From: Escherichia phage vB_Eco_Tribble
Sequence record: OX016465
Length of the DNA: 64,000 nt
Reading direction: 5' to 3' (one strand)
Positions 1-64,000 of this stretch are shown in pieces; position 1 is the stretch's first letter; each line of letters begins with the position of its first letter. The notes under the pieces were generated by a model that was given only the letters and a program-made list of their open reading frames with translations, was not told the DNA's origin and ran no database searches. The position numbers and the translations under genes were made by a program.

Positions 1-90
1 ATATCAGTGACTTAAAAGACTACTACGCTGTAATTGTTCAAGAACTGAGCAAACGAAAAAATTTATCTTGATTTTGATTTTAAAAACAAG

Positions 91-161
91 TAAATTACTA
101 ATCAACGGGGAGGGAATGACCTTCCCCACTACATAAAGCCCTTAAACTAGGAGATTCTAAA
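91..161 (+). promoter_or_regulatory. Early promoter + conserved 5' leader cassette, type A copy 1
   Basis: TTGATT-N17-TAAATT sigma70-like hexamers, then GC hairpin GGGGAGGG-aatga-CCTTCCCC and RBS AGGAGA about 7 nt before ATG 162; near-identical cassette recurs 5 times. Confidence 0.6.
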
Positions 162-434
162 ATGTATACTACTAACAACGGTCGCACCTTAAACGTAACC
201 CTGCGCCACTATGTGAACGGCGTAATGCACTTCGAGGATTTACAAGCTGAACAACATATTCTTGATTGGCAACTTGCAGGACTGCAAAAAACTGCTACAG
301 GATACGGGAAAAAGATTCCAACCAGTTGGAAAGTATACTACGAAGGCCGTTTGCGTAGAATTTATCAAGATGTGCAAAGTAATAGCGCATCAAGTTACAT
401 CATAGTAAAAGGTAAAAAACTGCATTTAGTATAA
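162..434 (+). CDS. hypothetical early protein (90 aa)
   Basis: ORF track; ATG preceded by cassette A RBS. Confidence 0.6.
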   Translation: MYTTNNGRTLNVTLRHYVNGVMHFEDLQAEQHILDWQLAGLQKTATGYGKKIPTSWKVYYEGRLRRIYQDVQSNSASSYIIVKGKKLHLV

Positions 435-521
435 AAAGTACTTTACAGGGGGCTTATAGTTCGATAAAGTAAGCCCCAGATAAAGAGCTTTACCACTAAA
501 TCCTAAATTGGAGATTCAAAA
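435..521 (+). promoter_or_regulatory. Intercistronic cassette type B copy 1 (hairpin + conserved leader/RBS)
   Basis: hairpin GGGGCTTA-N13-TAAGCCCC at about 449-477 right after the stop of ORF 162-434, then agataaagagctttaccactaaatcct..GGAGATTCAAAA-ATG; second copy at 1237-1321. Confidence 0.55.
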
Positions 522-926
522 ATGGCTATTAATAACCGTGAGTTATCAATCTTAAAAGCACGTTTGACAGTTAACCGGATTAATGTTCTGACATCATCAG
601 CACCTGATGAAACATTGCACAACATTATTGGGAAGATTCAAAGTGTTATCTTAGACGTTGAAAACGTGAAAAACTCATTAACTGACGTTGCAGCAGGTAT
701 CACGCTAGACGGTGCGCAATATGAAATGGCTGACATGTTGGGCAAATCTAAGGTAATGAATAAAGAGCTTGATTTAAAAATGTTCAGATTCGCCGTAAAA
801 GTATGGCTATCCGTCGAGTATGATGCTAATTATGCAATCGCTGACTTTTTCGCCACTTGGTTGCAGCGTAATTTGTCAAATCACGACTTCCGTAATATCT
901 GTGATGCAATTTATGCAGAACTTTAA
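522..926 (+). CDS. hypothetical early protein (134 aa)
   Basis: ORF track; preceded by cassette B RBS. Confidence 0.6.
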   Translation: MAINNRELSILKARLTVNRINVLTSSAPDETLHNIIGKIQSVILDVENVKNSLTDVAAGITLDGAQYEMADMLGKSKVMNKELDLKMFRFAVKVWLSVEYDANYAIADFFATWLQRNLSNHDFRNICDAIYAEL

Positions 927-935
927 AAATTTTTG

Positions 936-1032
936 TTGACACTGGTTTTTATATATATATTAAATTACACATCAACGGGGAGGGAATGACCTTCCCCCAC
1001 TAAATAAAACCCTTAAACTAGGAGATTCAAAA
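936..1032 (+). promoter_or_regulatory. Early promoter + 5' leader cassette, type A copy 2
   Basis: TTGACA at 936-941, AT-rich spacer, TAAATT, hairpin GGGGAGGGaatgaCCTTCCCCC, RBS AGGAGA before ATG 1033. Confidence 0.6.
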
Positions 1033-1236
1033 ATGGCTATTATTAACGGCTTAACCATTGAAACCACACACATCAAAGACATTAAAGCCGGGGATGTAGT
1101 TCTTTTTCACGGCGTAGAAAAAACCGTCACGGCGAAAGATATTACAGAGGACTCCTTCATGGGTCGGTCGCTCTTCGGTGATTCCTATTGCTTAGGTTAC
1201 CGTGCTGTTTTAAAAGTTGTCAAAAATAACCGATAA
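1033..1236 (+). CDS. hypothetical early protein (67 aa)
   Basis: ORF track; cassette A upstream. Confidence 0.55.
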   Translation: MAIINGLTIETTHIKDIKAGDVVLFHGVEKTVTAKDITEDSFMGRSLFGDSYCLGYRAVLKVVKNNR

Positions 1237-1321
1237 AGTACTTTACAGGGGGCTTAAAAGTTGATATCTTAAGCCCCAGATAAAGAGCTTTACCACTAAA
1301 TCCTAGACTGGAGATTCAAAA
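1237..1321 (+). promoter_or_regulatory. Intercistronic cassette type B copy 2
   Basis: hairpin GGGGCTTAA-N11-TTAAGCCCC at about 1249-1277 then the same conserved leader and GGAGATTCAAAA-ATG as copy 1. Confidence 0.55.
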
Positions 1322-1864
1322 ATGAAATGCTTTCACGGTACTACTCAAGAAAACTTCCTCAACCTGATTAATAACGGCGATAAACCATCAGGCGCATGGA
1401 ATTGTTCGGACATGGACGGTAATTTTTACGTGTATCCAGAAAATAAAATCTATGGCGACGATGAAGAAGAGATGACAGCCGAAGGCATTCAGCAAGCATT
1501 AGGTAATGCCACTATTACGGCCGCTTTCCAGATGAAAACTCAAAATATTGTTATCTTGGAACTTGATATTCCAGAGGATGAGCTGAATGATGATTATTCT
1601 TGTGATAATATGTCTGGCGTGGCAAGTTTTACAGAGTACTTTGATGCAAGTTGGATTAAAAAGGTTTACGTAACCGAGTTTAATGCGATGTTTTCGCCTT
1701 TTTGTCTTCCTTCACTGGATAACCCAAATTTAAACTATCTTGATGAGTCTCTGGAACTTCTTGCTAAAAGCGTTCAACAGTCGGACAGTATTCAGGTTTT
1801 TTGTGACATCATGGACACACTGGCAGGAAACATCACAGAGAGAGATTTAAAGAGCTTTTTCTAA
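1322..1864 (+). CDS. hypothetical early protein, acidic (180 aa)
   Basis: ORF track; many D/E clusters (DDEEEMTAEG, DIPEDELNDDYSCD). Confidence 0.6.
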   Translation: MKCFHGTTQENFLNLINNGDKPSGAWNCSDMDGNFYVYPENKIYGDDEEEMTAEGIQQALGNATITAAFQMKTQNIVILELDIPEDELNDDYSCDNMSGVASFTEYFDASWIKKVYVTEFNAMFSPFCLPSLDNPNLNYLDESLELLAKSVQQSDSIQVFCDIMDTLAGNITERDLKSFF

Positions 1865-1895
1865 AACCTATATAATCACCTTATAAACACTAATT

Positions 1896-1915
1896 AGCCC
1901 CTTGTAGGGGCTTTT
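1896..1915 (+). terminator. rho-independent terminator
   Basis: AGCCCC-ttgta-GGGGCT followed by TTTT, 30 nt after stop of ORF 1322-1864. Confidence 0.6.
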
Positions 1916-1929
1916 AGAGGGCTTAAATC

Positions 1930-2163
1930 ATGCTTACAACCATTTATCTCATCCTTTCCATCTGTAATGGTCATTCATGCGATTTTAAAGGGCTTGAGGA
2001 GTTTACAGGAAGTAAAGAAAATGCTATTCAAGTTTGCCAGATAGCAAGGCAAGACTACCCCGCAAGTGATGATATTCAATGCTACTTTAATACAGAAGAC
2101 GACGACGGCATTTATTTTGATAGTGTTGATGGTCAATATGAAATTATCATTGAAAAAGACTAG
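1930..2163 (+). CDS. hypothetical protein (77 aa)
   Basis: ORF track; RBS AGAGGG upstream. Confidence 0.5.
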   Translation: MLTTIYLILSICNGHSCDFKGLEEFTGSKENAIQVCQIARQDYPASDDIQCYFNTEDDDGIYFDSVDGQYEIIIEKD

Positions 2164-2254
2164 ACAAGCCTGATAAAAGTCTGTAAATTGTCAATCAACG
2201 GGGAGGGAATGACCTCCCCCACTAAATAAAACCCTTAAACTAGGAGATTCAAAA
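2161..2254 (+). promoter_or_regulatory. Early promoter + 5' leader cassette, type A copy 3
   Basis: TAGACA-N17-TAAATT, hairpin GGGGAGGGaatgaCCTCCCCC, RBS AGGAGA before ATG 2255. Confidence 0.55.
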
Positions 2255-2596
2255 ATGGCTTATGTAACTGTAATCACCAATAAACCGGATTCATCTTGGT
2301 CAACCCAAGTAAGTGATAAGATGACACCTATGCAGTGCCTAAAATACTTTGAGCAATGGAATAAAGGCGAGGATGTAAGCCCCTTCCAAGTAATGCAGAT
2401 TATTCATGTAGACAATGAAGGGAAGAAAACAACCCTGAGCAGCGAGTACTATGCAAACCGATTTGAAACGAGAAGTAAAGCAATGAAGCTTCTACGTGAA
2501 TCCGGTTATGCTCATATTGCCGCACTAATCTGGGATGACCTGCTAAAAATCCAACGTATCAGCTATGTAAAACCTGAAAAAATATTCATCAGTTAA
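2255..2596 (+). CDS. hypothetical early protein (113 aa)
   Basis: ORF track; cassette A upstream. Confidence 0.6.
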   Translation: MAYVTVITNKPDSSWSTQVSDKMTPMQCLKYFEQWNKGEDVSPFQVMQIIHVDNEGKKTTLSSEYYANRFETRSKAMKLLRESGYAHIAALIWDDLLKIQRISYVKPEKIFIS

Positions 2597-2628
2597 TCAA
2601 CAACTTACAAAAAACTTTCAAAAAAGTG

Positions 2629-2657
2629 TTGACAATACCCCTTGACATTGGTAATGT
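2629..2657 (+). promoter_or_regulatory. sigma70-like promoter
   Basis: TTGACA 2629-2634, 17 nt spacer containing a second TTGACA, TAATGT 2652-2657. Confidence 0.45.
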
Positions 2658-2728
2658 TGTTCGAGGGGGGTTTATCTAAAAGGGATTCACTTAAAAGGTT
2701 CTTTATAGATAAGCTTAAAAAATTGCTT

Positions 2729-2818
2729 GCAATCAGCTATCAAAACAAGTAAATTACTAATCAACGGGAGGGAATGACCTCCCCACTAAATAAAACCCTT
2801 AAACTAGGAGATTCAAAA
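2729..2818 (+). promoter_or_regulatory. Early promoter + 5' leader cassette, type A copy 4
   Basis: TTGCAA-N17-TAAATT, hairpin GGGAGGGaatgaCCTCCCC, RBS AGGAGA before ATG 2819. Confidence 0.55.
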
Positions 2819-3349
2819 ATGAACAAGTTCAAAGCCATCAACTATATTCGTTCAAATGCTGTAATGTCAAAGCCTGTCAAAGATACCTACGAATTTCGCT
2901 GCAATGGGGTACACTTTGCAACCATCACCAAATCAGAAAACGGGGCTTATTACGTTCATCGTCGTAATGCTGCAACCGTTGTAGTCTCTCACTTTATGCA
3001 AGCTGTAGCAGAATTATTACCGCTATTCTTAGGGATTTACTTGGATGAGTGCAAAAACGTTCATAGCCACGTTAAAAACCTTTTAAATAGCTATAAAATG
3101 GCTTATGAGCGTTCAATCAAGTTCTTAAACAAGTTCTATAAAGCCCCTGTAAATACTGTTTCAATGGCTTACACTGTAAGCGGTGAGCTGGTTAGTCTCT
3201 TCGAAGTGGAAGGAATCGAACTGCATGACTTGCGCCCCAATGGTTACGCTAAGACACTGGGAGAAGGCTTATCTTTCAATATCAAGAACTTAGAAAAAAC
3301 TTTGAGAGATATTGAAAAAGATATTGACGAGACAATCAAAAATCTGTAA
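2819..3349 (+). CDS. hypothetical early protein (about 177 aa)
   Basis: ORF track 2774-3349 trimmed to the ATG that follows the cassette A RBS; the track start lies inside the conserved leader. Confidence 0.6.
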   Translation: MNKFKAINYIRSNAVMSKPVKDTYEFRCNGVHFATITKSENGAYYVHRRNAATVVVSHFMQAVAELLPLFLGIYLDECKNVHSHVKNLLNSYKMAYERSIKFLNKFYKAPVNTVSMAYTVSGELVSLFEVEGIELHDLRPNGYAKTLGEGLSFNIKNLEKTLRDIEKDIDETIKNL

Positions 3350-3417
3350 ATTGTCAATCAACGGGGAGGGAATGACCTTCCCCACTAAATAAAACCCTTA
3401 AACTAGGAGATTCAAAA
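3324..3417 (+). promoter_or_regulatory. Early promoter + 5' leader cassette, type A copy 5
   Basis: TTGACG 3324-3329, 17 nt spacer, TAAATT 3347-3352, hairpin GGGGAGGGaatgaCCTTCCCC, RBS AGGAGA before ATG 3418. Confidence 0.6.
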
Positions 3418-3666
3418 ATGGCAACTATCCGCGCTACTGTTAACGAATTTGGTTTTTACTCTCTGGATGTTAAATTTGACATTGCAGGCACTGATAACGC
3501 CTTTGAAATGGTGAAAGGTCTTATCAGTCAGACCATCAGCGACTATAATCCTTCTAATGAGTTCTGGGAGGAAACAAAACAGGAAGTTCTTAAAGAGGGT
3601 TATTCTTTTCACTATTGGGGTGAAAAAATTGTCTCCCTGTACTACGACAAAGAAGGCACTAACTAA
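3418..3666 (+). CDS. hypothetical early protein (82 aa)
   Basis: ORF track; cassette A upstream. Confidence 0.6.
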   Translation: MATIRATVNEFGFYSLDVKFDIAGTDNAFEMVKGLISQTISDYNPSNEFWEETKQEVLKEGYSFHYWGEKIVSLYYDKEGTN

Positions 3667-3703
3667 TCGACGCAGCGGGGCTATTTAGCCCCAGATACCT
3701 GAA

Positions 3704-3729
3704 CAGCCCCTACTCAAAGGGGCTTTTTT
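3704..3729 (+). terminator. rho-independent terminator closing the early module
   Basis: AGCCCC-tactcaaa-GGGGCT then TTTTTT; an additional tight palindrome GGGGCTAttTAGCCCC at 3677-3692. Confidence 0.65.
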
Positions 3730-5310
3730 ACGTCTATCGAATCCTTATACAAACCCTTTCCCTTTCCTTTCCAGAATCTTACTAGACCTTAAAAAGCAAT
3801 AACTCTATAGTCTACTCTATAACCTCTTATCAAATCAACTTAAATATAAGCCCATAACCCGAAAGGGAAGGGCAACCCCTTAAACGCTCTATAACGCCCT
3901 ATAACAGCCTTATCACCCTAACTTAAGCAATCATATTAACCCACCCTAAAAAGCCCTTTATAAAGCTTCTGAGAGCCTTAAAAGAACCTTATAAGGGTGA
4001 AAGCTTATAGGCTGGCTAGTATCTTGTGAATGATTAAACAAACCCCTTGATAGCTATTAAAAAGCATGTTATAGGGGTTATAAAGTTACTTTGAAGTAGC
4101 TTAAAAGTTACGTAAATGCTAGCCCCCTTAACATTTTTTTAACATTTTCTTAACAAACCCTACATAGTTATTCTTGTTAGCACCTTGTTAAATCTCTGTT
4201 AAGACCACGTAAAAACCTTGTAAGAACCTTTGGCATAGCCTTAAAAGCTCCTGTAAAGCCCTATAAAGAGCTACCCATACAGTTGAGGGGTAAATACTAG
4301 GGAGGGACTTAAAAGAGCCTATAAAGAGCTTTTAAGAGCTTTTAAGAGGTATGTTTAAGAAGTCACTAAGAAAGGAAAGGAACGATAAGAAAAGAGTAGT
4401 GACCATGTTAATAGCTTGTTAAAAAGATTAAACACTTGTTAGGAACTTGTTAATTATCTTAACAAAATAACTCTTTAAAATTAACTTGTTAGCTCTTGTT
4501 AGTCATCTGTTAAGCCTATGTAAAGACTATTCAGCACTTGTTAATTGGTATTGTTACCAATCCCTAGAAAACTGTTACAGCCTTGTTAGTTCTGTTAAGA
4601 ATCTGTTAAGACCTTTGAAGGGTTGTTAAGAAGATGTGAGAACTGTTAAGAGATTGTTAAGGATATTTTAAAATTTTGCAAAGGGGGTGTTAAGGGGCTG
4701 TTAAGGGCTACCAAGCAGATATACATCCTAATCAGATATTTTTCAGTTCCTTCAAAGACCCTAAAAAATGACTTGATAGCCCTATTTTATAAAAATTTTA
4801 AGATTCTGAATAATTACCTATACAGCCTTTTAAAAATACAGGTAATAACAGGCTTATAAGATACCTTGTTAGTACCGTGTTAGACCTTGTGAGATAAGGT
4901 CTGTGAAGATATTCCTGTTAAGTTTGTTAAAACAGTCTATATAGAGGCTTAGTAGTACCTAGTGAACACCTATAGAGAGTAACATAGCTAACCTAGAGAT
5001 TAAGAGGTGTATAGGAGCTTCTAAGAGGATATAGAGAGATGGTTAAGATGATTGTATAGGTTGTTTAGAAGGCTTGTTAGAAGAGTGTTTAGATGGCTAT
5101 TTAGAAGGGCTATACAGAGGGCTATTAAGACCACTAGATAGTTACTAAGATACTATATAGTACTATATAACTATATAGAGAGTAAGATTAAGAAGGTTGT
5201 TAAGAAGGATAGATATTTTATTCACATATGATGGTGACCCAGAGGTTGGGACAACCGATAAAATTTTATAAAAATTAAAAAGCCCCCAATTAAGGAGGCT
5301 CTTAAGATAT
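3730..5310. repeat. 1.6 kb ORF-free iteron-rich region between convergent gene blocks
   Basis: no ORF of 60 aa or more on either strand; at least 25 copies of YTGTTA(A/G)(G) (ctgttaag, cttgttag, ttgttaag) between about 4170 and 4930, plus clusters of CTATAA(A)G (3800-4330) and TATAGAG/TTAGAAG (4940-5220). Confidence 0.6.
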
Positions 5311-5311
5311 T

Positions 5312-5935
5312 TTAAATCAGTGTTTCCAGAACTGTTTTCAATGATGACTTGGTTGTCTGATAAAAATGAGTAAATCCATTGTTATTATCGAATACCTGCA
5401 TCATGATATCATCACCCTTGATTGGGTAAACTCGGATATCATAGTGAAAACCATTAAAGACACAAGAGCCATTACAGAATGCACTAAAGTCATCAACTGA
5501 GATATACTCTTCATGTCCTGTGATTTTTATACAAACGCCTTTACTCGGTCTCTTAGGGTTGATATCTTCCATCACAGACATACTCTGTCCACCAAGAGAT
5601 ACCATAGTGACCACTTTACGGTTCTTCTGTCTAAAGTACATTTTAACTTTCTGCAAAGTGTCTTCATAGAACGGATAAGACCTTTCTACAAAGATTCCTT
5701 CAAGTGGCTCTTTACCATTTTCAACTTCTCTGTTATGCCGTACTGCAAAGATGATTTGTTCGAACCAGTCAAGATTTTCTTCGGAGAGTGCTTCTCGAAC
5801 ATCACTCCAGTCAAGTACTAGATAGTTACCTTCAACATCTTTTAAGTTATCTTTTTCCATATCTATCACACCATTATCGTAAAACTTGATATTCTGGTAC
5901 TGCGAATTTATTACTATTGTTCTTGATGAGGTCAT
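5312..5935 (-). CDS. hypothetical protein (207 aa)
   Basis: ORF track; an internal ATG at 5860 would remove the overlap with the upstream gene. Confidence 0.55.
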   Translation of the reverse strand: MTSSRTIVINSQYQNIKFYDNGVIDMEKDNLKDVEGNYLVLDWSDVREALSEENLDWFEQIIFAVRHNREVENGKEPLEGIFVERSYPFYEDTLQKVKMYFRQKNRKVVTMVSLGGQSMSVMEDINPKRPSKGVCIKITGHEEYISVDDFSAFCNGSCVFNGFHYDIRVYPIKGDDIMMQVFDNNNGFTHFYQTTKSSLKTVLETLI

Positions 5936-6338
5936 CTTCTGAAACTAAAAATGTAATCCCACATAAGTGTCTGTAACGACTATCATACTCGAATATCTTA
6001 AACAGATATTTACCATCATGATAAACCTGTTGCACTTCACCTTCTGCAACAATCTCGCCTGTAATAAAATTTTTTAGTTTATACACATTACCAACTTTAG
6101 GTACTGTTTTCATCTCAGGCTCTTTTAGTGCTACACCTATTTTTGCATCACCGAGTAAATGAGAACTCTCAAAAGCTACGTGTTTCATATAAGCTTCTGA
6201 ACATTCCCAAATAAAACAATGTACAAGAATCTTAGCAGCATGTCTTGAACAGTTCAACTTATCACAGATTTCTGTGTACATCTCATCTTTAGTCGAGTTG
6301 TCAAGCATTGCTCTTTGTACTATCTCTTTAACCTTCAT
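5874..6338 (-). CDS. hypothetical protein (154 aa)
   Basis: ORF track. Confidence 0.55.
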   Translation of the reverse strand: MKVKEIVQRAMLDNSTKDEMYTEICDKLNCSRHAAKILVHCFIWECSEAYMKHVAFESSHLLGDAKIGVALKEPEMKTVPKVGNVYKLKNFITGEIVAEGEVQQVYHDGKYLFKIFEYDSRYRHLCGITFLVSEDDLIKNNSNKFAVPEYQVLR

Positions 6339-6756
6339 AAGCTCTCCGAATAACCCTATTAAGCATCTCTAAAGTCAGCTTTCCAGATTCTAAATGTGGC
6401 ATAACAAGCTTTAAAGCTTTTTCAACATCATGCACAATATCAATTATACCTTCTTCATAGGCTTCTACAAGGATATCTTTTACGTTTTGTGGGTTACCTT
6501 TTTGTGGTATTACTAGACGCATATCAAACTCATTTGCCTGAGGGTGGCTCTTACCACGCCAGAAACCGTCCTTATCAAAGCTTATAAAGTTATCCTCATT
6601 AAAATTAATACCACAAACCTTAAATTTGTCTAGTACTATGCAGTTGAGAGGATAACCATCACTCATATCACTAATTCCAAGAAACTTAACAGTAGCTATA
6701 TACCTCTGTGTCTTTGCATCTACAATGTCAAGCTCTTTACCTACATGCTCTTTCAT
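6328..6756 (-). CDS. hypothetical protein (142 aa)
   Basis: ORF track. Confidence 0.55.
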   Translation of the reverse strand: MKEHVGKELDIVDAKTQRYIATVKFLGISDMSDGYPLNCIVLDKFKVCGINFNEDNFISFDKDGFWRGKSHPQANEFDMRLVIPQKGNPQNVKDILVEAYEEGIIDIVHDVEKALKLVMPHLESGKLTLEMLNRVIRRAYEG

Positions 6757-6810
6757 TTCGCTACCTTCTAAGTTTCTACAAAGGGGCTATCGAGTAACCC
6801 CCTCAAGTTA

Positions 6811-7035
6811 CTACTCAGACTTTTCAGTCTTCTTATCGGATTTCTTGCTAGTCTTCTTCTCAGCTTTCTGCTCAGGTTCCTTCTCAGAAGTTGCCTTGAT
6901 AACCATATCAAGAAGTTCTGATAAGTCACTCTTCAGAAGCGTTACAGGTTGCTCATTATAGAAGTTTTTGTCAAGATAAACTTTGAACTCTTCTATAGAA
7001 GGAAATCCAAAAATTGGTACAGGTGTCTTAATCAT
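6811..7035 (-). CDS. hypothetical protein with lysine/glutamate-rich tail (74 aa)
   Basis: ORF track. Confidence 0.45.
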   Translation of the reverse strand: MIKTPVPIFGFPSIEEFKVYLDKNFYNEQPVTLLKSDLSELLDMVIKATSEKEPEQKAEKKTSKKSDKKTEKSE

Positions 7036-7111
7036 TACTTAGTCTCTCCATAGGCATCTTTTAAGATTACCTTGTTAATCATTTCAGCGATTGCAAAACG
7101 AACACATACAG

Positions 7112-7645
7112 CTATAATTGTAGGTTGCATTCTTTACTTACCTCTTCAAGTTTAACCTCAGAATCCTTAAGTCGTTTCTTATGAACTCTGAACCTCATTA
7201 GTGAGATGATGATACCAGCTAAAGGAACAACATACAAGTACCAGACATCATGCAACTTTGCAGTAATCTGTGTAATGGTCAAGTCTTGAGCTATGTAGCT
7301 GATTGCTGATACAGCTAGTAACGTTGCTAAGAAGAACACTAGTATCATAACAATATTTAGACAACCTCTGGCATGGTATTCATGCTTAATACACTTGTTC
7401 TTTTCGTCAACAACCCTATTGTAGTCGTTTGTAAAGTCTCTGTAGAAAGCTTTCAAGTATTCTTGACTGTAGCCTTCAAAGCAACCTGTACCGTACCAGT
7501 AATCACCACCAAAATGTGCTATGATACCGGTATCTCCATTTGGTTTTGTTACTCTTAGGGAGACATGATGACCAGTCTTCTGGTAATCTATTTTGTATCT
7601 TTCTTCGTAAATCATTTCCCAACCCCTCTCAATCGTTTGTTCCAT
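7112..7645 (-). CDS. hypothetical membrane protein (177 aa)
   Basis: ORF track; long hydrophobic segments in the C-terminal half (IVMILVFFLATLLAVSAISYIA, YLYVVPLAGIIISLM). Confidence 0.55.
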   Translation of the reverse strand: MEQTIERGWEMIYEERYKIDYQKTGHHVSLRVTKPNGDTGIIAHFGGDYWYGTGCFEGYSQEYLKAFYRDFTNDYNRVVDEKNKCIKHEYHARGCLNIVMILVFFLATLLAVSAISYIAQDLTITQITAKLHDVWYLYVVPLAGIIISLMRFRVHKKRLKDSEVKLEEVSKECNLQL

Positions 7646-7830
7646 TCAAGGTCAACAAATCTTTGCAGAACTTTCCCTCTAGGTGTTACGCCTTTTAAAT
7701 CTGCATCATAGCAATGGTAAAAATCGCCTTCAGCGTACTTACCATAGCATTTTCTGATATTCTGGCTTCTGCGATACTGTTCTAACAGGGAAAGTTTGTA
7801 GTAATCTTCAACTGTAGTTAACTTTTTCAT
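7612..7830 (-). CDS. hypothetical protein (72 aa)
   Basis: ORF track. Confidence 0.45.
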   Translation of the reverse strand: MKKLTTVEDYYKLSLLEQYRRSQNIRKCYGKYAEGDFYHCYDADLKGVTPRGKVLQRFVDLEWNKRLRGVGK

Positions 7831-7913
7831 TCTTTTACCATGTCTCTTCTCTAGAAACTAAAAAGGGAACTACCTCTCGATAGCTCCCAGCATAATCAGT
7901 TTTGTATACTCGG

Positions 7914-8495
7914 TCAAGAGTATTTTTTAGGCAGTAATGCACTGCGCTTGTTACTCTCTTCACTCAATAGTGCAATGAAATCATCACTTTTACCTTTCCA
8001 CGGGCTGAATGAAGGGATGTGTTCACGGATAGCATCAATCACTGTTTTAAGTGCTGTGTTCTTCATCCACCAATCAGAATCTGCTGATGCTACCACGTAG
8101 TATCCACCATCATCAGTTAAAATTGGCTCTGAAATACATGGTGAAATCAAAGTGGTGATGATTGAACCATTGTTCATGTAATATGTGCGCTTAATAACCT
8201 TTTCAAGAAGCTTGTGAAGGTCACCAAACAGTGTTACAAGTTCTTTGTGGTCGATGTCTTTTTCTAGGCTTGCTCGGTACTTCAATAGTGCAGCATCAAC
8301 CTCTCTGTCATTAAACTTGAAGTACTGGACTTCATCAACAAGGCAGACACTAATGTTATTAACATTCATAGTCAACTTGCAAACTTTTGCAGGGGAATTG
8401 ATACTCGGTTGAAAAAGTGCAACACACCCTTCAATGTTTCCAAAATGTTGGACTAATGTTACTTGTGGAATGATATCCTGTTGCTCTTCGGACAT
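7914..8495 (-). CDS. hypothetical protein (193 aa)
   Basis: ORF track. Confidence 0.55.
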   Translation of the reverse strand: MSEEQQDIIPQVTLVQHFGNIEGCVALFQPSINSPAKVCKLTMNVNNISVCLVDEVQYFKFNDREVDAALLKYRASLEKDIDHKELVTLFGDLHKLLEKVIKRTYYMNNGSIITTLISPCISEPILTDDGGYYVVASADSDWWMKNTALKTVIDAIREHIPSFSPWKGKSDDFIALLSEESNKRSALLPKKYS

Positions 8496-8839
8496 TACAG
8501 TTTCCTCATTAAATACTTTTTAAGTTGTGTGTTAGGTTTCTCAAAAACTTCTATAGAAGATATCTTGACAGCTTCACCACGCATACCTGTATGTTTGAAT
8601 ATGTAATACTCTAACATCCCTATGTACTTTGCTGGTAAGTCATATTTGACATACACCGTCACAGAATCTTCAAACTCAACAACCTTTGTACCATCTTTGT
8701 AGTTGAACTCTTTAGGATGGTTGTAGTTGTCTATATCGTACATTAAAAAGAGTCTTTTACGTTGTAAGTCAAGCTTATTTGTTAAAGACTCTTTGATATC
8801 TGAGAAGTTTTTGTACACTGTGACATGGAGCTTACTCAT
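8495..8839 (-). CDS. hypothetical protein (114 aa)
   Basis: ORF track. Confidence 0.55.
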   Translation of the reverse strand: MSKLHVTVYKNFSDIKESLTNKLDLQRKRLFLMYDIDNYNHPKEFNYKDGTKVVEFEDSVTVYVKYDLPAKYIGMLEYYIFKHTGMRGEAVKISSIEVFEKPNTQLKKYLMRKL

Positions 8840-9125
8840 CGTTAAACTCTCTGACGAAGAAATAGTTGACTTTATTATTACCTACCATAAGGTCAAAGCA
8901 GGTATTTTCAAAAGGCTTGTTGTAGGCATCGTATGCAGTGTACGTATCAGCTACTTGTTTAGTGTTGAGCTTTTTACTTGATGGGTTTAAGAGGCCACCA
9001 TACAGCTTCTTGATAGCCTCTTCTACAACAGACCAGATGATTTCGTCAGTAATTTCTTCGTACAGGTCAAGTTCACGCTCTAGTGAGAAGTCACAAATAG
9101 GGAAAACAACCTGTACTTTACTCAT
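8832..9125 (-). CDS. hypothetical protein (97 aa)
   Basis: ORF track. Confidence 0.5.
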   Translation of the reverse strand: MSKVQVVFPICDFSLERELDLYEEITDEIIWSVVEEAIKKLYGGLLNPSSKKLNTKQVADTYTAYDAYNKPFENTCFDLMVGNNKVNYFFVREFNDE

Positions 9126-9514
9126 TAACGAATAACCTGTGAGACTTGAATTGCTTCAGTTACAGACAAATCACCAACTTTCTCTTCTTTGATAAAAGTG
9201 AAGGTGAGTTCAACAGGCTCTTGCTCTTCTTGCTCAACTGGAATACCGTTAAGCTCATCACGGATTGATTGAGTTGTCCAATCTTCCCCACCATCTGGAT
9301 AATGGATTGCATAAAGTGGGAACTCCATGTCATACCAACCAAATACAGGGCAGCCATCTGCATCATCTCGCATCCTACGTAGTGTGCTACCTGAGCCTGT
9401 AAAACGAAGGCTGATATTACCATTACACTCAAAAATTACTGCATCAGCAAGACCAGCGTCTTCACGGCCATCATGGCCAAAAGTGTCAACTTTTACTTGA
9501 ATCTCTTTATTCAT
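9125..9514 (-). CDS. hypothetical protein (129 aa)
   Basis: ORF track. Confidence 0.55.
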   Translation of the reverse strand: MNKEIQVKVDTFGHDGREDAGLADAVIFECNGNISLRFTGSGSTLRRMRDDADGCPVFGWYDMEFPLYAIHYPDGGEDWTTQSIRDELNGIPVEQEEQEPVELTFTFIKEEKVGDLSVTEAIQVSQVIR

Positions 9515-9905
9515 AGAAACCTCTCTCTGCTTGTTCGATTTTTGCTCTTAAAGCTTCGCAATGTTGTAAATGATAGTTAGCTTCTTGTTCATGTGTTGCT
9601 AACTGCCTTTCCAGAACAGTTTTATAATAACTTGCAAGTTGCTCTTTTGTCAATGGGTGCTCTGAAATAATATCAAGTCCACTTTCACCGAGAGGGTTGA
9701 ATTGTCCATGTTCGTTGACATTGTAAGTCTCAAACTTGAACAGGCCATTGTTCACAGACTCAATAGGTGACAGTTCAACAAGCTCTACAGTAAACCGTGT
9801 ATATACCTTGTCACCTCTTGAAACCACATTGTTCCCGACAATGCGTACAAGCGAGCCATTACGAGTGTACTTAAAAGTCCCAAAGTCACTAGCCCAAAGT
9901 TTCAT
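9507..9905 (-). CDS. hypothetical protein (132 aa)
   Basis: ORF track. Confidence 0.55.
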   Translation of the reverse strand: MKLWASDFGTFKYTRNGSLVRIVGNNVVSRGDKVYTRFTVELVELSPIESVNNGLFKFETYNVNEHGQFNPLGESGLDIISEHPLTKEQLASYYKTVLERQLATHEQEANYHLQHCEALRAKIEQAERGFYE

Positions 9906-9920
9906 AGTTTTCTCCTTAGA

Positions 9921-9946
9921 AAATAAAAAAGGCTCCCGAAGGAGCC
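9921..9946 (-). terminator. rho-independent terminator (minus strand) after the endolysin gene
   Basis: GGCTCC-cgaa-GGAGCC hairpin with the T-run on the minus strand (plus-strand aaataaaaaa at 9921-9930). Confidence 0.6.
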
Positions 9947-9956
9947 TATGAAGATA

Positions 9957-10421
9957 TTACTTTGGGTATACACTGTCAAGATAAATGTCAGCTTCCATTC
10001 TACGTCTGTTTTTCAGTCCGTTTGAAGTGACCTTCTTACCTTTGACTGTAACCTTGTTCCACCACTGCATAGCTTCTGCACAACCCACCTTATTACCAGC
10101 ATTGTGGCGCTTGATAAATGTGGAATCCTGCATAGCTGTGATACCAATGTTGTATGTTTCACTTACAAGTGCGTCAAACTCATTCTGAGAAGTTGGAACA
10201 TTGACGGCTTTGTTCACTGCTGCAACAAACTTTTCAACATCTGCGAGAAGATACTGTTCAGCTTGTTCAGCGGTAATCTTCATACCCATCTTAACAGGTT
10301 TTCCGTCAATACGGATTGTCCCATACCCGATTGTTGGGATTCCGGCAGAATCTTCGTAAGCCTCTAACTCCAGACCTTCGAAGAACTTAATAGCATCTAA
10401 ACCTTTTCTTGAGAGTTGCAT
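9957..10421 (-). CDS. endolysin, GH24 T4-lysozyme-like muramidase
   Basis: N-terminal FEGLELEAYEDSAGIPTIGYG matches the catalytic Glu/Asp/Thr region of phage lysozymes; 154 aa. Confidence 0.85.
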   Translation of the reverse strand: MQLSRKGLDAIKFFEGLELEAYEDSAGIPTIGYGTIRIDGKPVKMGMKITAEQAEQYLLADVEKFVAAVNKAVNVPTSQNEFDALVSETYNIGITAMQDSTFIKRHNAGNKVGCAEAMQWWNKVTVKGKKVTSNGLKNRRRMEADIYLDSVYPK

Positions 10422-11554
10422 TACGCCTCCCCTGCTGGGTTAACTGTAACTGTTGCTGCATTAGATGTTACAGAGCCACCTGCACCAGTAACTACACAGG
10501 TGTAGCTTCCTGCATCAGCAGCGGTCGCACCTTCTTTGGTGTAAGTTGCAGTAGTTGCATCGAGGATGTCTTCCTCACCTTTCTTCCACTGGTAACCTGT
10601 CGCACCTGTTGCCACAACATTCAGCGTTAAGGTCTCACCTTCATTGATTTCTTGATTGGTTGGCTGTTGAGTAATTACTGGAAGTGCGTTCACAGTTACT
10701 ACAGCAGCATTAGATGTCACTGCACCACCCGCACCTGTTACAACGCAAGTATATGAGCCTGCATCTACTGGCAGAGCACCAGACTTGCTATAGGTAGCAT
10801 TTGTAGCTGAAGGAATGTCAGAGCCATCTTTCTTCCACTGGTAACCTGTCGCACCTGTTGCAGTCACTTCCAAGTTAATGCTTCCACCCTCATTGACAGT
10901 CTGACCAGAAGGCTGCTGTGTAATCACAGGCAGTGCATTAACAGCAACTGTTGCCGCATCTGAGGTAACACTTGTTCCAGCCTCTCCAGATACAACACAA
11001 GTGTATGAGCCAGCATCAGAAGGTACTACGGACTGTTTTGTATAAGTTGCAGAGGTGGCACTAGGAATATCCTCTCCATCCTTTTTCCATTGATATCCAG
11101 TGGCATTCGTTGCAATAACACTTAGGGTAAGCGTACCACCTTCATTTACTGTTTGATTGGTTGGTTGCTGAGTGATTGCTGGTGGCTTGATAGCATCCTT
11201 CAACTTAGCATTCAACATTGAGAATGGTTTAACTCTTGCCAGCCATTCACAATAAATTGTGTCAACGTCTTTACCATTGATAATTGCATATTGTAAGTCC
11301 ATGAAGAAGTCAGAAGTTCTCATTTGAGCACCAATGCTGTAAAGCAACTCATCACTAAATGGAACTTTGTAGTCTGGTTTGTAGTCAAACTCATTGACTT
11401 CTGCAATATCAGCTTCAGGCCAATACGAACTGTAGGTAAGCGGTAAAATAGCCTCTTGATATGTTCTAAAATCATATCTCTTACCAGCCTTTACGTTTGC
11501 AATGAAGCCCTTCACAAACTCTTTGAAGTCTGGGTAAGTCTTTGCTTTAATCAT
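10421..11554 (-). CDS. protein with N-terminal domain paralogous to the next gene plus three tandem Ig-like repeats
   Basis: three ~90 aa repeats (NALPVITQQP..NEGG..L.V.ATGATGYQWKK.G.DI..AT.ATY.K....DAGSYTCVV.G..G.VTS.AA.V.V); N-terminal 120 aa aligns with ORF 11551-11922 (shared FxMDLQYxI). Confidence 0.65.
   Translation of the reverse strand: MIKAKTYPDFKEFVKGFIANVKAGKRYDFRTYQEAILPLTYSSYWPEADIAEVNEFDYKPDYKVPFSDELLYSIGAQMRTSDFFMDLQYAIINGKDVDTIYCEWLARVKPFSMLNAKLKDAIKPPAITQQPTNQTVNEGGTLTLSVIATNATGYQWKKDGEDIPSATSATYTKQSVVPSDAGSYTCVVSGEAGTSVTSDAATVAVNALPVITQQPSGQTVNEGGSINLEVTATGATGYQWKKDGSDIPSATNATYSKSGALPVDAGSYTCVVTGAGGAVTSNAAVVTVNALPVITQQPTNQEINEGETLTLNVVATGATGYQWKKGEEDILDATTATYTKEGATAADAGSYTCVVTGAGGSVTSNAATVTVNPAGEA
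10435..11190 (-). repeat. three tandem ~280 bp coding repeats (Ig-like domains)
   Basis: periodic protein repeats in ORF 10421-11554. Confidence 0.6.
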
Positions 11555-11922
11555 TTCTTTTTAGCCTCTAAATGTGCGTTTAGTCTAAAATAACCTTTGT
11601 GATGCGGAGATACGTCACCAACAACAATACCTTTAACCTTATAACCTTTACCAATTACATACTGGATATCCATAAGGAATCTTCCAAGACCAACAATATG
11701 GAACATTGGATATAATAGATTCTCAGAGTCTGGAATATTGATTTCGGGTTTGTAGGTACGATGTTCGATTGTTGGTGTAATATCTTCTTCAGGCCATTTG
11801 CTGAGTCTCCATGTCAAATGTGTTGGGATAACATCATTAAGGCTGTACCTTTCACCATTTTGCACGGAATTGACATAGGATTGTAGGAAGCAATAAAAGT
11901 CTTTTGCACTCTTAGCTTTCAT
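11551..11922 (-). CDS. hypothetical protein, paralog of the N-terminal domain of 10421-11554 (123 aa)
   Basis: ORF track; shared motifs with the adjacent gene. Confidence 0.6.
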   Translation of the reverse strand: MKAKSAKDFYCFLQSYVNSVQNGERYSLNDVIPTHLTWRLSKWPEEDITPTIEHRTYKPEINIPDSENLLYPMFHIVGLGRFLMDIQYVIGKGYKVKGIVVGDVSPHHKGYFRLNAHLEAKKK

Positions 11923-11969
11923 TAAATATCCTTATAAATAGTTAAAGGGGCATCAGCCCCTATTCACAC

Positions 11970-12560
11970 TTAAGCTTTGGTCTTAAGTAGGTTCTTAAGT
12001 TTTTTAAGATTCATACTCTCATCAAACTTAAAACCAAATCCATTGACATAATCAATGAACTCGGATTTCTTACTAAGTGACAATGCGTAACTCATATCAA
12101 AGTTCTTACTTGTTTCTGCGTCTGGACTAGAGTTCACATCAAATGAAATTTCCGTAGGCTCTTGCTTACTTTTTCTCATATTATCAACCAACAAACATGT
12201 ATAATTTGCTGGATAGAAGTTTACACTACCATCAACGTAGCTGTACTTATTATTATGGATAAGGTTTGAAAATACCTTAAGGAATGTTTCTGAGTCGTGG
12301 CAAACAAGTTTGAATTGGCTGCTCTCTCCAAGCGCAACTAATGAGTACGGACTTTCACTATCAAAGTCATAATTTGGATTCGATGCCGTCACTGTTACAC
12401 GCATCAAGTTATTAGCAATAGTTTTCTGTTTAAAAGAATTTTGAACATAGTGAAGACCTCTTTCACACTGGTTTACTAGCTCTTTAAGTAGGTCATTTGC
12501 ATATGGTGAATTAATTGATACAGAGCCATCACTATTGTAATTAAAACTTACTGTTAACAT
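11970..12560 (-). CDS. hypothetical protein (196 aa)
   Basis: ORF track. Confidence 0.55.
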   Translation of the reverse strand: MLTVSFNYNSDGSVSINSPYANDLLKELVNQCERGLHYVQNSFKQKTIANNLMRVTVTASNPNYDFDSESPYSLVALGESSQFKLVCHDSETFLKVFSNLIHNNKYSYVDGSVNFYPANYTCLLVDNMRKSKQEPTEISFDVNSSPDAETSKNFDMSYALSLSKKSEFIDYVNGFGFKFDESMNLKKLKNLLKTKA

Positions 12561-12787
12561 TTTTCAGTTCTCCTGCGGTTTATAATTTTGCTGCAATAGA
12601 GAAACGAAGTAAACTCACTGGAAGAAACCATTAAGTGTTGTTCACTAGATTGAGCCATTGCCCTGAAATACATTCCAGTCAAAGCATCATAGTGACTATT
12701 CTTTCCAATTGAGGTTATATAGCCATGACTCTTTGCAGTTTGATATAAATCTATAATATCTGCGATTTCTAATTGGGAACTACACAT
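12554..12787 (-). CDS. hypothetical protein (77 aa)
   Basis: ORF track. Confidence 0.45.
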   Translation of the reverse strand: MCSSQLEIADIIDLYQTAKSHGYITSIGKNSHYDALTGMYFRAMAQSSEQHLMVSSSEFTSFLYCSKIINRRRTEKC

Positions 12788-12951
12788 AGATAATCCTCTT
12801 GTCTTCTGTAATTTTGAAAGAACAGGTACAGACCAATTTCAGAGGACGAATAGTAGATTAATTCTACCCTTTTTGATTCCTTACAGTGATTGGTATTCTT
12901 ACCTTTCTTCGGTTTATTTGATTTTCTCATTAAGTCTCCTTTGTAGAACAA
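12769..12951 (-). CDS. hypothetical basic protein (60 aa)
   Basis: ORF track. Confidence 0.4.
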   Translation of the reverse strand: MFYKGDLMRKSNKPKKGKNTNHCKESKRVELIYYSSSEIGLYLFFQNYRRQEDYLCVVPN

Positions 12952-13029
12952 GGCAGACCTACAGCTTTAAGTAAGATGGTACAGTAATCCATACAACAAG
13001 TCAAGAACTATTGCAAGTTAAAAAAGTTG

Positions 13030-13058
13030 TTGACAAAGTACTTGACAAGGTGTAGGCT
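13030..13058 (+). promoter_or_regulatory. sigma70-like promoter with tandem TTGACA motif
   Basis: aaaaaGTTGTTGACAaagtaCTTGACAAGGTGT; -35 TTGACA 13030-13035, candidate -10 TAGGCT after a 17 nt spacer; near-identical element at 55709-55738. Confidence 0.45.
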
Positions 13059-13179
13059 TATAAATACTTAGAAGATAACTTAAAAGGTTCCTCTAAAAAG
13101 GCTATTTAAACAGATATCTTTCTGGATATCTATCTTTTATCTTAAAAGCCTTTTAAGAGGTCTTATAAGAGGCATACCA

Positions 13180-13551
13180 ATGAAAAACAGAACAAACAAA
13201 GGCCAGTTTAAAAAAGGCCAATCTGGAAACCCATCTGGAAGACCAAAAGGCTCTCGTAACAAAAGCTCACTTGTAAAAGCTCAACTGACCATTGATAATT
13301 CTGCTGAGTTTGCTGCAAAGTTGTTTGAGGCGATTGTTACAAGGGACGCTGCTAAGCTTGCAGAGTTCGGGTTAAACACAGACGACGTAACCATCAAGAG
13401 CATGATTGAGGTAGGTAAAACTATCTTTACTCACTCAGCAGGTGAGATGAAAGCACTTGCAGCAGACACTAAGAAGACTCCTGATAATGGTGGTCAACAA
13501 CAGACAGATAACAAACCAACGTTCTCTGCTGTTGCAACCCTCAAAAAATAA
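13180..13551 (+). CDS. hypothetical protein with basic Gly/Pro/Arg/Lys-rich N-terminus (123 aa)
   Basis: ORF track; KGQSGNPSGRPKGSRNK motif. Confidence 0.6.
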   Translation: MKNRTNKGQFKKGQSGNPSGRPKGSRNKSSLVKAQLTIDNSAEFAAKLFEAIVTRDAAKLAEFGLNTDDVTIKSMIEVGKTIFTHSAGEMKALAADTKKTPDNGGQQQTDNKPTFSAVATLKK

Positions 13552-13563
13552 TTTTAAAAGGTG

Positions 13564-13599
13564 TTGACAGACTCTACAAAGTTGCTCTAAAGTCTGTCA
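13564..13599 (+). promoter_or_regulatory. sigma70-like promoter overlapped by a 9 bp inverted repeat (candidate operator)
   Basis: TTGACA 13564-13569; TGACAGACT-N-AGTCTGTCA palindrome spanning the spacer and -10 region; 35 nt upstream of ATG 13633. Confidence 0.45.
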
Positions 13600-13632
13600 C
13601 ATCAACAAACAAATGAGAGAAGAGAGTAAAAT

Positions 13633-15048
13633 ATGAGCGAATTATTTAAACATGCGCACCTTCATGCAGGTCGAACTGAAAATGGTGCTGTAAACCATAC
13701 TTCATCAATGTCTGCTCTTGTAGACTTTTACAAAGCTGCTGGTTCAAGCCGTAGCAACGTAGAAATCTTACCAGACCTGTTCTACAAAGCTTTGCGTGAG
13801 GATGTTGATGTTGCAGTTCGTATTTTGCTTCATATGCGAGATGTACGAGAAGGTATGGGTGAGCGTAAAGCCTTCAGAACTGTTTTGCTTCAAGCAATTG
13901 AAGACAAAGTTTTAGAGTCTACGCAGGTTCTTCGCATTATGGATAAGATTGCAGAACTTGGTCGTTTTGATGACTTCAAAATCTTCGTAGGTACTCGTTT
14001 CGAGACAGATGCCTTCAAACATTTAGAAGCAGCATTACTAGACCCTGCAACAGCAGGTTTGGCGGCTAAGTGGTTACCACGAGTCAAACCACGTCATAAG
14101 CAGTTTGTAAAACGTTTCTGCAAGTTTGCCAACTTGAGTGAGAAAGAGTACCGCACACTGTTGTCTGCACTATCTGATACAGTTGAGCAAAAAATCTCTG
14201 CTAATGAGTTTGGTAAGATTGACTACAGTAAGATTCCTTCACTTGCTGCTGCACGTTACCAAAAACTGTTTAACCGTAAAGATGGAGAGCGTTACAAAGC
14301 TTACATCGAGTCCTTATCAAAAGGTGAGACTAAGATTAACGCTGGTGCTGTTTACCCATACGATGTGATTAAATCTGTCAAGTATGGTAATGCAGATGTT
14401 GCTAATGAGCAGTGGAAAGCACTACCAAACTGGATGGCAGAAGGTGAAAACATCTTGTGTATGTCTGATGTATCAAGTTCAATGTCTTGGGTGAATTTTG
14501 GCTCCATTACTGCTCTGGATATTGGTGTATCACTTGCCTTGTATGTAGCAGAACGCAATACAGGTTGCTTTAAGAATGAGTTAATGGTTTATTCAACAAA
14601 CCCTCACTTCATCGAACTGAGTGGTGATTTACGAAACCGTCATCGTCAGGTGATGCGACACGTTGAATATGGCTCAACTAACTTACAAGCAGCTTTTGAC
14701 CGCATTCTTGAAACAGGTAAAAGAAACAACTTGACTCAGAAAGATATGCCAAGTAAGCTTATCATCTTCTCCGATATGGAGTTCAATCAGGTTGATGGAG
14801 CTAACGGTCGTACAAACTTTGAAGCAATTCAGAGTAAGTACAAAAAAGCTGGATATGAGATGCCACAACTGGTATTCTGGTACTTAGCAAACCGTAATGG
14901 TACTTGCGAAGTATCTGTTAAGGATAACGGTGTAGCAATGGTATCAGGGTTCTCTCCAGCCACTTTAAAAGCTCTGCTTGGTGGTGAGAAGTTTGACCCA
15001 ATCAGTGTAATGCTCAAAGCAGTAATGATTGACCGTTATATCTGGTAA
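13633..15048 (+). CDS. vWA-domain protein with DUF2828-like N-terminal region (471 aa)
   Basis: MIDAS-like DVSSSMS at about residue 280 and downstream FSDMEF; N-terminal TENGA..ALVDFYKAAG recalled as the DUF2828 signature; no canonical Ro60 TROVE motif seen. Confidence 0.6.
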   Translation: MSELFKHAHLHAGRTENGAVNHTSSMSALVDFYKAAGSSRSNVEILPDLFYKALREDVDVAVRILLHMRDVREGMGERKAFRTVLLQAIEDKVLESTQVLRIMDKIAELGRFDDFKIFVGTRFETDAFKHLEAALLDPATAGLAAKWLPRVKPRHKQFVKRFCKFANLSEKEYRTLLSALSDTVEQKISANEFGKIDYSKIPSLAAARYQKLFNRKDGERYKAYIESLSKGETKINAGAVYPYDVIKSVKYGNADVANEQWKALPNWMAEGENILCMSDVSSSMSWVNFGSITALDIGVSLALYVAERNTGCFKNELMVYSTNPHFIELSGDLRNRHRQVMRHVEYGSTNLQAAFDRILETGKRNNLTQKDMPSKLIIFSDMEFNQVDGANGRTNFEAIQSKYKKAGYEMPQLVFWYLANRNGTCEVSVKDNGVAMVSGFSPATLKALLGGEKFDPISVMLKAVMIDRYIW

Positions 15049-15066
15049 AAAGTTTTAAAAAGGGTA

Positions 15067-15095
15067 TTGACAATGTGTTTAATACCCTTTAATAT
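15067..15095 (+). promoter_or_regulatory. sigma70-like promoter upstream of the tRNA array
   Basis: TTGACA 15067-15072, 17 nt spacer, TAATAT 15090-15095; flanked by inverted repeat AAGGGTATT / AATACCCTT. Confidence 0.6.
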
Positions 15096-15157
15096 GTTCT
15101 ACATAGAAGCGAAATGAGAGCTTTTCTAAGATACTGAAAAATATTTTAAAAAAGTTC

Positions 15158-15187
15158 TTGACAACCACTAAAAAATAATGTTAAAGT
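15158..15187 (+). promoter_or_regulatory. second sigma70-like promoter upstream of the tRNA array
   Basis: TTGACA 15158-15163, 18 nt spacer, TAAAGT; inverted repeat ACCACT / AGTGGT. Confidence 0.45.
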
Positions 15188-15213
15188 GGTTACATAGAGT
15201 TTGAAAAGTTTAT

Positions 15214-15290
15214 CTCTGTTTAGCTCAGATTGGTAGAGCGTTCCGTTTGGGGCGGTAAGGCCGGAGGTTCAAGTCCTCCAACAGAGACCA
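15214..15290 (+). tRNA. tRNA-Pro (anticodon TGG)
   Basis: manual fold: acceptor CTCTGTT/AACAGAG, D-arm GCTCagattggtaGAGC, T-arm GGAGGttcaagtCCTCC, CCA encoded. Confidence 0.8.
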
Positions 15291-15297
15291 AATTAAT

Positions 15298-15375
15298 GTT
15301 CCAGTAGACAAAATGGTATAGTCACCACTCTTTCAAAGTGGATATCTGAGGGTTCAAATCCCTTCTGGAACGCCA
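15298..15375 (+). tRNA. tRNA-Glu (anticodon TTC)
   Basis: manual fold: acceptor GTTCCAG/CTGGAAC, anticodon stem CCACT/AGTGG, loop cTTTCAa, T-loop TTCAAAT, CCA. Confidence 0.8.
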
Positions 15376-15382
15376 GTTTTGA

Positions 15383-15455
15383 CAGAAGACCAATTACAGC
15401 AAACTTAATCTTATTCATCTGAAGGTAAATCGGACAAAGAAGAGATTTGGTCTGG
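15383..15455 (+). other. conserved stem element E1 (candidate structured RNA or processing site)
   Basis: 5' CAGAAGACCaat..TTACAGCAA and 3' ttGGTCTGG; AGACCAA pairs with TTGGTCT. Confidence 0.35.
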
Positions 15456-15466
15456 TCATTAAGAAT

Positions 15467-15543
15467 TGCGGGTATAGAGAAAGGGCGTCTCACATGTCTC
15501 ATTAGCATGGTATCGGCAGGTTCGACTCCTGCACCCGCCTCCA
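15467..15543 (+). tRNA. tRNA-Met (anticodon CAT; initiator/elongator/Ile2 not resolved)
   Basis: acceptor with 1-72 mismatch, T-arm GCAGGttcgactCCTGC, anticodon loop CTCATTA, CCA. Confidence 0.6.
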
Positions 15544-15549
15544 ATTTTG

Positions 15550-15610
15550 CAGAAGACCGTATTCAGCAACAAAATACTTTTTTGCGGATAAAAGAAAAAA
15601 CACGGTCTGG
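15550..15610 (+). other. conserved stem element E2
   Basis: 5' CAGAAGACCgt..ATTCAGCAA, 3' acGGTCTGG; AGACCGT pairs with ACGGTCT (compensatory relative to E1). Confidence 0.35.
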
Positions 15611-15621
15611 CAATGTATTAA

Positions 15622-15698
15622 GGTTAGGAAGCACATAAGGTATGTGCGGTCGCCTGTTAAGCGAATGGCACAGGGTTCGAATCCCTGACTAACCGCCA
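15622..15698 (+). tRNA. tRNA-Asn (anticodon GTT)
   Basis: acceptor GGTTAGG/ACTAACC (one mismatch), anticodon loop CTGTTAA, T-arm CAGGGttcgaatCCCTG, CCA. Confidence 0.75.
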
Positions 15699-15705
15699 AA
15701 TTAAA

Positions 15706-15794
15706 TGTGTCGTTATCCCGTAGATGGTAGCGGTGGGGACTGTAAATCCCTTGTCATTGAGACTCGGTAGGTTCGACTCCTACACGGCACACCA
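15706..15794 (+). tRNA. tRNA-Tyr (anticodon GTA), long variable arm
   Basis: acceptor GTGTCGT/ACGGCAC, anticodon loop CTGTAAA, long variable arm, T-arm GTAGGttcgactCCTAC, CCA. Confidence 0.75.
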
Positions 15795-15799
15795 ATAAA

Positions 15800-15876
15800 G
15801 GCTATGTAGTTTAACTGGAGAAAATACTCCCCTGTCACGGGAGATGATGTGAGTTCAAGTCTCATCGTAGCCGCCA
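15800..15876 (+). tRNA. tRNA-Asp (anticodon GTC)
   Basis: acceptor GGCTATG/CGTAGCC, anticodon stem CTCCC/GGGAG, loop CTGTCAC, CCA. Confidence 0.8.
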
Positions 15877-15937
15877 ATTTTGAGAGGGCTATTTAGCCCC
15901 TCCCTTAAAGAGTTCTTACGAGTATTCTTTAAGGGAG

Positions 15938-16011
15938 CAGAAGACCAAATACAGCAAGAATGTATGAAATTTCAAGCCAATTTAATTTTGAAAATTTAAA
16001 ACTTGGTCTGG
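15938..16011 (+). other. conserved stem element E3
   Basis: 5' CAGAAGACCaaa..ATACAGCAA, 3' ttGGTCTGG; preceded by hairpins at 15881-15934 (CCCTTAAAG..CTTTAAGGG). Confidence 0.35.
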
Positions 16012-16024
16012 CTCAACAAATTTA

Positions 16025-16156
16025 CAGAAGGCCGTTTACAGCAAAACTTAAACAATCTATTTCTCCGGTACAGAAAAGGCGAAGGTTCGATTCCTTCACT
16101 CGGCAGATGTCGAGTTGGTGTAATGGTAGCACTTAAGATGATAAACAACGGTCTGG
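16025..16156 (+). other. conserved stem element E4 enclosing a tRNA-like mimic
   Basis: 5' CAGAAGGCCgtt..TTACAGCAA, 3' aacGGTCTGG (AGGCCGTT pairs with AACGGTCT including G-U); interior has a T-arm GAAGGttcgattCCTTC and an anticodon-arm-like hairpin TTTCT-ccggtac-AGAAA but no canonical D-arm, acceptor pairing or CCA. Confidence 0.4.
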
Positions 16157-16306
16157 TAATTACCTTTGTAGATAAGTTATTAAGCTTACTTGTGAGTATG
16201 CGACCACAAAGGGTGAATGGGTAAATTCTAGATTTAAACCCAAAAAAGGCACATCGCTACAGACCTTAAGCAAGTCTGGGTAGCTTATCTACAAAGATAA
16301 TTTAAT

Positions 16307-16382
16307 GGAAGTGTAGCAGAATGGTGATGCGGCAGACTTTTAATCTGACAGGCGATGGGTTCGAATCCCTCCACTTCTACCA
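16307..16382 (+). tRNA. tRNA-Lys (anticodon TTT)
   Basis: acceptor GGAAGTG/CACTTCT, anticodon loop CTTTTAA, T-loop TTCGAAT (T-stem only 3 G-C pairs), CCA. Confidence 0.65.
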
Positions 16383-16386
16383 ATAT

Positions 16387-16463
16387 GGTTCAGTCGCAGA
16401 TAAGGTAATGCAAGGGTCTCATAAGCCCTATGAATGTGGGTTCGATTCCCATCTGAACCTCCA
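16387..16463 (+). tRNA. tRNA-Met (anticodon CAT)
   Basis: acceptor GGTTCAG/CTGAACC, anticodon stem AGGGT/GCCCT with loop CTCATAA, T-loop TTCGATT, CCA. Confidence 0.7.
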
Positions 16464-16464
16464 A

Positions 16465-16540
16465 GCTGGTATAGTTAAGAAGGTTATAACACTCCCCTGA
16501 TAAGGGAACATCGGTGGTTCGATTCCACCTACCAGTACCA
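16465..16540 (+). tRNA. tRNA-Ile (anticodon GAT)
   Basis: acceptor GCTGGTA/TACCAGT, anticodon loop CTGATAA, T-arm GGTGGttcgattCCACC, CCA. Confidence 0.75.
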
Positions 16541-16555
16541 ATTTCAATAAAGTTG

Positions 16556-16584
16556 TTGACATTGAGATGTGACTACTTTATAGT
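16556..16584 (+). promoter_or_regulatory. sigma70-like promoter inside the tRNA island
   Basis: TTGACA 16556-16561, 17 nt spacer, TATAGT 16579-16584. Confidence 0.55.
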
Positions 16585-16787
16585 AACCTTAGTTTTCGTT
16601 GCGTAGCGTCTATTTTGCAAATTTAAAATAAATGCAAACGACAATGTTTTTCTGGCAGTAGCTTGATAGGCTAAACACCAGTGAGGTCTTCCAATCCCTC
16701 ATCAAAGAATTTGGCGTACTCGCCCACGGTATGATTAATAAGGTGGGCATCTTTAAGGGCTTTCTAAGAGAGTCTTTAAAGATAATG

Positions 16788-16864
16788 CACCCTTAGTTCA
16801 ATTGGATAGAGCAACGGTCTTCTAAATCGTTAGTTACAGGTTCGAATCCTGTAGGGTGTACCAA
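16788..16864 (+). tRNA. tRNA-Arg (anticodon TCT)
   Basis: acceptor GCACCCT/AGGGTGT, D-arm GTTCaattggataGAGC, anticodon loop CTTCTAA, T-arm ACAGGttcgaatCCTGT, CCA. Confidence 0.8.
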
Positions 16865-16964
16865 ATAGTTAGCAGATTACTTAGACGGCCTTAGCGGGTC
16901 TTCCTGTAGGGAGGTGGTCTGTATCTCATGTTTTCCAGAACATGTAAATAATCTGAGAAGAAGC

Positions 16965-16993
16965 TTGACAGTGTTGAGATAATACGGTAAGCT
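16965..16993 (+). promoter_or_regulatory. sigma70-like promoter inside the tRNA island
   Basis: TTGACA 16965-16970, 17 nt spacer, TAAGCT. Confidence 0.4.
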
Positions 16994-17005
16994 TCGAATT
17001 ATAGT

Positions 17006-17085
17006 ATGGGACGATGTTAAGACTCTAAGGCATGAGCAACGGCCTCCAAAACCGTTTCAAAGGGGTTCAACTCCTCCGTCCCATG
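17006..17085 (+). tRNA. tRNA-Trp-like (anticodon CCA), atypical extended D region, no encoded CCA
   Basis: acceptor ATGGGAC/GTCCCAT perfect, anticodon arm ACGGC-cTCCAaa-ACCGT, T-loop TTCAACT; about 7 extra nt between acceptor and anticodon stem. Confidence 0.45.
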
Positions 17086-17100
17086 CTAAAGATTGTTTCG

Positions 17101-17188
17101 GAGAGAGTGGCGGTCAACGGAGACCAACCAGCCTTGAAAACTGGTGCTGCTGGAAACGGTACGGGTTCAACTCCTGCACTCTCTGCCA
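17101..17188 (+). tRNA. tRNA-Ser (anticodon TGA), long variable arm
   Basis: acceptor AGAGAGT/ACTCTCT, anticodon loop CTTGAAA, long variable arm, T-loop TTCAACT, CCA. Confidence 0.7.
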
Positions 17189-17211
17189 AAATAATTTTTA
17201 AGGTGGTGATT

Positions 17212-17553
17212 ATGAAGAAAGGTTCAGTAGGTGAAATTGCTACACAATTAGCTTTCCTCAAAAGAGGTTATGAAGTATATTCACCAGCTACAGATAATGC
17301 AAAGTATGACTTTCTAGTTCACAAAGATGGTTTGATTGAAACTGTTGAGGTAAAATCAACATCAGTCAAAAGAGGTGAACTTTGGAGAGTGCAACTGAAA
17401 AGAGTTCGTTCTAACAAGAATGAAAATAGAATAATGAATTTTGATAACTCTCAAGTTGATTACTTAGCTGTTTACATTGAACCACTTGATAAAGTCGTCA
17501 TCTACAAAGCTAAAGATGTCAAGTCTAAGACTGAACTTAGCTTAAAGATTTAA
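17212..17553 (+). CDS. putative PD-(D/E)XK-type nuclease (about 113 aa)
   Basis: ORF track 17032-17553 trimmed to ATG 17212 (RBS AAGGTGG) because the upstream part overlaps two tRNAs; YDFLV...ETVEVKS resembles a D...E-x-K nuclease core. Confidence 0.45.
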   Translation: MKKGSVGEIATQLAFLKRGYEVYSPATDNAKYDFLVHKDGLIETVEVKSTSVKRGELWRVQLKRVRSNKNENRIMNFDNSQVDYLAVYIEPLDKVVIYKAKDVKSKTELSLKI

Positions 17554-17694
17554 AGCCAAGCTTCATTCGGATGTCGCTTTGGTATCCCTCGTGTATTGTC
17601 GTACACTGTCAAAGCACCTAGTAGGTGTCACGGAGAAGAGATAATATCAAGCTCTCCAAAGGTTCTAGTCACCGGATTAAACAAGACTATGCAA

Positions 17695-17714
17695 AGACCT
17701 ATTTAGGTCTTTTT
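17695..17714 (+). terminator. rho-independent terminator
   Basis: AGACCT-attt-AGGTCT followed by TTTT. Confidence 0.5.
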
Positions 17715-17795
17715 AGAGGGCTTCTAAGGTTATTAGTCGCTTGTTGTGGAACCTTGTTGCTCAGGTTCTTAGAAGTTCTCTAAAAAGATTTAATG

Positions 17796-17872
17796 CACCT
17801 ATAGCCCAACTGGTAGAGGCAGCAGACTTAGAATCTGCTCAGTGTGAGTTCGAATCTCTCTAGGTGTACCAA
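17796..17872 (+). tRNA. tRNA with anticodon TAG (nominally Leu) but short variable arm
   Basis: acceptor GCACCTA/TAGGTGT, anticodon arm GCAGA-cTTAGaa-TCTGC, 5 nt variable loop, T-loop TTCGAAT, discriminator A, CCA. Confidence 0.55.
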
Positions 17873-17879
17873 ATTAATG

Positions 17880-17955
17880 CAGGTGTAGCAAAATGGTTAT
17901 GCGGCTGACTCTTAATCAGTAAGACGATGGGTTCAATTCCCTCCACCTGTACCAA
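17880..17955 (+). tRNA. tRNA-Lys (anticodon CTT)
   Basis: acceptor GCAGGTG/CACCTGT, anticodon loop CTCTTAA, T-loop TTCAATT, CCA. Confidence 0.7.
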
Positions 17956-17961
17956 ACAATG

Positions 17962-18037
17962 GGGTCATAGTTTATATGGTTAAAATTCGAGTTTTGCAAA
18001 CTTGGGAACTGAGTTCAATTCTCAGTGACTCCACCAA
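17962..18037 (+). tRNA. tRNA-Ala (anticodon TGC)
   Basis: acceptor GGGGTCA/TGACTCC with G3-U70 (alanine identity pair), anticodon loop TTTGCAA, T-arm CTGAGttcaattCTCAG, CCA. Confidence 0.85.
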
Positions 18038-18043
18038 TTAGTG

Positions 18044-18118
18044 CATCCATAGTTTAAACGGGAAAATTACAGTCTTCCAAACTGAGGTTGAGGGTTCGAT
18101 TCCCTCTGGATGCTCCAA
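18044..18118 (+). tRNA. tRNA-Gly (anticodon TCC)
   Basis: acceptor GCATCCA/TGGATGC, anticodon loop CTTCCAA, T-arm GAGGGttcgattCCCTC, CCA. Confidence 0.8.
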
Positions 18119-18125
18119 ATTAATG

Positions 18126-18201
18126 CTCCTATCGTATAATTGGTTATTACGGTTGCCTTGTAAGCAACTTATCAGGGTTCGAGTCCTTGTGGGAGCACCA
18201 A
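18126..18201 (+). tRNA. tRNA-Thr (anticodon TGT)
   Basis: acceptor GCTCCTA/TGGGAGC, anticodon stem GTTGC/GCAAC loop CTTGTAA, T-loop TTCGAGT, CCA. Confidence 0.8.
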
Positions 18202-18297
18202 TTCAGAGGTCAAGTGAAAGACCGCTTTGAGTCAACTGAAGACCGTAACAAATTCCACGAAGTTGAGTTAGCGGCACAACTTCAGACCTCTTTCATA
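18202..18297 (+). other. structured spacer element (inverted repeat CAGAGGTC...GACCTCT enclosing a GAAGACCGTAACAA motif)
   Basis: about 8 bp terminal inverted repeat flanking roughly 70 nt; internal motif resembles the 5' motif of elements E1-E4. Confidence 0.3.
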
Positions 18298-18372
18298 CTC
18301 GCTTAGTTTATATGGTAAAACATCACCCTTACAAGATGAAGAAAAAGGTTCAAGTCCTTTAGTGAGTACCAT
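18298..18372 (+). tRNA. tRNA-Val (anticodon TAC)
   Basis: acceptor ACTCGCT/AGTGAGT, D-stem GTTT/AAAC, anticodon loop CTTACAA, T-loop TTCAAGT, CCA. Confidence 0.8.
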
Positions 18373-18373
18373 G

Positions 18374-18451
18374 TTCCAGTATCCCAATTGGCAGAGGATG
18401 CAAGCTCAAACCTTGTATTAGTGACGGTTCGAATCCGTCTTGGAACACCAA
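18374..18451 (+). tRNA. tRNA with anticodon CAA (nominally Leu) but short variable arm
   Basis: acceptor GTTCCAG/TTGGAAC, anticodon arm GCAAG-cTCAAac-CTTGT, T-arm GACGGttcgaatCCGTC, discriminator A, CCA. Confidence 0.55.
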
Positions 18452-18456
18452 TTTTG

Positions 18457-18532
18457 CAGGATTAGTTCAAATGGATAGAGCAACAGTCTACGAAGCTGTT
18501 AATAGGGGTTCGAATCCCTTATCCTGCGCCAA
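18457..18532 (+). tRNA. tRNA-Arg (anticodon ACG)
   Basis: acceptor GCAGGAT/ATCCTGC perfect, D-arm GTTCaaatggataGAGC, anticodon loop CTACGAA, T-loop TTCGAAT, CCA. Confidence 0.8.
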
Positions 18533-18550
18533 TTTAAAGAGGCTATTTAG

Positions 18551-19108
18551 ATGAGATATTTGAAGTATGCTTCATGGATTTTCTTAGCTTTGTTAGAGCC
18601 ATTTGCAGCAATCTTAGCAGTTATCTTAGCACCTTTTGTAGTTCCATTCTACAGTGAGAAGAAAGGACACTTACCTTTCGGGTTCAGATGGATGGAGACA
18701 TATGACAACCCAATTGATGGTGATGAAGGTCACGTTAAAAGATGGGCTAATATTAGATGGATTGGTAAACTAGGTGTCTACATGCAAAGAGTCGGATGGC
18801 TCTGGAGAAACAAAGCTTATAACTTCTCTTACCATGTATTAGGAAGAGATGTAAGAGATGTTACTAAGTGGAAAGGTAATATCAACGTAAGTTCTGACCC
18901 CGAAGATAATCAGACAGGTTATCTCCTAATGTGGAACAGTAATGCTTGGGGATTATTCGCTTTTATCCCATCAATTAAAATCTTTGGTAAACAATTTTAC
19001 TGGAGAATTTATATTGGATGGAAACTAAAAAGTGTTGTCCCAGAAGAAAGAGCATTCTCAAGGGAAAGAGTTATGTTGGCATTCTTTATTCATCCACTGA
19101 GAAAGTAA
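18551..19108 (+). CDS. hypothetical membrane protein, Trp-rich (185 aa)
   Basis: ORF track; N-terminal hydrophobic helices (WIFLALLEPFAAILAVILAPFVVPF). Confidence 0.55.
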   Translation: MRYLKYASWIFLALLEPFAAILAVILAPFVVPFYSEKKGHLPFGFRWMETYDNPIDGDEGHVKRWANIRWIGKLGVYMQRVGWLWRNKAYNFSYHVLGRDVRDVTKWKGNINVSSDPEDNQTGYLLMWNSNAWGLFAFIPSIKIFGKQFYWRIYIGWKLKSVVPEERAFSRERVMLAFFIHPLRK

Positions 19109-19116
19109 AGATTTAA

Positions 19117-19192
19117 AGGGGATTAGTTTACAAGGTTAAAACCTCGGTCTTTGAAATCGAAGAAGTTGGTTCAATTCCAACATCCCCCGCCA
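19117..19192 (+). tRNA. tRNA-Gln (anticodon TTG)
   Basis: acceptor AGGGGAT/ATCCCCC with 1-72 mismatch, anticodon loop CTTTGAA, T-arm GTTGGttcaattCCAAC, CCA. Confidence 0.7.
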
Positions 19193-19194
19193 AT

Positions 19195-19273
19195 GCTCCA
19201 TTACTCCAATTGGCAGAGAGGCCAGACTTAAAATCTGTGTTATGTATCGGTTCGAATCCGATATGGAGTACCA
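19195..19273 (+). tRNA. tRNA with anticodon TAA (nominally Leu) but short variable arm
   Basis: acceptor GCTCCAT/ATGGAGT, anticodon arm CAGA-cTTAAaa-TCTG, T-arm ATCGGttcgaatCCGAT, discriminator A, CCA. Confidence 0.5.
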
Positions 19274-19278
19274 AATTT

Positions 19279-19354
19279 AGCGGTATAGCATAACTGGCAA
19301 TGCAGCAGCCTCTGAAGCTGTCCTATTAAGGTTCAAATCCTTATGCCGCTGCCA
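19279..19354 (+). tRNA. tRNA-Gln (anticodon CTG)
   Basis: acceptor AGCGGTA/TGCCGCT, D-stem GCAT/ATGC, anticodon loop CTCTGAA, T-loop TTCAAAT, CCA. Confidence 0.75.
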
Positions 19355-19385
19355 CTTCTAAGGATTCTTGCGAGAGTCCTTAAAT

Positions 19386-19461
19386 GTGGCCTTATCATAA
19401 ACGGTAATGACCCATGCTGTGAACATGGTCTATACGGGTTCAAATCCCGTAGGTCACCCCA
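19386..19461 (+). tRNA. tRNA-His (anticodon GTG)
   Basis: acceptor GTGGCCT/AGGTCAC, anticodon stem CCATG/CATGG loop CTGTGAA, T-arm ACGGGttcaaatCCCGT, CCA. Confidence 0.75.
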
Positions 19462-19466
19462 ATTTA

Positions 19467-19543
19467 TAGTCCAAGTAGCTTATATGGTTAAAGCGCGTGT
19501 CTGAAAAACATGAGAAGAGGGTTCAAATCCCACTGGACTACCA
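19467..19543 (+). tRNA. tRNA-Phe (anticodon GAA), boundaries approximate
   Basis: acceptor TAGTCCA/TGGACTA, D-arm GCTTatatggttaAAGC, anticodon loop CTGAAAA, T-loop TTCAAAT; 2 extra nt near positions 8-9. Confidence 0.6.
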
Positions 19544-19559
19544 ATTTCAAAGGTGCTTA

Positions 19560-20294
19560 ATGAAAGAGATGACAGAACAAGGTAAGGAGATTTTTAATCT
19601 CTTAAAAACTGGTAAAGGGTTCTCTAACCCGCTTATTACTGGTGCAGCAGTTCTCGGTGGAACCGTAGCTGCTTCTACATCACTTGTAAGCTCTATTAGT
19701 TCTGTAACAGACCCTACAATGAAGGAGAAACTTGTTGCTGCTGGACTTACAACAGTCCTTCTAAACAGCTTTACAACAAGCCTTACAAGCACTACAGCAA
19801 CTACTAAAACTCTGACAGACTACGGTCAAAAATCTATTGATGAGTTTTCATCACGTATGCAGGTAGCAAAGGGGTATTCCAATGTTATGGGTGCAGCAGG
19901 AGAACAAGTTGGTTGTACACCATTCAGTGGTATCATGGGTGTTGCTACAGAGTATGGTCAAAAAGCTATTGACATGATGAACAGTACACTAGATAGTGTT
20001 AATGGTGTGTTAAGTGACTTACAAGATGCTATTGATAAGGGTCTTGATACTGTTTCTGATTTAGCTAACCAAGCTGTCAGTAAGATTAATGAAGGTATTT
20101 CAAAGATTACAGCTTATGCAGATGAAGTTGTGCAGATGATTGAAGAAGAAGCTGCCCTTATTGCAGAGTACCTTAAAACGAATATCAATGGGTTCTTAGC
20201 AGGTATCTTACCAGACTGGTTTGACGATGCTTGTAAAACTGGTGTGATTGACACTATTGCAACACCAGAAATGAAGAGCGCATTACAGAAATAA
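19560..20294 (+). CDS. hypothetical Ser/Thr-rich protein (about 244 aa)
   Basis: ORF track 19497-20294 trimmed to ATG 19560 because the upstream part overlaps tRNA-Phe. Confidence 0.55.
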   Translation: MKEMTEQGKEIFNLLKTGKGFSNPLITGAAVLGGTVAASTSLVSSISSVTDPTMKEKLVAAGLTTVLLNSFTTSLTSTTATTKTLTDYGQKSIDEFSSRMQVAKGYSNVMGAAGEQVGCTPFSGIMGVATEYGQKAIDMMNSTLDSVNGVLSDLQDAIDKGLDTVSDLANQAVSKINEGISKITAYADEVVQMIEEEAALIAEYLKTNINGFLAGILPDWFDDACKTGVIDTIATPEMKSALQK

Positions 20295-20295
20295 T

Positions 20296-20388
20296 GGAAG
20301 ATTAACCCTAAAAGGTAAGGGAGCAGTTTGCTAAACTGCCAGTAGCTGAGAAATCGGTGTACCAGTTCAAGTCTGGTATCTTCCTCCA
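20296..20388 (+). tRNA. tRNA-Ser (anticodon GCT), long variable arm
   Basis: acceptor GGAAGAT/ATCTTCC, anticodon stem GCAGT/ACTGC loop TTGCTAA, about 21 nt variable arm, T-arm ACCAGttcaagtCTGGT, CCA. Confidence 0.8.
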
Positions 20389-20392
20389 ATTT

Positions 20393-20468
20393 GAATCCGT
20401 GACAGAAATGGATATGTGCCTGTCTGCAAAACAGGTTTATAAGGGTTCGAGTCCCTTCGGATTCTCCA
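20393..20468 (+). tRNA. tRNA-Cys (anticodon GCA)
   Basis: acceptor GAATCCG/CGGATTC, anticodon stem CCTGT/ACAGG loop CTGCAAA, T-arm AAGGGttcgagtCCCTT, CCA. Confidence 0.8.
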
Positions 20469-20505
20469 AGTTATTTTACTCTCTCTCAATTAAAATAATA
20501 ATAAT

Positions 20506-20564
20506 GCCCTGCTATAAGTATTCTTCCTTTCGCTACCGAAGAGTATTTTTAGACAGGGCTTTTT
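20506..20564 (+). terminator. rho-independent terminator (long hairpin) after the tRNA island
   Basis: GCCCTG...CAGGGC followed by TTTTTT. Confidence 0.55.
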
Positions 20565-20630
20565 TACAGAGTTATACTTTATAAGAAGGCTTATACAGTA
20601 TGTCTCTGACGTACATTGTGGTTTCTCCTT

Positions 20631-20654
20631 GACGGTCTCTGTGCCGTCTTTTTT
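20631..20654 (+). terminator. rho-independent terminator
   Basis: GACGG-tctctgtg-CCGTC followed by TTTTTT. Confidence 0.6.
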
Positions 20655-20690
20655 AAGGAGAAACATGGTTAATTATTTGGAGAAAACATA

Positions 20691-20891
20691 ATGAGTGAGA
20701 CCGTTTATAAAGAACTTTATGAAGCTAACAAAAAGCTAGAATTTATGCAGAACACTATCATGGCAATTGCAGATAGATTATCTGTAGCAACAGGTATTGA
20801 TATCAAAGAAGCCTCTATGGATGCACTTCTTGATGCTGTTGATGCAAAGTTCGAAGTTAAGAAAGAAGAGACTGCTACAGACTCTGAATAA
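20691..20891 (+). CDS. hypothetical protein (66 aa) upstream of the large terminase
   Basis: ORF track; RBS AAGGAG upstream; too small to call a small terminase. Confidence 0.45.
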   Translation: MSETVYKELYEANKKLEFMQNTIMAIADRLSVATGIDIKEASMDALLDAVDAKFEVKKEETATDSE

Positions 20892-20912
20892 TTCTATTTG
20901 CGGAGGTGCTTA

Positions 20913-22514
20913 ATGGACTTAAATGCTGTTAAGCAGAAGCGAGTGGAAGATGTTAGGAAAGTCCTAGCTGGAGAGTTGGGGCTTTCTGATGAAGTAAAAG
21001 AAATTATCAAATCATTCGGTAAAGACCCCTCTAAATTCCTTCCAACTCAAATTCTGACTTTATTAAGATACACACCAGACCAAGTTCGCCTTATCTTTAA
21101 ATTGATGACTGATAAGAACTATGTAGCCCCTCAACCGGGTTCTCAAGAGGTCTTTTTAAACACTAATGCTGACTTGGTTCTTTATGGTGGTGCTGCTGGT
21201 GCTGGTAAAACTGCTGCATTGTTAATGGACTCTTTAAGATTTATTGAAGACCCTAACTATAATGCTGTATATTTCCGTCGAAATACAACACAGTTACAAG
21301 GTGGTTTATGGCCTGCTGCAAAGAAACTATTTGGTAAGTTTGGTGGGATTCCTCATGAGCAGAAAATGACTATCACATTCCCTTCTGGGGCGACTATCAA
21401 GTTTACCTATCTAGAACTTGAAAAGCACGCTGAAGGCCATCAGGGTATTGAATACTCAGCTATTTACTTTGACGAAGGTACACACTTCTCTGCTTCACAG
21501 ATTTCATACCTACAAACCCGTCTACGTTCTGGTGCTGAAGGTGATTCATACATGAAGATTTCCATGAACCCAGATAGAGACCACTTTATTTACGATTGGG
21601 TAGAACCATTCTTAGATGAAGAAGGTTACCCAGACCCTGAAAAGTGTGGTCGTATTCGTTGGTATGTAATGAATGATGGTGTGATGGTTTCTGATTGGGA
21701 GAGAGACAAGATTCTTGAAATGTTCCCTCTTGAGATTCCTCAAACATACACCTTCATCTCTGGTACGATTGATGATAACCCAATTCTTGACTTCTTAGAA
21801 CCAAAGTATCGCGGTAAGCTTGAAAACAACACCCCTGTAAACGTTGCAAGACTTCGTTTCGGTAACTGGAAGGCTCGTGCAGAAGGTTCAAACTACTGGC
21901 AAAGACAATGGTGTGAGATTGTTGATTCACTCCCAGAAGATATATTTGATGTTAGAGCATGGGACTTAGCAGCAACTTTACCATCTGAGGTTAACCCTAA
22001 TCCAGACTGGACAGCAGGTGTTAAGATGGGTAAATCTAAAAAAGACGGTTGCTATTATATCATTGATGTAGTAAGATTTAGAGATAGACCCTCTGGAGTC
22101 GAAACACAAATTAATTTGACTGCTGAAAGTGACGGTAAGCGAACTGGTATTTTTATCCCTCAAGACCCAGGCGCTGCTGGTAAATCCTACGCAACATCCC
22201 TCATCAGGAAACTTGCTGAGAAAGGCTATCGTGCAAGAGCTAAACCAACAAATAAAGATAAAGTTACCCGATTTGCGGGGTTTTCTGCTGCTTCTGAAGC
22301 TGGACTTGTAAAAGTTTTGAGAGGTAGTTGGAACGAAGCTTATTTCCAAGAGCTTGAAGGCTTTTGTGGTGATGGCAAAACTAAAGATGACCAAGTGGAT
22401 GCTACCAGTGATGCTTTCAACAGTCTTAACGAAGTTAAATTATTCAAGCCACCATCAATGGGTGCTCACACAGACTTAGTGAGGGGAAATCCATATGAGG
22501 GGCTTAGACGTTGA
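20913..22514 (+). CDS. terminase large subunit
   Basis: Walker A LYGGAAGAGKT, Walker B-like IYFDE; track start 20898 is TTG, ATG 20913 follows RBS GGAGGTG. Confidence 0.85.
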   Translation: MDLNAVKQKRVEDVRKVLAGELGLSDEVKEIIKSFGKDPSKFLPTQILTLLRYTPDQVRLIFKLMTDKNYVAPQPGSQEVFLNTNADLVLYGGAAGAGKTAALLMDSLRFIEDPNYNAVYFRRNTTQLQGGLWPAAKKLFGKFGGIPHEQKMTITFPSGATIKFTYLELEKHAEGHQGIEYSAIYFDEGTHFSASQISYLQTRLRSGAEGDSYMKISMNPDRDHFIYDWVEPFLDEEGYPDPEKCGRIRWYVMNDGVMVSDWERDKILEMFPLEIPQTYTFISGTIDDNPILDFLEPKYRGKLENNTPVNVARLRFGNWKARAEGSNYWQRQWCEIVDSLPEDIFDVRAWDLAATLPSEVNPNPDWTAGVKMGKSKKDGCYYIIDVVRFRDRPSGVETQINLTAESDGKRTGIFIPQDPGAAGKSYATSLIRKLAEKGYRARAKPTNKDKVTRFAGFSAASEAGLVKVLRGSWNEAYFQELEGFCGDGKTKDDQVDATSDAFNSLNEVKLFKPPSMGAHTDLVRGNPYEGLRR

Positions 22515-22530
22515 TAGCTAGGTGAGAAGA

Positions 22531-23997
22531 ATGGCAGATATTACAGAAACACAAGAAAGCTTACCACCATTTAGAATGGGTGAAGTAGGTTCTTTGGGTC
22601 TGAAGGTTAAGAATGGAAGAATCTATGAAGAACCTCGTCAGGCACTAAGGTTCCCTGAAAGTATTAAAACTTTCCAATTAATGATGCGTGACCCTGCTGT
22701 AGCAGCATCTGTAAATATTATTAAGATGTTTGTCAGAAAAGTCAACTGGAGATTTGTACCTCCAAAGGGAAAAGAGCAAGACCCTAAAATGCTTGAAAGA
22801 GCAGACTTCTTTAATTCTTTAATGGATGACATGGAGCATGATTGGGCAGATTTTATTAACTCTGTAATGTCATTCTGCACTTATGGGTTCTGTGTTAACG
22901 AGAAAGTTTATAAGAAGCGACAGGGCAAAAAAGGAAAGTACCAGTCAAAATTTGATGATGGTCTAATTGGATGGGCTAAATTACCAATCAGAAACCAATC
23001 AACACTTGATAAGTGGTATTTTGACGAAGACTTTAGAAGAGTTACTGGTGTTAGACAGAATCTGAGAAATGTTTCACATATTGCTGGAGCAATTAATCTT
23101 GGAGAAAGACCACTAACAAGAAAACTTCCACGAGCTAAATTCATGCTGTTTAAGTATGATGATGAATATGGAAACCCAGAAGGTCGTTCACCATTACTTA
23201 ATGCTTATGTACCGTGGAAGTATAAAGTACAGATTGAAGAGTATGAAGCTGTTGGCGTTTCAAGAGACTTGGTAGGTATGCCAAAAATTGGGTTACCACC
23301 AGATTATCTGGATGAAAATGCAGAACCTGAAAAGAAAGCTTTCGTACAATACTGCAAAACTGTTGTTAACGATATGATTGCTAATGATAGAGCAGGTTTA
23401 ATCTGGCCTAGATATATCGACCCAGATACTAAAGAGGATATTTTTGAGTTCTCATTAGTTTCTAGACAGGGTGCTAAAGCATACGACACAGGTTCTATTA
23501 TTGACAGATATTCTAAGCAGATTATGATGGCGTTTATGTCAGATGTTCTTGCTATGGGTCAGTCAAAATATGGTTCATTCTCTCTTGCAGATTCTAAGAC
23601 AAGCTTACTAGCAATGTCAGTAGATATTCTGCTGAAGCAAATTAAGAACGTAATTAACCGCGATTTAGTTGCTCAGACTTATGCTCTTAATATGTGGGAT
23701 GATGAAGAACATGTGCAAATCACATATGATGATATCGAAACTCCAGACCTTGAAGCAATTGGTTCTTATATCCAGAAGACTGTTGCAGTAGGTGCTTTGG
23801 AAGTTGACAAAGAGCTATCTAACAAGCTTAGAGAGCATATTGGTCTTCCTCCTGCTGATGAGTCTCAGCCAGTATCTGAAAAGCTTTCTCCAAATAGCCA
23901 AAGCCGCTCAGGAGATGGTTATAAGACCGCTGGAGAAGGTACTGCAAAGACACCTTCAGCGAAAGACCCAAGCACAGCAAATAAGGCAAATAAATAA
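22531..23997 (+). CDS. portal protein
   Basis: about 490 aa ORF immediately after the terminase and before the protease/capsid genes; start trimmed to ATG 22531. Confidence 0.7.
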   Translation: MADITETQESLPPFRMGEVGSLGLKVKNGRIYEEPRQALRFPESIKTFQLMMRDPAVAASVNIIKMFVRKVNWRFVPPKGKEQDPKMLERADFFNSLMDDMEHDWADFINSVMSFCTYGFCVNEKVYKKRQGKKGKYQSKFDDGLIGWAKLPIRNQSTLDKWYFDEDFRRVTGVRQNLRNVSHIAGAINLGERPLTRKLPRAKFMLFKYDDEYGNPEGRSPLLNAYVPWKYKVQIEEYEAVGVSRDLVGMPKIGLPPDYLDENAEPEKKAFVQYCKTVVNDMIANDRAGLIWPRYIDPDTKEDIFEFSLVSRQGAKAYDTGSIIDRYSKQIMMAFMSDVLAMGQSKYGSFSLADSKTSLLAMSVDILLKQIKNVINRDLVAQTYALNMWDDEEHVQITYDDIETPDLEAIGSYIQKTVAVGALEVDKELSNKLREHIGLPPADESQPVSEKLSPNSQSRSGDGYKTAGEGTAKTPSAKDPSTANKANK

Positions 23998-24497
23998 TGG
24001 CTGAAGTTATCTCTATTTCAAATGCTACACGAGTGCATTCGTATAGAGGTGTTCTTATTATCACTGACAAATTATCTGTAGAGGCTGGCTCAAGGGTTAG
24101 CCTTTCAGGTTATGTAAGTGATGGTGGAGCCTCTGACGTTTTCACTATTTGTAGGTTACTTGATGCACCAATGAGTGGAAAACCGTTTATTTCAGGAAAT
24201 TGTAGTGAAATTGTTAAAATTCCATTTGACAGTTCATGCCTTTTGGGTGTAAAGTTATATAACTGCGAGAATAAACGTATCAATGTTAATAGCATTGAAG
24301 CCGCTTTCATTACCCTCGACACTGCATTTCAATCTCCAATGACAGTTAATAAAGAAACAAACAGACTTGAATACATTTTTTCACAAAATGATTACAAAGT
24401 ACTTGTCAAAGGCAAAGTATATGATATGATTGTAAATGTGGTAGATGAATCTGGTAACCATTCAACAGCCCTTAAACAAAAAGTAAGGTTTAATTAA
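23997..24497 (+). CDS. hypothetical protein (166 aa)
   Basis: ORF track. Confidence 0.5.
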   Translation: MAEVISISNATRVHSYRGVLIITDKLSVEAGSRVSLSGYVSDGGASDVFTICRLLDAPMSGKPFISGNCSEIVKIPFDSSCLLGVKLYNCENKRINVNSIEAAFITLDTAFQSPMTVNKETNRLEYIFSQNDYKVLVKGKVYDMIVNVVDESGNHSTALKQKVRFN

Positions 24498-24829
24498 TGG
24501 GAACATTAACTATTGATGGTAAGAATAAAATCCTCGCCACGCTAACCCCAACGACTATTATTTTACACAATGTAGACCCAACGGCAGACCCTACAGCAAA
24601 TAAGGTTACTCAGCCAGTGGCTATTTATTTTTCTGAACCGGATAATGGCTTAATTGCCTCAGAAGACACAGTTAATATTACTGTTCCAGCTTCTGCAACG
24701 GTCTCACACTATAGCTTGTGGGATGCTAACGATAAATGCGTGGCAACTGGTGCTCTTAGCAAACCTCAATTCTTTGCTGAAGAAGGTATCTATGTTATCT
24801 CTTCAGTCTCTGTAGATTTAAACAAATAG
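24497..24829 (+). CDS. hypothetical protein (110 aa)
   Basis: ORF track. Confidence 0.5.
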   Translation: MGTLTIDGKNKILATLTPTTIILHNVDPTADPTANKVTQPVAIYFSEPDNGLIASEDTVNITVPASATVSHYSLWDANDKCVATGALSKPQFFAEEGIYVISSVSVDLNK

Positions 24830-24840
24830 GGTGAGTAAAA

Positions 24841-26187
24841 ATGAGTTCGAATATCTTCAGACTTGCTGATAGATTATTCAACCAACCTTTACTAGCCACT
24901 GAATCATTAGCTCACTCAGCAGCAACTTATGTGAATAACAGATTGCTGGGTGATGTCCAAGCAGCAGTAAACTTTGATAAACCCAAAGGTGAAGCAAGAA
25001 GTCTTTTAAAAGTAAAAGATGACATTGCTATTATCCCTATTATGGGTGGTTTAACCCATCGTATGACATTCATTGATGCAATGTGTACAGGTGGATTAAG
25101 CTCTTATGAAGGTTTGCGTAGAGGCTTTGACGAAGCTTTAGCAGATGAGTCAATCAAGACTATTGTTCTGCACATTGATTCTGGTGGTGGTGAAGCTTCA
25201 GGTTGCTTTGAATTAGCACGTCACATTATGGCTTCAAGAGGCCAAAAGAAAATTATTGCTTATGTAGATGAGTTCGCTTGTTCCGCTGCATACGCTCTTG
25301 CATCTTCTGCTGAAGAAATTATTGCATCACCAGATGCAGATGTTGGTTCTATTGGTGTAATTATGGTTCATCAGGAATTAACTAAAGCATTTGAAAAGAA
25401 TGGCGTGACAATTAACGTCATCAAAGCTGGTGAGTTTAAAGGTATGGGTTCACCATTCCAAGCACTTTCAGAAGAAAGCAAAGAAAGACTTCAAAAGAGA
25501 ATTAATGATACCTACGCAACCTTTACAGGTTTTGTAGCCGAATCTCGTAATCTCTCTGAAGAAGCTGTAAAGAATACTGAGGCGAATGTTTATTCTGCTC
25601 AGGAAGCTCTTGAACTTGGTTTAATTAACTCAATCATGTCTCAAGATGATTTCTTAAATTACTTACAAGGTTCTGAAGAGGCTCCTGTAAGTTTAAACGT
25701 TAACAATTCAGGTGAAGAAATGACTGAACAAGAAAAGCAAGAACTAGAAGCTTTGCGTCTTCAGGTTGCTCAAATGAAAGCTAAAGAACAGGAAGCTGCT
25801 TTGTCAGATTTGACTAATAAGATTTCTGCTTCTGCTGAAGCTTTTGGGTTTGATGCAAAAGAAGCTGCAACGGCTATTTTAGGTGCTGGTCTTGATAACC
25901 CTCTGAGCGTTCTGTTTATGAATGCTATGGAAGGTGCTAACCAGAAACTTAATGAAACTATCGCGTCCCATGCTTCTGCAATGGAAGAAAAAGAATCAGA
26001 AATTACCAAGCTGAAAGAAACTGCTGGTGCTGTTCTTGAACATTCCAACGCTATGGAAGAAGTGGGTAATGACGGCGAAGCTGATTTGGTTGAAGAAGAA
26101 AAAGAACCAGCTAAGAATGCTTCCGAAGACACCGCTGAACAACGCAAACTGGCTCTCCAGAATGCTCTAAAATCTCTTATCAAATAA
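24841..26187 (+). CDS. prohead protease (S49/SppA-like) fused to a scaffold-like Ala/Glu-rich C-terminal region
   Basis: HIDSGGGEASG and surrounding pattern typical of S49 peptidases; C-terminal 170 aa low-complexity and coiled-coil-like. Confidence 0.7.
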   Translation: MSSNIFRLADRLFNQPLLATESLAHSAATYVNNRLLGDVQAAVNFDKPKGEARSLLKVKDDIAIIPIMGGLTHRMTFIDAMCTGGLSSYEGLRRGFDEALADESIKTIVLHIDSGGGEASGCFELARHIMASRGQKKIIAYVDEFACSAAYALASSAEEIIASPDADVGSIGVIMVHQELTKAFEKNGVTINVIKAGEFKGMGSPFQALSEESKERLQKRINDTYATFTGFVAESRNLSEEAVKNTEANVYSAQEALELGLINSIMSQDDFLNYLQGSEEAPVSLNVNNSGEEMTEQEKQELEALRLQVAQMKAKEQEAALSDLTNKISASAEAFGFDAKEAATAILGAGLDNPLSVLFMNAMEGANQKLNETIASHASAMEEKESEITKLKETAGAVLEHSNAMEEVGNDGEADLVEEEKEPAKNASEDTAEQRKLALQNALKSLIK

Positions 26188-26198
26188 GGAACACAATA

Positions 26199-26576
26199 AT
26201 GGCATATCAAGGTTTTACTAAGTTAGGTAACAGAGAACCTCTGAATGATATCATTCTTTGGGAACAGATTACCCCAACAGGCCACTCTCGTAAAGAGTAC
26301 ACTCCGGTTGCTTCAACAGAATACCGTGTAGGTGAAGTTCTGAAAGCAGATGGTACTAAGGTACAAGCTGGAGAAGAAGCCCAAGCAGACTCTGTATGTA
26401 TCGTTAATTTCTACGCAGACCTGCAACTGTCTTATCATGGTCAGTTGAAAGTGGTAGGTATCCACCGTGATGCAGAACTAAAAGACCTGCTGACTCTTGA
26501 ATCAAGCGTTAATGCTGCTGAAGTCAAGAAAGCTCTGGCTGCTAAAGGTATTGATTTCGTACCAACTGGCCTGTAA
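26199..26576 (+). CDS. putative head decoration protein (125 aa)
   Basis: position between protease/scaffold and major capsid gene; no motif evidence. Confidence 0.35.
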   Translation: MAYQGFTKLGNREPLNDIILWEQITPTGHSRKEYTPVASTEYRVGEVLKADGTKVQAGEEAQADSVCIVNFYADLQLSYHGQLKVVGIHRDAELKDLLTLESSVNAAEVKKALAAKGIDFVPTGL

Positions 26577-26609
26577 TAACAATAATAAGACATTCTGGAG
26601 AATTTTACA

Positions 26610-27716
26610 ATGTTGACTAATTCTGAAAAAAGCAGATTTTTACTTGCTGACCTGACTCGTGAAGTCCAGTCTATCCCAAACACTTATGGGTATATTTCCA
26701 ACTTAGGTCTGTTCCGTTCAGCACCACAAACTCAGACAACCTTCCTGATGGACTTGACAGATTGGGATATCAGCTTGCTTGATGCTGTAGACCGCACTAG
26801 CCGTAAAGCTGAAACAAGTGCTCCTGAGCGTGTTCGTCAAATCAGCTTCCCAATGATGTACTTCAAGGAAGTTGAAAGCATTACTCCTGATGAGATTCAG
26901 GGTGTACGTCAGCCAGGTACTGCAAATGAACTAACCACTGAAGCTATCGTTCGTGCTAAGAAGCTGATGAAGATTCGCACCAAGTTCGATATTACTCGTG
27001 AGTTCTTGTTCATGCAAGCTCTGAAGGGTAAAGTTATCGACGCTAATGGTGTTCTGTACGCAGACCTGTACAAACAGTTCGATGTAACTAAGAAGACTAT
27101 CTACTTCGACCTTGACAATCCGAACTCTGATATTGATGCTCACATCGAAGACCTACGTATGCACATGGAAGACGAAGCTAAGACTGGTACTGTAATCAAC
27201 GGTGAAGAGATTCACGTAGTTGTTGACAGAACTTTCTTCAGTAAACTTACCAAGCATCCGAAGATTCGTGACGCATACCTTGCACAGCAGACTCCGCTGG
27301 CATGGCAACAGATTACTGGCTCTCTGAGAACTGGTGGTTCTGATGGTGTTCAGTCTCATATGAACACGTTCTACTACGGTGGTGTTAAGTTTGTCCAGTA
27401 CAACGGTAAGTTCAAAGACAAGCGCGGCAAGACCCATACTCTGGTTAGCATCGATGGTGTTACTCAGGATGGAACTGTAGGTGTAGGGCACGCTTTCCCT
27501 AACGTTTCTATGCTTGGTGAAGCAAACAACATCTTTGAAGTAGCTTACGCTCCATGTCCGAAGATGGGCTACGCAAATACTCTGGGGCAGGAGTTGTACG
27601 TATTTGAATACGAAAAAGACCGTGATGAAGGTATTGACTTCGAAGCTCACTCTTACATGCTGCCATACTGCACACGTCCTCAACTGCTGGTTGACGTTCG
27701 CTCAGACTCTGAGTAA
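26610..27716 (+). CDS. major capsid protein
   Basis: 368 aa ORF in the head-module position after the protease; strong RBS; biased codon usage typical of a highly expressed gene. Confidence 0.7.
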   Translation: MLTNSEKSRFLLADLTREVQSIPNTYGYISNLGLFRSAPQTQTTFLMDLTDWDISLLDAVDRTSRKAETSAPERVRQISFPMMYFKEVESITPDEIQGVRQPGTANELTTEAIVRAKKLMKIRTKFDITREFLFMQALKGKVIDANGVLYADLYKQFDVTKKTIYFDLDNPNSDIDAHIEDLRMHMEDEAKTGTVINGEEIHVVVDRTFFSKLTKHPKIRDAYLAQQTPLAWQQITGSLRTGGSDGVQSHMNTFYYGGVKFVQYNGKFKDKRGKTHTLVSIDGVTQDGTVGVGHAFPNVSMLGEANNIFEVAYAPCPKMGYANTLGQELYVFEYEKDRDEGIDFEAHSYMLPYCTRPQLLVDVRSDSE

Positions 27717-27738
27717 TGATAGGTAAGGAGGGTTATGA

Positions 27739-28188
27739 ATGTGTTATACAGGCGACCCAGCCAATAACCCTCTTGATAGAGTAAGAATCCTCTGCACAGA
27801 CACTAATAATGATGAAATTCTTATTGAGCAGTCTGTGCTAGAGTGGTTCTATCTAGAATCTGGAAAGGATGAAAAGAAAGCAGCCATCAAAGCTCTTAAA
27901 TATTTACTCTTTCAAGTAGCCAAGATGGGAGATGAGAAGGTTGGTGGTGTTTATTTACGTAACTCTTCCAGATTCAAGTCTCTGAAAGCTGTTTATGACG
28001 ACCTTGTTAAAAGCTCTGTTTCAGGACTACCCTATGCAGGTGGTATTAATCAGTGTGATATTGACATGCGTCGTCAGAATCCTTGCTCTGTCAAGAAATA
28101 CACAGAATATGGTGATGCTGCCAGATACGAAGGCAGAGATTACTGCAACCGTGTTAATGGCGTATTTATTATCGAGCGAGATGAATAA
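27739..28188 (+). CDS. hypothetical head/head-tail joining protein (149 aa)
   Basis: ORF track; RBS AAGGAGGG. Confidence 0.5.
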   Translation: MCYTGDPANNPLDRVRILCTDTNNDEILIEQSVLEWFYLESGKDEKKAAIKALKYLLFQVAKMGDEKVGGVYLRNSSRFKSLKAVYDDLVKSSVSGLPYAGGINQCDIDMRRQNPCSVKKYTEYGDAARYEGRDYCNRVNGVFIIERDE

Positions 28189-28670
28189 TGGTTAAAAGGG
28201 TTATTCACCCCGCTAGAGCAAAATTAGTCGGGGCTATGAAGAACTTGCAAACGGCTAATGCTCAAGTTGGGTATTTTCAAGAACAAGGTCAACATAGCTC
28301 TGGTTTTTCTTATCCTGCTTTAATGTATTTACAAGAAGTTATTGGGGTTCCTTCAGCTTCTGGTAAAGTATATCGTAGGTTGTTTGAAATCACTATGATG
28401 CTAAACAAACAGACCTTGTTAGAGCAGACTAAGAAGAATCTATATAAGCAACTTAGCAGTCTCAACACAGACCCTTCAAATACCTTAGAAGCATTTGCAA
28501 AGAATGCTCAAAAGGCAATTAAAAGGGGTTTTGGTAATTCTGCTATCCTCCCTCCTAACGCACCTTCCACAGTCAAGAAAAAAGGCTTTAACGCACCTCT
28601 TGTTGAGACAGGTGACTTAAGGGATAACCTTGCTTATAAAATTTCTACTAAGAAGGGTATTAAGAAATGA
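28188..28670 (+). CDS. hypothetical head-tail joining protein (160 aa)
   Basis: ORF track; position. Confidence 0.5.
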   Translation: MVKRVIHPARAKLVGAMKNLQTANAQVGYFQEQGQHSSGFSYPALMYLQEVIGVPSASGKVYRRLFEITMMLNKQTLLEQTKKNLYKQLSSLNTDPSNTLEAFAKNAQKAIKRGFGNSAILPPNAPSTVKKKGFNAPLVETGDLRDNLAYKISTKKGIKK

Positions 28671-29068
28671 GACTCTTAAACAGACACAGCTTTGTAGTAA
28701 AGCGTAAAGTCTCTGAAGATGGTTATTATAATGATGATGGTGATTGGGTAGCTTCACAAGATATTGTAGAGGTTAACTGTAAAGGTAATATCCAGCCATA
28801 TATCAAAGGTTCTGTAAAGAACGGTACACAGATTGCTTTACCGGAAGGTATTAGACTTACCGATACAAGAATCCTGTATACCACATATAAGCTTAGAACT
28901 TCAGATGATGTAGAGTGGAATGAGTCTGATATTGTTATGATTGATGGTCATGAGTATGAAGTATTTATGACTATGGATTGGTCACAGCAATTAGCCCATA
29001 CGTCCCATTATGAATATATCATTATTAGAAGGGATAAAATGAATGCAGTTAGAAACAGCAGAACTTGA
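28667..29068 (+). CDS. hypothetical head-tail joining protein (133 aa)
   Basis: ORF track; position. Confidence 0.5.
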   Translation: MRLLNRHSFVVKRKVSEDGYYNDDGDWVASQDIVEVNCKGNIQPYIKGSVKNGTQIALPEGIRLTDTRILYTTYKLRTSDDVEWNESDIVMIDGHEYEVFMTMDWSQQLAHTSHYEYIIIRRDKMNAVRNSRT

Positions 29069-29642
29069 AAAAGGTCTAGTTAGAACCTTAGTGGATGTTA
29101 TTGGTCACAGATTAGCTCGTGATAAAAATAATAGGCCAAACGTAATTAGGGCTTACCCTTCTGATAACTCAAATGACAAAGGTTTAAAACCTGACCAGCC
29201 ATTTATCACCGTATATTGTCAAGATGCTGCAACACCTTATGGTTGGGTTCTTGATAAGTTTGTTGAGGATGATGTAGTTTGCTACAGAATTGCTTTTCAG
29301 ATTCCTGTATTGATTACGGTAAATGGTAAAGGTGCTCACAGTATTATGCTTGAGCTTAAACAACGATTAGAGATGAGTTCAGTCAGAGATTTAATCCTTG
29401 AAGAAACAGGAGCTACAGTACTAGACACTGGAGCTATCCCGAATGACTATACTTATCTCAATACAGATTTCGAAAATTCTGCGCCTCTTGTTGTAACTCT
29501 TGTAAAAAACTCAGTCCTGAAAGATGAACGCGGAAGTATTATTGAGCGTGTCATTGTTGATGGTGAGTTGGTTTATGAAGAAGGACAAGAGCCACCAGAA
29601 TATACTATCCATCTAGATGTAGACTCCAAAGGGGTAAAATAA
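29043..29642 (+). CDS. hypothetical tail completion protein (199 aa)
   Basis: ORF track; position. Confidence 0.5.
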   Translation: MQLETAELEKGLVRTLVDVIGHRLARDKNNRPNVIRAYPSDNSNDKGLKPDQPFITVYCQDAATPYGWVLDKFVEDDVVCYRIAFQIPVLITVNGKGAHSIMLELKQRLEMSSVRDLILEETGATVLDTGAIPNDYTYLNTDFENSAPLVVTLVKNSVLKDERGSIIERVIVDGELVYEEGQEPPEYTIHLDVDSKGVK

Positions 29643-30995
29643 ATGTGGAATCCAATTGTTAATGTAGATATTACATTGAACACCGCAGGAACTACAAGAG
29701 AAGGTTTTGGTTTGCCACTATTCTTAGCTTCAACAGATAACTTTGAAGAAAGAGTACGTGGTTACACTTCCTTAACTGAAGTTGCTGAAGATTTCGATGA
29801 AAACTCTGCTGCATATAAGGCTGCTAAACAACTTTGGAGTCAGACTCCTAAAGTAACTCAGCTTTATATTGGTAGACGTGCTATGCAGTACACTGTATCA
29901 ATTCCTGATGCCGTTACCGAAAGTACAGACTACTCAATTACTGTAGCTGTTGGCGGTGGAATTTCTCAACCATACCAGTACACAGCACAAGATTCAGACA
30001 CTGCTGAGGTAGTGTTGCAACAGTTTAAAACACAGATTGAAGCTGACCCAACAATCAAAGATAAGGTTTCTGTGAATGTAACTGGTAGCAATGGCTCTGC
30101 CACAATGATTATTACCAAAGCTGGTGATAATGACTTTGTGAAAGTAACAACCACAGCACAGACTGTATATATTGCAAGTACAACTGCCGATACAGCAGCA
30201 ACTGCTCTGGCAGCTATCGAAGCTTATTCTACCGACTGGTATTTCATTGCAGCAGAAGACAGAACTCAACAGTTTGTCTTAGCAATGGCTTCTGAGATTC
30301 AGGCTCGCAAGAAAATCTTCTTTACAGCTAACTCGGATGTAACAGCACTGCAAGGCACAGAACTAGCCAGTGCAAATGATGTTCCAGCACAGCTTGCTAA
30401 GAATATGTACACTCGTACAGTTTGCTTGTGGCATCACGCAGCAGCAGAAGATTACCCAGAGATGGCATACATTGCTTATGGTGCTCCATATGATGCAGGT
30501 TCAATTGCTTGGGGTAATGCTCAGCTAACTGGTGTAGCAGCTTCTCTACAACCATCTAATCAGAGACCTCTGACAAGTATTCAGAAGTCTGCTTTAGATG
30601 TACGTCACTGTAACTTTATTGACCTTGATGGTGGTGTTCCAGTGGTTCGTAGAGGGATTACTTCTGGTGGGGAATGGATTGATATCGTCCGTGGTGTTGA
30701 CTGGTTAGAATCAGACCTGAAAACTTCTCTGAGAGACTTGCTAATTAACCAGAAGGGTGGTAAGATTACTTATGATGATACTGGTATTACCCGTATTCGT
30801 CAAGTCATTGAAACCTCTCTGCAAAGAGCAGTCAACAGAAACTTCCTGTCATCTTACACAGTTAATGTTCCTAAAGCCTCTCAAGTTGCTTTAGCAGACA
30901 AGAAAGCGCGTATCCTAAAAGATGTTACCTTCGCAGGTATCTTAGCAGGGGCTATCTTGGATGTTGACTTGAAAGGTACAGTGGCTTACGAATAA
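29643..30995 (+). CDS. putative tail sheath protein (450 aa)
   Basis: size and position immediately before a ~150 aa tube-like protein, chaperone pair and tape measure (P2-like order). Confidence 0.55.
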   Translation: MWNPIVNVDITLNTAGTTREGFGLPLFLASTDNFEERVRGYTSLTEVAEDFDENSAAYKAAKQLWSQTPKVTQLYIGRRAMQYTVSIPDAVTESTDYSITVAVGGGISQPYQYTAQDSDTAEVVLQQFKTQIEADPTIKDKVSVNVTGSNGSATMIITKAGDNDFVKVTTTAQTVYIASTTADTAATALAAIEAYSTDWYFIAAEDRTQQFVLAMASEIQARKKIFFTANSDVTALQGTELASANDVPAQLAKNMYTRTVCLWHHAAAEDYPEMAYIAYGAPYDAGSIAWGNAQLTGVAASLQPSNQRPLTSIQKSALDVRHCNFIDLDGGVPVVRRGITSGGEWIDIVRGVDWLESDLKTSLRDLLINQKGGKITYDDTGITRIRQVIETSLQRAVNRNFLSSYTVNVPKASQVALADKKARILKDVTFAGILAGAILDVDLKGTVAYE

Positions 30996-31010
30996 TAGAG
31001 GTAAATTGGA

Positions 31011-31457
31011 ATGGCTATGTATCAGCAATATTCCCCTAAAGACGTTGTATGTAGCTGGAACGGCATTGCTATTGAAGGCTTTGCTCCAGACTCATTCTTG
31101 CGTCTACAGAGAACATCACCACTTGTGACACCAGTTGTTGGTGCAGGTGGTCAGGTTGCTCTGACAAGAAATGCAGACAAGACAGGCACTATTGAGATTG
31201 AGTTAATGCAGACTTCTCTCTCTAACCAGATGCTTTCTGCAATTCAAGCTAAACAAGACAATATGGAACTTGAAGAAGATATCTCTTCTAACTTCGTAAT
31301 CTACGACCCATCAGGCTCTGTTCTGGCAACTGGTATTAACGCTTGGTTGCAGGAGTTACCACAGATTGAACTTGGTCGTGACCAGAACTCTAAAACTTGG
31401 ATTTTTGGTTGTGAGAAGTTAGACTACACTTCTACAATTCCAGCGTCAAGTGTTTAA
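31011..31457 (+). CDS. putative tail tube protein (148 aa)
   Basis: size and position after the sheath gene; followed by a terminator. Confidence 0.55.
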   Translation: MAMYQQYSPKDVVCSWNGIAIEGFAPDSFLRLQRTSPLVTPVVGAGGQVALTRNADKTGTIEIELMQTSLSNQMLSAIQAKQDNMELEEDISSNFVIYDPSGSVLATGINAWLQELPQIELGRDQNSKTWIFGCEKLDYTSTIPASSV

Positions 31458-31469
31458 TAAATCCTATAA

Positions 31470-31502
31470 GGGGGAGACTTTAAAAGGTCTTCCCCTTTTT
31501 TG
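31470..31502 (+). terminator. rho-independent terminator after the tube gene
   Basis: GGGGGAGAC-tttaaaag-GTCTTCCCC followed by TTTTTT. Confidence 0.65.
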
Positions 31503-31530
31503 TTTCTTTTAAAAGTATTAAGGAATCACA

Positions 31531-31929
31531 ATGAAAACAGAATCTAGAGTAATTAATGGTAAGAAAGTAAATATCGTTCTGCTTGGGGCAAGAGATGGTA
31601 TTAAGATGTCTATGAAGTTGGGTAAAATTGTTGTTCCAACCTTTGCACAGATGCTATCAAGTCTGACTGACAAGGATAAGAAAGAAGCTCCAATGGTTCC
31701 ATTTAAAGAACTTGTTGAAGCTTGTTTTGACAGAATTGAAGAAATTAACCTTGAAGAGATGGCAACCCTGTTATTTCAAGGGGCAACTGTTGATGACTTC
31801 CCACTTAATATTGATACGTACTTCCAAGCAAACTACGGTGAATTTATTGATTACCTAGCATTTGCGCTGGAGGCAAACTTCGGAAGTTTTTTCGAAGCAA
31901 GCATTTTCAAAAGCCTAACTTCTCAGTAA
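31531..31929 (+). CDS. putative tail assembly chaperone (132 aa)
   Basis: position between tube and tape measure. Confidence 0.45.
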   Translation: MKTESRVINGKKVNIVLLGARDGIKMSMKLGKIVVPTFAQMLSSLTDKDKKEAPMVPFKELVEACFDRIEEINLEEMATLLFQGATVDDFPLNIDTYFQANYGEFIDYLAFALEANFGSFFEASIFKSLTSQ

Positions 31930-31931
31930 AC

Positions 31932-32170
31932 ATGGGTAATACTCTACAGACACCACTGACTGATGCTGCTGTAGAGGCAACCTATGAAGAAGCAGACGAG
32001 ATGAAATTTGTGCTTGCTATTTATGGTATGGAAGGGTGTAAAGAAACACTTGACCAACTCTTTGCTATGACATTCTCTGATTTATTATCATTGAGACAAT
32101 TTCTTGAGATTCAGAGGTCGTATAAAGAGGAAATTGCTTACAACGAACTTAGAAGAGCAGGAAAAATGTA

Positions 32171-32171
<1 letters not shown>
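31932..32171 (+). CDS. putative tail assembly chaperone (79 aa)
   Basis: position directly upstream of the tape measure. Confidence 0.4.
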
Positions 32172-40187
<8,016 letters not shown>

Positions 40188-40189
40188 TA

Positions 40190-41338
40190 ATGGCAGTAGG
40201 TGAAATTCAAATTAGTGCCTTGCCTCAAGCAGCCTTACCAATTGACCTTAGTGATATCTTCCATCTTAAACAGGGTATCGAGGATAAGAGATGTACTCTT
40301 GAGCAATTACTTGCTCCACACTCAAGCCTAAGAAATAACCCACATGGTGTTACTAAGACACAAATTGGTTTAGATAACGTTATTAATGCTCTCCAGTTAG
40401 TTGCTGAAAATAACTTATCAGATATTGTTAATGTAGCTGAGGCAAGAGCGAATCTACAGATTATGTCTTCAGAAGAGGTTAATAATCTTATTCAACAGCA
40501 TATTGATGATAAGAGCAACCCACACAATACTACTAAGGCACAGGTTGGGTTAAGCAATGTTCAGAACTGGGTGACATCTAACCTTTATAATGAGGATGCA
40601 GATAAGTATGCTACAGCAAGAGCAGTAAATAACTTGTACAAGGCTGTTCAGGCTTCTTATCCAGTAGGTACTATCCATCTCTCTATGAATCCTGCAAACC
40701 CTTCTACATATTTAATTTGTGGAGGTACTTGGGAGTTAGTTTCAAAAGGAAGAGCACTTGTAGGTTATGATAGTGCTTCTAGGCCAGTTGGTTCAACGTT
40801 TGGTTCGCAGACTACTGCACTGACAGTTAACAACATTCCTGCACATACTCACTCAGTATACGTCACTGGTGGTGGTCACACACACGGTGCAACGGCCTCT
40901 ATCAGTGCTTTTGACTACGGTACTAAAGGGACTACAACGTTTGACTATGGAACAAAGACTGTATCTACTTATGACTATGGTAACAGAACAACCAGTGCTG
41001 CTGGTTTAACACAAACAACATTCATTAATCGTGGTTATGCTGATGGTGGTTGGAGAGGTTTATCAGTTGAGGGGGCAAGCTATGACCCAAGAGCTACGCT
41101 GACAACAGCTAACAACCACACTCACTCTGTAGCAATTGGTGCGCATAATCACACAGTGGGGATTGGTGCTCACAGCCATTCTGTTGCAATTGGTTCCCAC
41201 AACCACTCAGCAACAGTAACAGTAACCGGAGCAGGTGAGCATTCGCACTCTGGCACAACTGGCACAACTGGTTCTGGTCAAGCGTTTAGCGTTGAACAGC
41301 CATCCTTCGTATTGTATGTATGGCAGAGAACAGCTTAA
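40190..41338 (+). CDS. tail fibre protein with C-terminal collar-type receptor-binding domain and His-box repeats
   Basis: YPVGTIHLSMNP..GGTWE..GR..VGYDS..TALTVNNIPAHTHS followed by repeated GxHxHxV boxes ([23 protein letters not shown]). Confidence 0.75.
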   Translation: MAVGEIQISALPQAALPIDLSDIFHLKQGIEDKRCTLEQLLAPHSSLRNNPHGVTKTQIGLDNVINALQLVAENNLSDIVNVAEARANLQIMSSEEVNNLIQQHIDDKSNPHNTTKAQVGLSNVQNWVTSNLYNEDADKYATARAVNNLYKAVQASYPVGTIHLSMNPANPSTYLICGGTWELVSKGRALVGYDSASRPVGSTFGSQTTALTVNNIPAHTHSVYVTGGGHTHGATASISAFDYGTKGTTTFDYGTKTVSTYDYGNRTTSAAGLTQTTFINRGYADGGWRGLSVEGASYDPRATLTTANNHTHSVAIGAHNHTVGIGAHSHSVAIGSHNHSATVTVTGAGEHSHSGTTGTTGSGQAFSVEQPSFVLYVWQRTA

Positions 41339-41348
41339 TTTCTTTACA

Positions 41349-41368
41349 GGGGCTGTATAGCCCCTTTT
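41349..41368 (+). terminator. rho-independent terminator
   Basis: GGGGCT-gtat-AGCCCC followed by TTTT. Confidence 0.6.
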
Positions 41369-41384
41369 AAGAGGAAAATTTATA

Positions 41385-43718
41385 ATGGCAGATTACAAGT
41401 TGAGTGAATTAAACTCAATTGATACAATTCGTTCAGACGACCTCCTTCATGTCAGGGTTAAAAAGAGACCTGAAATGCTGGGTGATGAAGACCGTCGAAT
41501 GACCTATCAAGACTTCTTAGCGTCTTTTAAACTAGAAAGATTTGTTCAGATTGCTGGTAGCACTATGACGGGTGACTTAGGGATTGTTAAGTTACTTTAT
41601 GGTGGTAAGGCAGTCTTTGACCCTACAGGCTCTTCTGAGATTACTATGGGGGATGTTTTAAAGACTTTTAAAATTAATGCAAATGGTCTTAAACTAACTA
41701 TTGCAGATGCTTCAAGGTCTGCAACTGTTTATCATACTCTTAATAAGCCAAGCCCTAATGAACTTGGGATGAGAACTAATGCTGAGAATGATGCTAGATA
41801 TGCTAGATTAGAAGTACTAAATACTTTTAAGTCTAGGCAGACAATTGTAGCAGATGGTCAAGCACTGTTGTTAAGAAGTGCAACTGATAGCCCTTCTCTC
41901 TATGTTAGAGGTCAAGACCCATCTGGAACTAATAAATGGTATGTTGGATTTAATACTTCAAATGTTCTTGGATTATCAAATGAAGCCTCTGGCACGACAT
42001 TGACATTGGATTCAGCAGGTATTAATTCTAATAAGAATTTAAATATCACTGGTCAGGTTAAACCTTCAGACTGGTCTAACCTAGATGATAGATACTTTAC
42101 CCAAACATTGGCTAATCAAAGATTTGCACAGTTGGCTGGTAATAACACTTTTAACGGCACTAATACATTCAACCAACTGAGTGTTTTCAAAAAAGATGGT
42201 GAAGCAATTAGGCTACAGAATGCCAATGCTGCACAACCATTGTACATTAAAGCAATTGATAGCACAGGTGTCAACAGATGGTACATTGGTAATAGTAACG
42301 AAGGTGATAACGTAGCTCTAGAAAACTACAAAACTAGTGGCAAGATTACTGTAGGGACAAGTGTTAATATCAATAAAACACTAACTGTAACTGGTCAAGT
42401 TCAACCTTCAGATTGGACTAACATTGACTCTAGATATATTCCGGCAGCAACATTAAGCACTCTTGCAAAAATTAATGCTAAGAATACTTTTTCTCAAGGT
42501 CAGATTATTAAGGCTGATGGAGAGGGTATTAGGCTTCAAGGGGTAAATGATACTGGTGGTTTGTTCTTGCAAGGTTATACTTCTGATGGTGCTAAAAAGT
42601 GGTTTATGGGTACTAATGCTTCAGGAAACTTTACTATCAGGGAGATGGTGTTAGGTACTGAACTGTCTCTTAGAGAGAACTATATCCAGTTTAATAAGAA
42701 TGTAACAATCACTGGGCAGGTTCAACCATCAGACTGGACTAACCTAGATAAAAGGTACTATACCGGTTCAGCATCAAACGCCAGATACATGTATGCAGGA
42801 AAAACTGGTGAAGGTGATAATGATGCTGCTATTGCTTGGGATGCTAAGACAGGGCTGTATAATGTCAAGACTGGAGCTACATCATCAAATCTTTTACTTC
42901 AGTTATATCAGGGGTCTGAGTCATCTACACCGTCTGCGCAGCTAAGATTTAAATGGGCGAATGGTGGTATGTGGTATAGGACATCAAGAGATGGTGATGG
43001 CTTTGAGAAAAGTTGGGCTATGGTGTACACAACTGCACAGAAGCCAACCCCTTCAGATATTGGTGCATACACTAAAGCAGAAACTGACCAGAAGATTGCA
43101 CAGGCAGTAAGTGATTCAACAGACCTTAATAAAATCTACCCTGTTGGTATTGTAACGTGGTTTAACAGTAACGTTAACCCTAATACAGCACTGCCTGGTC
43201 TAACTTGGACGTACCTTAACAATGGTGTAGGTAGAACAATCAGGATTGCAGCAGCTAACGGTTCAGATGTTGCTACAACTGGTGGTTCAGATTCTGTAAC
43301 GTTATCTGTTGGTAACTTACCTTCACACACACACAGTTTTTCTGCTACTACTTCGTCTTTTGACTACGGAACAAAAAACACTAACACGACTGGTGCTCAC
43401 ACCCACTCTGTAAGTGGTTCTACTTCATCTGCTGGTAACCACAGCCACTCTATTTCGTGGATTGGTCAGAACTCACAGCACTATTCCGGTGGTGGTGGTG
43501 GTTACATTGGTACAGGGCCGGGTTACACCGATGCTAACGGTGCTCACACCCACTCTGTAAGTGGTACTGCCGCTTCTGCTGGTAACCATGCTCACAGTGT
43601 TGGTATTGGTGCTCACAGTCATACAGTTAGTGGTAACACTGGTGGTACAGGTTCTGGTTCAGCATTTAGTGTTACTAACCAGTTCTATAAGTTAATGGCT
43701 TGGGTGAGGACTGCTTAA
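41385..43718 (+). CDS. long tail fibre protein with internal triplicated repeats and C-terminal collar/His-box domain (777 aa)
   Basis: three ~100 aa repeats each containing ITGQV(K/Q)PSDW(S/T)N(L/I)D.RY; C-terminal [15 protein letters not shown] and repeated AHTHSVSG / [15 protein letters not shown]. Confidence 0.75.
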
Positions 43719-43797
43719 TCCCTTATTGACTGATTGTTAAGATGGTGTTAATATTCTTTATAGGTATTCTCACCATCTTGGCTGATGAGGTGATTAA

Positions 43798-43992
43798 ATG
43801 CCTACAATCCTAGCAATTCTCCTAAAAAATCTAGGTAGTTTCTTCTGGAAACTCATTTTATCTCTTCTAAGTGAATACATGATTGAGAAAGTGTTCTTTA
43901 AGCTTGCAAGATACCTTGCGGGTAAGACAGACACCCCTATTGATGATGAATTCGTAGATAACTTAGAAAAAGCTTTTAAGGGGGAGAAATAA
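43798..43992 (+). CDS. small membrane protein (64 aa), holin candidate
   Basis: ORF track; hydrophobic N-terminal segment ILAILLKNLGSFFWKLILSLL. Confidence 0.4.
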   Translation: MPTILAILLKNLGSFFWKLILSLLSEYMIEKVFFKLARYLAGKTDTPIDDEFVDNLEKAFKGEK

Positions 43993-44364
43993 ATGAAGTG
44001 GATAGAGGAAGCTTTTAAAAATAATATTGGTGCAATTGTTGTTGGTATTTTTAGTGTTATTGGGATGTATACCACGATGCAAGTTTCAAGTGGTAAGCAA
44101 GAGGTGTCTGTCACAACAAAATTACAGCAGCTAGATAATTATAGCAAATCTAATTACTCAGCTATTCGTGATTTACAGTCTGACATAAGACTTATTCAGT
44201 TAGGGATGGAGAACCAGAAAGTTCAGTTAGAGAATGTTAAGGGTGAGAATGCAAAACTTACCAAAACTCTTGATAAATTCTCTGACAGTGTGAATAATCT
44301 GGCTCAATCAGTATCAGCCCTCCAAGCTATTACTGAAAAGAACACAAAGAATACTGAAAAATAA
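43993..44364 (+). CDS. membrane-anchored coiled-coil protein (123 aa)
   Basis: ORF track; N-terminal TM segment IGAIVVGIFSVIGMY then heptad-like region. Confidence 0.45.
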   Translation: MKWIEEAFKNNIGAIVVGIFSVIGMYTTMQVSSGKQEVSVTTKLQQLDNYSKSNYSAIRDLQSDIRLIQLGMENQKVQLENVKGENAKLTKTLDKFSDSVNNLAQSVSALQAITEKNTKNTEK

Positions 44365-44403
44365 AATTTAAGGCTCCTTTTTACGGGAGCCTTTTTTTTT
44401 TTT
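44360..44403. terminator. bidirectional rho-independent terminator between convergent blocks
   Basis: GGCTCC-tttttacg-GGAGCC followed by a 12 nt T-run on the plus strand and flanked by an A-run upstream. Confidence 0.75.
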
Positions 44404-44406
44404 GTT

Positions 44407-45306
44407 TTACTTACCTACTGACAGAGGTGCTTCAATCTTTCCTGCATGTTGGTAGTTGCTAATACCACCAATAAAATCACTTGCGGTAAGGTGTTTTAGG
44501 TCACTTAGCGTGTTAAGCTGCACACCAATCTCAAAAGTAGGCGCATGGAACTCTTTATTGTTCATCAGTTCATAAACCTGCTTCATATGGTTCTGATAAA
44601 TCTGAGTATCCCCAAAGACACCTATCAAGTACCGTGGAGTATATCCAGTCATCTTGCAAAGTACTTCCAGAATAAAACCATAAGATGCAATGTTAAATGG
44701 AAGACCTAAAAAGGTGTCTACAGAACGTTGATACCATTGTAAGTCAACCTCACCTTCGTTAGTGATATAAATCTGAAACAGAACATGACAAGGTGCTAAA
44801 GCCATTGAGTTAGCTGCAATATCTGCTGCATTCCAAGCATTAACAAGCATGTAACGGTCTGTGATATCACCTTTCATCTTCGTTACTAAGGTCTCTAACT
44901 GGTCTACAACACAACCGTTATGACCTTCAAAGTTTCTCCACTGAACCCCGTAGATTCTCCCACCTGCATCTTCTAACCAGTCTTGCTCAGAAGAATAGTT
45001 AGAGCTTAACCAGCGTTTAAAATCATCTGACCAGATAGTCCAACGTTCCCCATCATTTTCACCCCAAGTACGGTAACGGAGTTCACCAAGTTTATTCTCA
45101 CCATTCAGGAACCATAAAGCTTCCCCAATAACTTGCCGTGTAAACACCTGTTTAGATGTTAAGAGTGGGAAACCAGTACGCATATCAAAACGAAATTTTG
45201 GTGGAGCAAATGCAGAGATAACATCTCCAGTTCGTGTAGTACGCAGTTCACCAACGGATAAAACATGGTTCAGGATATTTTTGTAACTCAAATCAGCTTG
45301 TGACAT
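44407..45306 (-). CDS. thyA: thymidylate synthase
   Basis: active-site LAPCH, GLPFNIASY, 299 aa. Confidence 0.9.
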   Translation of the reverse strand: MSQADLSYKNILNHVLSVGELRTTRTGDVISAFAPPKFRFDMRTGFPLLTSKQVFTRQVIGEALWFLNGENKLGELRYRTWGENDGERWTIWSDDFKRWLSSNYSSEQDWLEDAGGRIYGVQWRNFEGHNGCVVDQLETLVTKMKGDITDRYMLVNAWNAADIAANSMALAPCHVLFQIYITNEGEVDLQWYQRSVDTFLGLPFNIASYGFILEVLCKMTGYTPRYLIGVFGDTQIYQNHMKQVYELMNNKEFHAPTFEIGVQLNTLSDLKHLTASDFIGGISNYQHAGKIEAPLSVGK

Positions 45307-45307
45307 A

Positions 45308-45853
45308 TCAAAAGTGTCCTTTTACTTGTGGAACATAGATTTCAAAGGTTGCTTTACCATCATCTGAAGGTCTCGACTGCACCTTTGCAAATACACGGTT
45401 ATCATACAGCTTATCAAAGAAGTTTTCAAAAGGTAAATACACAGTGGTCTCTTCAGTAACTTTATGGAAAACTGTATGGAAAACTACACCAGCATATGGT
45501 AAAGCATCGACAAGAACACCTGCACCACCAATTACAAAGACATCTTCATCAATAGAGCTATCAAGATACTTCAAAAATGCTCCAAAGGACTCTTTGCTGG
45601 CCTTAGCATACATTACATCTTCTTTACCAAAATCTATACCATAATAAGGTACAGAGTTTGTTAAGATAAGGTTTTCACGTTCAGGTAAAGGCTTACTACC
45701 CAGAGTCTTAAAAGTCTCATTGCCCATAACTACTAAGTTGTTTTTAGTAAGTCTCTTAAACTCTTGCATATCTTGCTTATGTCGAGGCCACGGCATACCA
45801 GTTGGAGTACCAAACTCCCCATTTTCACCACTTGCAAAGATTAATTTAATCAT
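45308..45853 (-). CDS. dihydrofolate reductase
   Basis: N-terminal IFASGENGEFG..MPW..DM..F...T....VVMG pattern typical of DHFR; sits upstream of thyA. Confidence 0.8.
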   Translation of the reverse strand: MIKLIFASGENGEFGTPTGMPWPRHKQDMQEFKRLTKNNLVVMGNETFKTLGSKPLPERENLILTNSVPYYGIDFGKEDVMYAKASKESFGAFLKYLDSSIDEDVFVIGGAGVLVDALPYAGVVFHTVFHKVTEETTVYLPFENFFDKLYDNRVFAKVQSRPSDDGKATFEIYVPQVKGHF

Positions 45854-46110
45854 TTTGTAAACCCTTTCTTAATAAACCAGTTGATAACATTCTTCACAGC
45901 TTTATTGCTATGGTAGATTAAGTGTGGTGTAGGTTGGTATAAACCATAAGCCCAGAAAGCAATGATTTCATTACATCCTGTACACCTTGTACTCTCTTCA
46001 GCAATATGACCGTTGACTATTTCACTTACCTCACCTTGTAAGTCTGTACATCCACAATGTGGACATCGGATAGGTGTTCCATCAGACTCATAGCAGTGTT
46101 CAATTTTCAT
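45850..46110 (-). CDS. zinc-ribbon protein (86 aa)
   Basis: CPHCGC...CTGC cysteine pairs. Confidence 0.5.
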   Translation of the reverse strand: MKIEHCYESDGTPIRCPHCGCTDLQGEVSEIVNGHIAEESTRCTGCNEIIAFWAYGLYQPTPHLIYHSNKAVKNVINWFIKKGFTK

Positions 46111-46626
46111 CTATTTAACCTCAAAAACTGGCTCAAGAACCAATATAAAGTCTACACAGTCATCTTCTTCATCCAGAATACCATCAAAATTCTTAGGAAC
46201 GAAGTCGAAGAGGCTCATAACAAAACAGTCAGAAGTGACCCTGATAGTTCCTCCTATGTTCTCTACAGTTAACACTGTACGACTTTCTTTTACCTCCCTC
46301 AGAAGATTACTCACAAAGTCATCTAAGAAGTACTTCATCAGTGACTTGAAACCTTTAGGATAATCTGTACCAGAGTATGTTTCAATCTGTGGTACAAGCT
46401 TAACATTTATACTAGTCTTTGTTAAGAACGTTTTAGAGAACATACTATCAGGTAACTTACAAACAGTCTTTCCAGTACCTTCATGCTCAATCTCAACAAA
46501 ACCAGCTTCATCGCCACATGTAACTATTTTAAAAGATGCTTCATTCTCATACTGTGAAGCCATAAACTTTTTAAGCATCTCTTTAAGGAAATCTGCATGA
46601 GCATCTTGTAAGAAGATATCAATCAT
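46111..46626 (-). CDS. hypothetical protein (171 aa)
   Basis: ORF track. Confidence 0.55.
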   Translation of the reverse strand: MIDIFLQDAHADFLKEMLKKFMASQYENEASFKIVTCGDEAGFVEIEHEGTGKTVCKLPDSMFSKTFLTKTSINVKLVPQIETYSGTDYPKGFKSLMKYFLDDFVSNLLREVKESRTVLTVENIGGTIRVTSDCFVMSLFDFVPKNFDGILDEEDDCVDFILVLEPVFEVK

Positions 46627-46639
46627 AGTTAATCACCTA

Positions 46640-46999
46640 TTATGGGAACAAGCACTTAATGTCATCGTTTTTGAAAACAAAACTTGTGTAGTTATGACCA
46701 TCAACATCCAACCAAACAGCTTGAACATCTACACCATCAAGATTCTGGTAAAGCTCTTTGATGAAGTGGTCTTTTACAATCTGACTGCTAGTTGTTTCCA
46801 ACTTAATGTTCGAGATTGCTGAACCTACAGCCATATAACCCATGACACGTTTCTTCTCAGTATGCTTAATCTTACCATCTTTGTAAGCCATAATGAGATT
46901 GGAAAGAATCTTTACACCATAATACTTTTCAAGGTGAGTAGGTACACCATAAAACCCTAATGCGAAGTTTTCAGAGTGGATTATGTTTTCACGTTTCAT
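46640..46999 (-). CDS. hypothetical protein (119 aa)
   Basis: ORF track. Confidence 0.55.
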   Translation of the reverse strand: MKRENIIHSENFALGFYGVPTHLEKYYGVKILSNLIMAYKDGKIKHTEKKRVMGYMAVGSAISNIKLETTSSQIVKDHFIKELYQNLDGVDVQAVWLDVDGHNYTSFVFKNDDIKCLFP

Positions 47000-47000
47000 A

Positions 47001-47330
47001 TTAATCTGCCAACCTTAAATTGAAATTAACACCAAATTTTTCGCATACTTCCAACATATACTCAAGGGAGACGTTACCAGTGAGGTGGATTATGTTGGAT
47101 ACACGAGCCTGAGAGATACCACAAATTTTAGCGACTTGCTCTTGAGAAAGACCTCTGGATTTAATCTCTCTCTTAAAACGATGTGCAACGAAGTCTCTCA
47201 TTTCGTCTACATCCATTGGACAAATATAACTCTCCATTTCAGCCTCTCTATCAGCCTCCCAATCATCTTGTGGAGCATAAGGGTCAAAAACCTCATTCAT
47301 CTTTCTTCTTCCGTTTGCGTGAAGTGTCAA
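47001..47330 (-). CDS. helix-turn-helix DNA-binding protein (109 aa)
   Basis: LSQEQVAKICGISQARVSNI resembles an XRE-type HTH. Confidence 0.55.
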   Translation of the reverse strand: MTLHANGRRKMNEVFDPYAPQDDWEADREAEMESYICPMDVDEMRDFVAHRFKREIKSRGLSQEQVAKICGISQARVSNIIHLTGNVSLEYMLEVCEKFGVNFNLRLAD

Positions 47331-47505
47331 TCAATGAATCTATGTTTGTAGCCCTAACCTTTTCACGTTCATCGTTAAGATAATCATCAAGAGCCTTTTC
47401 AATCTGTGAATCATCTTGACAGATAACTGTAAAGACTGTAAAGCCGTCTGTATCGTCAATTATCTTACCATAACCGCTTCTGGGATGTAACTTTTTAAGA
47501 GCCAT
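47293..47505 (-). CDS. hypothetical protein (70 aa)
   Basis: ORF track. Confidence 0.45.
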   Translation of the reverse strand: MALKKLHPRSGYGKIIDDTDGFTVFTVICQDDSQIEKALDDYLNDEREKVRATNIDSLIDTSRKRKKKDE

Positions 47506-47506
47506 A

Positions 47507-47890
47507 TTAGATACCTGTGCAGCTTCTGTTTTCTAAGAAATACTCAACACCATACATAGCTTTTTGCATCAAATCTTCTTTAAACTGGATACGGTGGTTG
47601 AGCATAGCCTGTATATCAATATCATCACGGTGTTTCTCTTTAATGTTTGCAGATTGCAGGAAATACTCTGCAAGAACACGATACTGGTAGTCAGTCACCT
47701 TATCAGTCATCTCTGTTAAAGACTCTTCAGAGATTGGTTTAAGTAGCTCACCATTCGCTAGAGCAACACCCTTTACAATCTGACAAGTATCCTCTGGGAC
47801 GCCTGATAAGTTCACATTTGGTAGTTCTGTTGAATGAACTGGTAAACTCATTGTCATAACCATTGCAGCAGCTAATAAAATCTTTTTCAT
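47507..47890 (-). CDS. secreted/periplasmic protein with signal peptide (127 aa)
   Basis: N-terminal MKKILLAAAMVMTMSLPVHS. Confidence 0.55.
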   Translation of the reverse strand: MKKILLAAAMVMTMSLPVHSTELPNVNLSGVPEDTCQIVKGVALANGELLKPISEESLTEMTDKVTDYQYRVLAEYFLQSANIKEKHRDDIDIQAMLNHRIQFKEDLMQKAMYGVEYFLENRSCTGI

Positions 47891-47984
47891 AATGACCTCA
47901 AAGTTATATTAAATTTTGTATTACGTTGAGTATAAAAATAAGCTATAACACCTGACTTGTCAACAGACTTTATAGCTTATTTGG

Positions 47985-48110
47985 CAGATTTTTTATAAGG
48001 CTACTGCCATCCTTCCATACCTTACCTTACCACACCTAACCATACCTAACCAAACTACACCATACAATACCTTGTTAAAAGACCCTCTTAAAGACCTTTT
48101 AAAAAGGAGC
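47985..48110. promoter_or_regulatory. conserved CA-rich intergenic element, copy 1
   Basis: ccatacc/ccaaac repeats followed by TTAAAAGACCCTCTTAAAGACCTTTTAAAAAGG; second copy at about 49255-49390. Confidence 0.45.
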
Positions 48111-48134
48111 CTCCGAAGAGGCTGCCTAGTCAAC

Positions 48135-48575
48135 TTAGAAAGGTTTTCTACGTTGCTTGTTAATGTTAGCTTTCATAGCAGCTAAATGGTTTTGCTGTTC
48201 AATTAGTCGTGAACGTTCTTGATGGCTAAGTGCCATAGTGTTCACATTCTCAATTGCTTGAGTGGCTTGCTTTAAAGCTCGACCAATCTTACCAGACATT
48301 TTACGTTTTGCAATAGTTGCTTGATGCTTAGGTTCAACCACACGATAACCAACACCCATTGAAGCAACCAGATAAATCTTCTCTTCTTTAAGAAGCTTCT
48401 CAATAAACTTCTCAAGTCGGTTTAGACGTGTAAGCGCATAAGCCTTCATTTCATCTTCGTACTTAACAATGTCACCTTGATAAGTTGGCTTCACAATACC
48501 TAAGAAGGTGTCCATCTCAGAATGTGATACAGTGTCACCGTAACTAAACTTTGCTGCTAATGCTTTCGTATTCAT
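48135..48575 (-). CDS. hypothetical protein (146 aa)
   Basis: ORF track. Confidence 0.55.
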   Translation of the reverse strand: MNTKALAAKFSYGDTVSHSEMDTFLGIVKPTYQGDIVKYEDEMKAYALTRLNRLEKFIEKLLKEEKIYLVASMGVGYRVVEPKHQATIAKRKMSGKIGRALKQATQAIENVNTMALSHQERSRLIEQQNHLAAMKANINKQRRKPF

Positions 48576-48577
48576 AA

Positions 48578-49183
<606 letters not shown>

Positions 49184-49254
49184 TTAGTTGATTGTTAAGT
49201 TGTTTGTAAAGAACCCTCAACAGAAGACTCTTTAGAAACTTGGTAGATTTTTAA

Positions 49255-49390
49255 CGTGGCTACTACCATCCACCCATACCTCACATCACCATACCATACC
49301 TGACCGGACCTAACCAAACTCCACAGCACCATACATCACATCACACAACCTTATTAAAAGACCCTGTTTAAAGACCTTTTAAAAAGGTAA
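49255..49390. promoter_or_regulatory. conserved CA-rich intergenic element, copy 2
   Basis: same ccatacc-type repeats and TTAAAAGACCCTGTTTAAAGACCTTTTAAAAAGG block as 47985-48110. Confidence 0.45.
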
Positions 49391-49731
49391 GTCTCATTTT
49401 AATGTAGCTGAGACTAACTACCCATACCAAACAGCACCGCACTATGCCTTACCCCACCTCACCGAGCCTCGCCCCACATCACTTAAAAAACCCTTTTCAA
49501 AGACTCTTAAGTGATGTTGGTGAGTACCCGTTGGTTTATGCTGCTCAGTATACTCACCAAATTTTCTATGTCAACAACTTTTTATAAAAAAGTTCTGATA
49601 GCTATATGTGTCACGAAACAAAAGATTGTAAACAAGACACCTATTGCAAAAGATGTGTCCAAAAGCTTACTTGCAACGTATGACAATACAAAGACAACCA
49701 GTATAAACAGAATGACTGTACTGAACATAGT

Positions 49732-50868
49732 TTATTCATAATCCCTAATAACTAGCCCTACAGGGAACTGTAAAGACCCCTTACGAGTCATCTTCTGGAA
49801 CTGAACCGTTAAAGGTTTCCCGATAAACTCTTCAGGGTGTTCAGCAAGATACTGTTTCTTCTCGTGACTAGTCTTCCATGAAACATCTACAAAGACGTTA
49901 GGAAGAGTCTCTACAACGAACTTACCATGACCACGCTTATCGGTCTTGACACCAGTCACTTTAAACTCTTCAGTGTGCATCTTCTTGTGCTTAATCAAGA
50001 AGTATGAACGGTGACAACACTCATAGAAGGAGTCTTCAGAGATTGAACGGTACATTGCACCTTCAAACTTAGATTCAACCCACTTATCATGAGCTTCATC
50101 AAACTCTTCCCAAGAATTTACACGGATAGTCTGTACAGGAACAACTCTACAGGTATCCCCAAGCTCAACAATAGGTGAGTTATCAATAACTTCACGACGT
50201 TCAGGCCAAGATTTTGAATTGTCGCAGATATCATACCAGTAGAATTTAAGAAGGTGACGGTCTGGATTGTCAGCATTCTTAATCATAGACACAATATCTT
50301 CTAAGTCCCAACCATGAGCATAAATCTCACCATCAAAGTCTTCGACTTGTGGATGCAATTTAAGCAACAAAAGCAAATCTGGGATTAGTTCTGCTGGGAC
50401 GTTGTAAATAGTATTCTCACGAGAATAAGCCGTGAAGCTAACTAAATCAGCATCTCTTGAGATTCTACAACGTACACCATCAAGTTTTGGTTGAGCATCA
50501 GCAGGGAACTTCAGATACTTTGCATGACTAACCTTTGCAGCATCATGAGCAAGCTGTACACCTACCTTCTCAGTATTCTGTGCAGACTCTTTTGTGTAAG
50601 CATAACCTTTACGGTCAACTTGCTTTTTATACTTAGCAGCAACTTCAAAGAGAGCTTGCTGTTCAGCGTTACGCTCATTCTTTTTACCGATGTTCTTAGG
50701 CTCTGCTGTATACTCTTCAAACATCATCTTGCCATTTTCTTTACCATAGGTTGTAATAACTTTGTCACCTATAGCACCGCATGACCAGATGTTGAAGGAA
50801 CCGTCTTTATTTTGTTTGTACAGTGTTGTCATTTTTAACCTCTGAGTGATACCAAGAGTTGCAAGCAT
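49732..50868 (-). CDS. ATP-dependent DNA ligase
   Basis: adenylation motif KLDGVR, DGEIY, FEGAMY and LIKHKK motifs in ligase order; alternative start at 50832 has the better RBS. Confidence 0.8.
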   Translation of the reverse strand: MLATLGITQRLKMTTLYKQNKDGSFNIWSCGAIGDKVITTYGKENGKMMFEEYTAEPKNIGKKNERNAEQQALFEVAAKYKKQVDRKGYAYTKESAQNTEKVGVQLAHDAAKVSHAKYLKFPADAQPKLDGVRCRISRDADLVSFTAYSRENTIYNVPAELIPDLLLLLKLHPQVEDFDGEIYAHGWDLEDIVSMIKNADNPDRHLLKFYWYDICDNSKSWPERREVIDNSPIVELGDTCRVVPVQTIRVNSWEEFDEAHDKWVESKFEGAMYRSISEDSFYECCHRSYFLIKHKKMHTEEFKVTGVKTDKRGHGKFVVETLPNVFVDVSWKTSHEKKQYLAEHPEEFIGKPLTVQFQKMTRKGSLQFPVGLVIRDYE

Positions 50869-51025
50869 TACATGCGTAAAGCTCTAAGTCATTTTTATCC
50901 GGTTTATGAAAACAGTTTGCTCCGCAGTGGCAACGAAATGGCTTTCCACCAACTGTCAGGACGAAGGACTGAATCTTTCCATCAGGAGTTCGTACAGCAT
51001 TTTTATGCTTATCTTCTTTGTTCAT
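50807..51025 (-). CDS. zinc-finger protein (72 aa)
   Basis: CHCGANC...CNAC cysteine pairs. Confidence 0.5.
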   Translation of the reverse strand: MNKEDKHKNAVRTPDGKIQSFVLTVGGKPFRCHCGANCFHKPDKNDLELYACNACNSWYHSEVKNDNTVQTK

Positions 51026-51279
51026 TTCCTCTTACCACCAATCTCTACGTCAATAACTTGAACATCGCCAGCAACATCAAACTTATGAATGATGCTTTCC
51101 ACAGTGTAAGTCCAATCCTCAATGCGAACCAACTCACCTTCTCGTGGGACGATTGGATTACGTTGAGCTACCGTTGTAGTGGAGTGAACAACATCATAAC
51201 GATAGATATAGTTTACTAATACTTCCATCGTTAAAACCTCACTCAATAACCGTAGTATGTGATTGACCATTTTTGCCAT
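51022..51279 (-). CDS. hypothetical protein (85 aa)
   Basis: ORF track. Confidence 0.5.
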   Translation of the reverse strand: MAKMVNHILRLLSEVLTMEVLVNYIYRYDVVHSTTTVAQRNPIVPREGELVRIEDWTYTVESIIHKFDVAGDVQVIDVEIGGKRK

Positions 51280-51499
51280 AGCTATAAGATGTTGTTGTTT
51301 GAGAATTTGGACATCTTACAACAACAATATCTCTACTTATAGCATCACCATGTAACTTGTACACTCTGCAATCTTGCATCTCTGGTGGGAGGCTGTAAGA
51401 AGCATTCTTATCTTCATAAGAAGGGTTGCAGCCAGATAGAAAAATAACACCAAGTGCAATTACTGCTTTCCACATAATACTCATCCTATTACTGTTCAC
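51239..51499 (-). CDS. small lipoprotein (86 aa)
   Basis: signal peptide with lipobox: MWKAVIALGVIFLSGC. Confidence 0.6.
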   Translation of the reverse strand: MNSNRMSIMWKAVIALGVIFLSGCNPSYEDKNASYSLPPEMQDCRVYKLHGDAISRDIVVVRCPNSQTTTSYSYGKNGQSHTTVIE

Positions 51500-51734
51500 G
51501 ATGTTCTACTTCTCTGTATGTGCGTCGGTAGTTTATGATAAGAGGTGCTAATTCATTGCTTTTAACATTTGAACGTAACAGTTGCCAGTCAAAACCTTTA
51601 GCAACCCTCCCATATAAATTAAATAACTTTACTTTACGTTTCATTTTTTGGTATCCCCAATATTCAGAAGTTAATATTAATACGTTCGCCCTTAAGGACT
51701 CCTGTGCGGTCTCTTGCAATCTTACCGTCAACAA
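51489..51734 (-). CDS. hypothetical protein (81 aa)
   Basis: ORF track; overlaps the next ORF so one of the two may be spurious. Confidence 0.4.
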   Translation of the reverse strand: MLTVRLQETAQESLRANVLILTSEYWGYQKMKRKVKLFNLYGRVAKGFDWQLLRSNVKSNELAPLIINYRRTYREVEHREQ

Positions 51735-51891
51735 TAAGAATATGTGCAGACCTTAAAGAATCATGATTAAAACCTTTTACGAACTTACTAGGCATCACTA
51801 CAATAAGCATCTCCTGAATCAACTCTGGAGTATAACAATTGTTGTGAAGTTGCTGAATAACGTCTGCAAGTGTCATTTTTGATGTCTCCAA
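51664..51891 (-). CDS. hypothetical protein (75 aa)
   Basis: ORF track. Confidence 0.4.
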   Translation of the reverse strand: METSKMTLADVIQQLHNNCYTPELIQEMLIVVMPSKFVKGFNHDSLRSAHILIVDGKIARDRTGVLKGERININF

Positions 51892-52082
51892 TACTCAATA
51901 TCAATAAGTTCTTGTGCAATGCTTTTTAGATTACCTTTCAAGAAAACCTTCTCAGAACCTGAAAGAGATGAATTGTCAATTAACCTGTTCATTCTCTCAA
52001 ACAACTTCTGCTTACGGTTCTTGATAGTTTCCTTTGAAGCACCTTTCATCATCGCTGCATGGGTTCTTCCACGGTGGCTCAT
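51873..52082 (-). CDS. hypothetical basic protein (69 aa)
   Basis: ORF track. Confidence 0.45.
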   Translation of the reverse strand: MSHRGRTHAAMMKGASKETIKNRKQKLFERMNRLIDNSSLSGSEKVFLKGNLKSIAQELIDIEYWRHQK

Positions 52083-52143
52083 AAGCCCTCCTATATAAGA
52101 TATAGTATAAGGTACTCTTCCCTGAGCACCTTGTCAATACTAA

Positions 52144-52707
52144 TCAGTGTACCTCATACCAGCTTTTACCAACCTTACCAGTACCTGTAACAAGTGTTTC
52201 TTTCTTAAGACCTAAGTTCTTAGAAGCTTGTCCATAATACCAGTCAGTAACTGCCTTCACCTCTGCCGTCATACTTTCTGGGCATTCCCAACTTGTCTCG
52301 TCGTGATAGGAGCACAATAAACGAGCACCTATAGCTGGTTTACGACCGTTCAACTTCATCAAACCTTCGTCAATCATACGACGGCAAGCAAGGTTAATTG
52401 CTTCATTCTGAACCTGCGCCTCACTACCCATAAGTGTGTAATTCAATAACTTATGTGGAGATTTACACCATAACCACGCTCCAGCGACCTGAATGTACCC
52501 ACCCTTAGCGATTGCAGCACTCTTGCCGAAAACCTCTTCTAATGCCTTCTTAGTGGCCTTAAAATCGGCTTCTAAGTTATCAAGTAGTTTCTTAATCTTT
52601 GGTAGACGCATATAGTAGGTCTGCTTAGTCAATGCACCTTCCTCTGTAGAAGCTGCCTTAATGGTTTTGGCAAACTTCTCATCACCTGCACCGAACAATA
52701 CATCTGG
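52144..52707 (-). CDS. DNA polymerase (family A, T7-like), C-terminal part / exon 2
   Basis: begins (V)LFGAGDEKFAK, the second half of motif B, and contains motif C region CSYHDE; reading frame closes at a TGA just upstream so it cannot be the continuation of the upstream ORF without splicing. Confidence 0.8.
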   Translation of the reverse strand, partial: PDVLFGAGDEKFAKTIKAASTEEGALTKQTYYMRLPKIKKLLDNLEADFKATKKALEEVFGKSAAIAKGGYIQVAGAWLWCKSPHKLLNYTLMGSEAQVQNEAINLACRRMIDEGLMKLNGRKPAIGARLLCSYHDETSWECPESMTAEVKAVTDWYYGQASKNLGLKKETLVTGTGKVGKSWYEVH

Positions 52708-53507
52708 TCAATACACTCGCAAGGTGTACCAGTTCTCTTATGAACTTCTCCGCATTTCTACGGAGTGTCGGACTATATCACGTAGTAGTAATACTACCGT
52801 TGCACTTGGGAATGGTCATTAGCTTACCACCCTACTCTACTCAGTTCATACATTAAGTATGCTTTTCGATAGTCTCTGAACGTTTCTCTGTTAGGAACTC
52901 TAAAATACTATTATTTACTAAGGTATGCAATTGCTCTCTTCATGTTCTCTATACTATCTGAGAACAGCCCAAGACCTCTGTTACAGTTGTGACACAGCAT
53001 ACCTCTTACCTGTCCTGTTTTGTGGTCATGGTCAACAACCAGCTTGGCTTTATGTCTTGAACCATCCATGATAAAACCTTCACCACCGCAGATTTGACAC
53101 TTGTGACCACACTTACTTAGTAACTCTTCGACCTCTTCTCTTTCTAAGCCGTAAGTCCTTAAGTAATAGTTCTTTACCCTTCCCTTTTCTCCACAAGCAG
53201 AACTGCAATACGTCTGTCTTGCTGTTCTAGGTGTAAACTGGTTATTGCAACTTGGACATATTTTCTCTATGACACGACTTGCTGCTCTTCTGTCTACTTC
53301 AAGAACGCAGTTTCTACAACGTTTTTGATTGTACTGATATGGCTTAAACTCTTCGCCACATCTGGAACAAACTCTTTCTTTATAACCTGCCATTGTCTCT
53401 CTCCCATTTCTACTATAGGAGTCCTAACAGAGACTTCGCTGCTGATTACCATATCTTTTAAGACTTAGGCTTCCAGCAATTCACAACGTTTTACATGCGC
53501 CACTGAC
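52708..53507 (-). mobile_element. probable group I intron (or non-spliced endonuclease insertion) splitting the DNA polymerase gene
   Basis: about 0.8 kb between polymerase motif B halves (..RKKAKNGIY | VLFGAGDEK..), carries an endonuclease ORF in another frame; boundaries approximate. Confidence 0.6.
52911..53393 (-). CDS. endonuclease VII-type HNH endonuclease (homing endonuclease candidate)
   Basis: multiple CxxC pairs and DHDHKTGQVRGMLCHNCNRGLG, the EndoVII/HNH signature; 160 aa. Confidence 0.75.
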   Translation of the reverse strand: MAGYKERVCSRCGEEFKPYQYNQKRCRNCVLEVDRRAASRVIEKICPSCNNQFTPRTARQTYCSSACGEKGRVKNYYLRTYGLEREEVEELLSKCGHKCQICGGEGFIMDGSRHKAKLVVDHDHKTGQVRGMLCHNCNRGLGLFSDSIENMKRAIAYLSK

Positions 53508-55648
53508 GCATAGATACCATTCTTAGCCTTCTTACGGCCTTTAGTTATCTCGTGAAGGAGTTCCTCATCCTGTGTCTCTCTACAACGGATAATATCTTCT
53601 TCTTTGTTCAATGCAAAATAGATACTGTTAAGTGTATGCGCATCAGTACCTGTGTAGACTTCATACAAATCATTATCAGCATCGTAACGACAATATTTAT
53701 CAGCCTCTGGATTTAGGTACTTATCAAGATGCTTGCAGTAGTATCGTCCATCATCCTGTTTAGTGAACTCTACAAACTCTTTACCTTCAGTTACCGCTTT
53801 GGTGAAGTCTTTATCACCCATAAAGTTACACAGTAAAACAAGCTGTGCAGAGTTCTGGTCAACTGAAACGATATTAGTCCCTTCCTCACAAATCCACACC
53901 TCCCTCATAGGTGCTCCATAGACAGCAGCACCAGACGGTACGTTTACAATACCATATTGTGTCATACGTCCAGTTGAAGTACCAAACACCATTGCACCAG
54001 CACTAAGGCGACCATCTGGACGAATCTGGTTCAACCAACCTTTTTCATCATCCTTTGAGTTCTCAATAGTTCTGCGTCGGTGCATCAAAGTATAGTACTT
54101 AGCAATCTTCTGTCCAAGTTCACCTTCAATCGTATCATAAGATGATTCAGTAAGTTTTGGTGAAGTACGGATTAAGCAAGGCTCAAGCAAATCTGTGTAC
54201 TTCTTCACAGACCAGTTATGCTCAATGTACTGTACACCTTCATGTTCAACATAACTCAAACCACACCGCTCAACCATTTCCTGCCACTTAGGATGTTTTG
54301 TAATCATCTTTTTATTGTCTTTGAAACGACAAACTTTGACAGGGCGACCATCAGAGTCTTTCTTGTAGTTCCAGTCATCTGGAATCCAACCAACTGATTT
54401 CAAGTAGTCTTTAACAACTGCTACCTGAGTCATACGAGAAACTTCAAACTCAATTGGTGTATATGGTGCATCAATCAAACCTGTGTAGCGACTTGACTCA
54501 AGTTCAAAGTGGTTAACAACGTGGCTGTTATAATACTTCACAGTTTTAACTGTTTTTACTGGCTTCCAGTCTTTGCATTTCTTACCAATCTTTGCGTTCA
54601 ACTCATTGCAAATTGCACGAGCATCCTTCATTGCTACAAAGCCTTCCTTGTACTCTTCACCAGTTACAGTGTTGGTTGGTGTATAGCAATTCCTTTTTTC
54701 AATGTTAAAAATCTTTGTAGTTGGCTTACCAAATGGTTTGATTTCGTATGTCTGCATCTCGCCATTACGTACCTGCTGACGATACTTTGTCTTAGGGTAC
54801 TTGGTAATTCTTTTCAGTCCATCTGCATGACCAAATGTTTCAACATACTCATTCCAAGCTTTTGCAAACTCTTCTCCAGTAACTTTACCTTTAGTCTTAA
54901 TAGTTGGAGGAAGATGTGGTTCAACTTCTGAAGCAAGCTCATTAGTCAACTTGTCAAGTTCCTTTACATGGAACTCCATAAGCTCTTTATCAGCTTTCCA
55001 ACCATTGATAGCTTGTTGACTCATCCAGAAAGATGTTTCTTTAGCTCGCATGTAAGTTTCATAAGTGTCTATACCACACTTCTTAAGCTTGAGATACTCG
55101 TTATCAAGTGCCCGTTTAGTTTTGGCGTTAATACGGATATCTTCTACAACACGAGTGAAGATTTCTGCATTCCACACACCCCAATGTTCAATCTCTGGTT
55201 TACGGACACCAACACGAGCACCCCATGCAGCCAAACCATGAGCACCTTTATAACCCTTTGGAGTTGGCCTATCCATCCACTGAACACGAGACTGGATAAG
55301 AGAATCCTGAAAGAAATTACTCCACGGCTTACATTTTGGATTATCAAAATTCCATAAATCAGGTGCAATGTGATTGAAAACCCACCAGTCATATCCGAGA
55401 CCATTATGGATGCAAAGACGTTTTGCCTTTAACGCAAACTCAATACCTTCTCGTAAGCCACCCTTAATGTACTTAGTGTACTTGTGACCGAGGATAGGCT
55501 CATCTGTAAAGACCCATACAGGTGGCTCTTCATCGTCAGATTTATAGTCTGCAAAGGCCATTACGTGAACTTTAGTGAACTCAAGGAGTAAACCATCAGT
55601 TTCTGTATCACCAACCAAATGTAAGTTTTTAAAATCTACGTTTTCCAT
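53508..55648 (-). CDS. DNA polymerase (family A, T7-like), N-terminal part / exon 1 with 3'-5' exonuclease domain
   Basis: exo motif VGDTETDGL, motif A-like IVSVDQNSAQLVLLCNF, ends with the first half of motif B (RKKAKNGIY); start trimmed to ATG 55648 after RBS GAGGGAG. Confidence 0.8.
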
Positions 55649-55708
55649 TTTTACTCCCTCTAAAACCATTAACCTCATACATTACTGCAAAAAATTATAA
55701 AAAGCAAG

Positions 55709-55738
55709 TTGACAATGCACTTGACAAGGTGTTAATCT
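55709..55738 (+). promoter_or_regulatory. sigma70-like promoter with tandem TTGACA motif
   Basis: aaaGCAAGTTGACAatgcaCTTGACAAGGTGTTAATCT; near-identical to 13030-13058. Confidence 0.45.
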
Positions 55739-55905
55739 TTGCGAAGTGGGTTTTTACTTAAAAGGTTACTTAACAGTTTAACTATACAGATACTTTAAAA
55801 CTCTTAAAAGATTATTTAATAGCTTTTAAAAAGCTTTAAAGTATAACGTATAGAATACGTTAAGATAAAAGATTAAAACTTAATAGTTACTTAAAAGAGG
55901 CTTAC

Positions 55906-56328
55906 ATGCAGAAAATGTTTGTTCACCCAGACATAGCTGACTTTGTTAGAGCTTTGCAGAAGTTGGAAGAACTTGACATTGCTGCTCAACGGGAATATGC
56001 TCACCATCACAGGAGAATGGTTGATATACAACATGAAATAGAGTTGTCTGAAAACTATGAAGATGACTTGAAATGCTCTGTATTTGAGCATATGAAAGAT
56101 GTTGCTACAGCTAGACGTAAAGCTAAAGACACAGTTGCTTTACTAGATTCTCTTAAAAAGAGGTTGCAAAGTGGTACAGACCTGTGTAATCTAGCGTCAC
56201 TGATTAACGATGTTGAAACTTCTTGGGATAGGCACTATTATCCACGTTCTGAAAAGACACTTGACTTTTCTTCATCCGAAAACTTAAAATGTTCTAGAAA
56301 GAAACTTAACCAACTGAGAGAGAAATAA
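55906..56328 (+). CDS. hypothetical protein (140 aa)
   Basis: ORF track. Confidence 0.55.
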   Translation: MQKMFVHPDIADFVRALQKLEELDIAAQREYAHHHRRMVDIQHEIELSENYEDDLKCSVFEHMKDVATARRKAKDTVALLDSLKKRLQSGTDLCNLASLINDVETSWDRHYYPRSEKTLDFSSSENLKCSRKKLNQLREK

Positions 56329-56329
56329 T

Positions 56330-57130
56330 ATGAATATCGATGTAGAAAAGATGCTTGAAGAAAAAGGTATTGACGAAGCATTTTTAATCAATGCCGTAGA
56401 AAGCATGGCTATGATTCTTCGTGGGAACAACTACACAGAACAGTTTATGCCTGCAAGCTATAATCTGCCTAAAGACAAGTCTGATAACGGTGCTTTTGCA
56501 GAACAGGTCAACATGATGCTGACAGACACTACACTTGCTTTGGCATCTATAGTCGTAGGTGTTGATGCTCTTGCAGAGTTCATTTTTAAGGAGATGCAGA
56601 AAAATGATTATATCTCCCTTAACTCTGAAGAAAAGGACTTGTTACTGTCATTAGGTAATAATGAGTTAATTTCCATGATAATTTCATCAACAAGTGCTGT
56701 TATGGCTGCTCTTGAGAAGCGAATGGAAGAGAAGCTGTCACGATATGAAAAACTTGATTGGGGGGTAGAAGAACTAAACCCACGAATCCAAGAAATTATC
56801 CAGCAAACTAAAGATTCTTTGGAAGAAGCTGTTGAGAATGACTCTGTAGCTGACATCGAACCACTTCAGGTGAAAGTTGCACTGATGATTCCAGCTATCT
56901 CTACGATGATGAATATCGTTGCGCTAGTCCAACTGTCACAGATGATGAGTGTGAGTATTGAGTTCATTGAGGAGATGACTGGTGGTGTCAGTATGCAAGC
57001 AATCAATGATGTTTTGGTGAACATTGGTGCTTCCATCATTGAAGAGAAACTACGCATTAACTTCGGTGATGATTTTGTGAAGCAACTCTCAGCTATGGCT
57101 GAAAAAGAGTCTGCTGAGCAACTGCACTAA
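56330..57130 (+). CDS. hypothetical protein (266 aa)
   Basis: ORF track. Confidence 0.55.
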   Translation: MNIDVEKMLEEKGIDEAFLINAVESMAMILRGNNYTEQFMPASYNLPKDKSDNGAFAEQVNMMLTDTTLALASIVVGVDALAEFIFKEMQKNDYISLNSEEKDLLLSLGNNELISMIISSTSAVMAALEKRMEEKLSRYEKLDWGVEELNPRIQEIIQQTKDSLEEAVENDSVADIEPLQVKVALMIPAISTMMNIVALVQLSQMMSVSIEFIEEMTGGVSMQAINDVLVNIGASIIEEKLRINFGDDFVKQLSAMAEKESAEQLH

Positions 57131-57148
57131 GTCTTTATAAATTTTACA

Positions 57149-57173
57149 AGCCTCCTTAGTTGGGGGCTTTTTA
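57149..57173 (+). terminator. rho-independent terminator
   Basis: AGCCTCC-ttagtt-GGGGGCT followed by TTTT. Confidence 0.55.
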
Positions 57174-57191
57174 GTAATTAAGGAAGTTAAA

Positions 57192-57935
57192 ATGAGTAAT
57201 ATTATTGCATTTACTGGAAAGGCACGTTCTGGAAAAGACACCTCGTGTTCTATTGTGAAGAATATCTTAGAGGATGAGTACGGCTACAATGTTGCAGTAA
57301 TGGCCTATGCGGACAACCTTAAGCTATCTGCATCAAGGATATTTGACCTGACTTGGAATGACCTGTATGGTGAAACTAAAGAGACTCCGCAGGTTTTTGA
57401 CTTATCATATCCTGAACTGTTGTTCAAAGTTACAGAAGCTATGGAGTTTACCTTCAAAGGTGAACGTTACCATATGGATTTTAAGCTTATGTCAGAACTA
57501 ACCGGACGATTAATCATGGAGCTTAAGAAGGTTGCTAAACCGACTCTATTGACACGCCTGGGATTTAGCAACAAGTATAAATTCTCATCAAGACAAATTC
57601 AACAGATTTGGGGCACTGAAGTTATCCGTAAAGTTATGGGTGACAAGTTCTGGGCTAAAGACCTCGAAAAACGAATGGTAAACTTCTTTGATATTTGTTC
57701 ACTTAGAAATCAAGAGGGTGTTGTTTTAATCAGTGATTTAAGATTTGACTCTGAAGCTGAATGGCTGAGTAGATTTGCACACCAAACTATTGAAGTAAAA
57801 AGAAACAATATGGATAAAGTTTCATCACATGTTTCAGAAAATGGGATTTCTACCAAATATGCGCGTGACATTATTCATAATAATGGTACTCTTGAAGACC
57901 TTGAGAGCAAACTAAGAGCCATCCTGAAGATTTAA
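57192..57935 (+). CDS. deoxynucleoside monophosphate kinase
   Basis: N-terminal P-loop IIAFTGKARSGKDT matches the T4 gp1-type dNMP kinase signature. Confidence 0.7.
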   Translation: MSNIIAFTGKARSGKDTSCSIVKNILEDEYGYNVAVMAYADNLKLSASRIFDLTWNDLYGETKETPQVFDLSYPELLFKVTEAMEFTFKGERYHMDFKLMSELTGRLIMELKKVAKPTLLTRLGFSNKYKFSSRQIQQIWGTEVIRKVMGDKFWAKDLEKRMVNFFDICSLRNQEGVVLISDLRFDSEAEWLSRFAHQTIEVKRNNMDKVSSHVSENGISTKYARDIIHNNGTLEDLESKLRAILKI

Positions 57936-57943
57936 AAGAGAGA

Positions 57944-58144
57944 ATGAAGATGAGAGTAAAAGACAATTTTAAAGTTATTGACCACCGTTTAGTGGAACTC
58001 TCATCTCTTTCCAATGAGGTAATGATTGAACGTCTTAAGAGAGTTGAATCACGAAGGAAAGAGATTGCAGATGAAATTCATGAACTGGACAAGATTGAAA
58101 ATGGATTAAAAGCAGAACTACAACGAAGAGGTGCTAATGTCTAA
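57944..58144 (+). CDS. hypothetical coiled-coil protein (66 aa)
   Basis: ORF track. Confidence 0.45.
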   Translation: MKMRVKDNFKVIDHRLVELSSLSNEVMIERLKRVESRRKEIADEIHELDKIENGLKAELQRRGANV

Positions 58145-60122
58145 AGGTCGTAAATTGAAAGAGGCTGGTCAGTTTATTGGTCATTGTGCATGTCCACGTT
58201 GTGGTTCATCAGATGCTGGTTCAATCTATCATCATGACGATGATTCTTATTCGATGACTTGCTTTAGTTGTAACAAAGGTTTCCCAGAGTGGGACTTTGA
58301 TAAAGGACAAATCGTGAGCACTTATTCTACTGGTTCAGACAATAAAAACCGTACTTTCCGTGGAATGGATTTAGACGATGTAAAAGAAAACCTTGAAGCA
58401 ATGGACTTAAAAGACAGGAAGATTCCTGCAAAAGTTCTTGAGCGTTTAGGTATCAAGGTAGACATTGACAGTGATGGTGAAATTGACGCACATTTCTACC
58501 CAACTTACAAACGCAATGAAGATGGTAAGTTAGAACATGTTGGCTACCGTGTTCGTCACCGTTATCCAGAAGACCATCCAAAAGAGCACCTACGTGGTAA
58601 GTTAAAAGACTTCTCAGGTGGTGTTGGAGACATTAAAGGTGAACTGGCAATGTTCGGTTCATGGATTGCTCCAGAAGGTGGTAACCGTCTATTCATCTGG
58701 GAAGGTGAGATGGAATGTGCGACAGCAATCTATATGACTTCTCTTGCGATTAAGGACAAATCTCGTCGTAAGAATTACTGTCACGTATCTGTTCCATCGG
58801 GTGCAAACATTAAGTCTATCAAAGACAACTATCAGTACATCACATCATTTGATGAGATTTACTTGTGCTTTGATAACGATGAAGCAGGTGCTAAAGCTAC
58901 CAAAGAAGCTGCTGGTATCCTACCTATTGAGAAGGTTCGTTTATTCCAGTATCCAGAAGGTGTAAAAGACCTTAATGAATGGTGGACAAAGTTCTATAAA
59001 GAGAAAGATACAGTTCTGGAAGGATTTAAGCAGCGTATCTACAATGCACCTCGTTACTGTCCTGCTGGTATCAAGAACTTCGCAGATGGTTTTGAGGCAA
59101 TGAAGAATCGTGGTCAGATTCCATTGATTCCTTTCCCAGAATCTTTCGGAGATTTGAACAGGCTGACTTATGGCGGTTACGGTTTAGGTGAGATTACAAC
59201 GCTGGCAGCACCATCTTCAGTGGGTAAATCAGCATACACTCGTGAAATGATTTATACTGCTTGGAAAGATACCGATTACAATATTGGTGTAATTCCTGTA
59301 GAGGATACCTATGAAGAGCTGATGGAGATGCTCTGCGCAATCCACCTGAGCAAGCAGATTTCTGAGATTCCTTATGACGAACGTGATTGGGATGAATTGA
59401 AGGAAGCACACGCAGAACTATCTAAAGGTCGTCGTATCCACATCGTTGACCATCAAGGGGCAATTGACCAAGATAACTTGCTGGAGTTTGTTGACTATCT
59501 TGTTAATAGTTTAGACTGTAAGATTATTATTCTTGACCCTATTACGTTGGCTCTGTCACGTTCAGATACGGATGAAGAGGAAGTTTTGTCTGAGCTATTG
59601 CGTCGTTGCAAACGCTACCAGTATGCACAGGTGAACGTCTGTCACGTTCGTAAGAGTGCAGGTGGTCAGAAGGCTAACTCTGAAGGTGGGGATATCTCTG
59701 AAGAGGATATTAAAGGTTCTGGTGCGTATTTCCAGATTTCTATGAACAACATCCTGTTGATGCGTAACAAGGTTGACCCAGACCCTGTTAAGAAAAACTT
59801 GACAAAAATCAAGTTAACTAAATGCCGTCGGCATGGTAAGTCAACTGGTATTGCTGGTCATACTTGGTACAATCCAGATACAGGACGCCTCATCAAAGCA
59901 TCTGGTTGTGGGGTTGACATTGATGGTGCAGCAGAAAATATTCGCCAACAGTTTGGTATTGGTGAAGCTGAAGACCATTACGATGACTCTTTACCGCATT
60001 ATGAGGATGAAGTGTTTGACCGTGAGACTGGTGAAGTCTATACTGAAGAGCAGCGTCAAAGCTCAACGATTCCACCTGTATTAAGTGAGGATGCAGATGA
60101 CTGCCCATTCGAAACTGAGTGA
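58137..60122 (+). CDS. DNA primase-helicase (T7 gp4-like)
   Basis: N-terminal zinc ribbon CPRCGSS..CFSC, central primase region, helicase Walker A APSSVGKSAYT; track start 58131 is GTG, ATG 58137 follows RBS GAAGAGG. Confidence 0.8.
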   Translation: MSKGRKLKEAGQFIGHCACPRCGSSDAGSIYHHDDDSYSMTCFSCNKGFPEWDFDKGQIVSTYSTGSDNKNRTFRGMDLDDVKENLEAMDLKDRKIPAKVLERLGIKVDIDSDGEIDAHFYPTYKRNEDGKLEHVGYRVRHRYPEDHPKEHLRGKLKDFSGGVGDIKGELAMFGSWIAPEGGNRLFIWEGEMECATAIYMTSLAIKDKSRRKNYCHVSVPSGANIKSIKDNYQYITSFDEIYLCFDNDEAGAKATKEAAGILPIEKVRLFQYPEGVKDLNEWWTKFYKEKDTVLEGFKQRIYNAPRYCPAGIKNFADGFEAMKNRGQIPLIPFPESFGDLNRLTYGGYGLGEITTLAAPSSVGKSAYTREMIYTAWKDTDYNIGVIPVEDTYEELMEMLCAIHLSKQISEIPYDERDWDELKEAHAELSKGRRIHIVDHQGAIDQDNLLEFVDYLVNSLDCKIIILDPITLALSRSDTDEEEVLSELLRRCKRYQYAQVNVCHVRKSAGGQKANSEGGDISEEDIKGSGAYFQISMNNILLMRNKVDPDPVKKNLTKIKLTKCRRHGKSTGIAGHTWYNPDTGRLIKASGCGVDIDGAAENIRQQFGIGEAEDHYDDSLPHYEDEVFDRETGEVYTEEQRQSSTIPPVLSEDADDCPFETE

Positions 60123-60376
60123 TAGTTATAAAAGAGAGGGTTTCACACCCTTCTTTGAAGAAAAAAGTTTAAATAAATTTCAGGAAGAGTGTTTGACAAA
60201 GATTGATAGGTTCTATAGAATGCTCTACATGAAATGTGATGGTGGTGTTGAGGTAGAAGAAAAGTTCCATCACAATATTATCACAGTCACTATTACTATA
60301 CCTGAACATAATATTGGTTGGCTGTTTATAATGAAAGAAAATGTGTTTGAATATCAAGTATATCGGAGAATATCAT

Positions 60377-60523
60377 GAAACACTCTAAAGCATTTGAAAA
60401 AGTTTTTGGGGATTCCTTAAAAGCCACTGCTGGAAAACCAGCAAAATACTATGAAGAAAAACGTGTAAGAACTGGAAAAACTGCACGTAAAGCAGCTTCT
60501 AAAGATAAGCACAACTTCCAGTA
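60377..60523 (+). CDS. possible small basic protein (48 aa), not in ORF track
   Basis: ATG 60377 to TAA 60523 read directly from sequence; Lys-rich. Confidence 0.25.
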
Positions 60524-60596
60524 ATTAGTATTTGACAATAGAGTATCAACAAATTAGAATTGGTACTCTTCATAAATTGAGATAGAGGTTTAAATA

Positions 60597-61454
60597 ATGT
60601 CTAAAGTTGTTAAAATGAAAGCTCCGGTAGAGAAATACAATGGTACTGAACGCCAAACTCTGCGATACCTGCTGAAAGATGTCTGGTTTTATTACCTGAA
60701 CACTTCACCACGTCCGGGAAAAGGTAAGTCTATTGATAAGAAATTCCCAGGAAAAGATTGTAACTACAGCGTATCAATTCTGGCAGAAGACGGTAACAAA
60801 CTGTTTAAAGAGTTTACTAAGTCTAAGAAAAATCCAGAAGGTTGGGATAAAGTTACTACTGAAGCAGTTGATGCAGATGACTTCGAAGAGAAGTTTGGTT
60901 GTAAACCACCTTTTGAAGCAGACACTTACTACATCTTGAAAGTAAGTCGTGCAGCAGCTTATAAAGATGGTGCTGTGTGGACAGCTAAACAGTCATTCCC
61001 TGTTATGCTTATTGAAGAAGTAAATGGTAAGCGTGTAGCTGTTAAGCAGCCGATGAAGAAAATCAAAGCTCAAGCATCTGATAAACATGAAGATGACAAG
61101 AACTATGACGTAATTCATCCAGATATCGCAGTTGGTAACGGTTCTTTTGGTAGTGTGATTCTTTCTACTCACTTCTACACTTTTGAGAACAATGTTCTGA
61201 CAAAACCTATTCAGGAACAGTTTATCATTGATACTCTTGTACCTTACACTGGTGGTAACGGTGCTAATGGCGAACCTGAACTGGATGAAGATGAACTGGC
61301 TATGCTTGGTCTTGATGGTGTTGAAGATAACGGTGAAATCACTGAAGAAGACGCAACAGACCATAAATCTTCGAATGATTCTGATGATGGTGATGATGAA
61401 GATTTGCCAGACCCAGATGACGAAGAAGATGAAGACTTCGATACAGAAGATTAA
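60597..61454 (+). CDS. single-stranded DNA-binding protein (T7 gp2.5-like) with acidic C-terminal tail
   Basis: 285 aa; extremely acidic C-terminus (DDGDDEDLPDPDDEEDEDFDTED) ending near an aromatic residue; position next to primase-helicase. Confidence 0.55.
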   Translation: MSKVVKMKAPVEKYNGTERQTLRYLLKDVWFYYLNTSPRPGKGKSIDKKFPGKDCNYSVSILAEDGNKLFKEFTKSKKNPEGWDKVTTEAVDADDFEEKFGCKPPFEADTYYILKVSRAAAYKDGAVWTAKQSFPVMLIEEVNGKRVAVKQPMKKIKAQASDKHEDDKNYDVIHPDIAVGNGSFGSVILSTHFYTFENNVLTKPIQEQFIIDTLVPYTGGNGANGEPELDEDELAMLGLDGVEDNGEITEEDATDHKSSNDSDDGDDEDLPDPDDEEDEDFDTED

Positions 61455-61472
61455 TCTCTAAAAGTTACTTTA

Positions 61473-61501
61473 AAGCCCTGTACTCAGTATGGGGCTTTTT
61501 C
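61473..61501 (+). terminator. rho-independent terminator
   Basis: AGCCC-N12-GGGCT followed by TTTTT. Confidence 0.5.
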
Positions 61502-61516
61502 ATATGGAGAGCCATA

Positions 61517-62557
61517 ATGGAGAAGTACACATTAACAAAACTTCCCGATTCAGTTACACATGTCTTTATTGACTCTGACAGTATTGCCTATAAAGGTGCT
61601 TGTGTAGTTGAGAAAGCAAAGTATAAATATGTCAATAAACTCACAGCAGAAGAGTCTGAGCCATTTGATAATGCGAAAGATGCCGCAAGATGGTTAGCAG
61701 ACCAGAGAATCTTTGTGGAAGAGCTTGGTCTGACATTTGATGAAGATGAATGGGAAAGACAGACTTGGAAAGAAGCTAAGAGTGAAAAAGAAGCTATCAT
61801 GGCTACTCAACAGGTTCTTCAGGAATGGCTTAAGGTTGTTGGTAAAGATAGAACTTGGGTGGGTTATTTAACAGAGAAAGGTGTGCATAAACATAAAGAC
61901 ATTAAAGGTCTTGAGCACCAATATCAAGGTAACCGCAAAGATGCTGTCACACCAACACACTTAGTTGCTTGTCGTGAATATCTTTTATCCAGACCAGAGT
62001 TCAAACTCTTAAGGGGTGGCTTCGAAGCCGATTCAATCGTAATTGCTAAAGCTGAAAAGATGGGTAAGAAAGCTGCTCTTATGAGTATTGACAAAGACCT
62101 TCGACAAGCTGAAGGAACTTATTGTATTGATATGACTTATGAAAAGTCACCACTAATTTTTATCGCTGATAATAATGTTGGTGATATCTGGGATTGCCCT
62201 ATCAAATCAAAACCAAAAGCTGCAAAAACAGTTGGTGTAGGTTTTAAATTCTTGTGTTATCAGGCTGTTGCTGGAGATAATGCAGACAACTACTTTGGCC
62301 TTAAAGGTGCTGGTAAAGTAGCTGTGATGAATGCTTTAGAGGGTAAAGAAACCTACAAAGAGTGTCTTGACGCTATCTATGAACTTTATGCTAAAAAAGA
62401 CTCTTATACCTATGTGTCATGGGATGGTCAGACTGTTACAAAGACACCGTTAGAGTTAATGGAACAGCATTTCTGGGTGGCATATCAAGAGAGAAATCCA
62501 AAAGATAATTTCTCTTTTAAGAAATATAATTGGGAGCCGTGTATGAATGAAGATTAA
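61517..62557 (+). CDS. 5'-3' exonuclease / flap endonuclease
   Basis: VFIDSDSIAYKG, GFEADSIV and MSIDKDLRQ resemble the conserved acidic clusters of FEN-family nucleases. Confidence 0.6.
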   Translation: MEKYTLTKLPDSVTHVFIDSDSIAYKGACVVEKAKYKYVNKLTAEESEPFDNAKDAARWLADQRIFVEELGLTFDEDEWERQTWKEAKSEKEAIMATQQVLQEWLKVVGKDRTWVGYLTEKGVHKHKDIKGLEHQYQGNRKDAVTPTHLVACREYLLSRPEFKLLRGGFEADSIVIAKAEKMGKKAALMSIDKDLRQAEGTYCIDMTYEKSPLIFIADNNVGDIWDCPIKSKPKAAKTVGVGFKFLCYQAVAGDNADNYFGLKGAGKVAVMNALEGKETYKECLDAIYELYAKKDSYTYVSWDGQTVTKTPLELMEQHFWVAYQERNPKDNFSFKKYNWEPCMNED

Positions 62558-63044
62558 AGGATTTGGCAATTGCCCCACCTATGGCCATTGGGTATCTTTA
62601 TGTGGGGAGGTTGACCCCACTAAACATTTTGGCTTTGTCTATTTAGTACACTGTAAGAAGACTGGACAATACTATATAGGAAAGAAACAGCTTAACAGTG
62701 TGACCAAAAGAAAAGTTGCTGGGAAGACTCGGAAGAAGGTAGTCACTAAGGAAAGTGATTGGATGACTTACGAGACTTCTTCTGAGTATATTAAAAAAGA
62801 TATTGAAAGCTTTGGAAAGGAATCTTTTGACTTTTACATTATCCAAACCTACTACACAAAAGGTGGCCTAGTTTATGGAGAAGCAAACCTTCAACATAAG
62901 TTCGATGTAATGACAAAAAGGATTGACTCGAAGCTCAGACTCTTCTACAATGCCAATATTGCAGCAATTAAGTTTATTACTAAAGAAACTTATGAAGATG
63001 CTGAAAAAAGAATCCATAAGGTAATGAAAGCAAATTGTGCTTGA
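62547..63044 (+). CDS. GIY-YIG domain protein (165 aa)
   Basis: GFVYLVHCKKTGQYYIGKK matches the GIY-(x10)-YIG motif. Confidence 0.55.
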   Translation: MKIKGFGNCPTYGHWVSLCGEVDPTKHFGFVYLVHCKKTGQYYIGKKQLNSVTKRKVAGKTRKKVVTKESDWMTYETSSEYIKKDIESFGKESFDFYIIQTYYTKGGLVYGEANLQHKFDVMTKRIDSKLRLFYNANIAAIKFITKETYEDAEKRIHKVMKANCA

Positions 63045-63050
63045 TAACTA

Positions 63051-63314
63051 TTGAGAGAGAATAAAATGTTTAACAAAAGTAAAGCTGTGAGCCATGTAGC
63101 AAAAGTTGACAGCAAGATTGAAGAACTTGAGCGCATCCTTGCAAATGCTAGAGAGTCAATAATTAAAGAAGTTGAATCTGTTGAATCTCAAATGCAGCAC
63201 CTAATGCTTAAACGTCAAGAGCTACGTGAGCATCTAGAATATATTGAAACACGAGAGCTAAAGGTTAACAAATATTTTAAGGAGTCCGAATGTTTAACTC
63301 AAGAGAATCAGTAA
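63051..63314 (+). CDS. hypothetical coiled-coil protein (87 aa)
   Basis: ORF track. Confidence 0.45.
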   Translation: MRENKMFNKSKAVSHVAKVDSKIEELERILANARESIIKEVESVESQMQHLMLKRQELREHLEYIETRELKVNKYFKESECLTQENQ

Positions 63315-64000
63315 AAAACTGGAACCTTCGTTGTGGAAACACTCAAAAGCAACCTTACAGTGATGAGTATTGGGAATCTTTAAAATCTCAATCTCTGTGT
63401 ATGCTTGAAGAAGCAAAAGAGCTTGTAAAAGCAATTGAAGAGAAAGACCCCATTGAAACACTGGATGCTCAGGCAGATTTACAATATGTTCTTGACGGCT
63501 TGATTTATCTGTCACAACATGACCATAACGGTGCTATGAAAGCTGTTTGCCATAATAATGACCTGAAGTACACAGATGACTATGAAGAAGCTTTAAAACG
63601 TCTTGCAGACATTGAAAAGCGTACTGGTCAAGAGTGTATTATCAGAATGTCAGTAGTTGATGGTAAAGAGTGGTATGCGATTGTTCGTGCAGCCGATGGG
63701 AAGATTATGAAGCAATCAAATCTCCCTAAAGTACAGCTTGGTGAATACATTGTAGAACTTGAAAGCCAAGAACTTTTTGTGGTAGTATCTGAGACATGCG
63801 TTATCTGCAAAGGTATTGTAGGTAGCTTAAAGGATTTGGGTGTAGATGGTTTTGTAGAAGTTAATCCAATTACCTCTAAAGCAGATAAAGACTTCTGTAA
63901 AGAGAATGGACTATGGATTGCAGATATTGTCTATTATGATGGTGAGCAGTTCCATGTAACCTCATACCCGAAACTGAATTATGATGCTAATAACCTGAAG
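63290..64000 (+). CDS. MazG-like nucleotide pyrophosphohydrolase domain protein, 3'-partial (runs off window)
   Basis: ATG 63290 after RBS AAGGAG; EEAKE...(11 aa)...ETLD fits the EExxE-N-ExxD pattern; no stop before the window end; absent from the ORF track. Confidence 0.4.
   Translation, partial: MFNSRESVKNWNLRCGNTQKQPYSDEYWESLKSQSLCMLEEAKELVKAIEEKDPIETLDAQADLQYVLDGLIYLSQHDHNGAMKAVCHNNDLKYTDDYEEALKRLADIEKRTGQECIIRMSVVDGKEWYAIVRAADGKIMKQSNLPKVQLGEYIVELESQELFVVVSETCVICKGIVGSLKDLGVDGFVEVNPITSKADKDFCKENGLWIADIVYYDGEQFHVTSYPKLNYDANNLK

What the first reader, a model, noticed from the sequence alone, without database searches (positions are those of the whole stretch)
15383..16156. Family of four conserved stem elements with compensatory base changes, one enclosing a tRNA-like mimic, in the tRNA-island spacers
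Four spacers carry the same architecture: 5' CAGAAG(A/G)CC-NNN-(A/T)T(T/A)CAGCAA ... NNN-GGTCTGG 3'. The variable nucleotides flanking the conserved cores co-vary so that a 7-8 bp terminal helix is kept: AGACCAA/TTGGTCT at 15386/15447, AGACCGT/ACGGTCT at 15553/15602, AGACCAA/TTGGTCT at 15941/16003, AGGCCGTT/AACGGTCT at 16028/16147. Compensatory change argues for selection on structure, not sequence. The fourth element encloses a T-arm (GAAGGttcgattCCTTC) and an anticodon-arm-like hairpin but lacks a proper D-arm, acceptor pairing and CCA. A closed terminal helix around a tRNA-like module is the described architecture of bacterial and phage Y RNAs, and a vWA protein gene lies immediately upstream. 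Alternatives are RNase processing sites or small stable RNAs.
Basis: partly seen in the sequence, partly recalled or inferred. Interest (0 to 1): 0.8.

Follow-up and report, generated by a model that had tools for sequence, protein, structure and literature searches.

The report
Y-RNA-like partners of phage Ro protein
Four small unannotated RNA genes sit between the tRNA genes of this Felix O1-like phage, one of them a rearranged tRNA, and they belong to a widespread and apparently undescribed RNA family that always lies beside a phage relative of the human Ro60 protein, which is known to help such phages overcome a bacterial defence.

Summary
Four co-oriented elements (15383-15456, 15550-15611, 15938-16012, 16025-16157) share one design: 5'-CAG-A-[AGRCCNN]-WUWCAGCAA ... 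[NNGGYCU]-GG-3', with a 7-bp closing helix.

It needs three corrections:
- The 5' arm coordinates are one base low.
- E4 is not missing arms. It is a complete tRNA cloverleaf, circularly permuted, with the acceptor stem capped by a loop and the chain opened between the D and anticodon arms. ARAGORN calls it tRNA-Thr once it is re-joined.
- It is not a YrlA member. It gives no Rfam hit and carries CAGCAA where YrlA has CGAA.

The same module occurs next to DUF2828 genes in very different phages (Klebsiella, Aeromonas, Campylobacter, Listeria, Mycobacterium and metagenomic contigs). A covariance model gave 68 hits in 994 kb, all on the gene strand. Of 70 pattern-defined elements, 83% lie within 700 nt of the gene. 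Forty distinct helix sequences keep pairing. A related phage with neither the gene nor the elements supports the link.

The most likely role is the RNA partners of the Ro-like protein. Binding and expression are untested.

The parts
13633..15048 (+). Gene for the Ro60-like protein (471 aa). The N-terminal helical-repeat domain is DUF2828 and the C-terminal vWA-type domain is DUF7788, with a DxSxS MIDAS motif at D279/S281/S283.
   Evidence: Pfam hits PF11443 and PF25043. PHROG 850 'RNA-binding protein'. AlphaFold2 model with pLDDT 87.7. The top 12 Foldseek PDB hits are all Ro60/Rsr/phage phiLo Ro60, E 1.8e-8 to 1.3e-6, TM 0.37-0.66. Invariant residues.
15067..15187 (+). Two sigma-70-like promoters (15067-15095 and 15158-15187) that would drive the tRNA/E1-E4 transcript.
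   Evidence: The next promoter-like site on the + strand with a consensus -35 hexamer is at 16556 (a weaker 9-of-12 match at 16446 lies inside a tRNA gene). There is no + strand terminator-like site between 15200 and 16450.
15383..15456 (+). E1, a small element: helix 15387-15393/15447-15453, motif UUACAGCAA 15394-15402, inner hairpin 15418-15434 (5-bp stem, 7-nt loop).
   Evidence: Model R2 scores it 37.1 bits, E 5e-5 (an identical FelixO1 copy was in the training set).
15550..15611 (+). E2, a small element: helix 15554-15560/15602-15608, motif AUUCAGCAA 15561-15569, inner hairpin 15577-15594.
   Evidence: R2 scores it 37.2 bits, E 4e-5.
15938..16012 (+). E3, a small element: helix 15942-15948/16003-16009, motif AUACAGCAA 15949-15957, inner hairpin 15970-15993.
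   Evidence: R2 scores it 25.8 bits, E 0.008 (no E3-type sequence was in the training set).
16025..16157 (+). E4, a tRNA-like element. The same handle (helix 16029-16035/16148-16154, motif 16036-16044) encloses a circularly permuted cloverleaf: junction stem 16047-16051/16133-16137, anticodon-arm-like hairpin 16060-16076, T arm 16081-16097, acceptor-like hairpin 16098-16115 (loop AGAU), D arm 16118-16132.
   Evidence: RNAalifold; three compensatory pairs in the acceptor hairpin; ARAGORN calls the re-joined sequence tRNA-Thr(GGU).

Best explanation
E1-E4 are genes for small non-coding RNAs that act as the Y-RNA-type partners of the Ro60-like protein encoded just upstream. They are transcribed with nine tRNAs from the promoters at 15067/15158. 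They would be released by the tRNA-processing machinery: RNase P at the 5' end of each downstream tRNA, then endonuclease cuts and 3' trimming back to the closing helix. Each RNA carries a common handle. The handle is a 7-bp helix that starts A-G-R and ends Y-C-U. It is flanked by conserved unpaired A(A) on the 5' side and G(R) on the 3' side, and the single-stranded WUWCAGCAA follows directly on the 5' strand. I propose that this handle is the protein's binding site. The variable interior is the working end: a short hairpin in E1-E3 and a whole permuted tRNA in E4. By analogy with Ro60/Y RNA particles, the interior would gate the protein ring or tether it to tRNA-recognising enzymes or tRNA-targeting nucleases during infection. 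What is shown here: the conserved anatomy, the helix covariation, the association with the gene and its strand, and the Ro60 fold of the protein. What is inferred: binding, processing and cellular role.
For: Protein: the Ro60 fold spans the full length, the MIDAS motif is conserved, and homologues in cluster L mycobacteriophages are annotated 'Ro-like RNA binding protein'. A gene in the same position in Bas63 (g130) is called Ro60-like and counters the Ppl defence. RNA family: the strict 5' pattern occurs 122 times on the gene strand and 3 times on the other strand across 91 loci, against 4-7 in shuffles. Of 88 non-redundant 5' segments, 87.5% have a complementary partner downstream, against 15% when partners are swapped between elements; there are 40 distinct helix sequences. 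Six of the seven pairs covary, with all four Watson-Crick types at four positions. Model R2 gave 68 hits at E<=0.1 in 994 kb, all on the gene strand, in 46 of 75 DUF2828 loci. Of 70 elements, 58 lie within 700 nt of the gene, a zone that is 13% of the flanking DNA. The module is found in Klebsiella, Aeromonas, Campylobacter, Listeria and Mycobacterium phages. Negative controls: Arno162, an Ounavirinae phage with a syntenic tRNA island, has no DUF2828 gene and no elements. The tRNA islands of T2 and a T5-like phage gave no hit. In KVP40-like phages the module sits in the gene's own leader, with the start codon in the 3' strand. That is the arrangement expected of a binding site used for autoregulation. 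E4 is conserved with compensatory changes, and other phages carry permuted tRNA versions on the same handle.
Against: There are no expression, end-mapping or binding data. In the PhageMaP work gp130 expressed alone restored T7 growth on Ppl hosts, so that phenotype does not need the phage RNAs. The elements do not match Rfam YrlA and lack the CGAA Ro-binding motif. The helices are short and AU-rich, and their folding energy is unremarkable. The reverse test was inconclusive. Of about 16 genuine-looking elements found by a motif scan of viral contigs, only 4 had a DUF2828 gene in the short stretch of DNA held.
Confidence: 0.7

Rival explanations
1. The elements are protein-binding operators only. 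The Ro-like protein binds them in long transcripts (its own mRNA or the tRNA precursor) to regulate translation or processing, and they never exist as separate stable RNAs.
For: In KVP40-like phages the module overlaps the Shine-Dalgarno sequence and start codon of the DUF2828 gene. In many metagenomic loci a single element lies directly upstream or downstream of the gene.
Against: In the window the four copies lie 335-1100 nt beyond the stop codon, behind two promoters and interleaved with tRNAs. Several copies per phage carry elaborate conserved interiors, including whole permuted tRNAs, which an operator does not need.
Confidence: 0.13
2. They are punctuation or processing signals of the tRNA operon, recognised by host RNases to separate the tRNAs, and are unrelated to the upstream protein.
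For: They sit in tRNA spacers, 6-12 nt from the tRNA ends, and no promoter or terminator lies between them.
Against: Most tRNA junctions in the same island lack them. They occur beside DUF2828 genes with no adjacent tRNAs, in LeBron and in Listeria phage List-36. They are absent from the tRNA islands of Arno162, T2 and a T5-like phage.
Confidence: 0.08
3. They are small mobile or repeat elements with terminal inverted repeats that have spread within the tRNA island.
For: There are four copies with similar ends and different interiors. Homing endonuclease genes are common in these islands.
Against: They are strictly strand-specific (122 against 3; 68 against 0). The helix sequence differs between lineages while pairing and the single-stranded motif are kept. 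Copies are positionally orthologous in 17 related genomes.
Confidence: 0.03

Closest known systems
YrlA / bacterial Y RNAs bound by Rsr (Ro60), including those of mycobacteriophages with TROVE-type Ro (Chen et al. 2014, PMC4201824; Rfam RF02553)
   Same: They are encoded next to, and on the same strand as, a Ro60-fold protein. A terminal stem carries the 5' and 3' ends. E4 has a tRNA-like domain in the order hairpin, T arm, loop-capped acceptor stem, D arm. Several Y-type RNAs occur per locus, one tRNA-like and others smaller, as with YrlA and YrlB.
   Different: The protein belongs to Pfam DUF2828/DUF7788, not TROVE. The conserved motif is WUWCAGCAA after a 7-bp helix, not GNCGAAN0-1G. The RF02553 model gives no match. 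E4 keeps an anticodon-arm-like hairpin at the correct distance from the T arm, so the chain appears to open at position 26. The genes are embedded in a tRNA operon.
Thermus phage phiLo Ro60 with Yrl1/Yrl2 (NAR 2025, PMC12135203; PDB 9KOP, 9L5Y)
   Same: It is a phage-encoded Ro60-fold protein with phage-encoded Y-like RNAs beside the gene, and the phiLo Ro60 structures are among the top structural matches to the window protein.
   Different: The phiLo RNAs were picked by the CGAA motif in an internal bulge. Neither a tRNA-like domain nor the CAGCAA handle came up in the passages I read.
Circularly permuted (two-piece) tmRNA genes
   Same: The tRNA-like domain is encoded in permuted order. In some relatives of E4 the acceptor 3' strand is followed by NCCA and a spacer before the 5' strand (L023, L024, L028). 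That arrangement could be cut into two pieces.
   Different: E4 has no tag reading frame or pseudoknots. In the window the acceptor stem is closed by a 4-nt loop and there is no CCA.
Autoregulatory mRNA operators that mimic a protein's RNA ligand (for example the threonyl-tRNA synthetase operator; from general knowledge)
   Same: In KVP40-like phages the same handle lies in the leader of the DUF2828 mRNA, over the ribosome-binding site.
   Different: This is not the arrangement in the window, and regulation has not been tested.

Membership tests
YrlA / bacterial Y RNA (Rfam RF02553) | Encoded within a few kb of a Ro60 orthologue, on the same strand | tested here: met
   E1-E4 start 335-977 nt after the stop codon of ORF 13633-15048, on the same strand. 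The protein's model matches Ro60/Rsr over its full length.
YrlA / bacterial Y RNA (Rfam RF02553) | tRNA-like domain with V, T, loop-capped acceptor and D stem-loops in that order | tested here: met
   Met for E4 only: the MFE and RNAalifold structures agree, and ARAGORN accepts the re-joined sequence. E1-E3 have no such domain, like YrlB.
YrlA / bacterial Y RNA (Rfam RF02553) | GNCGAAN0-1G (CGAA) Ro-binding motif near the 5' end | tested here: not met
   None of the four elements has it. The conserved motif is WUWCAGCAA.
YrlA / bacterial Y RNA (Rfam RF02553) | Match to the family covariance model | tested here: not met
   No RF02553 match over E1-E4 even at E<=10. The only YrlA hit (19407-19529, 17 bits against a gathering score of 69) lies over ordinary tRNAs.
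YrlA / bacterial Y RNA (Rfam RF02553) | Physically bound by the Ro protein in cells | not testable with these tools
   Needs immunoprecipitation or a gel-shift assay.
Ro60 / TROVE protein family (the upstream ORF) | Helical-repeat ring joined to a vWA domain with a MIDAS motif | tested here: met
   The model has pLDDT 87.7. The top 12 PDB matches are all Ro60-type, E down to 1.8e-8, with alignments of 512-558 columns. DxSxS is invariant in 40 homologues.
Ro60 / TROVE protein family (the upstream ORF) | Sequence match to Pfam TROVE or to solved Ro60 chains | tested here: not met
   Pfam gives only DUF2828 and DUF7788, even at E<=10. The profile search against PDB sequences gives Ro60 at E 0.77-1.1, which is not significant.
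Canonical tRNA (RF00005) | Cloverleaf in the normal 5'-3' order with free acceptor ends | tested here: not met
   ARAGORN finds nothing at E4. Rfam tRNA gives a partial match of 20 bits at 16048-16098. Only the artificially re-joined sequence is accepted.
Intrinsic terminator or sigma-70 promoter | GC-rich hairpin followed by a U run, or -35/-10 hexamers | tested here: not met
   No + strand site of either kind falls on E1-E4.

The most novel reading that the evidence does not exclude
E1-E4 are the first recognised examples of a phage-wide class of modular Ro-like particles. One protein-binding handle (the 7-bp helix plus CAGCAA) is used to display different tRNA parts: whole permuted tRNAs, normal-order tRNA-like RNAs whose anticodon region holds the handle, and bare anticodon-stem-loop look-alikes, including exact lysine (CUUUUAA, CUCUUAA), methionine and tyrosine loops. 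These would decoy, sense or repair damage from host nucleases that cut tRNA anticodon loops. The same handle is reused in the protein's own mRNA for feedback control.
Probability: 0.3. Interest if true: 0.9.

Novelty: new variant of a known kind. Interest (0 to 1): 0.78.

Why it matters
Relatives of this protein are present in 709 of 50,697 deposited phage genomes. A gene in the same position in one Felixounavirus was shown to defeat the Ppl defence system, and its authors could only guess that 'some tRNA genes' might be its Y RNAs. Pinpointing the actual RNAs, with a simple recognisable handle, makes that question directly testable. It gives annotators a way to find these genes; RefSeq leaves these spacers empty. 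It also explains several over-long 'tRNA' annotations in other phages. Finally, it extends the Ro60/Y-RNA partnership to a second, sequence-unrelated protein-RNA pair, which bears on how such particles evolve from tRNAs.

Tried and rejected
- Rfam at gathering and at E<=10 gave nothing for E1-E4. The only hits were chance matches to Dictyostelium class I RNA and a partial tRNA hit.
- Sequence searches of the protein against PDB chains and NCBIfam were uninformative. The fold was needed.
- A first covariance model (R1) built from constructs with the interior removed performed poorly on real sequence and was dropped.
- ARAGORN on doubled E4 sequences, and on my first loosely re-joined constructs, found almost nothing. 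Only re-joining at position 26 worked, and the L023 version still failed.
- A relaxed helix-plus-CAGCA scan of the window was swamped by chance matches and showed no further copies.
- The reverse scan of viral contigs for AAAGRNNNNTTACAGCAAA returned 120 stretches. About 16 were genuine-looking elements, but the DNA held around them was too short to say whether a DUF2828 gene is present.
- The candidate fifth copy at 18236 (CTGAAGACC) lacks the motif and is part of a different hairpin.
- Literature searches for DUF2828, Ro-like, Bas63 and Y RNA found no description of these RNAs.

Full report
**What the window is.** The region is 99.8% identical to Escherichia phage fjerdesal and 94-99% identical to many Felix O1-like phages (Felixounavirus, Ounavirinae). 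ARAGORN finds 26 tRNA genes on the + strand between 15214 and 20468. The finding concerns the spacers between the first tRNAs.

**Checking the observation.** All four elements are present as described.
- CAGAAGRCC occurs exactly at 15383, 15550, 15938 and 16025. The only other exact copy (58567) is in coding sequence and has no motif.
- GGTCTGG occurs on the + strand at 15449, 15604, 16005 and 16150.
- The closing helix is 7 bp. Its positions are E1 15387-15393/15447-15453, E2 15554-15560/15602-15608, E3 15942-15948/16003-16009 and E4 16029-16035/16148-16154. The 9-nt motif WUWCAGCAA follows the 5' strand directly.
- Folding energies are ordinary (z -0.8 to -2.8), so the case for structure has to come from comparison with other genomes.
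- RefSeq and GenBank records of close relatives annotate nothing in these spacers.

**The upstream protein.**
- ORF 13633-15048 matches Pfam DUF2828 and DUF7788, and PHROG 850 'RNA-binding protein'. It has no significant sequence match to TROVE or to solved structures.
- An AlphaFold2 model built on 40 homologues (pLDDT 87.7, pTM 0.88) was searched against the PDB. The top twelve matches were all Ro60-type proteins: Xenopus and human Ro60, Deinococcus Rsr and Thermus phage phiLo Ro60. E-values ran from 1.8e-8 to 1.3e-6 and the alignments covered 512-558 columns. Isolated vWA domains followed only at E>=3e-3.
- The DxSxS metal-site motif is invariant.
- Homologues in cluster L mycobacteriophages are already labelled 'Ro-like RNA binding protein'.
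- The PhageMaP preprint reports that Bas63, a Felixounavirus, has a gene (g130) directly upstream of its tRNA genes whose product is structurally like Ro60 and counters the Ppl defence. Its authors speculate only that 'some tRNA genes ... are possibly Y RNAs'. I take g130 to be the counterpart of the window ORF from its position and fold; I did not compare the sequences.

**E4 is a complete, circularly permuted tRNA.**
- The minimum-energy fold and an RNAalifold consensus of nine Ounavirinae versions give the same parts in the same order: closing helix, a 5-bp junction stem (16047-16051/16133-16137), a hairpin with a 5-bp stem and 7-nt loop (16060-16076), a 4-nt linker, the T arm (16081-16097), a 7-bp acceptor-like stem capped by AGAU (16098-16115), UG, and the D arm (16118-16132).
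- The acceptor stem changes completely between genera but stays paired: ACUCGGC/GUCGAGU, ACACG/CGUGU and ACCCUUC/GAAGGGU.
- I opened the acceptor loop, added CCA, and joined the D arm to the hairpin at position 26. ARAGORN then called the window and L021 versions tRNA-Thr(GGU) and the Sf14 version tRNA-Ile(UAU). The L023 version was not called.
- The order hairpin, T, acceptor, D is the order described for YrlA.

**The elements are conserved in place.** All four occur in the same order in Felix O1, in the Mooglevirus Sf14, and in 13 of 15 Felix-like viral contigs. One of the other two contigs is cut off and one lacks a detectable E4. The interiors diverge and the ends are kept. More distant Ounavirinae with the gene also carry elements: three in L213 (63% protein identity) and at least two in Yersinia phage P778, with the variant ends AGGAC.../...GUCCAG.

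**The family is far wider than this phage.**
- Homologues of the protein are found in 709 of 50,697 phage records.
- Next to the gene in Klebsiella phage FBKp34, Aeromonas phage 4_4572, Campylobacter phage F371, Listeria phage List-36, mycobacteriophage LeBron and dozens of metagenomic viral contigs, the same module recurs: 5'-(A)A-[AGR NNNN]-WUWCAGCAA ... [N'N'N'N' YCU]-G(R/U)-3'.
- LeBron uses UGR.../...YCA, which is a U-A for A-U swap at the first pair, with RNACAGCAA. List-36 uses UAACAGCAA.

**Numbers for the family.**
- The strict 5' pattern occurs 122 times on the gene strand and 3 times on the other strand in 1.1 Mb, against 4-7 in block shuffles. A partner was found for 104 of the 122.
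- Among 88 non-redundant 5' segments with 40 different helix sequences, 87.5% have their own complementary partner within 270 nt. When they are matched to another element's downstream sequence the figure is 15% (maximum 24% in 200 permutations).
- On 61 distinct elements, six of the seven pairs covary and four positions show all four Watson-Crick pair types. Slid registers pair at 32-42%. That set was selected for pairing, so the permutation test is the unbiased one.
- A covariance model built from 36 real small elements (R2) found only E2, E1 and E3 in the 64-kb window. E3 scored E = 0.008 and was of a type not in the training set.
- Over 75 DUF2828 loci plus a control genome (994 kb, both strands), R2 gave 68 hits at E<=0.1. 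Every hit was on the gene strand, and they fell in 46 loci.
- In the non-Felix loci, 58 of 70 elements lie within 700 nt of the gene, a zone making up 13% of the flanking DNA.

**Controls.**
- Pectobacterium phage Arno162 is an Ounavirinae member with a syntenic tRNA island and the neighbouring small gene, orf68, in the position of the DUF5681 gene (its family was not tested). It has no DUF2828 homologue anywhere (hmmsearch E<=10) and no elements.
- The tRNA islands of T2 and of a T5-like phage gave no R2 hit below E = 0.5 with filters off.
- The reverse test was inconclusive. Scanning viral contigs for the motif and then asking whether the gene is nearby failed because the DNA held around the hits was short.

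**One handle, several scaffolds.**
- Permuted tRNAs on the same handle occur in FBKp34 (L004 6688-6812), LeBron (L008, about 5495-5616), L028, L036, L072, L140 and L198. Some have NCCA after the acceptor 3' strand.
- In T4-like phages (Cronobacter S13, Aeromonas Ah1 and relatives), in the Lahexavirus Aeromonas phage 4_4572 and in FBKp34, the handle is closed into a hairpin (...YCU-GA..-AGR...), still followed by UACAGCAA. It is inserted into otherwise normal-order tRNA-like genes of 111-121 nt that Rfam scores as tRNA at 41-57 bits. Several of these are annotated as tRNA-Ser, tRNA-Asp or tRNA-OTHER.
- The conserved unpaired G and A next to the helix form the loop in this closed form. That shows the handle is one structural unit.
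- In KVP40-like phages the handle lies in the leader of the DUF2828 mRNA, with the ribosome-binding site in the loop and the start codon in the 3' strand. A protein binding its own message there is the simplest reading, and it supports the idea that the handle is the protein's binding site.

**Transcription in the window.** Two promoter-like sites (15067, 15158) precede the first tRNA. The next site with a consensus -35 hexamer is at 16556, and a weaker 9-of-12 match at 16446 lies inside a tRNA gene. No + strand terminator-like site lies between them. E1-E4 are therefore most likely made as part of the tRNA precursor and freed by tRNA processing. The spacers to the flanking tRNAs are only 6-12 nt for E1 and E2. 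This step is inferred.

**Most likely mechanism.** Ro60 proteins are rings that bind Y RNAs on their outer face. The Y RNA gates the ring or tethers it to other enzymes such as PNPase. I propose that the DUF2828 protein binds the 7-bp helix/CAGCAA handle of E1-E4. The interiors, a tRNA in E4 and short hairpins in E1-E3, would then present tRNA-like surfaces to tRNA-recognising enzymes or nucleases. Neighbouring RNA-repair genes in other phages fit an RNA repair or quality-control setting: an RtcB-type ligase in List-36, RNA ligase 2 in Aeromonas 4_4572 and a CCA-adding enzyme in Cronobacter S13. Against a strict requirement for the RNAs, gp130 alone rescued T7 on Ppl hosts.

**Comparison with what is known.** The system works like Rsr/YrlA and like phiLo Ro60/Yrl, but it is not a member of the YrlA family as that family is defined. 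It has no CGAA motif and no match to RF02553, and the protein is outside Pfam TROVE. I found no paper describing these RNAs. I therefore rate it a new variant of a known kind: a second, sequence-unrelated Ro-type protein/RNA pair, widespread in phages.

Noticed in passing
window 16634-16666 (+): A tmRNA-like tag reading frame, GCAAACGACAATGTTTTTCTGGCAGTAGCTTGA = ANDNVFLAVA* (the E. coli tag, from general knowledge, is ANDENYALAA*). It starts 50 nt after the strong promoter at 16556-16584, between tRNA-Ile and tRNA-Arg. It is conserved in Felix O1, Sf14 and six other relatives, with synonymous changes (GAC/GAT, stop TGA/TAA). ARAGORN calls no tmRNA and the Rfam tmRNA hits are below threshold (29 and 16 bits). 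No tRNA-like domain of its own is evident.
   Followed up: partly
window 16158-16306 (+): The spacer after E4 folds into a long closed structure held by a 13-bp inverted repeat (CTTTGTAGATAAG / CTTATCTACAAAG), with MFE -43.9 kcal/mol. It may be another structured RNA in the tRNA island.
   Followed up: partly
window 18195-18296 (+): A spacer between tRNA-Thr and tRNA-Val forms an extended hairpin (z = -2.9). Part of it also occurs in Sf14. It contains CTGAAGACC but not the CAGCAA motif, so it is not a fifth family member.
   Followed up: partly
window 17008-17085 (+): A tRNA-like sequence with paired ends (GGGACG.../...CGUCCC) and a T-arm-like GGGGUUCAACUCC. ARAGORN does not call it, and Rfam gives tRNA-Sec at 23 bits, E 0.43. 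It may be a degenerate tRNA.
   Followed up: no
L007 6895-7015 and 7025-7137; L011 7787-7905; L006 2494-2610; L004 7003-7116: In Cronobacter phage S13, Aeromonas phages Ah1 and 4_4572, and Klebsiella phage FBKp34, tRNA-like sequences of 111-121 nt near the DUF2828 gene carry the closed-hairpin form of the handle plus UACAGCAA, inserted after the D arm. Those in S13 and FBKp34 are annotated as tRNA genes (tRNA-Ser, tRNA-OTHER, tRNA-Asp); those in the two Aeromonas phages are unannotated. They are likely Y-type RNAs mislabelled as, or overlooked alongside, tRNAs.
   Followed up: partly
L044 5869-5927, L116, L157, L208, L028 4091-4147, L006 4908-4957, L198, L109: The interiors of many small family members are hairpins with a 5-bp stem and 7-nt loop. 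About 8 of about 20 distinct 7-nt loops have the canonical anticodon-loop pattern. They include CUUUUAA on three different stems (the lysine UUU loop), CUCUUAA, CUCAUAA, CUGUAAC and CUUACAC. This suggests anticodon-stem-loop mimicry.
   Followed up: partly
L029 5964-6007; L005 about 4965-5007; L027 5972: In KVP40-like Vibrio phages the handle lies in the 5' leader of the DUF2828 gene. The Shine-Dalgarno sequence is in the loop and the AUG is in the 3' strand, which suggests translational autoregulation.
   Followed up: partly
L010 6810-8021; L006 10071-10994; L007 11280-11395: RNA-repair or tRNA-maturation genes lie within a few kb of the DUF2828 gene in other phages: a tRNA-splicing (RtcB-type) ligase in Listeria phage List-36, RNA ligase 2 in Aeromonas phage 4_4572 and a tRNA nucleotidyltransferase in Cronobacter phage S13.
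   Followed up: no
window 13180-13551 (+): A small DUF5681 gene sits immediately upstream of the Ro-like gene. The same pairing is seen in L212 and L213. In Arno162, which has lost or never had the Ro-like gene, a small gene of similar size (orf68) occupies the same position; I did not test its family.
   Followed up: no
window 17032-17553 (+): An ORF with a PD-(D/E)XK endonuclease domain lies inside the tRNA island, with its likely true start near 17214. Related phages have HNH homing endonucleases inserted in the same island, which causes length differences between genomes.
   Followed up: no
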